Positions 1 to 43,740 are shown, numbered from the stretch's first letter. The stretch is 43,740 nucleotides of DNA from Dehalococcoidia bacterium (GCA_036564075.1 DATCLE010000224.1:1-43740); one strand, 5' to 3'. Notes: a model not told the origin generated them from the sequence alone. Made by a program: numbers and translations.

Positions 1-1
1 G

Positions 2-100
2 CGGATGAACACGACGGTGCTGGACCTGGTCTTCCTGGGCATCTCGGCGGTGGTGGTCCTGGCCATCTTCGTGGCGCTGGCCGCCGCGGTGGCGGGCTAG
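2..100 (+). CDS. 3' end of an upstream CDS, or a 31-aa hydrophobic single-TM peptide
   Basis: Frame 2 reads RMNTTVLDLVFLGISAVVVLAIFVALAAAVAG then TAG at 98-100. Codons are GC3-rich. An in-frame ATG sits at 5. I cannot tell whether the ORF continues upstream of the window. Confidence 0.3.
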   Translation, partial: RMNTTVLDLVFLGISAVVVLAIFVALAAAVAG

Positions 101-119
101 GGCCGCCCAGGCCGGAAGC

Positions 120-159
120 GCGAAGTGGCGGACCGGCCGGAACCGGTCCGCCGCTTCGC
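120..159. terminator. Bidirectional intrinsic-terminator-like hairpin between convergent genes
   Basis: GCGAAGTGGCGGACCGG (120-136), loop CCGGAA, CCGGTCCGCCGCTTCGC (143-159). This is a 17-bp stem with one G-U pair. It lies between the + ORF ending at 100 and hsp20 ending at 181. Confidence 0.5.
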
Positions 160-180
160 TGTGCCGTCGTTCCCGGACGG

Positions 181-657
181 TCAGGCCTTCTCACCCTCCA
201 GGGCCGGCCGCGCGGAGACCTTGATGGTCTTGGGCCGCGCCGCCTCCGCCTTGGGCAGCCGGAGCCGCAGCACGCCGTGCTCCACCGTGGCCTCCGCCCG
301 GTCCGCGTCTACCTCCGCGGGCAGCGCCAGCGACCGCAGGAAGGCACCGGAGCGCCGCTCCCGGCGCAGGTACGTGGCGCCCTGCTCCTGCTGCTCCTCT
401 TCCACCCGGCCCTTGATGGTCACGGTGTTGCCGTGCACCTGGACGTCCACGTCCTCCGGCCGGACGCCGGGCAGGGAGGCCAGCACCTCCACCGCCTCGT
501 CCGTCTCGCGCACGTCCACCGGGACGTACCCGTAGGGCTGGGCGCTGCCGTTGCCGCCGGACCAGCGGAACGGCCACAGCTCCTCGAAGAGCCGGTCCAC
601 GGTCTCCCGCATCTGCTGGATCTCACTGAACGGATCCCATCGGATCAGGCCAGCCAT
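181..657 (-). CDS. Small heat shock protein, Hsp20/alpha-crystallin family
   Basis: Alpha-crystallin domain pattern: WDPF N-terminal motif, VDVRETDEAVEVLASLPGVRPEDVDVQVHGNTVTIKG, RSLALP, GVLRLRLPK. I prefer ATG 657 because it sits 8 nt after AAGGAGG. The track start at 666 lies inside the SD. Confidence 0.9.
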   Translation of the reverse strand: MAGLIRWDPFSEIQQMRETVDRLFEELWPFRWSGGNGSAQPYGYVPVDVRETDEAVEVLASLPGVRPEDVDVQVHGNTVTIKGRVEEEQQEQGATYLRRERRSGAFLRSLALPAEVDADRAEATVEHGVLRLRLPKAEAARPKTIKVSARPALEGEKA

Positions 658-723
658 ACCCATCACCTCCTTGATCCATCCAGCCTGCTGACGGGCGGGG
701 TCCGGCCGCCCGTTCCGGCCGGG

Positions 724-752
724 ATCCTAGCATATCATGGTCCGCTTGTCAA
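724..752 (-). promoter_or_regulatory. Sigma-70-like promoter for hsp20 (TTGACA-17 nt-TAGGAT on the minus strand)
   Basis: The reverse complement of 724-752 reads TTGACAagcggaccatgatatgcTAGGAT. It lies about 70 nt upstream of the hsp20 start, in a locally AT-richer stretch. Confidence 0.55.
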
Positions 753-777
753 GAGTCTTGAGCCTCTGACTATCAAG
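749..777. promoter_or_regulatory. Inverted repeats resembling an HspR-type HAIR operator
   Basis: TCAAGAgTCTTGA is a perfect 6-1-6 palindrome at 749-761 overlapping the -35. CTTGA-N11-TCAAG at 757-777 matches the core and spacing of the HAIR consensus CTTGAGT-N7-ACTCAAG. Confidence 0.4.
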
Positions 778-884
778 GTTTGCCGGGCCCCGGCCCGCCG
801 TTGACGGCGCCGGGCCCCCTGCCAATAATGCAGGCAGCCGGCCCGGGCGCGCCCCGGGCTACCCCGTGTCCAGAGGAGGGCGCC

Positions 885-1097
885 GTGCTGGAGGTCCGTT
901 CCCCCATGGTGGGCCGCGTGGTCCGCGTGCTGGTGGAGCCCGGCGCAGCCGTCCAGGCCGAGGACGAGCTGCTGGTGCTGGAGTCCATGAAGATGGAGAT
1001 CCCTGTGGAGGCGCCCCGCCCCGGCACCGTCCGCGAGGTCCGCGTCCAGGTGGGCGACCTGGTGCAGGAGAACACCGTCCTCCTGGTGCTGGCCTGA
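885..1097 (+). CDS. Stand-alone biotinyl/lipoyl carrier domain protein (BCCP-like, about 70 aa)
   Basis: Biotin attachment motif LESMKME, flanked by the typical hammerhead sequence GRVVRVLV...G..V...D.L..LE and PGTVREVRVQVGDLV. A GTG at 885 sits 5 nt after GAGGAGGG, so the longer track ORF from 780 is unlikely. Confidence 0.8.
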   Translation: MLEVRSPMVGRVVRVLVEPGAAVQAEDELLVLESMKMEIPVEAPRPGTVREVRVQVGDLVQENTVLLVLA

Positions 1098-1107
1098 CCG
1101 CCTCCGG

Positions 1108-2022
1108 CTAGGCGCCCGGCGCCGCCGGCGGCGCCGCGGGCCGCCGCCACGCCCGCGCGGCGAAGAAGACCAGTGCCCCGGAGCCCACCAGCCCCGCCAG
1201 GAAGACCACCAGCCCGCCCAGCACCGGGATGAGCGCCACGAGCTGGAGGATGAGGAGCCCCACCACGGCGGCCAGGTACGGGTGCTCCGGCAGCCGGCTC
1301 CGCCCGAAGGCGCGCGTCACGGCCGCTCCCAGCCGCGTGCCCGCCACCAAGTATCCCAGGAACCAGAGGATGGGCAGCAGGAACAGCAGCAGCCCCAGCC
1401 CCAGCGGGATCCCCACCACCGTGAACAGGACGGCCACCGCCAGGATGGGGATCCCGATCCAGACGATGAGCATGGTCAGCAGTGTGGGCCCCAGGCGGTC
1501 CGTCAGGAGGGCCGCCGCCGTGGAGAGCTGACGCCCGCCCACCGCGGCGAAGAGCAGCCCCGCCACCAGCACCGCCACGGTCATGCCCACCCAGAACAGG
1601 AGGGAGAAGACCGCCCATGCCCAGCGGAACGCCAGCTCGCCGCGCCGCTGGATGTCGCCCTCCACGGAGGCGCCCGCCGCCTGGCGCAGCTCGCTGTTGG
1701 CCAGGAACACGTCCCCCGTGACCCGGGCGCCGTCCTGCAGGTCCAGGGTCCCGTTCACCACGGTCACGTCCCCCTCCACCGTGCCCGTCACCGTGGCCGT
1801 CCCGTCCACCACCACCAGCGCATCCCGGACGGTGCCGTCCATGGTGAGGGTGTCGCTCACCACCACCACCGTCCCAACGCTGTCCCCGCGCTCCACCCGG
1901 AGGGGACCGTTGACGCGGACCAGCACGTCCCCGTCCTCCTCCTCCGCCTCCTGGGCCGCCGCCCCGGCCGGCAGCAGGAGCACCAGCCCGGCCAGCAACA
2001 GCGCCAGCCATCGCCGCGTCAT
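1108..2022 (-). CDS. Membrane protein: signal peptide, bactofilin-like beta-helical repeat domain, then a multi-TM C-terminal half
   Basis: N-terminus MTRRWLALLLAGLVLLLPAGAAAQ. Repeats of the type G.V.GDV.VVNGTL.L..GARVTGDV are typical of polymer-forming cytoskeletal/DUF583-type domains. About 5 hydrophobic helices follow. ATG 2022 sits 7 nt after GAGGAGG. Confidence 0.7.
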   Translation of the reverse strand: MTRRWLALLLAGLVLLLPAGAAAQEAEEEDGDVLVRVNGPLRVERGDSVGTVVVVSDTLTMDGTVRDALVVVDGTATVTGTVEGDVTVVNGTLDLQDGARVTGDVFLANSELRQAAGASVEGDIQRRGELAFRWAWAVFSLLFWVGMTVAVLVAGLLFAAVGGRQLSTAAALLTDRLGPTLLTMLIVWIGIPILAVAVLFTVVGIPLGLGLLLFLLPILWFLGYLVAGTRLGAAVTRAFGRSRLPEHPYLAAVVGLLILQLVALIPVLGGLVVFLAGLVGSGALVFFAARAWRRPAAPPAAPGA

Positions 2023-2193
2023 GGGGTTCCTCCTCACAGGGCGGGGCCGTCGCAGCGCCGGGCCGCTATCCTAGCACGGTGGGCTCAGGCCGGGAATACC
2101 GCGAAGGGGCACCCGTCGCGCCAGGGGCCCCTCTCCCGTATAATCCACGGAGGAACACGAGAACGGGAGGTGAGGCGCCGCACGGCGGCAGAC

Positions 2194-3021
2194 ATGGCCA
2201 CGCTCGCAGCGCATCGGCTGTCCCTGCCGCGCCGGCCTGCGGTTCGCAACGTCACCTGGGGCGACGACGAGCTCCGGCGGGCCCGGCTCGGCCACGGCGA
2301 TCTGGTGGTGGAGGACGGCGGGAACGTCCTCTTCGGCATCCCCTTCGAGCGCCGGCTCAAGCTCAACTACGGCTTCGCGGGGGTGGAGGAGCTCCGCTCC
2401 GGCTTCGGCGGGCTGCTCCAGCGCCTGCTGGCCCAGGGGCGGGCCGGCGAGCGCTTCGACCGCCTGGAGATCGATTTCACGGACGCGCCGCGCCGGCCCT
2501 ACGTGGAGCCCGTGCTGCGGAACCACGGGTTCGAGCCCGGCGCCGAGTGGCTGCGGCTCACGTGTCTGGACCTCACGGCGGCCGCCGCGGCCTCCGTGGG
2601 CCAGGCGCCGGTGACGGTGCTGGCGGCGGGCACGGGCGAGGGGGAGGCGGTGGTGGACCTGCTGACCAGCGTGCTGGGCGACGCGCCCGCCGGCCCCGCC
2701 TTCCTGGTCTCCAGCGCGGAGGAGGAGCTGCGTACCGCCGTGGCCCGCGACGCCGACGGCGCCATGGTGGGCGCGGCCGTGGCCCGCACCACCGCCCACG
2801 GCGTCGGCGCCATCGAGGCGCTGGGCGTGGTGGCGGGCGCCCGCCGCAGCGACGCCGGCCGCGCGCTGCTGCACCACGCCCTCACCTGGCTGGCCGGTCA
2901 GGGGACCCGCCGGGTGGAGGCGGCCGTGCCCTCCGGCGACCACGACATGCTCCAGCTCTTCCGGAGCGCCGGCTTCACGCCCCAGGGGGCCGGCCTCACC
3001 TACCGCCGGGACCTCCCCTGA
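2194..3021 (+). CDS. GNAT family N-acetyltransferase
   Basis: The C-terminal half carries the GNAT core (IEALGVVAGARRSDAGRALLHHALTWLAGQG...FRSAGF). This is the C-terminal part of the long 1282..3021 track ORF, whose upstream part is antisense to the previous gene. The ATG 2194 start is uncertain because there is no close SD. Confidence 0.65.
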   Translation: MATLAAHRLSLPRRPAVRNVTWGDDELRRARLGHGDLVVEDGGNVLFGIPFERRLKLNYGFAGVEELRSGFGGLLQRLLAQGRAGERFDRLEIDFTDAPRRPYVEPVLRNHGFEPGAEWLRLTCLDLTAAAAASVGQAPVTVLAAGTGEGEAVVDLLTSVLGDAPAGPAFLVSSAEEELRTAVARDADGAMVGAAVARTTAHGVGAIEALGVVAGARRSDAGRALLHHALTWLAGQGTRRVEAAVPSGDHDMLQLFRSAGFTPQGAGLTYRRDLP

Positions 3022-3045
3022 CAAGCCTGTGCAAAGGAGCGTGCC

Positions 3046-4218
3046 ATGAAGCTGGCCAGGCGGATCGAGGCACTGCCGCCGTACCTGTTCGCGGAGATCA
3101 GCCGCAAGATCGCGGAGAAGCGGGCCGCGGGCATCGACGTCATCACCTTCGCCATCGGCGACCCGGACCTCCCCACGCCGCCGCACATCCTGGATGCCCT
3201 CATCGAAGCGGCGAAGGACCCGGCCAACCACCGCTACCCGGAGTCCGACGGCCTGCCGGAGCTCCGTGAGGCCATCGCCGAGTGGTACGAGCGGCGCTTC
3301 GGCCTCCGCTTCGACCCCCACAAGGAGGTGCTGCCGCTCATCGGCTCCAAGGAGGGCATCGGCCACATGGCCCTCTGCTTCATCGACCCCGGTGACGTGG
3401 CCCTGGTGCCGGACCCCGGCTACCCGGTGTACGCCATCGGCACGATGTTCGCGGGCGGCGAGTCCTACTTCCTGCCGTTGCGGGAGGAGAACGGCTGGTT
3501 GCCGGACCTGGACGCCGTCCCGGCGGACGTGGCGCACCGCGCCAAGGTGCTCTGGCTCAATTACCCCAACAACCCCACCGCCGCTGTGGCGGACCTGGAG
3601 TTCTTCGAGCGGGCCGTCCACTTCGCCAAACGGTACGGCGTGGCCATCTGCCACGACGGCCCCTACAGCGAGGTGGCCTACGACGGCTACCGGCCCGTCA
3701 GCTTCCTGGAGGCCCCCGGCGCCCGGGAGGTGGGCGTGGAGTTCCACTCCTTCTCCAAGTCCTACAACATGACGGGGTGGCGCATCGGCATGGTGGTGGG
3801 GAACGCCGCCATGGTGGACGCCCTCATGCGGGTGAAGTCCAACCTGGACTCCGGCATCCCGCAGGCCATCCAGCGCATGGCCATCGCCGCCGTGCGGGGC
3901 TCCCAGGACTGCATCCAGGAGCACAACCGCATCTACCAGCGGCGGCGCGACCGGGTGGTGGAGGTGCTGCGGAAGCTGGGCCTGCGGGTGACGCCGCCCA
4001 AGGCCAGCCTCTACGTCTGGGCACGCATCCCGGAGGGCTACACCTCCGCGGAGTTCGCGGCGCGGCTCATTGAGGATGTGGCGGTGGTGGTGACGCCCGG
4101 CACCGGCTACGGCCCCCAGGGCGAAGGGTACATCCGCATCTCCCTCACCACGCCGGATGAGCAACTGGAGGAGGGCCTGCACCGCCTGGAGGCGTGGCGC
4201 GGGGCCGCCGCCAAGTAG
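3046..4218 (+). CDS. dapL: LL-diaminopimelate aminotransferase-type class I PLP aminotransferase
   Basis: N-terminus RRIEALPPYLFAEISRKIAEKRAAGIDVITFAIGDPDLPTP and the PLP-lysine region SFSKSYNMTGWRIG are characteristic of the DapL2-type enzymes of Firmicutes, Chloroflexi and archaea. AAGGAG lies 7 nt before the ATG. Confidence 0.8.
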   Translation: MKLARRIEALPPYLFAEISRKIAEKRAAGIDVITFAIGDPDLPTPPHILDALIEAAKDPANHRYPESDGLPELREAIAEWYERRFGLRFDPHKEVLPLIGSKEGIGHMALCFIDPGDVALVPDPGYPVYAIGTMFAGGESYFLPLREENGWLPDLDAVPADVAHRAKVLWLNYPNNPTAAVADLEFFERAVHFAKRYGVAICHDGPYSEVAYDGYRPVSFLEAPGAREVGVEFHSFSKSYNMTGWRIGMVVGNAAMVDALMRVKSNLDSGIPQAIQRMAIAAVRGSQDCIQEHNRIYQRRRDRVVEVLRKLGLRVTPPKASLYVWARIPEGYTSAEFAARLIEDVAVVVTPGTGYGPQGEGYIRISLTTPDEQLEEGLHRLEAWRGAAAK

Positions 4219-4243
4219 CGCGCCGCAACGCCGTACTGCGCCG

Positions 4244-4272
4244 GACGGCGCCCCGGACAGTGGGGCGCCGTC
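4244..4272. terminator. Bidirectional terminator hairpin between convergent genes
   Basis: GACGGCGCCCC, loop ggacagt, GGGGCGCCGTC. This is a perfect 11-bp stem between the dapL stop (4218) and the nitroreductase stop (4284). Confidence 0.6.
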
Positions 4273-4283
4273 TTCGCGTCCAC

Positions 4284-4901
4284 TTACGCCCCCGGCGCGT
4301 TGCCCCAGCGGTCGAAGAAGGTGACCTCCCGCCACGGCCGCCGCCGCACCGGCCCGAAGCGCCCCCGCGGGTAGCCCAGGGGGATCAGCGCCAGCGGCTC
4401 CACGTCCTCCGGGATCCCCAGCGCCGCCTTGATGGGCTCCTCCCGCAGCTTGAAGTAGGTGGTCAGCACCGTGCCCAGGCCCAGGGCCCGGGCCGCCAGG
4501 AGGATGTTCTGCACCGCCGGGTACACGGAGGCGTACAGGCTTGCCGTGCTGGTGGCCACCGGTGGGTAGAGCGTCCGCCGGCAGACCAGGATCAGCACCG
4601 GCACCTCCCAGAAGGGGGTGGGCGGCCGCACCCGCCGCCCTGCCGGTGCCGGTGGCGGCTGGGCCGGGGCCTGCGCCGCGCGGATGCGGGCGTACTCCGC
4701 CGAGGCCTCCCGGTACGCCTGCCCGATCTTCCGCTTCAGCTCCTGGTCCCGGACCACGATGAAGGCCCACGGCTGGGCGTTGCCGCCGCTGGGCGCCCGC
4801 GTGGCCGCGTGCAGGATCTTCTCGATGGCCTCCTCCGGCACCGGGTCCGGCCGGAACCGTCGGATGGCCCGCTGCGTCTCCATCGCCTCGAACAGGTCCA
4901 T
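4284..4901 (-). CDS. Nitroreductase family protein
   Basis: MDLFEAMETQRAIRRFRPDPVPEEAIEKILHAATRAPSGGNAQPWAFIVV is the canonical nitroreductase N-terminus, and the C-terminus reads LIPLGYP. ATG 4901 is preceded by GGGGGAGGGGG. The track ORF extends further upstream without support. Confidence 0.85.
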   Translation of the reverse strand: MDLFEAMETQRAIRRFRPDPVPEEAIEKILHAATRAPSGGNAQPWAFIVVRDQELKRKIGQAYREASAEYARIRAAQAPAQPPPAPAGRRVRPPTPFWEVPVLILVCRRTLYPPVATSTASLYASVYPAVQNILLAARALGLGTVLTTYFKLREEPIKAALGIPEDVEPLALIPLGYPRGRFGPVRRRPWREVTFFDRWGNAPGA

Positions 4902-5060
4902 GCCCCCTCCCCCGCTGTGCGGTCTTCGGGGCGGATGGTACCAGACCGGGGCCCGGCCCCGCCAGCGGCGGGCCGCGTCCTGCGGGGGCCGGATGACGCC
5001 GTCAGGGGGAGACGGGGAACGCCGGGCGGAGGCCCCGGCCGGGCGCCACAACCCGGCGGT

Positions 5061-6572
5061 TCACGCCACGACGCGATCGTACCGGAGGTGGTAGGGGCCG
5101 ATCTCGAACACCGCGCCCTCGGCCAGGGCCCCGCCCGCCGGCGGCAGCGGCCTGCCCTCCACCAGCACCACGCCCTCCAGCGGCACCAACCGCAGCCGCC
5201 GGCCGTCCAGCTCCAGCAGCGCGTGCTGTTGCCGCACCCCGTCCGCTGGAGGCAGCGGCACGTCCCGGCTCCCCGCGCCGATGACCCAGCGTGCGTGCCC
5301 GTTGGCCGACTTGAGGGAGACGATGTGGACCCCCAGTTCCACGAAGGAGCGCGGCGCGGAGCCCTCCTTGATGAGCAGCCGGTGAAAGACATCCGGCCGC
5401 CGGAACGGCCCCCACTGCCGGCGCCGCGCGGTGACCACCAGCGCCCCGACAGCCACCAACCCCAGGGCCCCGAGGGCCGCGGCCGCCAGCGCCGCCCAGG
5501 GCACGGCCAGCCCGCTCCCGCCGGGCGCCGGCTCCGCCGCGGCCGGGGGCGGCGGCTCCGGCACCCGGAAGGTGAGCGCCGCCACGTTCTGGGGCAGGAT
5601 GGTCAGCGGGCCGTCCGCCGCCTCCACCACCACCCGGATGGTGTGCACGCCGGGCTCCGCGCCGTCCGCCACCCGCAGCGTCAGGCGGACCGCCGGCGCC
5701 AGCGCCGCCTCCGCCGGGGCCACCGTGGCCGAGGTCCCGCCCGTCTGCACCGAGAGGCGCAGCGGCCGCCCGAACACGTCGGCGAAGCTGCTGCTGAACC
5801 GCAGCTCCACCGCCGCCTCCCCGCCCGGCTCCAGCTCTCCCAGCTCGATGCCCGGCGTCTCCAGGGAGACCGTGGCCGGCGGCGGCCCCGCCGCCACCGT
5901 CACGCCGGCGCCCTCCAGGAGCTGCCGGTCCGCCGGGCTGAGGAAGGCCCCCAAGTCGTGGTACACCACGTAGGCGGGTGCGGTGCGGTCCTGGTACGCC
6001 TTCACCAGGCCTGCCAGCCCCGCCACCCCTTCCGCCGCGTGGGGCCCGTTGTCCTGGCCGTCCGTGTAGAGGAAGAGCGATTGCCGACGCTCCACGCCGG
6101 GCGTGGCCTGCCGCCACCGCTGGAGCTGGCGCAGCCCGTACTCCAGCGACTCGTAGATGTGCGTCTGCTGGCCGTCCACCGGCAGCGCGCCCACGTGCAG
6201 CTTCAGCAGGTTCCGGGTGGCCTCCGAGTCCAGCCGCAGGGGGTTCACATCGCCGCCGGGCGGCACCGGCCCCGGCGCCACGGCGCCCCACCGCGGCCCC
6301 GCGTCGAACGGCACCACCGCCACGTTCGTGCCCGGCGCCAGCCGGTCGATGAGGCCGGTCACCGCGGCGGCCACCTCCGGCCAGATGTCGCGGCTGTTGG
6401 GGCCGTCGCCGCGCATGGACGCGGTGATGTCCACCAGGAGGAGCACGTCGTACTCCACGGCGTGTCCCTCCTGGGCGGCGGTCCGCCCGGGCAGGACCAG
6501 TGCCAGCAGGAGCAGGGCCAGGGCTGCCAGCCCCAACCGGCGGGCTGCCCTGGCGTGCGTGGGAGTCGTCAC
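5061..6572 (-). CDS. Membrane-spanning VWA domain / FHA domain protein
   Basis: Domain order: signal peptide (HARAARRLGLAALALLLLALVLPGRTAAQ); VWA domain with MIDAS-like LLLVDITASM and a later LFLYTDGQDNG; an Ig-like beta-rich segment; a Pro-rich linker; a TM helix (VPWAALAAAALGALGLVAVGALVV, followed by the basic stop-transfer residues TARRR); and a C-terminal FHA-like domain (WVIGAGSRDVPLP...HALLELDGRRLRLVPL...VLVEGRPL). GTG 6572 sits 7 nt after GGAGG. ATG 6641 is an alternative start. Confidence 0.8.
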   Translation of the reverse strand: MTTPTHARAARRLGLAALALLLLALVLPGRTAAQEGHAVEYDVLLLVDITASMRGDGPNSRDIWPEVAAAVTGLIDRLAPGTNVAVVPFDAGPRWGAVAPGPVPPGGDVNPLRLDSEATRNLLKLHVGALPVDGQQTHIYESLEYGLRQLQRWRQATPGVERRQSLFLYTDGQDNGPHAAEGVAGLAGLVKAYQDRTAPAYVVYHDLGAFLSPADRQLLEGAGVTVAAGPPPATVSLETPGIELGELEPGGEAAVELRFSSSFADVFGRPLRLSVQTGGTSATVAPAEAALAPAVRLTLRVADGAEPGVHTIRVVVEAADGPLTILPQNVAALTFRVPEPPPPAAAEPAPGGSGLAVPWAALAAAALGALGLVAVGALVVTARRRQWGPFRRPDVFHRLLIKEGSAPRSFVELGVHIVSLKSANGHARWVIGAGSRDVPLPPADGVRQQHALLELDGRRLRLVPLEGVVLVEGRPLPPAGGALAEGAVFEIGPYHLRYDRVVA

Positions 6573-6734
6573 AGCGGCGCCTCCGCCTGGACGCGGCTCG
6601 GGGGAGGGGTCCCGGGGCGGGACCCCTTCACCTGTGATCATCGGTCGGGTCAGGCGGCTTCTGGACCGTCCCCGTCCTTCCGGTTGATCCACGGCCGGCG
6701 ACCGGCGCCGTTACAGCGGGCGGATGCTTCGCCC

Positions 6735-6764
6735 TTGACAAAATTTTCGCCTCCCTGCTATCAC
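6735..6764 (+). promoter_or_regulatory. Candidate sigma-70 promoter upstream of the acyl-CoA dehydrogenase
   Basis: TTGACA at 6735-6740, an 18-nt AT-richer spacer (aaattttcgcctccctgc), then TATCAC. It lies about 40 nt before the ATG at 6804. Confidence 0.4.
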
Positions 6765-6803
6765 GGACCCAGAGGTTCCTGCCGTCTAGCACGGAGGTCT
6801 GCT

Positions 6804-7973
6804 ATGGACTTCACCTTCACGCCCGAAGAGCTGGCCTTCCGCGACGAGGTGCGCGCGTTCCTGGACCGGGAGCTCCCGGCGGGCTGGGACGGCTTCGACG
6901 ACCTGATGGAGACGCCGCCGCAGGAGCAGGAGGCGTTCGCGGCGCGGTTCCGCAAGAAGCTGGTGGAGCGCGGCTGGCTGGCCATGGCCTGGCCCAAGGA
7001 GTACGGCGGCCGGGAGGCCTCCGTCATGCAGCAGCTCCTGTTCAACGAGGAGATGGCCTACCGCCGGGCGCCCGTGGGCTTCAGCATGGGCATCGCCTGG
7101 GTGGGACCGGCCCTCATGCTCTACGGCACGGAGGAGCAGAAGCGGCGCTACCTGCCGCCCATCGTCCGGGATGAGGAGACGTGGTGCACCCTCTACTCGG
7201 AGCCGGGCGCGGGGAGCGACCTGGCGGCGCTGCAGACCCGCGCCGTGCGGGACGGCGACGAGTACGTGATCAACGGGCAGAAGATCTGGACCTCCGGCGC
7301 CCACCGCTCGCAGCTAGGCTGGCTGGCCGCCCGCACGGACCCGGACGCCCCGAAGCACAAGGGGATCAGCATGTTCATCGTGGAGATGGACCGGCCGGGG
7401 ATCACCGTCCGGCCGCTCATCAACATGGCGGGCGACCACGGCTTCAACGAGGTCTTCTTCGAGGACGTGCGGATCCCGGCGGACCACCTGGTGGGGGTGG
7501 AGAACCGCGGCTGGTACCAGCTGGCCGTGGCGCTGGACTTCGAGCGGTCGTCCATCGGGAGCGCCGCGGGCTCCCAGCGGACGCTGGAGGACCTGGCGGC
7601 GTACGCCCGGGAGCACCGGGCGGAGGTGACGGGGCCGGCCCGCGCCGCGCTGGCGGAGCGGTTCATCGAGGTGGAGGTGGCGCGGAACCTCGCCTACCGG
7701 GTCGCCTGGCTGCAGTCCAAGGGCCAGGTGCCGAACTACGAGGCGTCCCTGGTGAAGACGTACAGCGCGGAGCTGAGCCAGCGCATCGCGCGGACGGGCC
7801 TGGCGCTCCTGGGCCTGTACGGCCAGCTGGCGCCCGGCTCCAAGTGGGCGCGGCTGCGCGGCCGCCTGGAGCACGCCTACCTGAGCAGCGTCTCCGCCAC
7901 CATCGCCGGCGGCACCAGTGAGATCAACCGCAGCGTCATCGCCACCCGTGGCCTCGGCCTGCCGCGGGCCTGA
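6804..7973 (+). CDS. Acyl-CoA dehydrogenase
   Basis: MDFTFTPEELAFRDEVRAF..., WCTLYSEPGAGSDLAALQTRA, ING.KIWTSGA and the C-terminal TIAGGTSEINRSVIA are classic ACAD motifs. GGAGG lies 5 nt before the ATG. The track ORF 4194..7973 has a spurious N-terminal extension. Confidence 0.9.
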   Translation: MDFTFTPEELAFRDEVRAFLDRELPAGWDGFDDLMETPPQEQEAFAARFRKKLVERGWLAMAWPKEYGGREASVMQQLLFNEEMAYRRAPVGFSMGIAWVGPALMLYGTEEQKRRYLPPIVRDEETWCTLYSEPGAGSDLAALQTRAVRDGDEYVINGQKIWTSGAHRSQLGWLAARTDPDAPKHKGISMFIVEMDRPGITVRPLINMAGDHGFNEVFFEDVRIPADHLVGVENRGWYQLAVALDFERSSIGSAAGSQRTLEDLAAYAREHRAEVTGPARAALAERFIEVEVARNLAYRVAWLQSKGQVPNYEASLVKTYSAELSQRIARTGLALLGLYGQLAPGSKWARLRGRLEHAYLSSVSATIAGGTSEINRSVIATRGLGLPRA

Positions 7974-7998
7974 CGCGCCCCGCCGGGAGGAAGGGAAC

Positions 7999-8325
7999 GT
8001 GGCCACCAACCCGGAACAGGCACCGGACGTGGCGGCGGCGGTGAAGGGCCTGGCCGTGGCGTTGGAGAACCGTGACCTGGCCACCCTCATGGCCGCCCTC
8101 ACGCCGGAGGCCATGGCCAAGGTGATGACCCTCCAGGGCCAGTTGGGCGGCTCCGGCCAGGCGGGCGACCTGGAGAGCTTCGAGCTGACGCCCGCGGGGA
8201 CCCGCGAGGGCGACCCCCTCTACCGGCTGGCCCTGCGCGGCGCCGGCCGCGAGGTGGTGCTGGAGACGCGCTGGCGGCTGGTGGAAGGCCGCTGGCGCGT
8301 GGCAGACCTGAACGTGGTGGAGTAG
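7999..8325 (+). CDS. Hypothetical small protein (108 aa), possibly NTF2-like
   Basis: GTG 7999 follows GGGAGGAAGGG. Codon usage is GC3-rich. The protein is non-repetitive and ends RWRLVEGRWRVADLNVVE. I recognise no motif. Confidence 0.55.
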   Translation: MATNPEQAPDVAAAVKGLAVALENRDLATLMAALTPEAMAKVMTLQGQLGGSGQAGDLESFELTPAGTREGDPLYRLALRGAGREVVLETRWRLVEGRWRVADLNVVE

Positions 8326-8355
8326 GGCCTCAGAATGGCGGCCGGGGAGGACAGC

Positions 8356-8826
8356 ATGGACCGGGCCCTGGTGGACCGCGCGGTGGAGGCGTACGGCAAG
8401 GCCATGGCCGCGCTGGACCTGCTCCGGCTGCGGCTGTGGGAGGAGCGCAACATCTCCCTGGCGCAGCTCCGGGTGCTGGCGGTGCTGCGGGCCCAGGAGC
8501 CGCTGACGCCCGGCCGTCTGGCGGACGTGCTGCTGGTCAGCCCGTCCACCGTCACCGGCCTCACGGACCGGCTGGTCCGCCAGGGCCTCATTGCCCGCCG
8601 TGACGACCCGGAGGACCGCCGGGTGATCCGCCTCTACCTCACCGAGGAGGGCCGGCGGATGATCGAGGAGGTGGGCGAGGCGGGCCGGGCCTACATCCGG
8701 GAGGTGATGGCCGTCATCCCGCCGGAGCGGCGGGAGGCCACGGTGCACGCCCTGGAGGAGTTCGTGCGCGCGCTCAGGGCGGTGGACCGCGCGCGGCTGC
8801 TGGAGGGGACCGCCCCGGCGCGCTGA
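8356..8826 (+). CDS. MarR family transcriptional regulator
   Basis: Winged-helix core LAQLRVLAVLRAQEPLTPGRLADVLLVSPSTVTGLTDRLVRQGLIARRDDPEDRRVIRLYLTEEG. ATG 8356 sits 5 nt after GGAGG. The track start 8335 is an alternative. Confidence 0.85.
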   Translation: MDRALVDRAVEAYGKAMAALDLLRLRLWEERNISLAQLRVLAVLRAQEPLTPGRLADVLLVSPSTVTGLTDRLVRQGLIARRDDPEDRRVIRLYLTEEGRRMIEEVGEAGRAYIREVMAVIPPERREATVHALEEFVRALRAVDRARLLEGTAPAR

Positions 8827-8841
8827 CCTGCAGGAGGAGAG

Positions 8842-10341
8842 ATGGCTGAGTACGGGTTGCCCGTGGTGGTGGGCGTGGGCCAGGTCACGCAGCGCACGGC
8901 TGACCTGGCAGAGGCGCAGGAGCCCCTGGCCCTCATGGAGACGGCCGCCCGCCGGGCGGAGGAGGACGCCGGGGTCCCCGGCCTCCTGGCGCGGGCGGAC
9001 TCCGTGCAGGTGGTGAACGTCTTCTCCTGGCCCTCCCCGGATCCGCCCGGGGACCTGGCGGCCCGCCTGGGTGCCGAAGCGCGGGAGCGGCTCTACAGCG
9101 CCGCGGGCGGCAACGCACCCCAGTGGCTGGTCAACGAGACGGCCGACCGCCTGGCACGGGGCCGGGTCCGCCTGGCCCTCATTGCCGGTGCGGAGGCCAT
9201 GCACTCCTACCGCCGGGCCCGGGCCGCCGGGGCCGAGCTGCCGTGGACGCCGCGCTCCCGGCCGCAGGTCACCTTCGGCGTGGACCGGCCCGGCACCACG
9301 GACGTGGAGAACGCCCACCACGCGGACATCCCCATCCGCCTGTACCCCCTGTTCGAGAACGCCCTCCGCGCCCACTACGGCGAGTCCATCCCGGAGCACC
9401 AGCAGCGCATGGGGGCGCTGTTCTCCCGGTTCACCCAGGTGGCGGCCGCCAACCCCTACGCCTGGTTCCCCCAGGCCCGGACGGCGGAGGAGCTGGCCCA
9501 GCCCGCGCCGGACAACCGCTGGATCGCCTTCCCCTACCCCAAGCGGTTGAACGCCATCATGGAGGTGGACCAGGGCGCCGCCCTCATCCTCACTACGGAC
9601 GCCACGGCGCGGGAACTGGGCATCCCCCGGGATCGCTGGGTCTACCTCTGGAGCGGCGCCCACGCCCACGACCGCTGGTTCGTCAGCGACCGGGTGAACT
9701 ACTACACCTCGCCCGCCATCCGGGCCGTGGGCCGCGCCGTGCTGGAGCTGGCGGGCCTGACCATCGACCGGATCGACTTCTTCGACCTCTACAGCTGTTT
9801 CCCCTCCGTGGTGCAGATCGCCTGCGACATGCTGGGGATCCCCCGGGACGACCCCCGCCCCCTCACGGTGACGGGCGGGCTGCCGTACTTCGGCGGGCCG
9901 GGCAACAACTACACCACCCACGCCATTGCCGCCATGGTGGAGCGCCTGCGCGCCCGGCCCGGCACCAAGGGGCTGGTCACCGCCAACGGCTACTACGTCA
10001 CCAAGCACGCCGCCGGCATCTACAGCGCGGAGCCGCCGCCCGGCCCCTGGCGTCCCGCCGAGAACGCCGCCATCCAGGCGGAGGTGGAGGCCCAGCCGGG
10101 GCCGCCTGTGGCGGACCGGGCCGAAGGCGACGCCACCATCGAGACGTACACCGTCGTCTTCGGCCGCGACGGCGAGCCGGAGTACGGCATCGTCATCGGC
10201 CGGCTGGCGGACGGCCGCCGCTTCGTGGCCAACGCCTTCCAGCGGGACGCCCTGCTGGCGTGGACCCGGGAGGAGGCGGTGGGCCTGCGCGGCCGCGTCT
10301 CCCACGACCCGTCCCGCGGCGTCAACGTCTTCCAGGCCTAG
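8842..10341 (+). CDS. Thiolase-fold (SCP-x/Ltp-like) protein with a C-terminal OB-fold (DUF35-like) extension
   Basis: The C-terminal thiolase domain motifs DFFDLYSCFPSVVQIACDMLGI and GGLPYFGGPGNNYTTH are present. The last 110 aa or so (GDATIETYTVVFGRDGEPEYGIVIGRLADGRRFVAN...GLRGRV) resemble a DUF35 OB-fold. There is no Cys anywhere in the first 300 aa or so. Confidence 0.8.
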   Translation: MAEYGLPVVVGVGQVTQRTADLAEAQEPLALMETAARRAEEDAGVPGLLARADSVQVVNVFSWPSPDPPGDLAARLGAEARERLYSAAGGNAPQWLVNETADRLARGRVRLALIAGAEAMHSYRRARAAGAELPWTPRSRPQVTFGVDRPGTTDVENAHHADIPIRLYPLFENALRAHYGESIPEHQQRMGALFSRFTQVAAANPYAWFPQARTAEELAQPAPDNRWIAFPYPKRLNAIMEVDQGAALILTTDATARELGIPRDRWVYLWSGAHAHDRWFVSDRVNYYTSPAIRAVGRAVLELAGLTIDRIDFFDLYSCFPSVVQIACDMLGIPRDDPRPLTVTGGLPYFGGPGNNYTTHAIAAMVERLRARPGTKGLVTANGYYVTKHAAGIYSAEPPPGPWRPAENAAIQAEVEAQPGPPVADRAEGDATIETYTVVFGRDGEPEYGIVIGRLADGRRFVANAFQRDALLAWTREEAVGLRGRVSHDPSRGVNVFQA

Positions 10342-10456
10342 CCCCCTCGGCGAATACCACACCTGGCCGATGCAGCGGCCTCCGTACCGGCGCGAAGCTC
10401 CGGATGGAGGCCCCTGCGCCCCCGGCGACCACACACCACGAGGAGGGTTGACGGCC

Positions 10457-10939
10457 ATGATGCAACGTTGGGACCCGTTCCGGGAGATGGAGAGCATGCG
10501 CGAGCGCATGGCGCGGATGTTCGAGGACCTGTGGGGCCGGCCCGAGGAACGGGAGGCGACCATGGTGATGACGCCGGCCATGGACGTCATTGAGCACGAC
10601 AACGACTACGAGATCCGTGCGTCGCTGCCTGGCGTGAAGCCGGAGGACGTGGACATCACCGCCACCGGCAACACCCTCACCATCCGCGCCAACCGGAAGG
10701 AGGAGCGGGAGGAGCGCTCCGAGAACTACCTGCTGCGGGAGCGGCGCGCCGGTACCTTCTCCCGCACCATCACCCTGCCGGAGCAGGTGAACATCGACCA
10801 GGTGCAGGCCAGCCTGGACAACGGCGTGCTCACCGTCATGGTGCCCAAGTCTGAGCACGCCCGGCCCAAGCGCATCGAGGTGAAGGCGGGCGGCGGCACC
10901 CAGCAGATCCCGGCGGGCGGCCAGAGCCAGCAGATGTAG
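10457..10939 (+). CDS. Small heat shock protein, Hsp20/alpha-crystallin family (second paralog)
   Basis: MMQRWDPFREM..., DYEIRASLPGVKPEDVDITATGNTLTIRA, FSRTITLP, GVLTVMVPK. GGAGGG lies 9 nt before the ATG. Confidence 0.9.
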   Translation: MMQRWDPFREMESMRERMARMFEDLWGRPEEREATMVMTPAMDVIEHDNDYEIRASLPGVKPEDVDITATGNTLTIRANRKEEREERSENYLLRERRAGTFSRTITLPEQVNIDQVQASLDNGVLTVMVPKSEHARPKRIEVKAGGGTQQIPAGGQSQQM

Positions 10940-10963
10940 CGCCCCGTCCAGGAGCAGGACCCC

Positions 10964-10991
10964 GGACGGCGGGCCGTGCGGCCCGCCGTCC
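10964..10991. terminator. Bidirectional terminator hairpin
   Basis: GGACGGCGGGCC, loop gtgc, GGCCCGCCGTCC. This is a perfect 12-bp stem between the convergent hsp20 (stop 10939) and HAD hydrolase (stop 11008). Confidence 0.6.
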
Positions 10992-11007
10992 CGCGCCTCC
11001 CGCTTCC

Positions 11008-11682
11008 CTACCCCTCCGCGTACAGCGCGGCCAGGACCGCTGCCGGGCTCCGCTCCGCCAGGGAGGCCACCACCAGGTCCGCCTCCGCCAGCCGCTCCGG
11101 CGGGTGGCCGCTGGCCACCGCCAGGCAGCGCATGTCCGCCGCCTTCGCCGCCGCCACCCCCGCCGGCGCGTCCTCCACCACCAGGCAGTCCGCGGGCGTA
11201 CAGCCCAGGGCGCGGGCCGCCGCCAGGAAGATGTCCGGCGCCGGCTTCCCCCGCTCCACGTCCTCAGCGGCGCAGACGGCGGCGAACCGGTCGCGGATGC
11301 CCAGGCGGCCCAGCACCACCTCCACGTTCTCCCGCGGCGTGGAGGAGGCGATGGCGTGGCGGATGCCCCGCCGCGCCGCCTCCTGCAGCCACGCCTCCGC
11401 CCCGGGCGCCAGCGCGGCCCGCTCCGCCGCCAGCTCCCGGTAGGCGCGCTCCTTCCGGTCCGCCACCCGCGCCAGCAGGGCGGGTTCCGCGTCCGGCCCC
11501 AGGAAGCGGCGCAGGATCTCCTCGTTCCGCTGGCCGAAGGTCTCCCAGAACTGCTCGTGCGTCATGGTGACGCCGGCCTCGGCCAGGGCGTGGCGCCAGG
11601 AGGTGTAGTGGAGCTCCGCGGAGAGCACCAGGACACCGTCCAGGTCCCAGAGGATAGCGGCGGGTTGTCGTGGAGGGCGCAT
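11008..11682 (-). CDS. HAD-IA family hydrolase (beta-phosphoglucomutase/phosphatase-like)
   Basis: Motif I ILWDLDGVLV, motif II IASST, motif III/IV K...LVVEDAPAGVAAAKAADM. Confidence 0.85.
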   Translation of the reverse strand: MRPPRQPAAILWDLDGVLVLSAELHYTSWRHALAEAGVTMTHEQFWETFGQRNEEILRRFLGPDAEPALLARVADRKERAYRELAAERAALAPGAEAWLQEAARRGIRHAIASSTPRENVEVVLGRLGIRDRFAAVCAAEDVERGKPAPDIFLAAARALGCTPADCLVVEDAPAGVAAAKAADMRCLAVASGHPPERLAEADLVVASLAERSPAAVLAALYAEG

Positions 11683-12060
11683 CGTCTCCCAGTCTACCCG
11701 CCGCCCGGCCTACGGGCCACCGGCCGCCGCGGCCCTGCCGCCCCTCTGTCATGCCGCGTCGTTCCACAGCAGGGGAAGCACAGGAAGCGACGGAGCCGGC
11801 GGCGCGGCGCCAGATCCGCCGCCCTTCCCGGCGGAAGGGGACAGATGACATAAGACTTATCGGGGCGGGGTTCCGATGCCGCCCGGCGGGACATGGGATG
11901 GGGCGGGGCCGGTCTCCCTGGAGCGGCGTCGGAACCGCTGAGCCGGAGGGGCGGCCGGCGCTCCTTGCTGGGGCGATCCGGTGGTTGGTATCATGGACGT
12001 GCCCTCCACCGGAGGGCGACGGCCGGCACCCCGGATGCAGCACGAGAACGGAGCGGGCAC

Positions 12061-12666
<606 letters not shown>

Positions 12667-13016
12667 CGGGCCGTCCCGGCAGGGGGACGGTGCCCCGCGC
12701 GAACCGGGAGGCGGAACCGCCGGACGCCGGCGGACGCCTCCCGGAGCCGTTGCAGGAGTGGGACGGGCGGGGAACCCCGCCGTGCCCGCCGCCGGAAGCC
12801 CCTCATGGCCCCCGTGGCCGGGGGGCCGCGGAACAACCGGGGACCTCACCCGGGAGGCGCGAATCCAGCGAGGCGACGCTGGTCCAGGCGGGCGCCTCCC
12901 TCACCGCCCTGGGGAGCAAGGGAGCGGCGCCAGAGGGCGCGGCCCGGTGGCTGGCGGGACCCGGCGCCGCCGGGACGGCGCTCCGGGCGGCGTGGTGACC
13001 CTGCGGGAGGCAGACG

Positions 13017-13241
13017 GTGGTACAGGTACGGGTGGACGAAGCGGCGAGGCAGGAGTACCGGCAGGCCTACGACCGGTGGATGGAGGACCTGGCGCGGGTC
13101 CACGCGGTCTTCCTAGAGGGGGAACGGATGGACCCCCTGCACCTGAAGGCGCTGCTGACGCGCGAGAGCAAGTCCAAGGAGCGGTACGACGCGGCCCGCC
13201 GGCGGCTCCTGGGGCTGCCGGATCCGGAGGAGGCCTCCTGA
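13017..13241 (+). CDS. Hypothetical small helical protein (74 aa)
   Basis: GTG 13017 sits 6 nt after GGGAGG. The sequence is charged, amphipathic and non-repetitive (VDEAARQEYRQAYDRWMEDLARVHAVFLEGE...). Codons are GC3-rich. No family recognised. Confidence 0.45.
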   Translation: MVQVRVDEAARQEYRQAYDRWMEDLARVHAVFLEGERMDPLHLKALLTRESKSKERYDAARRRLLGLPDPEEAS

Positions 13242-13251
13242 ACCGGCGCCG

Positions 13252-14568
13252 CTACTCCTCGATGAAGTAGGCGGCGCAGGCCCGGTCAATGGACTCCCGG
13301 TCCACGCGCGGCGGCACCCCCTCGAACCGGGCGATGTCCAGCATCAGCTCGATGATGTCGCGGGCGTGGCAGCCCCGGAACTCCCGCCCCTGGGCCACGT
13401 AGTACGTCTCGATGAGGTACTGGAGGGCGTCTTCCTCCATGGGCACGCGCATGCGCTGCGCCGTGCGCCGGAAGATCTCCTCGAACTCGCTCCGCGTGGG
13501 GTTGGGGATCAGCACCTTGTGCCGGATGCGCCGCAGGAACGCCTCGTCCCCCAACTGGCGCGGCGGCATGTTGGTGGAGAAGACAATGAGGCAGTCGAAG
13601 GGAATGGAGACGGTCTCGCCCGTCTGGAAGCTCAGGTAGTCCCACCCCTTCTCCAGCGGCACGATCCAGCGGTTCAGCAGCTCTTTGGGCCGGATGAGCT
13701 GACGGCCGAAGTCGTCCACCAGCAGCACCCCATTGTTGGCCTTCATCTGGAGCGGCGCCACGTAGAACTTGGAGGTCTGGTCGTAGAGGAGCTCCAGGTT
13801 CTGGAGGGTGAGCTCGCCGCCGGCCACCACCATGGGCCGCTGCGACTTGATCCAGCGGCGGTCCCGTCGCCGCTCCACGCCCGCCGTCAGTCCGCCGTTC
13901 CCGTCGCCGTTCTCCTCCTCGGGGCTCTCCACGGCCACGTGGATGCGGGGGTCAAACACCCGGATGATGTGGCCGTTCGCCTCCACGGCGTAGGGGATGA
14001 GGACGTTGCCCGGCAGCATGCGGCCCAGCCGCTCCGCCACCGTGCTCTTGCCGTTGCCCGGCGCGCCGAAGAGGAGCACGGAGCGGCCGGAGTTGATGGC
14101 GGGGCCCAGGGTCCGCAGGGTGCGGCGGCTCAGCACCAGGTCCCCCAGCGCCGCCTCCAGCTCCCGGGGCGAGAGGGCCGCGCCCCGCACCGACTGGTAC
14201 CGCACCGCCTCCACGTAGACCCGCAGCGGCACCGGCGCCGGCCCCACGTAGGCGCTGCGCTCCATGACCTCCGCCACCTTGTCCGCGCCGCGGGAGGTGA
14301 GGGTGTACCGGTAGCTCTGCTCCGAGGTGCCGGAACCGGGCAGGATCTCGCAGTACTGCTCCCGGCGGAGGAACTCCAGCCCCTCCTGGATCACGCGGAA
14401 GGGGAGGGCCAGGAAGTCGGCGATGTCCCGGCCGGCGGCCCGGCCCTGGAGGTAGACCGCCTTGAGGATGAGGTCCGCTACCAGCGAGGGTTCCAGGCCC
14501 GTCTCGGCGATGCTCTGCGGCGCCGGGATGAAGGGCACGTCCCGGGGCGGGCTCTGCGTGGTGGTCAT
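13252..14568 (-). CDS. AAA+ ATPase (classical AAA-like core) with an N-terminal winged-helix-like domain; function unknown
   Basis: Walker A LLFGAPGNGKSTVAERL, Walker B VLLVDDFGRQ, sensor-1 LIVFSTN, and the Arg-finger region EAFLRRIRHKVLIPNPTRSEFEEIF. The first 170 aa or so (GRDIADFLALPFRVIQEGLEFLRREQYCEI) look wHTH-like. ATG 14568 is preceded by AGGAG. The track ORF up to 15129 is a spurious extension. Confidence 0.85.
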   Translation of the reverse strand: MTTTQSPPRDVPFIPAPQSIAETGLEPSLVADLILKAVYLQGRAAGRDIADFLALPFRVIQEGLEFLRREQYCEILPGSGTSEQSYRYTLTSRGADKVAEVMERSAYVGPAPVPLRVYVEAVRYQSVRGAALSPRELEAALGDLVLSRRTLRTLGPAINSGRSVLLFGAPGNGKSTVAERLGRMLPGNVLIPYAVEANGHIIRVFDPRIHVAVESPEEENGDGNGGLTAGVERRRDRRWIKSQRPMVVAGGELTLQNLELLYDQTSKFYVAPLQMKANNGVLLVDDFGRQLIRPKELLNRWIVPLEKGWDYLSFQTGETVSIPFDCLIVFSTNMPPRQLGDEAFLRRIRHKVLIPNPTRSEFEEIFRRTAQRMRVPMEEDALQYLIETYYVAQGREFRGCHARDIIELMLDIARFEGVPPRVDRESIDRACAAYFIEE

Positions 14569-14882
14569 GAACGGCCGCTCCTGGTGGCGTCTGCTTCCGT
14601 GCACGGGCGGGCATGCGGGCGCCGGGCGCCCGGCGCGGCGCACGCCCTCCCTCCACTCTCGATCATCGGCAGGCCCACGCCGATGGAGAGCGTCCGGGGG
14701 CCGGGCCCGGCCCCAGCGTACGCCGTCCCCTTCTCCCAACGCATGAGGGGTTTCCCCCATTGCAGCGCTCCCACGCCCTGATCCCCCGGGGTGCAGGCCC
14801 TGATGCGTCCTGCCGATAAAAGAAACATGGGGGAGCGCCCCGACGTTAACGTGGGCGACGCGAGGAAACCGCCATCGGGGGC

Positions 14883-15716
14883 GTGGAGACCGGGACATCG
14901 TGCATGAGCGAACGTGACCTGCTGGCCCAGGCACCGCAGCGGGACTGGCCCGCCTTCGACGCGTTGTTCCGGCAGACGGTCCACCCTGTCCACCGCTTCC
15001 TCTTCGGCCTGTGCGGGGAACGGCTCCACGCGGAGCTGCTGACCCTGCGCACCTTTGAGGCGGCGTGGCGACAGGGGATCCCGCACCTGACGCACCTCTC
15101 CTCCCCGGCCTGGGTCCTCCGCCTGGCATGGCAACTGGTCCGGCGGGAGGCCGGGCCGCAGACGCCGTCGGAGGCGCCGGAGGAGGTGGAGCCGGCGGTC
15201 TGGCGGGCGCTGCTGGGGCTCAGCCGGGAGACCCGGGCGGCGCTGCTGCTGCGGGTGGGCGAACGGCTGCCGGCCGGCGCGGTGGCCCAGGTCACCGGCA
15301 CGGACGTGGCCCGGGTGCGCGCCGCCGTCTACCACGGGGCGCTGGCGGGGGCCGGGCTCCCGCCCAACGGGCTGCCCGCGCAGCAGTGGGAGGCCTTTGA
15401 ACGGTTGCTGGACGGGGCACTGGCGGAGCCGGAGGGGGAGCCCCCGGCGGACCCGCTGGCCCGCGGCGTCCGGGCCGTGGCCCGGGCCTATGACCGGCTG
15501 CGGGCGGACCCGGCCTTTGTGCTGCGGACCAAGGTCAAGCTGGCCACCGCCGCCAAGGCGGAGGCGCACGGAAAGAACGGCAACGGCCGGTTGCCCCGGC
15601 GTGGAAACAACGGTCGGGGACCGGCGTTTCTAGAGGTACGAAATCGGGAGCGCGGGGCGCCGGGGAGCCGCCCGGCCGGCGGCCTTCCGGTCCGGCGGAC
15701 CCGCACCGGCAACTAG
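14883..15716 (+). CDS. ECF-type sigma-70 family factor with a C-terminal extension of about 120 aa
   Basis: The region 2-like segment (FDALFRQTVHPVHRFLFGLCGERLHAELLTLRTFEAAWRQ...WVLRLAWQLVRRE) aligns by eye with RpoE region 2. The region 4.2-like HTH is LSRETRAALLLRVGERLPAGAVAQVTGTDVARVRAAVYHG. The start is uncertain between GTG 14883 and ATG 14904. The C-terminal tail is low-complexity near its end. Confidence 0.65.
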   Translation: METGTSCMSERDLLAQAPQRDWPAFDALFRQTVHPVHRFLFGLCGERLHAELLTLRTFEAAWRQGIPHLTHLSSPAWVLRLAWQLVRREAGPQTPSEAPEEVEPAVWRALLGLSRETRAALLLRVGERLPAGAVAQVTGTDVARVRAAVYHGALAGAGLPPNGLPAQQWEAFERLLDGALAEPEGEPPADPLARGVRAVARAYDRLRADPAFVLRTKVKLATAAKAEAHGKNGNGRLPRRGNNGRGPAFLEVRNRERGAPGSRPAGGLPVRRTRTGN

Positions 15717-15774
15717 CAGCACCCGCCGGGGGTGGACGGCGCCGGCCGTCGGCGGCCCGGCGGGCACTGCTAGG
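15714..15774 (+). terminator. Long imperfect stem-loop that includes the sigma gene stop codon
   Basis: CTAGCAG (15714-20) pairs with CTGCTAG (15768-74). CCCGCCGGG (15723-31) pairs with CCCGGCGGG (15757-65). GACGGC (15736-41) pairs with GCCGTC (15746-51) around the loop GCCG. No U-tract follows. Confidence 0.4.
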
Positions 15775-15947
15775 GCCCACAAAGGGGGTGAGGCCGTAGC
15801 AGGACGGAAAGACAGCACTGTGGAACCGGTCGGTACTGGGAGACCGGTCGGCGCGGGTGCCGGCCGGGAGCCATGGCGGATGTCGGACCGTGCGAGTACG
15901 GCCAGGGACGCCATGGAAGAGGAAGCACGCACAAAGGAGGCACAACC

Positions 15948-16169
15948 TTGATCGCTCTGGTGAACAACACGCTGCTCCGGCTGATGGCGGCCGTCCAGGC
16001 CCGGAAGATGCAGGTGGAGGAAGAGGGCCAGACCCTGGTGGAGTACGCGCTGATCATCGCGCTGGTTTCCATCGGCCTCATCCTGGCCCTCACCGCGCTG
16101 CGGGACGACATTGCCGCGGTCTTCGACGAGATCGGCGCGGCCCTGGGTGGTGCTGGCAGCAGCAGCTAA
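15948..16169 (+). CDS. flp: Flp family type IVb pilin
   Basis: The processing and hydrophobic motif EEEG/QTLVEYALIIALVSIGLILAL matches the Flp G/XXXXEY signature. The TTG 15948 start sits 7 nt after AAGGAGG. Alternative in-frame ATGs are at 15984 and 16008. The track ORF from 15873 is probably too long. Confidence 0.8.
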   Translation: MIALVNNTLLRLMAAVQARKMQVEEEGQTLVEYALIIALVSIGLILALTALRDDIAAVFDEIGAALGGAGSSS

Positions 16170-16190
16170 GCCGCACCGGCGGCAAGCACG

Positions 16191-16218
16191 GGGAGGCGGG
16201 GCTCCGGCCCCGCCCTCC
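16191..16218 (+). terminator. GC-rich hairpin immediately after flp (probable partial terminator or attenuator)
   Basis: GGGAGGCGGGGC, loop tccg, GCCCCGCCCTCC. The stem is 11-12 bp with one bulged C and begins 22 nt after the flp stop. Confidence 0.5.
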
Positions 16219-16278
16219 GGGGGCGTGCCTCACCCGCCGGTGGGGCCCGCCCCCGGGGGTAGTCAACCGGAGGCAGGC

Positions 16279-16698
16279 ATGGAGATCCAGCGCGTGATCC
16301 GGCTCCTGCGGCGCGGCGAACGGGGCCAGAGCCTGGTGGAGTTCGCCCTGGTGCTGCCGCTGTTCCTGATCCTGGTCTTCGGGATCGTGGACTTCGGCAA
16401 CGCCCTCCAGGACTACATCACCCTCAGCAACGCCGCGCGGGAGGGCGCCCGCCTGGGCGTCACCGGCGTGCCGGAGGCCACCATCCGCCAGCGGACGCTG
16501 GACACCGCGGCCGCGGTGGGCGGGCCGGTGACGGTCACCGTAACCAACGCCTGCGGCCAGGTGGGCCAGTCCCTGCGGGTGCAGGCCCGATACACCTACC
16601 AGCCCATCACGCCGCTGGGCTCGTTCATCGCGGGCATCAGCGGCGGCATCCCGCTGTCGGTCTCGGCGGACATGCGCCTGGAGAAGACCGGCTGCTGA
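16279..16698 (+). CDS. tadE: TadE-like pseudopilin
   Basis: N-terminus RGERGQSLVEFALVLPLFLILVFGIVDFG, the TadE-like domain signature. ATG 16279 follows GGAGGCAGGC. Confidence 0.8.
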   Translation: MEIQRVIRLLRRGERGQSLVEFALVLPLFLILVFGIVDFGNALQDYITLSNAAREGARLGVTGVPEATIRQRTLDTAAAVGGPVTVTVTNACGQVGQSLRVQARYTYQPITPLGSFIAGISGGIPLSVSADMRLEKTGC

Positions 16699-16719
16699 CC
16701 TGGTGAGGAGGGTCCGTCC

Positions 16720-17817
16720 ATGAGCAGGTTCGCCAAACTCCACCGCGGCGAGCGCGGGCAGGTCCTGGTGCTCACGGCCATCACCTTCGTGGCGCTCCTG
16801 GGCATGACCGGGCTGGCTACGGACGTGGGCATGCTCATGAAGACCCGCAGGGACCTGCAGAACGCCGCGGACGCCGCGGCCTTCGCGGCGGTGCAGGAGC
16901 TGCCCGGGTGCCACAACCGGACCGCCGCAGAGGGTGCGGCGGTCCAGTGGGTGGAGAAGAACCATCCCGTGGCGGAACCGGCAAAGCAGATCAGCGTGAC
17001 GGTCGATAATTCCGGTGGGTACCCGTGCGATACGGTGCGGGTGACGGTGCGGGACACGTCAAACGTGTTCTTCCTGCGGGCGCTGGGGGTCGCATCGCCG
17101 GAGGTGGACGCCACGGCGGCGGCGCGGATCACCAGCCTCCAGGGCACCAACCGGCTGATGCCTTGGGGCCTGACCCGGGACAACAGCGACTGCCTGAACA
17201 CGGGCACCAACCCGCCCACGCCGAAGTTCGGCTCTAGTTGCACGGTGAAGGTGGGTGCGGGCGACGGCAGCAGCGGCGACTACGGCGCGCTGGACTTCGA
17301 CGGCAACGGCGGCGGGTCCAGCGAGTACCGGGAGAACATCATCGACGGGACCACGGAGCGGACGTACCGCGTTGGGGACCGGACGGACACCCTGACCGGC
17401 AACCGGACCGGCCCCACGGACGAGGGCATCGACACCCGGCTGGACGGGGAGACCGAAGGCGACAACGCCGCCTGCGACAAGGATGGGGACGGCGACCACG
17501 AGTTCTGGGAGATCTTCACGGACCTGGGGGCGGGCCGGCAGCCGCGCTACATCGTCAACGAGGCGTGCCAGGACAGCCCGCGGCTGGGCGTGGTCCCCAT
17601 TGTGGACCAGATTAACTCGCCGCAGCAGTCCACCATCCTGGGCTGGGCCCTCATGTACCTGGAGGGCTACAAGTGCGTGGGCGGCGGCGGCAACTGCATC
17701 GGCAAGGGCCACTGGGAGGTCCGGATGACCATGGTGGACGCCATCTGGTCGGACCTGGACGGGATCTTCGGGACCTTCAAGCCGGGGACGCCGTCCCGGC
17801 GGGAGCTGATCCAGTAA
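16720..17817 (+). CDS. TadG-like / Tad_N family pilus assembly protein
   Basis: N-terminus HRGERGQVLVLTAITFVALLGMTGLATDVGMLMKTRRDLQNAADAAAFAA is typical of TadE/G-like Tad_N domains. The acidic DGETEGDNAACDKDGDGDHEF segment is present and no obvious VWA domain is. GAGGAGGG lies 8 nt before the ATG. Confidence 0.75.
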   Translation: MSRFAKLHRGERGQVLVLTAITFVALLGMTGLATDVGMLMKTRRDLQNAADAAAFAAVQELPGCHNRTAAEGAAVQWVEKNHPVAEPAKQISVTVDNSGGYPCDTVRVTVRDTSNVFFLRALGVASPEVDATAAARITSLQGTNRLMPWGLTRDNSDCLNTGTNPPTPKFGSSCTVKVGAGDGSSGDYGALDFDGNGGGSSEYRENIIDGTTERTYRVGDRTDTLTGNRTGPTDEGIDTRLDGETEGDNAACDKDGDGDHEFWEIFTDLGAGRQPRYIVNEACQDSPRLGVVPIVDQINSPQQSTILGWALMYLEGYKCVGGGGNCIGKGHWEVRMTMVDAIWSDLDGIFGTFKPGTPSRRELIQ

Positions 17818-17859
17818 CCGCACCCGGAGGGACCCGGGGGAGCGCAGCAAAGGAGAACA

Positions 17860-18705
17860 GTGGGTATGGCTCGAAGTGCATCGCGCGCGGCGGGTGTCCG
17901 GTCCAACAGGAGCATGCTCTTGCTGGCACTGCTCCTGGGCCTGATCAGCGCCGTGCTGGTGTTCGTCTACCTCAACCAGGCCGGCACCGCCACGGTGAGC
18001 GGCGATACGGTGCGGGTGGTGGTGGCGGAGCGGGACATCCCGGCGCGCACCCGCATTGACGCGGGGATGCTGACCACGCGGTCCATCCCCGCCGGGGCCC
18101 GGCTGCCGCAGGCCTACGTGGAGCCCAGCGAGGTGGTGGGCAAGATCGCCCGCTACCCCATCACAGCGGGCGAGCAGGTGCTGACCACCAAGGTGGCGGC
18201 CCAGGACCGCTGGCTGGGCATCTCCTACGTGGTGCCCCAGGGCTACCGCGCCATGGCGGTCCGCGTGGATGAGGTGGTGGCCGCGGGCGGCATGGTGCTG
18301 CCCGGCGACCGGGTAGACGTGCTGGCCACCTGGAGGGCACCGTCCTCCCAGGCGCAGCGGGACTCCGGCGCGGAGGCCTACGTCACCATCCTGGTGGCGC
18401 AGAACGTGGAGGTGCTGGCGGTGGCGCAGACCATCGCGGACGTGCCGCCGCCCTCCGTGGAGGACCAGGGCGACGGCTCCGCGCCCAGCGGCGGTGACCG
18501 CTCCGACGGCGTGCTGGTGCCGGACGGCCAGCCCATACCGGAGGCGGTCACGGTCACCCTGGCCCTGCGGCCGGACGACGCCCAGCGGGTGTTCATGTCT
18601 GATGAGCAGGCCGTGATCCGGTTGCTGGTGCGGCCCTTCGGCGACACCAGTGACCTGAACCTGCCGCCGATGCCGAACGACGCGGCGGCGCTCCAGACAC
18701 CCTAA
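17860..18705 (+). CDS. cpaB: Flp pilus assembly protein CpaB/RcpC
   Basis: N-terminal TM (LLLALLLGLISAVLVFVYL), then a SAF-like domain (VVVAERDIPARTRIDAGMLT...ITAGEQVL) and an RcpC-type beta-clip. The start is either GTG 17860 or ATG 17866, after AAGGAGA. Confidence 0.85.
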   Translation: MGMARSASRAAGVRSNRSMLLLALLLGLISAVLVFVYLNQAGTATVSGDTVRVVVAERDIPARTRIDAGMLTTRSIPAGARLPQAYVEPSEVVGKIARYPITAGEQVLTTKVAAQDRWLGISYVVPQGYRAMAVRVDEVVAAGGMVLPGDRVDVLATWRAPSSQAQRDSGAEAYVTILVAQNVEVLAVAQTIADVPPPSVEDQGDGSAPSGGDRSDGVLVPDGQPIPEAVTVTLALRPDDAQRVFMSDEQAVIRLLVRPFGDTSDLNLPPMPNDAAALQTP

Positions 18706-18737
18706 CCTGACGAATCTGGGCCAGAAGGGATAGCTCG

Positions 18738-19949
18738 ATGTCCAGGAACTTGCAGGTCATCATTGTGGATCAGGACGTCAACGGGCGCGCGGACCTCCAG
18801 CGCATCGTGAGCTTCGCGCACTTCGCTGTCGTTGGGGAGGCGGGGTACGGCATCGAGGCTGTCAGCCTGGCGAAGGAAGTGGGGCCGGACGTGGTCCTCC
18901 TCTCCGTGGAGGAGCCCGTGGCCCGCGCCCTCCAGACCATCGAGTCGCTGGTGGCGGCGCTGCCGGAGGTGCCCATCATCGCCTACTCGTCGCTGAGCGA
19001 CGCGGGCTCCGTCCGGCGGGCCATGCTCTCCGGCGCGCGGGACTACCTGGTGACGCCCATCCGGCCGGACGAGCTGGTCCGCTCCGTGGCCTCCGTCATG
19101 GAGCAGGAGGAGCGGCGGCGCATGCGGCTCACGGGCGAGCTGAAGGCGGTGGACCGGTCGCCCGGCGGCGCCGTGCGGGGGACGGTGATCACCGTCTTCG
19201 GCGCCAAGGGCGGCATTGGGAAGACCACCATCTCCAGCAACCTCTCCACGGCGCTGGCCCAGTGGACGGGCCAGTCCGTGGTGCTGGTGGACCTGGACAC
19301 GCGCTTCGGCGACGTGGCCATCATGATGGACGCGCCCATTGAGACCACCATTGTGGACCTGGCGCGGGACCTGGACCACGTGGACCGGGAGACGGTCCGC
19401 TCCTACCTGGTGGAGCACCCCAGCGGCGTCACCATCCTGCCGGCGCCGCGCCACCCCAGCGAGTGGCGGCACATCGGGCCGGAGCACATCGAACGGATCG
19501 TCTCGCTCCTGGCCTCGTGCTTCGACTACGTGGTGCTGGACACGCCGGGCACCTTCAATGAGATCGTGGCCACGGCGCTGGAGCTAGGCAGCCTGGTGCT
19601 GCTGGTGACCAGCATGGACCTGGCCAGCATCAAGGATACGGCGCTGGCGCTGGACATGCTCCAGTCCTGGGACTTCCAGCAGGACAAGGTGAAGCTGCTC
19701 ATCAACCACGTGAACGCGGCCAACACCATCCGCGAGGACGACGTAGCCAGCGCCCTGGACTACGACATCTTCTGGCGGATCCCGTACGACCCTACGGTCT
19801 GCAACACCACACAGCTAGGCCAGCCGATGGTCATCAGCAAGCCGGGGTCCCGGGTCTCCCAGAGCCTCATCGACCTGGCGTGCACCATCAGCGGCGCCAA
19901 GCGACCGAAGATCCAGAAAGGGCTCCTGGGGCGGCTGATGAGCCGCTAG
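18738..19949 (+). CDS. cpaE: CpaE/TadZ: atypical receiver domain fused to a MinD/ParA-type ATPase
   Basis: Deviant Walker A FGAKGGIGKTTISSNLS. The N-terminal receiver-like fold lacks the phospho-acceptor Asp (PDVVLLSVEEP) and the conserved Lys (DYLVTPI). Confidence 0.85.
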   Translation: MSRNLQVIIVDQDVNGRADLQRIVSFAHFAVVGEAGYGIEAVSLAKEVGPDVVLLSVEEPVARALQTIESLVAALPEVPIIAYSSLSDAGSVRRAMLSGARDYLVTPIRPDELVRSVASVMEQEERRRMRLTGELKAVDRSPGGAVRGTVITVFGAKGGIGKTTISSNLSTALAQWTGQSVVLVDLDTRFGDVAIMMDAPIETTIVDLARDLDHVDRETVRSYLVEHPSGVTILPAPRHPSEWRHIGPEHIERIVSLLASCFDYVVLDTPGTFNEIVATALELGSLVLLVTSMDLASIKDTALALDMLQSWDFQQDKVKLLINHVNAANTIREDDVASALDYDIFWRIPYDPTVCNTTQLGQPMVISKPGSRVSQSLIDLACTISGAKRPKIQKGLLGRLMSR

Positions 19950-19974
19950 GGCATGTGAGAGCAGGGACGCGACC

Positions 19975-21510
19975 ATGAGCGACTTGGGTTCCTTCCGCAA
20001 CAGCCGCTTCGGCGTGGGGCCGGGCTTCGAGCCGCGGCGCGGCCGGGAGGGGGCGCCGCCCCCGCCGCTCCGGCGCCAGGGGCCGCCCGTGCCGCCCGCC
20101 GGGCCGCCCTACGTGCCCCCGGAGGAGACGCCCCCCGGCGGGGCGCCGCCCTCCGGCCAGCAGCCCGCCCCGCCGCCGCCGGCGCCGGAGCCCCCGCCCC
20201 GACCGGTCGGGGCGCGGCCCGGCATGCGGGTGCCGGACGGGCTGGACGACCTGAAGGTCCGCATCCACCAGCGCCTCATTGAGGACCTGGACCTGGACCG
20301 GCTCCAGGGCCTGGAGCCGGAGCGCGCGCGGGAGGTCCTCTACAACGCCATCCGCACGCTGCTGACGGCGGAGGGGGCCAACGTGCCCGGCGTCCTCCGG
20401 GACGAGCTGGTGAAGGCCGTGGCGGACGAGGTGCTGGGCCTGGGCCCGCTGGAGCCGCTCCTGGCGGACCCGTCCATCACGGAGATCATGGTGAACGCCC
20501 CAGACGAGGTCTTCTACGAGCGGGAGGGCAAGCTGGAGCGTAGCGCCATCCGGTTCCGGGACGCGGCCCACGTCATGCGCATCATCGACCGCATCGTCTC
20601 GCCGCTGGGGCGGCGGGTGGACGAGTCCTCGCCCATGGTGGACGCCCGGCTGCCGGACGGCTCGCGCGTGAACATCGTCATCCCGCCGGTGGCGCCCAAG
20701 GCGCCCTCCATCAGCATCCGGAAGTTCCGGCAGGACAAGCTGAAGATTGAGGACCTCATCAACGTGGGGAGCATGACGCAGGAACTGGCGGACTTCATCA
20801 ACGCCTGCGTCAAGGGCAAGCTGAACATCCTCATCTCCGGCGGTACCGGCACCGGTAAGACCACCCTGCTGAACGCGCTCTCCGCGGCCATCCCCAACGA
20901 CGAGCGGATCGTCACCATTGAGGACCCCACGGAGCTGAAGCTCCAGCAGGAGCACGTGGTGAGCCTGGAGGCACGGCCGCCCAGCATTGAGGGCAAGCAC
21001 GAGATCACCCAGCGGGACCTGGTGCGGAACGCCCTCCGAATGCGGCCGGACCGCATCATCGTGGGCGAGGTCCGCGGCTCGGAGGCGTTCGACATGCTCC
21101 AGGCCATGAACACGGGCCATGAGGGCTCCATCAGCACCATCCACGCCAACTCGCCGCGGGACGCGCTGGCCCGGCTGGAGAACATGGTGCTCATGGCCAA
21201 CCTAGACCTGCCGGTCCGCGCCATCCGGGAGCAGGTCTCCTCCGCGCTGGACCTGATCATCCAGGTGTCCCGCCACAGCGACGGCGGCCGGCGCGTGACC
21301 CACGTGACGGAAGTGGTGGGCATGGAGGGAGACACCATCACGTTGCAGGACATCTTCCTCTTCTACCAGGAGGGGGTGGACCCGGAGGACGGGAAGATCC
21401 TGGGCCAGTTCCGGCCCACGGGGATCCGCCCCACCTTCATGGAGAAGCTGGAGCGGAACGGGATCCACCTCCCCAATGAGGTGTTCGGCGCCGGGAGGTG
21501 GGTGGCATGA
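19975..21510 (+). CDS. cpaF: CpaF/TadA type IV secretion-family pilus ATPase with a Pro-rich N-terminal extension
   Basis: Walker A ISGGTGTGKTTLLNAL, Asp/His boxes RIVTIEDPTELKL and VGEVRGSEAFDMLQAMNTGHEGSISTIHANS. The first 85 aa or so are Pro/Gly-rich. Confidence 0.92.
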   Translation: MSDLGSFRNSRFGVGPGFEPRRGREGAPPPPLRRQGPPVPPAGPPYVPPEETPPGGAPPSGQQPAPPPPAPEPPPRPVGARPGMRVPDGLDDLKVRIHQRLIEDLDLDRLQGLEPERAREVLYNAIRTLLTAEGANVPGVLRDELVKAVADEVLGLGPLEPLLADPSITEIMVNAPDEVFYEREGKLERSAIRFRDAAHVMRIIDRIVSPLGRRVDESSPMVDARLPDGSRVNIVIPPVAPKAPSISIRKFRQDKLKIEDLINVGSMTQELADFINACVKGKLNILISGGTGTGKTTLLNALSAAIPNDERIVTIEDPTELKLQQEHVVSLEARPPSIEGKHEITQRDLVRNALRMRPDRIIVGEVRGSEAFDMLQAMNTGHEGSISTIHANSPRDALARLENMVLMANLDLPVRAIREQVSSALDLIIQVSRHSDGGRRVTHVTEVVGMEGDTITLQDIFLFYQEGVDPEDGKILGQFRPTGIRPTFMEKLERNGIHLPNEVFGAGRWVA

Positions 21511-22481
21511 CGCTGGTTCCTATGTTGGCGGCCCTGACGGTGGCGGGCGCCGTGGTCTGCTTCATCCTGGCCATGGTGGGCCGGGGGGAGCGGGAGCAGG
21601 CGCTGGAGCGGCTGCTGGGTGCCCACGGTGTGGGCGCACCGGGGGGCGGCTCCAGCTTCCAGCAGATGTCCGTGGCGCTGCGCCGGCGCTCCATGAGCGC
21701 GCTGCCGGTGCTGAACGCCCTGCTCGCCCGCAGCGAGTGGGCGGAGCGCGTGGCGCTGGACCTGGAGCGCGCCGAACTGCGGCTGAAGGTGGGCGAGTAC
21801 CTGCTGATCCGCGGGCTCTTCGCCTTCCTGGCGGGCATGGTGACCCTGTTGCTGAGCCAGGTGCTGCTGCTGGGCCTGGTGGTGGGCGTTGCTGCCTACT
21901 TCCTGCCGCCTTTCTACCTCCGGCGGCGCCGTCAGCGGCGGATGGACCGGCTGGACCGGCAGCTCCCGGAGTTCCTGACCCTGGTCTCCAACGCGCTGAA
22001 GGCGGGCTTCGGGCTCATGCAGGGGCTGGACAACGCGGCGGATCAGCTGGACCCGCCCATCTCCGTGGAGCTGCGGCGCACCCTGCGGGACATCGCCATC
22101 GGCGCCAGCGTGGAGGACGCCCTCACCGCGCTGAACGACCGGGTAGGCAGCAAGGACCTGGACATTGTGGTCACGGCCATCCTGGTGCAGCGCACCGCGG
22201 GCGGCAACCTCTCAGAGGTGCTGGACACCACGGCGCACACCATCCGGGAGCGGGACCGCATCAAGGGCGAGATCAAGACGCTCACGTCCCAGCAGATGCT
22301 CACCGGCTACGTGCTGGGGGTGCTGCCGGTGGGCATGGCCGTCCTGCTGGCCGTCATCAGCCGGGAGTACATGGAGCCCCTGTTCACCACCACCCTGGGC
22401 CACATGCTCATTGCCGGCGCGGTGGTGATGGACATCATCGGCTTCGTGGTGATCCGGAAGATCCTGAACATCGAAGTCTAG
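21507..22481 (+). CDS. tadB: TadB (T2SS-F family inner-membrane platform protein)
   Basis: T2SSF motif LPEFLTLVSNALKAGFGLMQGLDNAA plus TM helices. ATG 21507 overlaps the cpaF stop (ATGA) and follows GGGAGGTG. The track start is 21498. Confidence 0.85.
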   Translation: MTLVPMLAALTVAGAVVCFILAMVGRGEREQALERLLGAHGVGAPGGGSSFQQMSVALRRRSMSALPVLNALLARSEWAERVALDLERAELRLKVGEYLLIRGLFAFLAGMVTLLLSQVLLLGLVVGVAAYFLPPFYLRRRRQRRMDRLDRQLPEFLTLVSNALKAGFGLMQGLDNAADQLDPPISVELRRTLRDIAIGASVEDALTALNDRVGSKDLDIVVTAILVQRTAGGNLSEVLDTTAHTIRERDRIKGEIKTLTSQQMLTGYVLGVLPVGMAVLLAVISREYMEPLFTTTLGHMLIAGAVVMDIIGFVVIRKILNIEV

Positions 22482-22491
22482 CGAGGCAGAG

Positions 22492-23406
22492 ATGCTGACC
22501 GTGCTCATCCCCCTGACGGTCTTCGCCACCGTGGTGACGCTGGTGACGGCGCTGAGCGGCCGCCGCCAGCCCTCGGCGCTGGAACGGCTGAACGTCTACC
22601 GGGCGTCCGCCGCGGCGGCGGAGTTGCCGCCGGAGGTGACGGATCCCTTCGCGGAGCGGATGGTGTGGCCGGTGCTGGAGGGGCTGGCGGACCGGCTGGC
22701 GGCGCTGCTGCCGTCCAGCCTGCTGGAGCGGCTGGACGAGCAGCTCACGCGGGCGGGCCGGCCCATGGGGCTGCGCGGGCTCCTGCTGCTGTGGACCGCC
22801 TCCGCCCTGGCGCTGCCGGCCGTCATCCTGCTGGCGCTGCTGGTCTCCGGGGCGGCGCTGGACAGCCTGGGGCGCATCCTGGTGGTGGTGACCATCGGGC
22901 TGGGGGCGGCGGCGCCGTACGTCTGGCTGAACGGCCGGGTGACGCGGCGGCAGCAGGCCGTTGTGCGGAGTCTGCCGGACGCCCTGGACATGGTGACCAC
23001 GTGCGTGGAGGCCGGGCTGGGCCTGGACGCCGCGCTCGCCCGGGTGGCCACGCGGACCCAGGGGCCGCTGGCGGAAGAGCTGACCCGCACGCTGCGGGAG
23101 ATCAACCTGGGGCGCCAGCGGCGCGAGGCGCTGCGGGACCTGGGCGACCGCACGGGCGTGACGGACCTCCAGACCTTCGTGAACGCCATCATCCAGGCGG
23201 AGCAGATGGGCGTCAGCGTTGGGCAGGTGCTCCGTGTGCAGTCGGACCAGATGCGCATCAAGCGGCGGCAGCGGGCGGAGCAGCAGGCGTACAAGGCGCC
23301 GGTGAAGATGATCTTCCCGCTGGTGCTGTTCATCTTCCCCTCGCTCTTCGTGGTCATCCTGGGGCCGGCGGCCATCGAAGTCTTCAGGACCTTCAGCTCC
23401 GGATGA
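22492..23406 (+). CDS. tadC: TadC (T2SS-F family inner-membrane platform protein)
   Basis: T2SSF motif LPDALDMVTTCVEAGLGLDAALARVA, and C-terminal TM helices IFPLVLFIFPSLFVVILGPA. Confidence 0.85.
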   Translation: MLTVLIPLTVFATVVTLVTALSGRRQPSALERLNVYRASAAAAELPPEVTDPFAERMVWPVLEGLADRLAALLPSSLLERLDEQLTRAGRPMGLRGLLLLWTASALALPAVILLALLVSGAALDSLGRILVVVTIGLGAAAPYVWLNGRVTRRQQAVVRSLPDALDMVTTCVEAGLGLDAALARVATRTQGPLAEELTRTLREINLGRQRREALRDLGDRTGVTDLQTFVNAIIQAEQMGVSVGQVLRVQSDQMRIKRRQRAEQQAYKAPVKMIFPLVLFIFPSLFVVILGPAAIEVFRTFSSG

Positions 23407-23765
23407 AGTCGGGACCGGTGCGCATCCTCAACGCCACGCGGGGCACAGACCTGGCCGCGGCGGCGGAGTGGGCGGCCAGCCCGGCCCGCCGCATGCGCGG
23501 GCTGCTGGGCCGCTCCTCGCTGCCGGAGGGCTGCGGCATGGTGCTCCAGCCATGCGGCTCCATCCACACCCTCTTCATGCGCTTCCCCATTGACGTCGCC
23601 TTCGTGGGCCGGGACGGCCGCGTGGTGAAGACCGTGCACGCGCTCCCGCCGTACCGGCTGGCGGCGGCCCGCGGCTCCCGGCTGTGCGTGGAGTTGCCGG
23701 CCGGCACGCTGGCCCGCTCCGGCACCCGCCCGGGCGACCTCCTGACCTTCGAGCCGGCGGCGTAA
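23403..23765 (+). CDS. DUF192 (COG1430) domain protein
   Basis: GLLGRSSLPEGCGMVLQPCGSIHTLFMRFPIDVAFVGRDGRVVKTV matches the DUF192 pattern (GLM.r..l....GmlF......fwMk.t..plDi.F.d.dg.v). The ATG overlaps the tadC stop (ATGA at 23403-23406). Confidence 0.75.
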   Translation: MKSGPVRILNATRGTDLAAAAEWAASPARRMRGLLGRSSLPEGCGMVLQPCGSIHTLFMRFPIDVAFVGRDGRVVKTVHALPPYRLAAARGSRLCVELPAGTLARSGTRPGDLLTFEPAA

Positions 23766-23905
23766 CCCCCCTCACCCCTTCCGCCGTGCCCCCGCGACCG
23801 GGCAACGCTCCTTGACAGAACGTCCGGCGCCGTTTCTCCCTGCGGCGGCGCAGGCGTAGAATAGGAGGGGGAACCGTACACCCGCCGGGGAAGGGAGGGC
23901 GCACG

Positions 23906-24637
23906 GTGGACGTTTCGGGCCCTGTGGGGCCGGTGCTGGCGGTCTGGGCGGGCGTCGTCTCGGTGGCGTCGCCCTGCGTCCTGCCGCTGGTCCCGGTGTA
24001 CCTGGCCCACCTGGCCGGCACCTCCGTGGCGGAGGGAGCGGACGGCTCCGCCCGCTGGCGGAACCTGAGCCACGCCCTGGCCTTCGTGGTGGGGTTCTCC
24101 GTCGTCTTCGTGGTGCTGGGCGCCTCCGTGGGGCTGGCGGGCTACGTGCTGCGGGACCACGTGCCCACCCTCAGCCGGGCGGCCGGCGTGCTGCTCATCT
24201 TCTTCGGGCTGCACGTGGCGGGCATCCTCAAGATCCCGGCCCTCCAGCGCACGTACGAGGTGGACCTGGGCCGGCGGCGGCGTGCCGGCTACGTACGGTC
24301 CTTCCTCATCGGCGCCGCGTTCTCGCTGGGGTGGACGCCGTGCGTGGGGCCCATCCTGGGCGGTATCCTCACGCTGGCCTACACCTCCGCCACCGTCTGG
24401 CACGGCACGCTGCTGCTGGTCTTCTACTCCGCCGGGCTGGCCCTGCCCTTCCTGCTGGCGGGGCTGGCGCTGGACCGCTCCACGGCCGCCATCCGGCGCG
24501 TGCGGCCGCTGCTGCCGGTGCTCTCCGGCGTCTCCGGCGCGCTGCTAGTGGCCGGCGGGGTGCTCATCTTCCTGGGGGAGTTCACGGTCCTGAACCAGTA
24601 CCTGGACTTCTTCGGCCTGGGCGCCCGGGGCGTGTAG
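23906..24637 (+). CDS. ccdA: Cytochrome c biogenesis / thiol-disulfide transfer membrane protein CcdA (DsbD family)
   Basis: First TM with SPCVLPLVPVYL, second conserved Cys in GWTPCVGPILGGIL, and six hydrophobic helices. GTG start after GGGAAGGGAGGG. Confidence 0.85.
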   Translation: MDVSGPVGPVLAVWAGVVSVASPCVLPLVPVYLAHLAGTSVAEGADGSARWRNLSHALAFVVGFSVVFVVLGASVGLAGYVLRDHVPTLSRAAGVLLIFFGLHVAGILKIPALQRTYEVDLGRRRRAGYVRSFLIGAAFSLGWTPCVGPILGGILTLAYTSATVWHGTLLLVFYSAGLALPFLLAGLALDRSTAAIRRVRPLLPVLSGVSGALLVAGGVLIFLGEFTVLNQYLDFFGLGARGV

Positions 24638-24648
24638 GCCGCCGCGGT

Positions 24649-24678
24649 TTGACCCCCCTCTCCGGGCAGGCGTAGAAT
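24649..24678 (+). promoter_or_regulatory. Candidate sigma-70 promoter (TTGACC-18 nt-TAGAAT)
   Basis: TTGACC at 24649-54 and TAGAAT at 24673-78, about 40 nt before ATG 24719. The -10 and flank are shared with a copy upstream of ccdA (23850-23869). Confidence 0.45.
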
Positions 24679-24718
24679 GGGAGGGACGGGCCAGGGTGCA
24701 CGCGCGGAAGGCGGCCCC

Positions 24719-25159
24719 ATGGAGCACGAGTACGGTGCCGACCTCCGGGAGATCTTCCAGGTCATCGACTCTGCCGAGGTCCTGGTAGTCCGGTTCGCCG
24801 TCATCGAGAAGCGGCTGCTGCTGGATGCTCGAACCGGCGCGGGCGAAGGCCCCCTCATCCAGCTGGTGCCGCCGGTAGGCTCCGCCGAGGAGCGGTTCCG
24901 TCACCTCAAGGCGCTCCGGCCGTCGCTGCCGCTGCCGGAACGGATCTTCACCTTCATGTGGCCCCGGCAGGTGGAGGGGCTCCAGGCCTCCGGCGTCTGG
25001 GGCCGCATCGTAGAGCGCCTGGTGCGGGCGGGCGGCCCGGCCATGGAGGAGCGCTGCCGGGCCGTCCTCCAGGAGCTGGCCGCCGCGGAGCGGGCGCAGA
25101 TGGTGGCGGCGGTGCGCGGCGGGCCGGGCTTCAAGTCGCTCTGGGAGCGGCAGGGCTGA
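24719..25159 (+). CDS. Hypothetical protein (146 aa)
   Basis: ATG 24719. Codons are GC3-rich and the sequence is non-repetitive (MEHEYGADLREIFQVIDSAEVLVVRFAVIEKRLLLD...). No family recognised. Confidence 0.5.
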   Translation: MEHEYGADLREIFQVIDSAEVLVVRFAVIEKRLLLDARTGAGEGPLIQLVPPVGSAEERFRHLKALRPSLPLPERIFTFMWPRQVEGLQASGVWGRIVERLVRAGGPAMEERCRAVLQELAAAERAQMVAAVRGGPGFKSLWERQG

Positions 25160-25240
25160 CGGCTGCTGCAGCCGTGCGCGGGCAACGCTGGGGGGCCGCC
25201 GGGTGCGGTCCTTTCTTGTACCGTCCGGGAGGGTCTGGCC

Positions 25241-26290
25241 ATGTCCGGTGTGATCGACCTCAGGAGCGACACGGTGACGCTGCCGCCGCCGGAGATGCGG
25301 CGGGCCATGGCGGAGGCGGAGCTGGGGGACGACGTGTACGGCGAGGACCCCACCGTCAACCGGCTGGAGGCCATGATGGCGGAGCGGCTGGGGAAAGAGG
25401 CCGGCCTCTTCACCGCCAGCGGCACCATGAGCAACCTGGTGGCGCTCCTGACCCACTGCCAGCGGCGGGGCACGGAGGTGATCCTGGGCGAGGAGGCGCA
25501 CATCCTCCAGTACGAGGTGGGCGGCGCCGCCGGGCTGGGCGGGCTCCAGCTCCGCCCGGTGCCCAATACGCCGCGGGGCATGCTGGACCTGGAGGCGCTG
25601 GAGCGGACCGTGCGGGGCCGCAACATCCACTGGCCGGAGACGGGCCTGATCTGCGTGGAGAACACCCACAACCGCTGCGGCGGCGCGGCCCTCACGCCCG
25701 CGGACATGGCGGCGGGGAGGGCCGTGGCGGCGCGGCACGGCGGCATCCCCATCCACCTGGACGGCGCCCGCATCTTCAACGCGGCGGTGGCCCTGGGCGT
25801 GCCGGCTGCGGACCTGGCCCGGGACGCCGATAGCGTGGCGGTCTCCCTGTCCAAGGGGCTGGCCTGCCCCGTGGGCTCCGTGCTGTGCGGCAGCGGGGAG
25901 TTCATTGCCCGGGCGCGGAAGTACCGCAAGATGGTGGGCGGCGGCATGCGCCAGGCGGGCGTGCTGGCGGCCGCCGGGGTCTACGCGCTGGAGCACATGG
26001 TGGACCGCCTGGCGGAAGACCACGAGAACGCGCGCCGTCTGGCGGCGGGGCTGGCGGAGATCCCCGGCCTGAACGTAGACGCGGCGGCGGTGCAGACCAA
26101 CATTGTGCTGATCCGGGTGGACGGAGGCTCCGCGGCAGCGTTCCTGGCCCGGCTGCGGGCCGTGGACGTGCTGGCCACGGAGTCCGGCCCGGAGACGGCC
26201 CGGATGGTGACCCACTACGGCATCGAGCGGGCGCACGTGGACGAGGCGCTGGTGCGGATCCGCCGGGCCATGACGGTGGAGGTGGCGTGA
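25241..26290 (+). CDS. ltaE: Low-specificity L-threonine aldolase
   Basis: The hallmark N-terminus DLRSDTVTLPPPEMRRAMAEAELGDDVYGEDPTVNRLE, then TASGTMSNL, HLDGARIFNA and SVAVSLSKGL (PLP lysine). GGGAGGG lies 8 nt before the ATG. Confidence 0.88.
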   Translation: MSGVIDLRSDTVTLPPPEMRRAMAEAELGDDVYGEDPTVNRLEAMMAERLGKEAGLFTASGTMSNLVALLTHCQRRGTEVILGEEAHILQYEVGGAAGLGGLQLRPVPNTPRGMLDLEALERTVRGRNIHWPETGLICVENTHNRCGGAALTPADMAAGRAVAARHGGIPIHLDGARIFNAAVALGVPAADLARDADSVAVSLSKGLACPVGSVLCGSGEFIARARKYRKMVGGGMRQAGVLAAAGVYALEHMVDRLAEDHENARRLAAGLAEIPGLNVDAAAVQTNIVLIRVDGGSAAAFLARLRAVDVLATESGPETARMVTHYGIERAHVDEALVRIRRAMTVEVA

Positions 26291-27060
26291 GCAACCGGAG
26301 GACAGGATACGCGCTGGCCCTCCTGGCGGTGCTGGTGGCGCTGCTGGGGGCCGCCTGCAACTCCCAACCGTCGCTGCGGGGCACGGAGGACGTCCCCATA
26401 CGCGACATCCCCTGGTCAGACGGAGAGGAGACCCACTACGCCCTCAGGAACGACGACGGTGAGCGCATCGGCAGCGGCACCCTCCGCATCGAGCGGGACG
26501 GGGAGACGTACCGGCTGACGCAGAGCTACCAGGCGCACACGGAGGCGAACCGTTCGCCCACGGACACCGACGAGATGGTGAGCGTGGTGCAGGCGGCGGA
26601 CCTGAAGCCGGTGCGCTTCGAGCGACGGGCCAACAACGACGACGAGCTCTACCAGGTGGAGGCGGAGTTCGCCGGGGACCAGGTGCTGGCTACCTTCACC
26701 CGGGGCAACCGCTCCCAGGACCGCGAGACCTCCCTGCCGGAGCAGGCCTACGACAACGAGTCGCTGGTCTTCCTGTGGCGGGCCATGCCGCTGGAGGACG
26801 AGTTCAGCGCCCGCATTGTCGCCATCGCCTTCGACGTGGTGGGGCGGTCCATCCTCAAGCCGGTGGCCACCCTGCGGGTGGTGCAGCAGGAGCGGGTGGA
26901 GGTACCGGCGGGCGCCTTCAACACGTGGCGGGTGGAGGCGCTCACCGGCGGCCGGACGGTGACGGCGTGGATCGGCGTGGAGGCGCCGCACTACCTGGTG
27001 AAGTACGATTCCGGCCGCAACGTGGTCTACGAGCTGGAGCGCGTGGGGCAGGGCCGGTAG
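26287..27060 (+). CDS. Lipoprotein of unknown function
   Basis: Lipobox LLGAAC after a hydrophobic signal (ALALLAVLVALLGAACN). GTG 26287 overlaps the ltaE stop (GTGA). The mature part is beta-rich and resembles DUF3108-like barrels only vaguely. Confidence 0.7.
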   Translation: MSNRRTGYALALLAVLVALLGAACNSQPSLRGTEDVPIRDIPWSDGEETHYALRNDDGERIGSGTLRIERDGETYRLTQSYQAHTEANRSPTDTDEMVSVVQAADLKPVRFERRANNDDELYQVEAEFAGDQVLATFTRGNRSQDRETSLPEQAYDNESLVFLWRAMPLEDEFSARIVAIAFDVVGRSILKPVATLRVVQQERVEVPAGAFNTWRVEALTGGRTVTAWIGVEAPHYLVKYDSGRNVVYELERVGQGR

Positions 27061-27073
27061 GCGGTCGCACCGC

Positions 27074-27640
27074 TCACGGGGACCAGAGGCAGCCGCGGCT
27101 GGCCGCCTGGGCCCCCTCCTCCATGCGGACCAGGACGTCCCGGTAGGCGCCGTCCTCCGTCCAGGCGCGGGCCAGCCCCTCCGAGACCAGGGCGGCGTCC
27201 AGGGAGTGTCCGTCCGTGGTGAAGACGTACCGCAGGAGCCGGCCGTACCGGTCGCGGTCGCGGCGGTCCGGCAGCAGCAGGACCTCCGTGCCGGCCAGCT
27301 CACGGTTCCGCTCCACCGCCTCGCGGTAGCAGGGGTCGCCGCGCTCCGGCGTATTGGAGCCGTAGTAGCGCACGCGCTCCTGTCTCCCCTGGATCTCCAC
27401 GTCGATGGTATCGCCGTCCACCACGTCCAGCACCCGGGCGTGCTGGGCGGCGGAGAGGTCGGCGTCCAGGGTGGCGTCCGCCGGCGGCGCGGCGCCGCCG
27501 CCCACGTCCACCACGCCGGTCCGGACCAGCCCGAAGGCCAGGGCCGCGGCCAGGAGCAGGAGCAGGGTCAGCGGGACGCGTACGCCTGAGGCGCGGCGGG
27601 ATCTCCGACCCACGGCACCACCACCTCCGGCGGACACCAT
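27074..27640 (-). CDS. Secreted or membrane-anchored thermonuclease (staphylococcal nuclease, SNase fold)
   Basis: ARVLDVVDGDTIDVEIQGRQERVRYYGSNTPERGDPCYREA...DRYGRLLRYV...LVSEGLARAW is the SNase core. The N-terminal hydrophobic helix is PLTLLLLLAAALAFGLV. The start is uncertain: ATG 27640, or GTG 27613 about 10 nt after GGAGG. The track start is 27682. Confidence 0.8.
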   Translation of the reverse strand: MVSAGGGGAVGRRSRRASGVRVPLTLLLLLAAALAFGLVRTGVVDVGGGAAPPADATLDADLSAAQHARVLDVVDGDTIDVEIQGRQERVRYYGSNTPERGDPCYREAVERNRELAGTEVLLLPDRRDRDRYGRLLRYVFTTDGHSLDAALVSEGLARAWTEDGAYRDVLVRMEEGAQAASRGCLWSP

Positions 27641-27653
27641 AGCACGGAGGCGT

Positions 27654-27683
27654 TTGACAGCGCCCCGGCAGATGGGGTACAAA
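27654..27683 (+). promoter_or_regulatory. Candidate sigma-70 promoter for the response regulator gene
   Basis: TTGACA at 27654-59, an 18-nt spacer, then TACAAA at 27678-83. It lies about 48 nt before ATG 27731 and argues against the track start at 27683. Confidence 0.4.
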
Positions 27684-27730
27684 TGGGGCGCTCAGCGGCG
27701 CTGGCCGGCCTCCAGCGCCGTCTCCCGCCA

Positions 27731-28525
27731 ATGAGTGCAATCTTCTACATCTCCCCTGACCTGGCCGTGCGTCGGGCCGTCCAGCGGTACCTGACGCGGT
27801 ACGGCTACCTGGTGGTCCCCGCCGCCACGGCGTCGGAGGCACTCCGCGCCGCCGTCACCCTGGCCGTCTCCGCCGTCGTCTTCGACACCGCCACCCCGGG
27901 CGAGGGAGTGGAGCGCTTCATCCAGGCCTTCCGGGCGCTGCCGGGCCGGGAGCGGGTTCCCATCATCGCCGTCACCGGTCCCGCCACGTACCGGCGGCTG
28001 GCCGCCTCGCCCCTGCTGACAGCGGCGGACGCGGTGCTGCAGCGCCCCGTGCGGCCGGCGGCGCTGCTGCGGCAGGTGGAGCGTGCCCTGGCCCTCTCCG
28101 GCGCGCCGGACGGGCACCGTCCCCTGCCCCTGCGGCTGGATCGCCGGCGGCAGACGGTCCAGGCGGGGGCCCACCAACAGCGCCTCACGCCCACGGAGCT
28201 GCGGCTGCTGGCCTGCCTGCTGGACCACGCGGGCCAGGTGCTCACCTACGGGCAGCTCCTGGAGGAGGTGTGGGGCTACGCGCCGTCCACCGGCAGCCCG
28301 GAGCTGGTGCGCACCCACGTCATGAACCTGCGGCGGAAGCTGGCCCACCTGCCGGCCTGCGCCGCCATCGAAACGGTGCCGCGGTTGGGCTACCAGCTCC
28401 GCTTCGCGCCGGACCGAGCCGCCCGGGAGGACGAGGTGCCGCCGTACTGGGCGGCGCGAACGGCACCGGGTTACGAATCCGGGGCGCCGTCGTTGACAGA
28501 TGGAGAGGCGGTGGGGGTAGAGTAA
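27731..28525 (+). CDS. OmpR/PhoB-type response regulator with an atypical receiver domain
   Basis: C-terminal winged helix LTPTELRLLACLLDHAGQVLTYGQLLEEVWG...VRTHVMNLRRKL...IETVPRLGYQLRF. The receiver retains the acceptor Asp (AVVFDT) and Thr (IIAVTG). It lacks the N-terminal acidic pair (YISPD) and carries Arg in place of the conserved Lys (LQRPV). Confidence 0.8.
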   Translation: MSAIFYISPDLAVRRAVQRYLTRYGYLVVPAATASEALRAAVTLAVSAVVFDTATPGEGVERFIQAFRALPGRERVPIIAVTGPATYRRLAASPLLTAADAVLQRPVRPAALLRQVERALALSGAPDGHRPLPLRLDRRRQTVQAGAHQQRLTPTELRLLACLLDHAGQVLTYGQLLEEVWGYAPSTGSPELVRTHVMNLRRKLAHLPACAAIETVPRLGYQLRFAPDRAAREDEVPPYWAARTAPGYESGAPSLTDGEAVGVE

Positions 28526-28570
28526 GAGGGCGCGGTCGCGCTTGCGCGGCCGCCGCAGAGCCGGGGGAGC

Positions 28571-29821
28571 ATGGACGGCGTGGCGGGCAGAGAAGAGACG
28601 GAGCTTGCACGGTGGGCGGCCGGGGCGCTGGAGGGCCTGCTGGCCGCCCGGACGGCGGCCGTGCGGGCCACGGCACCCGCCAGCGCGGCGCCGCCCTCCG
28701 TTCCGCTGCTGACGCTGACGGGCGGCCTGCCGGACCCGGAGACGCTGCCCCGCGACGAGCTGGCGGAGGTGACGCGCCTGGTCCTGGCGCGGGAGGGACG
28801 GGAGGCCCTCCAGTACGGCGGCCCCCAGGGGTTCCTGGGGCTGCGGGAGGTGCTGGCGGAGCGCGCCTCCCGGCGGGAGGGGCTGGAGCTCACGGCGGAG
28901 AACTTCATGCTGGCCAGCGGCAGCGCCCACGCCCTGGCCAACTTCTGCTTCACCTTCGTGGACCCCGGCGACCCCGTCATTGTGGAGAACCCCAGCTTCT
29001 CCGGCTCCATCCGCACCATCCGGGCCCACCAGGCGGAGGTGATCACGGTGCCGGTGGACCGGGAGGGGCTGCGGACCGACGCGTTGGCGGAGGCGCTGGA
29101 GCGGCTGGCGGCGGCCGGACGGCGGGCCAAGTTCATCTACACCATTCCCACGTTCCACAACCCCACGGGCAGCACCATGACCTTGGCACGGCGGCGGGAG
29201 CTGCTGGAGCTGGCGGCGCGGCACCGGGTGCTGGTGCTGGAGGATGACGCCTACGGCGAGCTGCGGTACGAGGGCGAGCCGGTCCCCTCCCTCTACGCCC
29301 TGAGCGGCGGCGAGGGCGTGGTGCGCATCGGGACGTTCAGCAAGACGTTGGCCAGCGGGCTGCGCCTGGGGTGGACCATGGCCCGCAAGGAGTACGTGGA
29401 CGCCCTGGTGCGGATGCGGCTGGACATGGGCACCAGCCCCTTCGCCTCCCGGGTGGTGGCGGAGTACGCCGCCAGCGGCCGGCTGGACCGCCACGTGACC
29501 CGCATGCTGGCGCTCTACCGGGAGAAGCGGGACACCATGCTCTCCGCGCTGGAGCGGTACTGCGCCCGCTGGGCAACGTGGGAGCGGCCGGAAGGCGGCT
29601 TCTTCCTCTGGCTGCGTCTGGCCCCCGGCGCCGATTGCGGGACGGTGGTGCGGACGGGCCTGGAGCTGGGGGTGGCCACGGTGGCCGGCACCGGCTTCTA
29701 CAGCGACGGGGACGGCGCCGGCTACGTCCGGCTGGCCTTCAGCTACGTGGCCCTGGAAGAGATCGAGGAGGCGGTACGGCGGCTGGGCGCCGCCCTGGCG
29801 CGCGTGTACGAAGGCGCCTGA
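28571..29821 (+). CDS. PLP-dependent aminotransferase, class I/II (COG1167 / LysN-ARO8-like)
   Basis: FIYTIPTFHNPTGSTMTLARRRELLELAARHRVLVLEDDAYGELRY and GTFSKTLASGLRLGW (PLP lysine). There is no N-terminal GntR HTH. Confidence 0.85.
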   Translation: MDGVAGREETELARWAAGALEGLLAARTAAVRATAPASAAPPSVPLLTLTGGLPDPETLPRDELAEVTRLVLAREGREALQYGGPQGFLGLREVLAERASRREGLELTAENFMLASGSAHALANFCFTFVDPGDPVIVENPSFSGSIRTIRAHQAEVITVPVDREGLRTDALAEALERLAAAGRRAKFIYTIPTFHNPTGSTMTLARRRELLELAARHRVLVLEDDAYGELRYEGEPVPSLYALSGGEGVVRIGTFSKTLASGLRLGWTMARKEYVDALVRMRLDMGTSPFASRVVAEYAASGRLDRHVTRMLALYREKRDTMLSALERYCARWATWERPEGGFFLWLRLAPGADCGTVVRTGLELGVATVAGTGFYSDGDGAGYVRLAFSYVALEEIEEAVRRLGAALARVYEGA

Positions 29822-29828
29822 CGGCCCC

Positions 29829-30503
29829 CTACTCCGTGTAGGGCGCCAGGAACTGGCCGCTGGCCCAGCCCAGCCCCTCCAGCCGCCACCACGTGTGGCC
29901 GTCGGCGGAGACGGGTCCCTCGATGACGCGGCCGCGCGCGCCGTCGGACTGGCAGGTGACCACGGGCGCGTTGATGCTGGCCGTCTCCCGGAAGCGCAGG
30001 CAGTCCCCCGCTCCGTAGACCACCGCTACCGTGCCCACCGCCAGCGCGGCGCCGGGCGGCGGCGCCTTGACGAAGGTCACGGTCCAGCCGCCGGCCTCGT
30101 CGCGCGTCATGACCACCTCCCCCACCACCTCCTTGCCCAGCCCGGACGCCACGTTCATGGTGACCAGCGGCTCAGCGCGGAAGAGGGAGACGGTGCAGAG
30201 GCCCGGCGGCGGCGCCTCCGTGGTGGGCGGTACGGGCGGGCAGGGCCCCAGGTACGGCTGGCCCAAGCGGCTGCGCACCACGTACTCCACGGCGGACTCG
30301 GGGTCCGGGAAGCTGGCGGGGGTGGGCTCCGGCGTCGGCGAGGGCTCGGCGGTGGGGGACGGCGTTTCCGACGCGGCCGCGGACTCCTCGCCGCCGGCGC
30401 CGCCGTCCCGCAGCGTCACGAACGCAACCAGGAAGACGATGGCGCCGACGGTCCCCAGCGCGAAGCCCAGCAGCGCGAACCACGGCGGGCCGCCCCGTCG
30501 CAT
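29829..30503 (-). CDS. Membrane-anchored protein with a C-terminal bacterial SH3 domain
   Basis: N-terminal TM WFALLGFALGTVGAIVFLVAFV, then a Pro/Ser/Thr/Glu linker. The C-terminus LRFRETASINAPVVTCQSDGARGRVIEGPVSADGHTWWRLEGLGWASGQFL is SH3b-like. Confidence 0.65.
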   Translation of the reverse strand: MRRGGPPWFALLGFALGTVGAIVFLVAFVTLRDGGAGGEESAAASETPSPTAEPSPTPEPTPASFPDPESAVEYVVRSRLGQPYLGPCPPVPPTTEAPPPGLCTVSLFRAEPLVTMNVASGLGKEVVGEVVMTRDEAGGWTVTFVKAPPPGAALAVGTVAVVYGAGDCLRFRETASINAPVVTCQSDGARGRVIEGPVSADGHTWWRLEGLGWASGQFLAPYTE

Positions 30504-30707
30504 GGATGCCCCCTTGCCGCCCCCCGGCGCGGCGTCCGTCCGCCGTCCGGGCCGGGGGAGCCGGCCGCGCGCTCCGGCCGTGCCCGCGCCCGCCCACGGC
30601 GGGCATGGGCGTCTGCGGGACGCTCTGCGCGCGCTGCGACTGCGTCCCGCCGGAGAACTGCATGGTACCCGGCGCCGCGCCGTCTGGCAAGCCCGCCCGC
30701 GGACGGC

Positions 30708-31457
30708 TTACCGCAGCACCAGCAGGTCCAGCCGGTCGATGACGGGCGAGGGCTCGCGCTCGGCGGCCACGGCCCGGTCCAGCGCGGCCATGCCGCGGGC
30801 GAAGGCCTCGTCGCTGAGAGGCGCCAGGGTGGAGTCCGCCCGGAGCCGGGCCCGGTCCCGAAAGGCCCGGAGGCTGGGCGCCGAGACCTGGGGCACACTC
30901 TCCAGGGCCTCCAGCCGGAACCCGGCGGCGGCGAAGGCGTCGGCCGTGGCCTCCACCGTGGGGAAGGTGCCGGCCACCCGGGACGCCTCCGGGAAGAATC
31001 GGAAGAGGGTGATGTCCCGGTGCCGGCCGGGAAAGGAGCTGCGGATGAGCACGGGGGCGCCGGACCGCAGGACCCGGCGGAGCTCCCGGGCGCAGGCCGG
31101 CAGGTCCGGGATGTGGTGGATGACGGTGGAGAGCCAGGCGCAGCCGCAGACGCCGTCGCGCAGCGGGAGGGCCTCCGCCCGCCCGCCCACGTAGGCGATC
31201 CCGCGGCCGCCGTGGTGGCGCAGCGCCTCCCGCCGCATGGCCTCCGCGGGCTCTACGCCGATGACCCGCACGCCGAACCAACGGACGAAGGCATGGGCGA
31301 AGAGCCCGGCGCCGGAGCCCACGTCCAGCACCGGCGGGCCGCCGGGCTGCGGGACGTACGGCGCGACGGCCCGCCGCCAGCCCTCCAGCGCGGCCAGGGG
31401 CATGTCCCGGCTTCGCCGGTACGCCGCCGCCAGCCGCTCGTAGTCCAGGCGCGCCAT
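30708..31457 (-). CDS. Class I SAM-dependent methyltransferase
   Basis: Motif I VLDVGSGAGLF, post-I IGVEPAEAM, and motifs II/III DGVCGCAWLSTVIHHI and LRSGAPVLI. ATG 31457 sits 5 nt after GGGGAGGGG. Confidence 0.8.
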   Translation of the reverse strand: MARLDYERLAAAYRRSRDMPLAALEGWRRAVAPYVPQPGGPPVLDVGSGAGLFAHAFVRWFGVRVIGVEPAEAMRREALRHHGGRGIAYVGGRAEALPLRDGVCGCAWLSTVIHHIPDLPACARELRRVLRSGAPVLIRSSFPGRHRDITLFRFFPEASRVAGTFPTVEATADAFAAAGFRLEALESVPQVSAPSLRAFRDRARLRADSTLAPLSDEAFARGMAALDRAVAAEREPSPVIDRLDLLVLR

Positions 31458-31581
31458 CGTTGCCCCTCCCCAGCGTGCAGGACGCCGCGCCCCGCAGGGT
31501 ACCACACCCCGCCGGGCCGGTGACAACCCGCCCGCCGTCCGCGTACTCTGGAGGCGAGATCGCCCGGCAGGGGAGGGGCCG

Positions 31582-33999
31582 ATGGCCAGCGACGCCACCG
31601 CCGTGCAGGGACTGAGCGAACGTGAGGCCGCCGACCGCCGGGCCCGCGGTCAGGGCAACGAGGCCGCGCCCTCCACCTCCCGGACCTACCGCGAGATCCT
31701 CCGCGACAACGCCTTCACCTTCGTCAACGTCGTCCTCTTCTCCATTGTCCTGCTGCTGCTGGCCCTGGGCCTCTTCGGCGATGCGCTGGTCACGGCGGGC
31801 CTGGTGCTGTTCAACGTGGTGGCGGGCGTGGTCCAGGAGGGTCGCGCCAAGCGGAAGCTGGACCAGATTGCCCTGCTGGTGCGGCCCGTGGCCACGGTGG
31901 TGCGGGACGGCCGGGAACGGGCCGTGGACCCGCGGGAGGTGGTGCTGGGCGACCTCCTGGTGGCCCGCCCGGGCGACCAGATCGTAGCCGACGGCCGGCT
32001 GGCGGACGGTCGCGTGGACGTGGACGAGTCGCTCCTGACGGGGGAGTCGGACCTGGTGCCCAAGGGCCCGGGCGATCCCGTCTACTCCGGCAGCTTCTGC
32101 GTGGCGGGGGAGGCCCGGTACCGGGCGGAGCAGGTGGGGACGGCCAGCCTGGCCAACCAGTTGGTGGCAGGGGCACGGGCGTTCCGGACGGTGAAGACGC
32201 CGCTCCAGCGGGCGGTGGACCTGATCCTGCGGGTGGCGCTGGTGGTGGCGCTCCTGGTGGGGGTGCAGGTGGCCTCCTCCCTGTGGCGCAGCGAGGGGGC
32301 GTTCCAGCTCCGGGAGAGCGTGCGGGCGGCGGCGGTCATTGTGGCGCTGGTGCCGCAGGGGCTGGCGTTCATGGTCACCGTGTCCTACGCCATGGGCGCC
32401 GTGCGCATGGCGGGCAAGGGGGCGCTGATCCAGCGGGCCAACGCCGTGGAGTCGCTCAGCCACGTGAACGTGCTCTGCCTGGACAAGACGGGCACCCTCA
32501 CCACCAACCGCATCCGCTTCCACGCCCTGCACCCCCTGGGCCTGGCGGAGCCGGAGCTGCGGGCCCGCCTGGGCGACTTCGCGGCCACGGTGGCCGGCGG
32601 CAACCGCACGGCGGCGGCGGTCCAGGCGGCGCTGGGAGGCACGCGCCGCCGGGCGACGGCGGAGGTGCCGTTCTCCTCAGAGCGGAAGTGGAGCGCCGCC
32701 AGCTTTGACGGGGACGGGCTGCACGGCACCTACGTGCTGGGAGCGCCGGAGGTGCTGCTGTCCGCCCTAGCGGACGGCCGGGAGCAGGTGGAGGGGGCGG
32801 CGGCGGAGCTGGCCCGGCAGGGGTTGCGGGTCCTCCTGCTGGCCTTCCGGCCGGAGGTGCTGCCGCTCACGGACGGGGACGGGCGGCCGGCCCTGCCGCA
32901 GGGCCTGACCCCCGCCGGGCTGGCCTCGCTGAGCGAGGAGCTGCGGCCGGAGGCGGCGGAGACGCTGGCCCGCTTCGCGGAGGCGGGGATCCAGGTGAAG
33001 GTCATCTCCGGCGATAGCCCGGAGACGGTGGCCGCGCTGGCGCGTCGGGCGGGGCTGGCGGAGGTCCACGTGGCGTCCGGGCTGGACCTGGCGGACCTGG
33101 ACGCCGGGGCCTTCGAGGCGGCGGCGCGGGAGTCCAACGTCTTCGGGCGGATCACGCCGCAGCAGAAGGAGCGGCTGGTGCGGGCGCTGCGGGCGGGCGG
33201 GGCCTACGTGGCGATGATCGGCGATGGGGTGAACGACGTGCTGGCGCTGAAGCAGGCGAACCTGGGCATCGCCATGCAGAGCGGCAGCCAGGCCACCCGC
33301 GGCGTGGCGGACATGGTGCTGCTGGGGGACTCCTTCGGGGCGCTGCCCGCCGCCTTCCGGGAGGGGCAGCGGATCTTCCGCGGCATGCGGGACATCCTCT
33401 CCCTCTTCCTGGTGCGGACGCTGTACGTGACGCTGCTCATCGGCGGGACGGCCCTGGCGGGCGCGGCCTTCCCCGTGACGCCCAAGCAGAACTCCGTGCT
33501 GGCGCTCCTGACGGTGGGGATCCCCACGCTGGCGCTGGCCGCCTGGGCGAAGCCGGCGCCGCCGGCCCGGGGCATGGCGTTCCAGGTGGCGCGCTTCGTG
33601 GTGCCGGGGGCCGTGCTGGTGACGGCGGTGGCGCTGCCCCTGTACCTGGCCTACCTCTGGCTGACCGACGACGTGGCGCTGGCCCGCACCGTCCTCACCA
33701 TCACCGCCGTGCTCTGTGGCCTGCTCCTCATCCTCTTCCTGGAGCCGCCGGGTGCCTCCTGGCACCCGCGGGACGTCCTGCGGGGCGACCTGCGGCCCGC
33801 GGCGCTCACGGCGGCCATGCTGGCGCTCTTCGTGCTGCTCCTCTCGGTGCGGGACCTGCGGGAGTTCTTCGAGCTGGTGCCGCTGGCGCCGTACCACTAC
33901 GCCGTCATCCTGGCGGCGGTGGCCCTCTGGGCGCGGGCCCTCCTCTGGACGTGGCGGCTCCACCTGTTCGAGCGGTTCCTGGGGATGGAGCCCCGCTGA
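31582..33999 (+). CDS. Cation-translocating P-type ATPase (type II/III-like; substrate not assignable)
   Basis: TGES (LLTGESD), phosphorylation site CLDKTGTLTTN, hinge GDGVNDVLALKQANLGIAM, and TM4 motif VPQGL in place of PEGL. No CPC heavy-metal motif or N-terminal metal-binding domain is visible. Confidence 0.92.
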   Translation: MASDATAVQGLSEREAADRRARGQGNEAAPSTSRTYREILRDNAFTFVNVVLFSIVLLLLALGLFGDALVTAGLVLFNVVAGVVQEGRAKRKLDQIALLVRPVATVVRDGRERAVDPREVVLGDLLVARPGDQIVADGRLADGRVDVDESLLTGESDLVPKGPGDPVYSGSFCVAGEARYRAEQVGTASLANQLVAGARAFRTVKTPLQRAVDLILRVALVVALLVGVQVASSLWRSEGAFQLRESVRAAAVIVALVPQGLAFMVTVSYAMGAVRMAGKGALIQRANAVESLSHVNVLCLDKTGTLTTNRIRFHALHPLGLAEPELRARLGDFAATVAGGNRTAAAVQAALGGTRRRATAEVPFSSERKWSAASFDGDGLHGTYVLGAPEVLLSALADGREQVEGAAAELARQGLRVLLLAFRPEVLPLTDGDGRPALPQGLTPAGLASLSEELRPEAAETLARFAEAGIQVKVISGDSPETVAALARRAGLAEVHVASGLDLADLDAGAFEAAARESNVFGRITPQQKERLVRALRAGGAYVAMIGDGVNDVLALKQANLGIAMQSGSQATRGVADMVLLGDSFGALPAAFREGQRIFRGMRDILSLFLVRTLYVTLLIGGTALAGAAFPVTPKQNSVLALLTVGIPTLALAAWAKPAPPARGMAFQVARFVVPGAVLVTAVALPLYLAYLWLTDDVALARTVLTITAVLCGLLLILFLEPPGASWHPRDVLRGDLRPAALTAAMLALFVLLLSVRDLREFFELVPLAPYHYAVILAAVALWARALLWTWRLHLFERFLGMEPR

Positions 34000-34017
34000 C
34001 CGGCCCGGACCGGGGCG

Positions 34018-34815
34018 CTACGGCCAGCCTTGGCCGGCCAGGATCTGCGGGAGGACGAAGGTCTTGTACCCCACGGTCACCCGGAAGCCCATGCGCGCGT
34101 AGACCGGCTGCCCCAGTTCCGACGGCTGGAGGACGGCCAGCGTGCAGCCGGCGGCGGCGCCTTCGCGCACGGCGTGCCAGGTGAGGGCCTCGCCGTAGCC
34201 GCGGCGGCGGTACTCCGGCAGCGTGCCGACGAAGTAGATCCCAGCGACGCCGTCCGTCACCAGCAGCGACGAGCAGGCCGCGGGCCGCCCGTCCACGTAC
34301 CCCAGGTAGCTGCGCCAGCGGGGGTGCTCCAGGAGGCGCATGGGGAGCAGGCGTCGCGTGGTGGCCGCGTCCTGTTCAAAGGCCCGCGCCGCCACCTCCG
34401 CGTAGGCGGCCATGCCGTCCGGGGTGATGACCCGGCGGATCTCCAGCGCCGCCGGGGCCGGCGGCACGGGCGGGATGGGCTGGAGCACCATGCCGGGCAG
34501 GGTGTCCGTGTACCGGAGGCCGGCCGCTTCGGCGGCGCGCTCGGCGTCCGGGTCAAGGCCGTCCCGGATGCGGAGGATGAAGGGCTGGCGGAGCCCCCGG
34601 AAGTGATCGATGGCCTCGCGGATCGCGGCGGGCGGGTCGTCCAGGGGCCGGGTGACGGCGGCCACGTTCCACCACTCCTGGGGGGCGCCCGTGGCGGCCA
34701 GGAGCAGGCCGCCCGCCTCCCGCACGCTCCCGCCCGCCACGGACGTTGCCCAGACCCGCCACCAGTCGTAGTAGGCGGCATCGGCGCGGTCGGCAAGGTC
34801 GCGTTCGTCCGTCAC
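34018..34815 (-). CDS. GNAT family N-acetyltransferase
   Basis: GNAT core GIYFVGTLPEYRRRGYGEALTWHAVREGAAAGC...YARMGFR. The GTG 34815 start sits after GGAGGA. The 843-aa track ORF extending to 36549 is antisense to the SBP gene and is rejected. Confidence 0.75.
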   Translation of the reverse strand: MTDERDLADRADAAYYDWWRVWATSVAGGSVREAGGLLLAATGAPQEWWNVAAVTRPLDDPPAAIREAIDHFRGLRQPFILRIRDGLDPDAERAAEAAGLRYTDTLPGMVLQPIPPVPPAPAALEIRRVITPDGMAAYAEVAARAFEQDAATTRRLLPMRLLEHPRWRSYLGYVDGRPAACSSLLVTDGVAGIYFVGTLPEYRRRGYGEALTWHAVREGAAAGCTLAVLQPSELGQPVYARMGFRVTVGYKTFVLPQILAGQGWP

Positions 34816-34947
34816 AGTGTCCTCCTTCCGCGGCGCCGGGCCTCCGTGCCCGCCGGAGGCCAGCATAGCACAGGGAGAACCGCCGCGGCCGGACAGCGGG
34901 CGCGCCACCGCACGGAAAAAGGTGCAATCAGTAGCTCTTGCAATTAC

Positions 34948-34977
34948 TTGCATGTAACCGGCCCCGCTCTCTATAAT
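34948..34977 (+). promoter_or_regulatory. Candidate sigma-70 promoter of the ABC importer operon (TTGCAT-18 nt-TATAAT)
   Basis: TTGCAT at 34948-53 and TATAAT at 34972-77, in an AT-richer divergent intergenic region. Three TGCA(A)T copies lie nearby (34923-34953). Confidence 0.45.
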
Positions 34978-35019
34978 CACGCCACCGCGTGCCTGCAAAC
35001 CGAGACGAGAGGGGGTGCC

Positions 35020-36603
35020 ATGAGCACGAGCGCACTGCGCGTTTTGCTGGCGGCCGCGGCCGTGTTGCTGCTGGCGGTCGCCTGCGGCGACGGCCGCTCC
35101 GACGGGGGCGCGGAGCAAGAGACGCTGGTCATCGCGCTTCCCAGCGAGCCTGAGAGCCTCAGCCCCATCTACATGGACTTCTACGCCGGGAACTGGAAGG
35201 TCTTCAACGGCCTGGTGGACTACGACGCGAACCTCAACCTGGTGCCGGACCTGGCGGCGGAACTGCCGCAGGTGAGCCCGGACGGCCGCACGGTCACCGT
35301 CCGGCTCAGGCCTGACGTGCGCTTCCACGACGGGACACCGCTGACGGCCGACGACGTGGTCTTCACGTGGCAGGCCCTCCTGGACCCGCAGGTGGCGTCG
35401 CCGCTGCGCGGCCGCTTCGACCTGGCCAACGTGCTCCGGGAGGTCCGCGCGCTGGATCCCCAGACGGTGGAGTTCTCCCTGGCCCGGACGGACCCGGCCT
35501 TCATCCACAAGCTCTACGTGGGCATCGTGCCCCGGCACCTGCTGGCGGGCAAGGACGTGAAGTCGGACCGGTTCAACCAGGAGCCGGTGGGCACCGGTCC
35601 CTACGTCTTCCGTGAGTGGCGCCCGGGGGAGCGCATTGTCCTGGAGCGGAACCCGGACTACTTCCGGGAGGGCCCGCGCATCCCCCGGCTGGTCTACACC
35701 TTCGTGGAGGATGAGAACGCCCGCGCCGCGCTGCTGCGGAGCGGCGAGGTGGACGCCGCCGGGCTGCCGCCCCGGCTGGCGGCGGGCTTCCGGGACGACA
35801 GCCGGTTCCAGGTGGTGGAGGTGCCGTCCGCCGACGCCCGCGTGGCGGTGCTGCCCAGCGAGGACCCGGACCTGCAGGACCCCCGCGTGCGCCGCGCTAT
35901 CTCCCTGGCCGTGAACCGCCAGGCGATGGTGGACGGCATCCTGAGCGGCGCCGGCGAGCCGGCCTACGGTCCGTTCATCCGCGGCGCCGCACCACCCGCC
36001 ATCCCCTACGATCCCGACCAGGCCCGCGACCTGCTCCGCCAGGCCGGCTGGACGCCCGGCTCCGACGGCTTCCTGCAGCGCGACGGCCGCCGCCTCGCCT
36101 TCACCCTGCTCTACCCGGCGTCCGATAGCGTCCGCAAGGAACTGGCGCTGGCGGTGCGGTCGGACCTGGCGGCGGTGGGCGTGGACGCCACGGTGGAGGG
36201 CGTGGGCTGGGACGTCATCTACCAGCGGCTGGGGGAGGCGGGGAACGTCTTCGGCTGGGGCCAGCCGTATGACCCGGAGCTGGAGCTGTGGGACCTCTTC
36301 CACTCCAGCCTGAACGAGGACGACGATCCACTCACCAACCCCGGCCACCTGCGCAGCCGGGAGATCGACGGGGCGCTGGAGGCGGCCCGCGGGTCGCTGG
36401 ACCCGCAGCAGCGCCAGGCGGCGTACCGGCGGCTTCAGGAGGCGCTCCAGGCCGACGGCACGTGGCTGTACCTGGTGCAGCTCCGTCACGTGGTGGTGCT
36501 GCCGGCCGGCCTGACCAACGTCCAGGTGCAGACGGAGGGGCACGCCCACGGCTTCTCCCGGGGCGTCGCCTGGAACATTGAACGGTGGGAGCTCCGGCGG
36601 TGA
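35020..36603 (+). CDS. ABC transporter substrate-binding lipoprotein, family 5 (peptide/nickel/opine type)
   Basis: Signal plus lipobox LLLAVAC. SBP_bac_5 motifs LVDYDANLNLVPDLAAELPQVSPDGRTVTVRLRPDVRFHDGTPLTADDVVFTW and NPDYF. Confidence 0.9.
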   Translation: MSTSALRVLLAAAAVLLLAVACGDGRSDGGAEQETLVIALPSEPESLSPIYMDFYAGNWKVFNGLVDYDANLNLVPDLAAELPQVSPDGRTVTVRLRPDVRFHDGTPLTADDVVFTWQALLDPQVASPLRGRFDLANVLREVRALDPQTVEFSLARTDPAFIHKLYVGIVPRHLLAGKDVKSDRFNQEPVGTGPYVFREWRPGERIVLERNPDYFREGPRIPRLVYTFVEDENARAALLRSGEVDAAGLPPRLAAGFRDDSRFQVVEVPSADARVAVLPSEDPDLQDPRVRRAISLAVNRQAMVDGILSGAGEPAYGPFIRGAAPPAIPYDPDQARDLLRQAGWTPGSDGFLQRDGRRLAFTLLYPASDSVRKELALAVRSDLAAVGVDATVEGVGWDVIYQRLGEAGNVFGWGQPYDPELELWDLFHSSLNEDDDPLTNPGHLRSREIDGALEAARGSLDPQQRQAAYRRLQEALQADGTWLYLVQLRHVVVLPAGLTNVQVQTEGHAHGFSRGVAWNIERWELRR

Positions 36604-37565
36604 TCAGGCTCGTAGCCGGCCGCCTGCTCACGTTACCCCTGGTGCTGGGGGCGGTCGCGGTCATGACGTTCCTCATGGCCGCGGCCTCCCCCTTCGACCC
36701 CATCCGCGCCTACGTGGGCGCTGAGACCGTGGTGGACCAGGAGACCCGGGACCACATCGCGCAGGCTTGGGGCCTGGACCGGCCGCTGCCGGAGCAGATG
36801 GCTCGCTGGCTGGGCCGGCTGGTCCAGGGTGACCTGGGCCGCTCGCACCTGTTCGGCGGGCAGCCCGTGCGTGACCTGCTCCTGGACCGGGCGCCGGCAT
36901 CGCTCCTGCTCATGGGGAGTGCCATGGCGCTGGTGCTGGTGGGCGGGCTGGTGGCCGGCACGCTGGCGGCCGCCTTCCGGGACTCCTGGTTCGACTGGCT
37001 GGTGCGCGGCGCCAGCCATCTGAACATCGCCGCCCCGTCCTTCTGGGTGGCGCTGCTGGCCCTCTACCTCTTCTCCATCGAACTCGGCTGGCTGCCGGGC
37101 GCCGGCATGTCGGACCTGCGCTCGACCGGAGCCCCACGGGTGGACCTGGAGCACCTGATCCTCCCGGCCTCCGTGCTGGCGGTGACCCAGCACGCCTGGT
37201 TCACCCTCTACGTCCGGAACACGCTCCTGGAGGTGCTGCGGGAGGACTACGTGCGGTACGCCCGCTCCCACGGCATGGGGCGGTGGCGCATCATGTTCCG
37301 GCACGCGCTGCCCAACGCGCTCATCCCCTTCGTGACGCTGGCCGGGGTCCACGTGAGCGAGCTCCTCGGCGGCTCCGTGCTCATCGAGAGCATCTTCGGC
37401 TGGCCGGGCCTGGGTACGCTGGTCCGGGACGCGGCGCTGGGGGTGGACCTGCCGGTGCTGGTGGCCGTGACCCTCGGTAGCTCCGTGTTGGTGGTGGCGG
37501 GCAACCTGCTGGCGGACGTGGGGTACCGCCTCCTGGATCCCAGGGTACGGGAGGGACTGCCGTGA
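36600..37565 (+). CDS. ABC transporter permease (DppB/OppB-like)
   Basis: N-terminus VIRLVAGRLLTLPLVLG, EAA-loop region EDYVRYARSHGMGRWRIMFRHALPNALIPFVT, and six TM segments. GTG 36600 overlaps the SBP stop (GTGA). Confidence 0.9.
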   Translation: MIRLVAGRLLTLPLVLGAVAVMTFLMAAASPFDPIRAYVGAETVVDQETRDHIAQAWGLDRPLPEQMARWLGRLVQGDLGRSHLFGGQPVRDLLLDRAPASLLLMGSAMALVLVGGLVAGTLAAAFRDSWFDWLVRGASHLNIAAPSFWVALLALYLFSIELGWLPGAGMSDLRSTGAPRVDLEHLILPASVLAVTQHAWFTLYVRNTLLEVLREDYVRYARSHGMGRWRIMFRHALPNALIPFVTLAGVHVSELLGGSVLIESIFGWPGLGTLVRDAALGVDLPVLVAVTLGSSVLVVAGNLLADVGYRLLDPRVREGLP

Positions 37566-38458
37566 CCGCCCCGGCAGCGGGCCGGGCCGGCCGCCCGGTC
37601 CCGGCCCTCCGGCTCGGAACGTTCCGGCGGCTGCCGGGGCCCGCGGTCCTGGCGGGGGCCGTGACGGCAGCGCTGGTGCTCCTGGCCCTGGGCGCCGGCG
37701 TCTTCCGGCCGCTGGACACGTACACCGTGGCGCTGGACGCGGCGCTCCAGCCGCCCTCGCTCCAGCACCCCATGGGCACCGACGAGGTGGGCCGGGACGT
37801 GCTGGCGCGGGTCCTGCACGGGCTGCGGGTCTCCTTCGGGGTGAGCGTCCTGGCGGCGCTGGTGGCCCTGCTGGTGGGCGGAACCCTGGGGGTACTGGCC
37901 GGCGCCCTGGGCGGCCGGGTGGACGCAGCCGTGATGCGGTTCCTGGACGTGTTCGCGTCCCAGAACCACCTGGTCTTCGGCATCGTCCTGGCGGTGCTGT
38001 TCCGCCCGGCCCTTGGTCCCGTGGGGGCGGTGCTCCTTTCCGTGGGCCTGACCCACTGGACCTCCCTGGCGCGCATCGTCCGGGGCGAGCTCATCGCGCT
38101 GCGGGGCCAGCCCTTCGTCTCGGCGGCCATCGGCGGGGGGGCCGGCCGCTGGCGGCTGGTCCGGCGGCACTACCTGCCCCACCTCCTGCCCGCGCTGGTG
38201 CTGGGGTTCGTGCTCCTCTTCCCCCACGCCATCTTCCACGAATCGGCGCTCTCGTTCCTGGGCCTGGGACTGCCGCCGCACCAGGCCTCCCTGGGCAACA
38301 TCCTGGCGGACGGACGGCGATCCCTGCTGGCGGGCGCCTGGTGGACCAGCCTCTTCCCGGGACTGGTGCTGCTGGCCGCGTCGCTGGCAGTGGGCACGCT
38401 GGGGGAGTACTGGCGCGACCGCCACCACCCTCGGTGGCGGTCGGAGCTGGAGCTGTGA
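37562..38458 (+). CDS. ABC transporter permease (DppC/OppC-like)
   Basis: HPMGTDEVGRDVLARVLHG is the typical OppC N-terminal motif, followed by an EAA-like segment FVSAAIGGGAGRWRLVRRHYLPHLLP. The GTG overlaps the preceding stop (GTGA). Confidence 0.9.
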   Translation: MTAPAAGRAGRPVPALRLGTFRRLPGPAVLAGAVTAALVLLALGAGVFRPLDTYTVALDAALQPPSLQHPMGTDEVGRDVLARVLHGLRVSFGVSVLAALVALLVGGTLGVLAGALGGRVDAAVMRFLDVFASQNHLVFGIVLAVLFRPALGPVGAVLLSVGLTHWTSLARIVRGELIALRGQPFVSAAIGGGAGRWRLVRRHYLPHLLPALVLGFVLLFPHAIFHESALSFLGLGLPPHQASLGNILADGRRSLLAGAWWTSLFPGLVLLAASLAVGTLGEYWRDRHHPRWRSELEL

Positions 38459-38459
38459 G

Positions 38460-39407
38460 GTGACGGGCGTGAGCGTGCTGGAGGTGGAGGGTCTGACGGT
38501 ACGCTTCCGCGTGCCCCGCGGGGCCGTGCAGGCCCTGACGGACGTGACCTTCTCCCTGGGCCGGGGCGAGATCCTGACGGTGGTGGGCGAGAGCGGGAGC
38601 GGGAAGACGGTGCTGGCCCACGCCATCACGCGGCTCCTGCCGCTGAACGCCGAGGTCACCGGGCGCGTGCGGCTGGACGGCGAGGACGTGCTGGCCCTGT
38701 CCGAAGCGGCAATGCAGCGGCTGCGCGCCCGCCGCCTGGCGCTCATCCCGCAGAGCCCGGGCGCCGCCCTCAACCCGGTGCGCCGGGTGGGGCCCCTCCT
38801 GCTGGAGATTGCGCGCGTCCGCGGCCTCCCCCGAGACGAGGCCCGGGCGCGGTTGGGCGGCGCCCTCCGGGAGCTGGGCCTGGCGTTCGATGCCGTGGCC
38901 GGGCGGTATCCCCACCAGCTCTCCGGCGGGATGCAGCAACGGGTGGTGAACGCCGCGGCCATGGCGGCGGCGCCGGACGTGGTCATTGCCGACGAGCCGA
39001 CCCACGGCCTGGACGCGGACCTGGTGGAGACCACCGCCCGCCAGCTCCAGGCGATAGCGGCTCACGGGGCGGCGCTGCTGGTCATCACCCATGACCTGCG
39101 GCTGGCTCGGCGGCTGGGCGGCCGGACGGCCGTGGTCTACGCCAGCTACCTGGTGGAGCTCCGCCCGGCGGAAGGCTTCTTCACGGGGCCGGCGCACCCG
39201 TACGGCCGGGCGCTCCTCCGGGCCATGCCGGAGCACGGCGGCGTCCCCATCCCCGGCCTGTCGCCGGAGCTCACGGCGCTGCCGCGGGGCTGTCCCTTCG
39301 CGCCCCGGTGCCCGGATCGAGCCCCTGTCTGCGAGGAGGCGGTCCCGCCGCCGGCGCCCCTGCCGGACGGCGGCATGGTGAGGTGTGCGGTCCATGCTGG
39401 AGGCTGA
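38460..39407 (+). CDS. ABC transporter ATP-binding protein (DppD/OppD-like)
   Basis: Walker A GESGSGKT, signature LSGGMQQRV, Walker B VVIADEPT, and a C-terminal oligopeptide-type Cys cluster GCPFAPRCP....C. Confidence 0.9.
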   Translation: MTGVSVLEVEGLTVRFRVPRGAVQALTDVTFSLGRGEILTVVGESGSGKTVLAHAITRLLPLNAEVTGRVRLDGEDVLALSEAAMQRLRARRLALIPQSPGAALNPVRRVGPLLLEIARVRGLPRDEARARLGGALRELGLAFDAVAGRYPHQLSGGMQQRVVNAAAMAAAPDVVIADEPTHGLDADLVETTARQLQAIAAHGAALLVITHDLRLARRLGGRTAVVYASYLVELRPAEGFFTGPAHPYGRALLRAMPEHGGVPIPGLSPELTALPRGCPFAPRCPDRAPVCEEAVPPPAPLPDGGMVRCAVHAGG

Positions 39408-40134
39408 GGGGCTGACCAAGGAGTACCGCACGCCGCAGGGACAGGTGCGGGCGCTGGTGGACGTCTCCCTGGGTCTGGCCCCCGGGGAGCGGCTGGGCCT
39501 GGTGGGCCGGAGCGGCTCCGGGAAGTCCACCCTGGCCCAGGTGCTGGCCATGCTCCTGCCGCCGGACCGGGGCCGGCTGGCCGTGGACGGTCGTGCTGTG
39601 CCCGGCTGGCGGCTGCGGGCCCCGGCGGAGCTCCGGCGGGCGGTGCAGTTGGTGTGGCAGTCGCCGCGGCTGGCCACGGACCCGCGGCTGCGGCTGCGGG
39701 AGATCATCCTGGAGCCGCTGGCGGCCGCCGGGCTCCTGCCGCGTGACCGGCGCGCCAGGGCGGACCTGCTGGCCCGGTGGACGGAGCGGGTGGGCTTGAC
39801 GGGGGAGCTCCTGGAACGCTACCCGCACGAGGTCTCCGACGGCCAGCTCCAACGGGCGTGCCTGGCGCGGGCCCTGATCCTGCAACCCCGCTACCTCATC
39901 TGCGATGAGATCAGCTCGATGCTGGACGTTTCGACACAGGCGGCGCTGCTCCGGATCATCGCGGAAGAGCAGGAAGCACGCCCGCTGGGCGTCCTCCTCA
40001 TCTCCCACGACCGGACGCTGGTGCGGCACTGGTGCACCCGTGTGGTCGAGCTTGCGGACGGCCGGCTGGCGGTGCCGGCCGGGTCCGGCCGGGCGGCGAC
40101 GCCGGACAACGAGGATCAGGAGGTGAACCGATGA
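39394..40134 (+). CDS. ABC transporter ATP-binding protein (DppF/OppF-like)
   Basis: Walker A GRSGSGKST, variant signature VSDGQLQR, Walker B YLICDEISSMLD. ATG 39394 follows GGTGAGGTG and overlaps the preceding gene by 14 nt. The track start is 39385. Confidence 0.88.
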   Translation: MLEAEGLTKEYRTPQGQVRALVDVSLGLAPGERLGLVGRSGSGKSTLAQVLAMLLPPDRGRLAVDGRAVPGWRLRAPAELRRAVQLVWQSPRLATDPRLRLREIILEPLAAAGLLPRDRRARADLLARWTERVGLTGELLERYPHEVSDGQLQRACLARALILQPRYLICDEISSMLDVSTQAALLRIIAEEQEARPLGVLLISHDRTLVRHWCTRVVELADGRLAVPAGSGRAATPDNEDQEVNR

Positions 40135-40862
40135 GCCAGCCCGACCCCTTCACGCCCCCATCCCACGAGGAACGGCCCGGCCACCACTGGAAGGAGCCGG
40201 AGCGGGTCCAGGCCTACGTGGAGCGCATGGACGCCCGCGCGGCGGAGCGGGGGGACCAGCTCCGGCTCCTGGCCCGCCTGATCCCGTTCCCAGCAGACGC
40301 GGCCATCCGCGTGCTGGACGTGGGCGCAGGGTACGGGGCCGTGGCCGCCGCGGTGCTGGACGCCTTCCCGAACGCCACCGCCGTGCTCCTGGACGTCTCG
40401 CAGCCCATGATGGAGGTGGGCCGGGAGCGCATGGCGCCCTACGCCGGACGGTACGCGTACGTGGAGGGCGACTTCGCCGACGGACGGCTGCCGGACCTGC
40501 CGGGCCGGTTCCACGCCGTGGTCTCCTCCCTGGCCATCCACCACTTGCCGCCGGCGGGCAAGCAGACGCTGTACCGGGACATCGCGGCGCGGCTGGAACC
40601 GGGCGGCTGCTTCCTGAACCTGGACCTGGTGGCCGCCCCCAGCCCCCAACTGGAGGCGCGGTACCGGGCCGTGGCCGCCGCGGAGCGGGGCGAACCACCG
40701 CCCGCGCCCGCCGACCGCGGCCACCACACGGAGCTGCAGCCGCTGGCGCAGCACCTGCGCTGGCTGCACGAGGCGGGCCTTACGGACGTGGACTGCTTCT
40801 GGAAACGGCTGTCGATGGCCCTGGTGGGCGGCTACGCACCGGGGCCCGTCCCCGGTCGCTGA
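40131..40862 (+). CDS. Class I SAM-dependent methyltransferase, translationally coupled to the ABC operon
   Basis: Motif I VLDVGAGYGAV, post-I LLDVSQPMM, FHAVVSSLAIHHL, LEPGGCFLNLD. The ATG overlaps the ATPase stop (ATGA at 40131-40134). Confidence 0.8.
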   Translation: MSQPDPFTPPSHEERPGHHWKEPERVQAYVERMDARAAERGDQLRLLARLIPFPADAAIRVLDVGAGYGAVAAAVLDAFPNATAVLLDVSQPMMEVGRERMAPYAGRYAYVEGDFADGRLPDLPGRFHAVVSSLAIHHLPPAGKQTLYRDIAARLEPGGCFLNLDLVAAPSPQLEARYRAVAAAERGEPPPAPADRGHHTELQPLAQHLRWLHEAGLTDVDCFWKRLSMALVGGYAPGPVPGR

Positions 40863-40884
40863 GCCGCCCCGCAACCCCTCCTCC

Positions 40885-40916
40885 GGCGCCCCGGGCGGCA
40901 CGCCGCCCGGGGCGCC
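40885..40916 (+). terminator. Strong GC hairpin terminating the ABC/methyltransferase operon
   Basis: GGCGCCCCGGGCGGC and GCCGCCCGGGGCGCC are perfect reverse complements separated by 2 nt. This gives an effective stem of about 13 bp. It begins 23 nt after the stop. Confidence 0.6.
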
Positions 40917-40939
40917 TCCACCCGCCGGCCCACACTGCT

Positions 40940-40957
40940 GGGAAGTATGGGAAGTAT
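40940..40957. repeat. Tandem direct repeat GGGAAGTAT x2 at the edge of an AT-rich intergenic island
   Basis: GGGAAGTAT occurs at 40940-48 and again at 40949-57. The surrounding 40930-41045 is far more AT-rich than the window. Confidence 0.5.
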
Positions 40958-41082
40958 CCGTTGAAAAAATTGCGTACAACGTCTTGATCTTAGTCTACCC
41001 TACGATCTAGCATTCTCTTCGACGTATCCAGCGTGTAAGTGCGACCTAGCCCCAGGTGCGGCTCGCCAGGCGGTACTGCGCC

Positions 41083-41328
41083 ATGCCGGCCGAACTGACC
41101 CTTGCCGCCACCGTCCTCGACGCGGTGCTGAGCGGCCTCGATGTCCAGCCCCTCGGCGTGCTCCTCACGCTCCGGAGCGAGGACGGCCTGGACGCGAGGC
41201 TGGCGGTGAGCGTGAGCGGCACCGTCAGGGAGGTGACGGTGGCTCCGAGCCTTGCCCTGGTGCTGGCCGGGTGGCTTGACCTGCCGCTGTACGTCGAATC
41301 GACCGAGCGCGGCCCGGGCGGCGGGTGA
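41083..41328 (+). CDS. Hypothetical small protein (81 aa; 90 aa if GTG 41056 is used)
   Basis: GC3-rich ORF reading MPAELTLAATVLDAVLSGLDVQPLGVLLTLRSEDGLDARLAVSVSGTVREVTVAPSLALVLAGWLDLPLYVESTE. The end vaguely recalls the C-terminal strand-helix of DUF151-type proteins, but this is a memory-based match and very weak. Confidence 0.4.
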   Translation: MPAELTLAATVLDAVLSGLDVQPLGVLLTLRSEDGLDARLAVSVSGTVREVTVAPSLALVLAGWLDLPLYVESTERGPGGG

Positions 41329-41366
41329 CCTGACCGCCGGGCCAGAGGGAGGGAGGAGGTTCCAGC

Positions 41367-42401
41367 GTGGGAAGAGGAGCCCTGTGGGGCGGCATCCTTG
41401 CGGCCGTGCTGGCGGTGGCGCTCGCCGCGTGCTCCAGCGACGGAGGCTCCGGCGGCGGGACGGCCGGCGGCGAGGGCGACGGCCCGTTTCCGGTGACCAT
41501 CCAGCATAAGTTCGGGACGACCACCATCCCGGAGGCGCCGGAGCGCGTGGTCTCCGTGGGGTACCACGACCACGAAGCGCTCCTGGCCCTGGGCGTGACG
41601 CCGGTGGCGGTGCGTTACAACTACGGCGATCACCCCTACGGCGTCTTCCCCTGGGCCCAGGACGAGCTGGGCAGCGCCACGCCGGTGGTCCTGGAGATGC
41701 CGGACGGTGAGCTCGACTTCGAGGCCATCGCCGCCCTACAGCCGGACCTCATCAGCGCCGTGTACTCCGGCATCACGGCAGAGGAGTACCAGACGCTGTC
41801 CCGCATTGCCCCAACGCTGGCGCAGACGGACGCGTACATCGACTTCGGCATCCCCTGGCAGGAGCAGACGCGGCTCATCGGCGCTGCCCTGGGTCGCCAG
41901 GAGCGGGCGGAGGCCGTGATCGCGGAGACGGAGGCGCGGTTCGCCGAGGCGCGCCGCCAGCACCCCGAGTTCGCCGGGAAGAAGGTCCTCCTGGCCGTCA
42001 TGCGGCCGGACGGGCAGGTTGGCCTGCTCTCAGAGCAGGATGTCCGCGTGCGGACGTTCACGTCGCTGGGCTTCGAGCTGCCCCCGGAGGTCAAGGGGCT
42101 GTTCGGCGACTCCTTCTACGCCTTCATCAGCAGCGAGCAGCTCCGGCTGCTGGACACGGCGGACGTGGTGGTCTGGCACCAGATGAGCTTCTCGCCCGGG
42201 CGGGCTGCCATTGCGGGGCACCCGCTCTACGCCACGCTCCGGGTGGCCCGGGAGGGACGGCACCTCTTCCTGGACGGTGACGCGGACGACGCGCTCCAGT
42301 TCAGCACGGCGCTGAGCCTGCCGTTCCTGCTGGACCAGGTGGTGCCGCAGCTCGCCGCCGCCCTGGACGGCGACCCCACCACGGAGGTACCGACCCCATG
42401 A
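41367..42401 (+). CDS. Iron-siderophore-type ABC substrate-binding lipoprotein (PBP class 8 / PF01497-like), paralog 1
   Basis: Lipobox [47 protein letters not shown] is the typical H..G.T.i...P.RVV......e.llALGv.PV pattern. GTG start 9 nt after GGGAGGAGG. Confidence 0.88.
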
Positions 42402-43447
42402 TGGCGTTGCGGACGCGACCTCGCTGGTGGCTGGGGAGCGCCCTCCTGGCGTGCATCCTGCTGACCGCGTGCAGCGGCTCCGGCGGCACCGGTGGCGAGA
42501 CGGCGTCATCGCCGGACGGCGGAGCCTTCCCGGTGACCATCCAGCACAAGTTCGGGACCACCACCATCCCGGAGGAGCCGGAGCGGGTGGTGACCCTGGG
42601 CTACTCGGAGCAGGACCCGGTCCTGGCCCTGGGCGTGGTGCCCGTGGCGGTGCGGGAGTGGTTCGGGGACCAGCCTCACGCCGTCTGGCCCTGGGCGCAG
42701 GACGAGCTAGGCAGCGGCCGTCCCGCAGTGCTGGAGATGCCCTTCGGGGAGCTGGACTTGGAGGCCATCGCCGCCCTGCGGCCGGACCTGATCGTCGCCA
42801 CCCATGCGGGCATTACCCAGGAGGAGTACGAGCGCCTATCGCAGATTGCCCCCACGCTGGCGCAGCCCGGCGGCTACCCGGACTTCGGCGTGCCGTGGCA
42901 GGAGCAGACGCGGCTCATCGGCCGGGCGCTGGGGCGCGAGGAGCGGGCGGAGGCGCTGGTGGCAGAGGTGGAGGCCGCCGTGGCCGAGGCGCGGCGCGCG
43001 CACCCGCAGTTCGAAGGGGCGACCATCGCGTGGGCATCCCCGGCCAGCGGCACCGGCCAGTACTGGGTGGTGGGCCCCAACACGCCGCCCATGCGGTTCC
43101 TCGCCTCGCTGGGCTTCCAGGTCCCGGAAAGCCTGGCCGGCCTGGTGGGCCAGCGGGACTCCGCGCAGATCAGTGGGGAACAACTCCGGCTGCTGGACGT
43201 GGATGTGCTCATCTTCCAGGCGCCGTCGCAGGAGGTGCGGGCCGCCTTCGAGAGCGATCCGCTGTACCGGCAGTTGGATGTGGCCACGGAGGGGCGGACC
43301 ATCTTCTTCGCGGGGCTGGACGACCCGCTGTACGGCGCCCTCAGCTTCAGTACGGTCCTGAGCCTGCCCTACGCCGTGGAGCACCTGGTGCCCAGGCTCG
43401 CCGCCGCCCTGGACGGCGACCCCACCACGGAGGTGGCCGGGCGATGA
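42398..43447 (+). CDS. Iron-siderophore-type ABC substrate-binding lipoprotein, paralog 2
   Basis: Lipobox [47 protein letters not shown]. The ATG overlaps the paralog 1 stop (ATGA at 42398-42401). Confidence 0.88.
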
Positions 43448-43740
43448 CCCAGGCACGTGCCTTCCCGTGGCTCTCGGCCCTGGCTCTTCTGACGGTCTTC
43501 GCATTCCTAACGTCGTGCGGCGGCGGTTCCTCGGCCCAGCAACCGGACACCAGCTCTGTGTCCGGCGACGGGACATTCCCGGTGACCGTGGAGCACAAGT
43601 ACGGAACGACGATCATCCCGGACGAACCGCAGCGGGTCGTCGTGCTGGGCTACAATGACCAGGACGCGGTACTGGCGTTGGGTGTAGTCCCCGTAGCGGT
43701 GCGGTACTGGTTCGGCGAGGAGCCGGGGGCGGTGTTCCCT
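43444..43740 (+). CDS. Iron-siderophore-type ABC substrate-binding lipoprotein, paralog 3 (5' part, runs off the window)
   Basis: This ORF is not in the track because it is open-ended. My translation reads [99 protein letters not shown]. Lipobox LTSC. The ATG overlaps the paralog 2 stop (ATGA at 43444-43447). Confidence 0.8.

Follow-up and report, generated by a model that had tools for sequence, protein, structure and literature searches.

The analyzed window (the whole stretch of DNA, 43,740 nt) contained a gene encoding an AAA+ ATPase with an N-terminal winged helix, a gene encoding a divergent ECF-like sigma factor, and a complete Tad (Flp) pilus locus. The ATPase gene is a 438-aa ORF on the minus strand at 13252-14568, the position given in the original prediction, with AGGAG 8 nt 5' of its ATG. 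The sigma factor gene is on the plus strand at 14904-15716 and encodes 270 aa from ATG 14904, or 277 aa from an alternative GTG at 14883. The 314-nt gap previously described between the two genes stands if the GTG is used and falls otherwise; the ATG, which was chosen in the database gene call and in three relatives, is the more likely start. The 231-nt gap between the sigma factor end (15716) and the flp start (15948) was confirmed.

The Tad locus follows the sigma factor gene in the order flp-tadE-tadG-cpaB-tadZ-cpaF-tadB-tadC, all on the plus strand. The flp gene (15948-16169) encodes a 73-aa prepilin with the G/QTLVEYALI processing-site motif and a Flp_Fap match at 4e-9, and starts with TTG 7 nt after AAGGAGG. 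Pfam matches were also obtained for a tadE-like pseudopilin (16279-16698; TadE), a tadG-like protein (16720-17817; Tad and Tad_C), cpaB/rcpC (17860-18705; RcpC/CpaB), tadZ/cpaE (18738-19949; REC (receiver) and ParA/MinD-type ATPase), the secretion ATPase cpaF/tadA (19975-21510; T2SSE), and the platform proteins tadB (21480-22481) and tadC (22468-23406), both with T2SSF. Every listed component was thus represented within 15948-23406, and the cluster qualifies as a Tad system under the TFF-SF model. No candidate for the prepilin peptidase gene tadV was noticed in 15.9-26.3 kb, and it may be encoded elsewhere.

The sigma2 and sigma4 regions of the sigma factor occupy approximately residues 1-150, with about 20 residues of linker between the matches, and no sigma1.1, sigma3, or further sigma domains were found by Pfam or hhalign. 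Sigma70_r2 was undetected by Pfam, and Sigma70_r4_2, at 23.5 bits, stayed below its gathering score of 25.7. The sigma4 region aligned to sigma4 of canonical ECF sigma factors and of solved structures, NCBIfam PRK12518 matched residues 5-86 at 1e-7, and a profile of the window-type sigma factor matched Pseudomonas aeruginosa sigma-H, SigE, and other ECF structures at 2e-6 to 8e-6. Canonical ECF sigma factors, obtained via the ATPase-seeded loci, are found at the corresponding place in further Tad loci of Chloroflexota, which agrees with the predicted ECF-type sigma factor beside flp. These counterparts match Sigma70_r2 at 68 bits; hhalign placed the window sigma factor with them over residues 5-146 (probability 98.3%, E 1e-14), at approximately 33% identity. 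By these sequence comparisons, the window sigma factor is a divergent positional counterpart of the canonical Chloroflexota Tad-locus ECF sigma factors. The gene order, with the ATPase gene divergent from the sigma factor gene and the latter followed by flp, is kept in L081-L083.

The predicted C-terminal extension of about 120 aa was recovered and is conserved in three relatives. It is soluble, with no TM helix (top 19-residue Kyte-Doolittle mean 0.97), and no anti-sigma gene adjoins the sigma factor gene, both as first described. Many positions of the gene vary only synonymously, in the sigma2/sigma4 parts as well as in the extension, indicating that the extension is translated and under purifying selection. 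Neither SnoaL, TPR, nor any other known domain was matched by the extension in Pfam and profile searches, and for the segment QQWEAFERLLDGALAEPE, which had been likened to an anti-sigma N-terminus, Pfam gave no zf-HC2 match and the profile search gave no anti-sigma structure. Regulatory C-terminal extensions have been described in ECF41, ECF42, ECF56, and other ECF groups (PMC7826278, PMC8999054). The window sigma factor resembles these groups in its minimal sigma2-sigma4 core, its conserved soluble extension, the lack of an anti-sigma gene next to it, and a promoter motif of the AAC...CGT type preceding its gene, but differs from ECF41, ECF42, and ECF56 in that the extension matches no known domain and in the unusual divergence of its core. 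The ECF reclassification paper makes no mention, in its main text, of a pilus-linked ECF group.

The window contains exactly two copies of the motif GAAAC-N15-18-CGTT (0.12 expected), both on the plus strand and both at positions that make functional sense. Promoters of the AAC(-35)/CGT(-10) type usually front the gene of their own ECF sigma factor, and at the motif level such an element (GAAAC-N17-CGTT, 14822-14847) precedes the sigma factor gene as a candidate autoregulated promoter, conserved in L082 and L083 and present as a GTAAC variant in L081. The second copy (GAAAC-N16-CGTT, 15604-15628) is located within the 3'-terminal part of the sigma factor gene, 320 nt 5' of flp, and is a candidate sigma-dependent flp promoter. 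Its DNA is invariant, with zero synonymous changes in four relatives, while the codons around it vary. The 15717-15947 spacer had been put forward for a transcription test; the likely flp promoter lies instead inside the sigma factor ORF. A GGAAC-N15-19-CGGTC motif just 5' of flp was set aside because it is about as frequent as chance predicts (1 found, 0.7 expected), and a scan of 12900-16400 gave zero sigma-70 consensus promoters. Most likely, the fast-evolving ECF sigma factor would transcribe its own gene and flp from the two GAAAC-N16/17-CGTT promoters, and its conserved extension would stand in for a separate anti-sigma factor.

A decayed, non-functional ECF remnant could also be imagined here, with the GAAAC...CGTT sites read by another sigma factor or not acting as promoters. 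Such decay would be in keeping with scores below the Pfam thresholds, with the low identity to the canonical counterparts, and with the recovery of only three close homologues by a word-based homology search of 5.8 billion sequences. However, four relatives (57-71% identity) carry an intact reading frame, residues invariant with canonical ECF sigma factors are retained through sigma2 and sigma4, and the ECF-type motif before the gene has the usual autoregulatory layout. The synonymous-only variation in both the core and the extension further indicates that selection acts on the protein. We regard a remnant as improbable.

The ATPase consists of a MarR/PadR-like winged helix (residues ~27-100), a helical linker, and a LonB-like AAA+ region (~150-438). 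The four quoted motifs were all present, namely GAPGNGKS (168-175), VDDFGRQ (284-290), VFSTN (329-333), and FLRRIRHKVLIPNP (344-357), and proved invariant or nearly invariant in alignments of 23 and 81 homologues. GAPGNGKS forms the Walker A motif (GxxGxGK[ST]), without variation at G171, N172, G173, or K174 among 23 sequences. Walker B is LLVDD (282-286), a variant form with an invariant DD in which Asp replaces the usual Glu of hhhhDE. Sensor 1 is STN with an invariant N333, the RR pair at 346-347 is invariant and qualifies as an arginine finger, and the C-terminal helical lid is present with an invariant R403. A loop containing Tyr269 (FYVAPLQ) lies before Walker B, is invariant across the aligned homologues, and presumably resembles the pore loop of Lon. 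The protein has no TM helix (top 19-residue Kyte-Doolittle mean 1.07).

Two AlphaFold models backed the predicted N-terminal winged helix, and the predicted alpha/beta core with the lid matched AAA+ structures at E≤1e-7 in Foldseek. The best matches were the ATPase domain of archaeal LonB (Thermococcus onnurineus; PDB 4ZPX, 3K1J) at 7e-11 and then 8P49 at 2e-10, with classical-clade AAA proteins at about 1e-7. The suggestion of a classical AAA core of the Vps4/katanin type did not survive. Pfam gave no PF00004 match at E≤0.01, and residues 325-387 alone showed local matches to spastin/Vps4 (E 6e-4 to 4e-3). The compact core of Vps4, katanin, and spastin was rejected on the basis of model strands 310-314 and 319-322, which precede the sensor-1 strand 327-332; the model predicts a beta-hairpin ahead of sensor 1 and a beta-rich insertion of approximately 80 residues between Walker A and Walker B. 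Confidence is low in the insertion regions (pLDDT 30-60 at residues 205-240 and 290-320), and thus the clade assignment rests on a moderate model, according to which the AAA+ core is LonB-like (HCLR-type) with the protease domain absent. LonB and the window ATPase both have the Walker A/B insertion and the aromatic loop before Walker B. Unlike LonB, the window ATPase lacks the S16 protease domain (Ser-Lys dyad) and a membrane anchor, and has the N-terminal winged helix and the DD form of Walker B; sequence similarity between the two is marginal (E 0.035-0.05). Identity with Lon protease itself was rejected, since the chain terminates at residue 438, past the lid, and Pfam found no Lon_C.

In a profile search of solved structures, 8P49 ranked first (2e-5), and the Pyrococcus furiosus protein (Q8U0N8) shares GxVLIP...II+vFD..H and fYvAPL..+A.GG.L with the window ATPase. 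To our knowledge, 8P49 has no pilus link. It is an uncharacterized ATPase that forms a hexamer in cryo-EM and has a flexible N-terminal domain (bioRxiv 10.1101/2023.06.09.544317). The archaeal protein differs from the window ATPase in that the DDFGRQ Walker B stretch is absent from the alignment of the two. By analogy with the hexamer of this remote homologue only, the window ATPase would most likely assemble into a ring.

Pfam, NCBIfam, profile searches, and PADLOC gave no characterized family, in agreement with the original view that the ATPase lies outside named families, and no Pfam or NCBIfam family above cut-off covered more of the protein than the P-loop. Membership in Mg_chelatase, IetA, or lon_rel was rejected, as these matched at the P-loop level only (Pfam, NCBIfam, PADLOC), and the same searches gave no sign of a defense system. 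An NtrC-type enhancer-binding protein was also rejected, with no PF00158 (Sigma54_activat) match and no GAFTGA motif. The family to which the ATPase belongs is large (1,160 clusters at 50% identity, E≤1e-30) and consists of soluble ATPases that share the N-terminal MarR/PadR-type winged helix and the LonB-like AAA+ domain lacking a protease domain; some members bear N-terminal FHA or HDOD domains, which suggests a link to signaling.

A gene-neighborhood survey showed that Tad genes were present at 41 of 80 ATPase-seeded genome loci, and at 30 of the 52 that had sufficient flank (≥6 kb upstream). By our estimate, the chance that a random gene is no more than 10 kb away from a Tad locus is very roughly 1%. 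The synteny held in Chloroflexota, Desulfobacterota, Planctomycetota, Acidobacteriota, and Gemmatimonadota, with at least three arrangements across the five phyla. The ATPase gene is located 3' of tadC on the same strand in Gemmatimonadota, Gemmataceae, Vicinamibacterales, and one Phycisphaerae locus, and is the final gene of the tad operon in three phyla. It is divergent from flp/tadE in Desulfobacterota and also divergent in Chloroflexota, where the sigma factor gene, sometimes together with a vWA-FHA gene, lies between; at one locus (L106) it is the first gene of the operon. The ATPase and the sigma factor do not make up a single universal module: the sigma factor is confined to Chloroflexota loci. 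From the Tad side, the ATPase was rare, being found at one of 80 CpaF-seeded metagenome loci and at none of the 18 fully flanked ones, which means that it cannot be a core Tad component. Neither the ATPase nor the sigma factor was found in the nearest Tad relatives (65-69% CpaF identity) or in most Tad loci.

One whole clade of the ATPase family had no Tad genes nearby, and at four of its loci (L010, L011, L021, and L022) the gene lies 3' of tig-clpP-clpX, a position commonly occupied by lon. This context links the ATPase to protein quality control. Together with the JGI label of family members, "predicted ATPase with chaperone activity", and the absence of the ATPase from most Tad loci, it would fit a general Lon-like chaperone or quality-control ATPase with no pilus-specific role, adjacent to Tad genes through shared gene-block ancestry or co-transfer. 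However, the repeated appearance of the linkage, in five phyla and with three or more differing orientations and insertion points, argues for selection on it rather than for one inherited block. In addition, one MAG carries two ATPase paralogues, L057 linked to Tad genes and L007 not, which fits subfunctionalization. We consider a purely general role distinctly unlikely. Given its proximity to Tad genes in five or more phyla, the ATPase is probably an unrecognized optional helper or regulator of the Tad pilus.

Conserved repeated motifs in both intergenic regions raised the question of DNA binding. Upstream of the ATPase gene, CTGCCGATGA (14663-14672, minus strand) is conserved in relatives and is the inverted partner of CTGCCGATAA (14810-14819, plus strand), which lies immediately 5' of the ECF-type promoter motif of the sigma factor gene; the shared form CTGCCGATRA had 2 matches in the window against 0.11 expected. 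The 14663-14672 motif could serve as either a -10-like promoter element or one half-site of an operator. Between the sigma factor gene and flp, a conserved block of about 85 nt (15781-15866, plus strand) contains a direct repeat of ACCGGTCGG (15825-15833 and 15843-15851) and may act as a leader RNA or an operator. Rfam gave no match in 14400-16400 (E≤5) or in the whole window (gathering threshold), and therefore the block is not a known riboswitch. RNAalifold predicted a hairpin in it, with one covarying pair only among three sequences.

These elements would be candidate operators if the ATPase were an ATP-dependent transcription regulator, with its winged helix on an operator near the tad promoter and its AAA+ ring switching or remodeling the promoter complex, possibly with the ECF sigma factor. 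The fold of the N-terminal domain, which matches the MarR, PadR, and AspA DNA-binding proteins in structure comparison, and the divergent layout of regulator and target in Chloroflexota and Desulfobacterota are consistent with such a role. The FHA and HDOD fusions would indicate signal input, and the DD Walker B is seen more often in switch-like AAA+ proteins than in processive unfoldases, which also counts against a remodeling or unfolding role. On the other hand, the N-terminal domain is slightly acidic in most members (median net charge -2; HTH helices median -1), which favors an adaptor role over DNA binding, and the wing loop GSSGxGEQ has zero basic residues. The position at the end of the tad operon in three phyla is not divergent, protein substrates are suggested by both the tig-clpP-clpX context and the LonB-like fold, and the lack of a Sigma54_activat match also speaks against a regulator. 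Furthermore, CCGAT(A/G)(A/T) also precedes the ATPase gene at distant loci, and there it has the appearance of a normal -10 element. Direct transcriptional regulation by the ATPase is thus unlikely in our assessment.

On balance, we lean toward the reading that the ATPase and the sigma factor form an optional accessory or control layer of the adjacent Tad pilus locus. The control or chaperone role originally suggested gains from the synteny, the lack of a characterized family, the ECF counterparts, and the motifs before the sigma factor gene and flp, whereas the function itself is what we infer. The core idea withstood the refuting conditions named in the original prediction, as the ATPase does show conserved synteny with Tad genes and matches no well-characterized family. 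Under this accessory-layer reading, the ATPase would most likely act on a cytoplasmic component of the Tad machine (candidates are CpaF, TadZ, the TadB/C platform, and the prepilin), remodeling, unfolding, or switching it at the expense of ATP, and the winged helix would serve as an adaptor or targeting domain. More tentatively, and with the odds somewhat against it, the ATPase could be a hitherto unrecognized third ATPase used by some of the Tad machines of five or more phyla, a protease-less Lon-type ring on the cytoplasmic face that unfolds or resets CpaF, TadZ, TadB/C, or the prepilin. This would provide an ATP-driven step in assembly or retraction that responds to signals (FHA/HDOD fusions, c-di-GMP riboswitch neighbors), coupled in the window lineage to a self-contained ECF sigma factor driving flp.

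Tad pili are involved in adhesion, biofilm formation, and surface sensing, and are currently thought to be driven by the bifunctional motor CpaF and the positioning ATPase TadZ. A conserved and widespread extra AAA+ ATPase would give a new handle on Tad assembly, turnover, and switching, with the greatest relevance in poorly studied environmental phyla such as Chloroflexota, Gemmatimonadota, Planctomycetota, and Acidobacteriota. It would also provide the first functional context for a large AAA+ family lacking any Pfam or NCBIfam model, to which the solved but unexplained 8P49 belongs. The sigma factor suggests a pilus-dedicated ECF with an on-board regulatory extension, for which concrete candidate promoter sites can be named. 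A literature search returned nothing relevant on an AAA+ protein or ECF sigma factor tied to Tad loci, a paper on Kil/Tad-like systems made no mention of such an ATPase, and the standard Tad component list contains no wHTH-AAA+ protein (MacSyFinder TFF-SF model, PMC6668835).

CpaF/TadA (PilT/VirB11-like) and TadZ/CpaE (ParA/MinD-like) are encoded in the same locus as the window ATPase and are cytoplasmic nucleotide-dependent pilus factors, but their folds and families are unrelated to it. Extra non-motor P-loop ATPases also exist in other systems, namely GspA/ExeA in the T2SS and MshM in MSHA pili; they are needed for assembly in some lineages only and offer a precedent for an accessory ATPase encoded alongside type IV filament genes. 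ExeA-type proteins are membrane-anchored and of the AAA_22 type, with a periplasmic peptidoglycan-binding domain and the secretin as target. The window ATPase is soluble, in contrast, and membership in GspA/ExeA-MshM was rejected, as its AAA_22 match covers the P-loop only (18.2 bits with a cut-off of 27; E 0.003) and it has no TM helix. Unlike the secretin-linked ExeA, the ATPase is also encoded at Chloroflexota loci in which a secretin gene was not observed. In addition, the NCBIfam model lon_rel touches the P-loop region of the window ATPase.

In the 43.7-kb window (G+C, 72%), the ATPase gene lies on the minus strand (14568 to 13252; 438 aa), with AGGAG 8 nt ahead of its ATG and an encoded N-terminus, MTTTQ(S/T)P..., that is common to three close relatives. 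The sigma-like ORF on the plus strand starts at GTG 14883 or ATG 14904 and stops at 15716; the ATG is more likely to be the true start, given that the database gene call begins there (270 aa) and that the starts of homologues coincide with it. The flp gene follows on the plus strand from a TTG start at 15948 (73 aa; Pfam Flp_Fap, 4e-9), with AAGGAGG 7 nt ahead. Downstream, tadE, tadG, cpaB, tadZ, cpaF, tadB, and tadC were identified by Pfam and extend to 23406, the tadZ product combining a receiver domain with a ParA-type ATPase. The coordinates and motifs proposed for the ATPase, sigma, and flp in the original prediction were all found in the sequence, and neither the ATPase nor the sigma contains a transmembrane helix; for the sigma extension, this had already been noted. 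The flanking genes encode unrelated housekeeping functions, including a HAD hydrolase, a molybdopterin oxidoreductase, a DsbD-like protein, a beta-eliminating lyase, a P-type ATPase, and ABC transporters. Additionally, a 74-aa ORF with a strong third-position G+C bias (0.93) at 13017-13241 (+) converges on the ATPase gene, their stops being 10 nt apart; it was unmatched in both Pfam and NCBIfam, and the 80 related loci contained no counterpart. A 168-aa ORF of coding-like composition, without a Pfam match, lies at 24653-25159 (+), between the DsbD-like and beta-eliminating lyase genes.

The ATPase-family profile was run on one genome per GTDB species, yielding more than 597 loci, of which the best 80 were kept with 10-kb flanks and searched for Tad genes using the window's own Tad proteins. 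This neighbourhood survey, proposed earlier as a check for synteny between the ATPase and Tad genes, revealed linkage in five phyla: Tad genes were present in 41 of these best 80 loci, and in 30 of the 52 whose flank on the relevant side was 6 kb or longer. In Gemmatimonadota, Gemmataceae, Vicinamibacterales, and one Phycisphaerae locus, the genes are arranged as tadZ-cpaF-tadB-tadC-ATPase on a single strand. The ATPase gene is divergent from flp/tadE in Desulfobacca-type loci, and in Dehalococcoidia and Chloroflexia from a block comprising vWA/FHA, ECF sigma, flp, cpaB, tadZ, cpaF, tadB, and tadC; it is the first gene of an operon, ahead of cpaB, in one metagenome locus (L106). Entire clades were Tad-linked in a neighbor-joining tree of the family. 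The linkage recurs in different orientations across five phyla, a pattern that selection for co-regulation or co-inheritance would produce and that does not resemble a single inherited block.

One clade of the ATPase, mostly from Anaerolineae and other Chloroflexota, lacked Tad genes within 10 kb. In four loci of this clade (L010, L011, L021, and L022; e.g., L011:6389-11278), the ATPase gene comes immediately after tig-clpP-clpX, on the same strand, a position commonly occupied by lon; this clade is thus linked to proteostasis genes. A single metagenome-assembled genome carried two copies, one Tad-linked (L057) and one unlinked (L007). From the Tad side, the ATPase was rare, being found in 1 of the 80 metagenome loci that best matched CpaF of the window and in none of the 18 fully flanked CpaF-seeded metagenome loci; in the nearest Tad relative (L085), the genes upstream of flp are unrelated. 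Therefore, the ATPase is an optional accessory of the Tad machine, not a core part, and the module is present in a minority of Tad loci. The standard model of Tad components lists no such ATPase (PMC6668835).

No curated family in Pfam or NCBIfam covered the ATPase. The matches were at the P-loop level only (e.g., Mg_chelatase in Pfam, 21.8 bits, residues 152-186, and likewise lon_rel in NCBIfam), and PADLOC returned P-loop matches to IetA and nothing else, in agreement with the earlier view that the protein cannot be placed in a named family. The family comprised at least 8,000 clusters at 90% identity in a word-indexed search; the closest match among those listed had 56% identity, and the named matches were mostly from Dehalococcoidia or Chloroflexota. 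When 1.84 billion representatives were searched exhaustively with a profile, 1,160 clusters (50% identity) were found at E<=1e-30 and 2,989 at E<=1e-10. Conservation was very high, with a mean column identity of 65% (n=23 sequences), and an N-terminal peptide, PFxPxPxxxxETGL, is also conserved.

In the AlphaFold model of the ATPase (pLDDT 78.7, pTM 0.69), a winged helix of three helices and two strands (H27-41, H46-53, H57-69, E73-75, and E87-90) is followed by a helical linker, an AAA+ alpha/beta core, and a helical lid. The winged helix suspected earlier is thus also predicted by modelling, and the N-domain modelled alone (pLDDT 78.9) matched the winged-helix proteins MarR, PadR, and AspA (E~1e-4). 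The N-domain is slightly acidic family-wide (median net charge, -2), and its wing has no basic residues. In the core model, a beta-rich insertion of ~80 residues separates Walker A from Walker B, and a beta-hairpin (310-314, 319-322) lies immediately ahead of the sensor-1 strand. A core of the Vps4/katanin type had been proposed, and this label reflects a real but local match to spastin/Vps4 (residues 325-387, E~6e-4). The overall predicted fold argues against it: in Foldseek searches of the PDB, the LonB ATPase domain ranked first (4ZPX, 7e-11) and the uncharacterised Pyrococcus furiosus hexamer Q8U0N8 second (8P49, 2e-10), with classical-clade AAA proteins (proteasome Rpt subunits, p97, and FIGL1) only near 1e-7. 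8P49 was also first in a sequence-profile search of the family (2e-5) and shares family-specific motifs; its authors report that it forms a hexamer, that its N-terminal domain is flexible, and that it has no known function. Hence, on the modelled fold, the core is predicted to be Lon-like and not classical AAA. The Walker B motif of the family is an invariant DD. The Tyr of the FYVAPLQ loop ahead of it is invariant too, and this loop resembles the Lon pore-loop region.

The LonB-like fold, the conserved Tyr loop, the tig-clpP-clpX neighbourhood of one clade, and the acidic winged helix point to an ATPase acting on proteins. N-terminal FHA domains were found in two family members (P0170 and P0174) and an HDOD domain in a third (P0198); together with the DD Walker B, these domains point to regulated, switch-like behaviour. 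The FHA and HDOD domains also suggest input from Ser/Thr-phosphorylation or c-di-GMP-type signalling in these three proteins. Tad-linked copies occur in outer-membrane phyla and also in Chloroflexota loci, in which no secretin gene was seen; its partner is therefore expected to be a Tad component that is conserved and resides in the cytoplasm or inner membrane. Our best guess is that the ATPase would form a Lon-type ring lacking a protease domain and would remodel or reset CpaF, TadZ, TadB/C, or prepilin.

The sigma scored below the Pfam threshold for Sigma70_r4_2 (23.5 vs 25.7) and had no Pfam match for Sigma70_r2. Only three close homologues were found in a collection of 5.8 billion sequences (57-71% identity), and their contigs (L081-L083) have the same order, with the ATPase gene divergent from sigma and flp following. 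The equivalent position in Dehalococcoidia and Chloroflexia loci is occupied by canonical ECF sigmas of ~190 aa (Sigma70_r2, 68-69 bits; r4, 45-48 bits). A profile of the window-type sigma aligned to these canonical ECFs over residues 5-146 (98.3% probability, E 1e-14) and matched solved ECF structures, including P. aeruginosa sigma-H and SigE (2e-6 to 8e-6). These alignments bear out the ECF-type identity proposed earlier, although below Pfam thresholds, and by profile comparison the protein is predicted to be a divergent ECF sigma. The C-terminal extension of ~120 aa, also noted earlier, is kept in all three homologues; it contains the conserved stretches LRADPAFVLRTKVKLATAAKAEA and NNGRGPAF and matched no known domain. 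Many positions in the extension vary only synonymously, indicating selection on the protein and a real extension.

Other Chloroflexota Tad loci encode a protein of ~640 aa between the ATPase and sigma, on the minus strand (L001:7474-9504, L004:6763-8781, L006:7390-9315, and others). It has vWA and Big_7 domains and a weak FHA-like match in Pfam, as well as a signal peptide and a transmembrane segment recognized by reading the sequence; the FHA-like domain is cytoplasmic. This protein might be a regulator of sigma in the loci that have it. Its gene is absent from the window, whose sigma carries the C-terminal extension instead. The ATPase and sigma are separable.

The two intergenic regions were aligned with their counterparts in the three close relatives, revealing short, highly conserved islands amid otherwise diverged sequence. 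The island ahead of the sigma gene, CTGCCGATAAAAGAAACA-N-GGGGGAGCGC..CGACGTTAAC, forms an ECF-type GAAAC-N17-CGTT element. GAAAC-N15-18-CGTT occurs exactly twice in the whole window (0.12 expected; two matches never arose in 100 shuffles), at 14822-14847 ahead of the sigma gene and at 15604-15628 inside the sigma ORF, at its 3' end and 320 nt ahead of flp. The second site, with ~15 nt on each side, is near-invariant DNA in all four relatives and shows zero synonymous substitutions; codons alongside vary freely. Its motif lies at corresponding positions in L081-L083. Two such candidate promoters would be expected if an ECF sigma regulated its own gene and also transcribed that of the pilin. The flp promoter is therefore likely to lie inside the sigma ORF, not in the 15717-15947 spacer that had been proposed for testing.

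CTGCCGATRA likewise has two matches in the window against 0.11 expected, at 14663-14672 (-) and 14810-14819 (+); they form an inverted pair on either side of the divergent promoter region, and the pair is kept in relatives. Since a related GCCGAT(A/T)(A/T)T precedes the ATPase gene in distant loci of Dehalococcoidia, the motif may represent a -10-like element of the housekeeping type and not an operator. In the sigma-flp spacer, a block of ~85 nt (15781-15866) is near-invariant in the three relatives, with diverged flanks. Within the block, ACCGGTCGG is repeated directly with a spacing of 18 nt; the block can be folded into a hairpin and had no Rfam match. This block is a candidate leader RNA or operator, with little covariation among only three sequences.

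Neither an AAA+/Lon-like ATPase nor an ECF sigma dedicated to Tad loci was described in full-text literature searches of incomplete coverage. Taken together, the core of the original prediction, an undescribed accessory or control module associated with Tad, is supported, with corrections to the AAA class of the core, the unity of the ATPase and sigma, and the likely position of the flp promoter.

A c-di-GMP-I-type riboswitch aptamer was found between the Tad operon and the ATPase gene, on the ATPase strand, in three related Dehalococcoidia loci: L005:4082-4164 (+; 39.3 bits, gathering score 35), L004:9159-9243 (+; 34.8 bits), and L008:8933-9021 (+; 27.9 bits, a GGC variant). It is absent from the window. 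In L004 and L005, next after the aptamer comes a small ORF whose secreted product has a sorting signal resembling LPxTG/LPPAG, and then the ATPase gene. An unannotated conserved hairpin, the CCAGGCCCCGCCUCCUG hairpin, lies on the Tad-operon (minus) strand upstream of the vWA/FHA-sigma-flp block (L001:9626-9730, L004:9006-9110, L005:3939-4043, L006:9573-9677, L008:8806-8925, L013:9671-9775, and L057:9668-9772). It had no Rfam match, and the window gave no match even when 3 mismatches were allowed. The apical sequence, CCAGGCCCCGCCTCCTG, hardly varies, and compensatory changes occur at five pairs of the stem; the hairpin is a candidate cis-regulatory RNA or sRNA.
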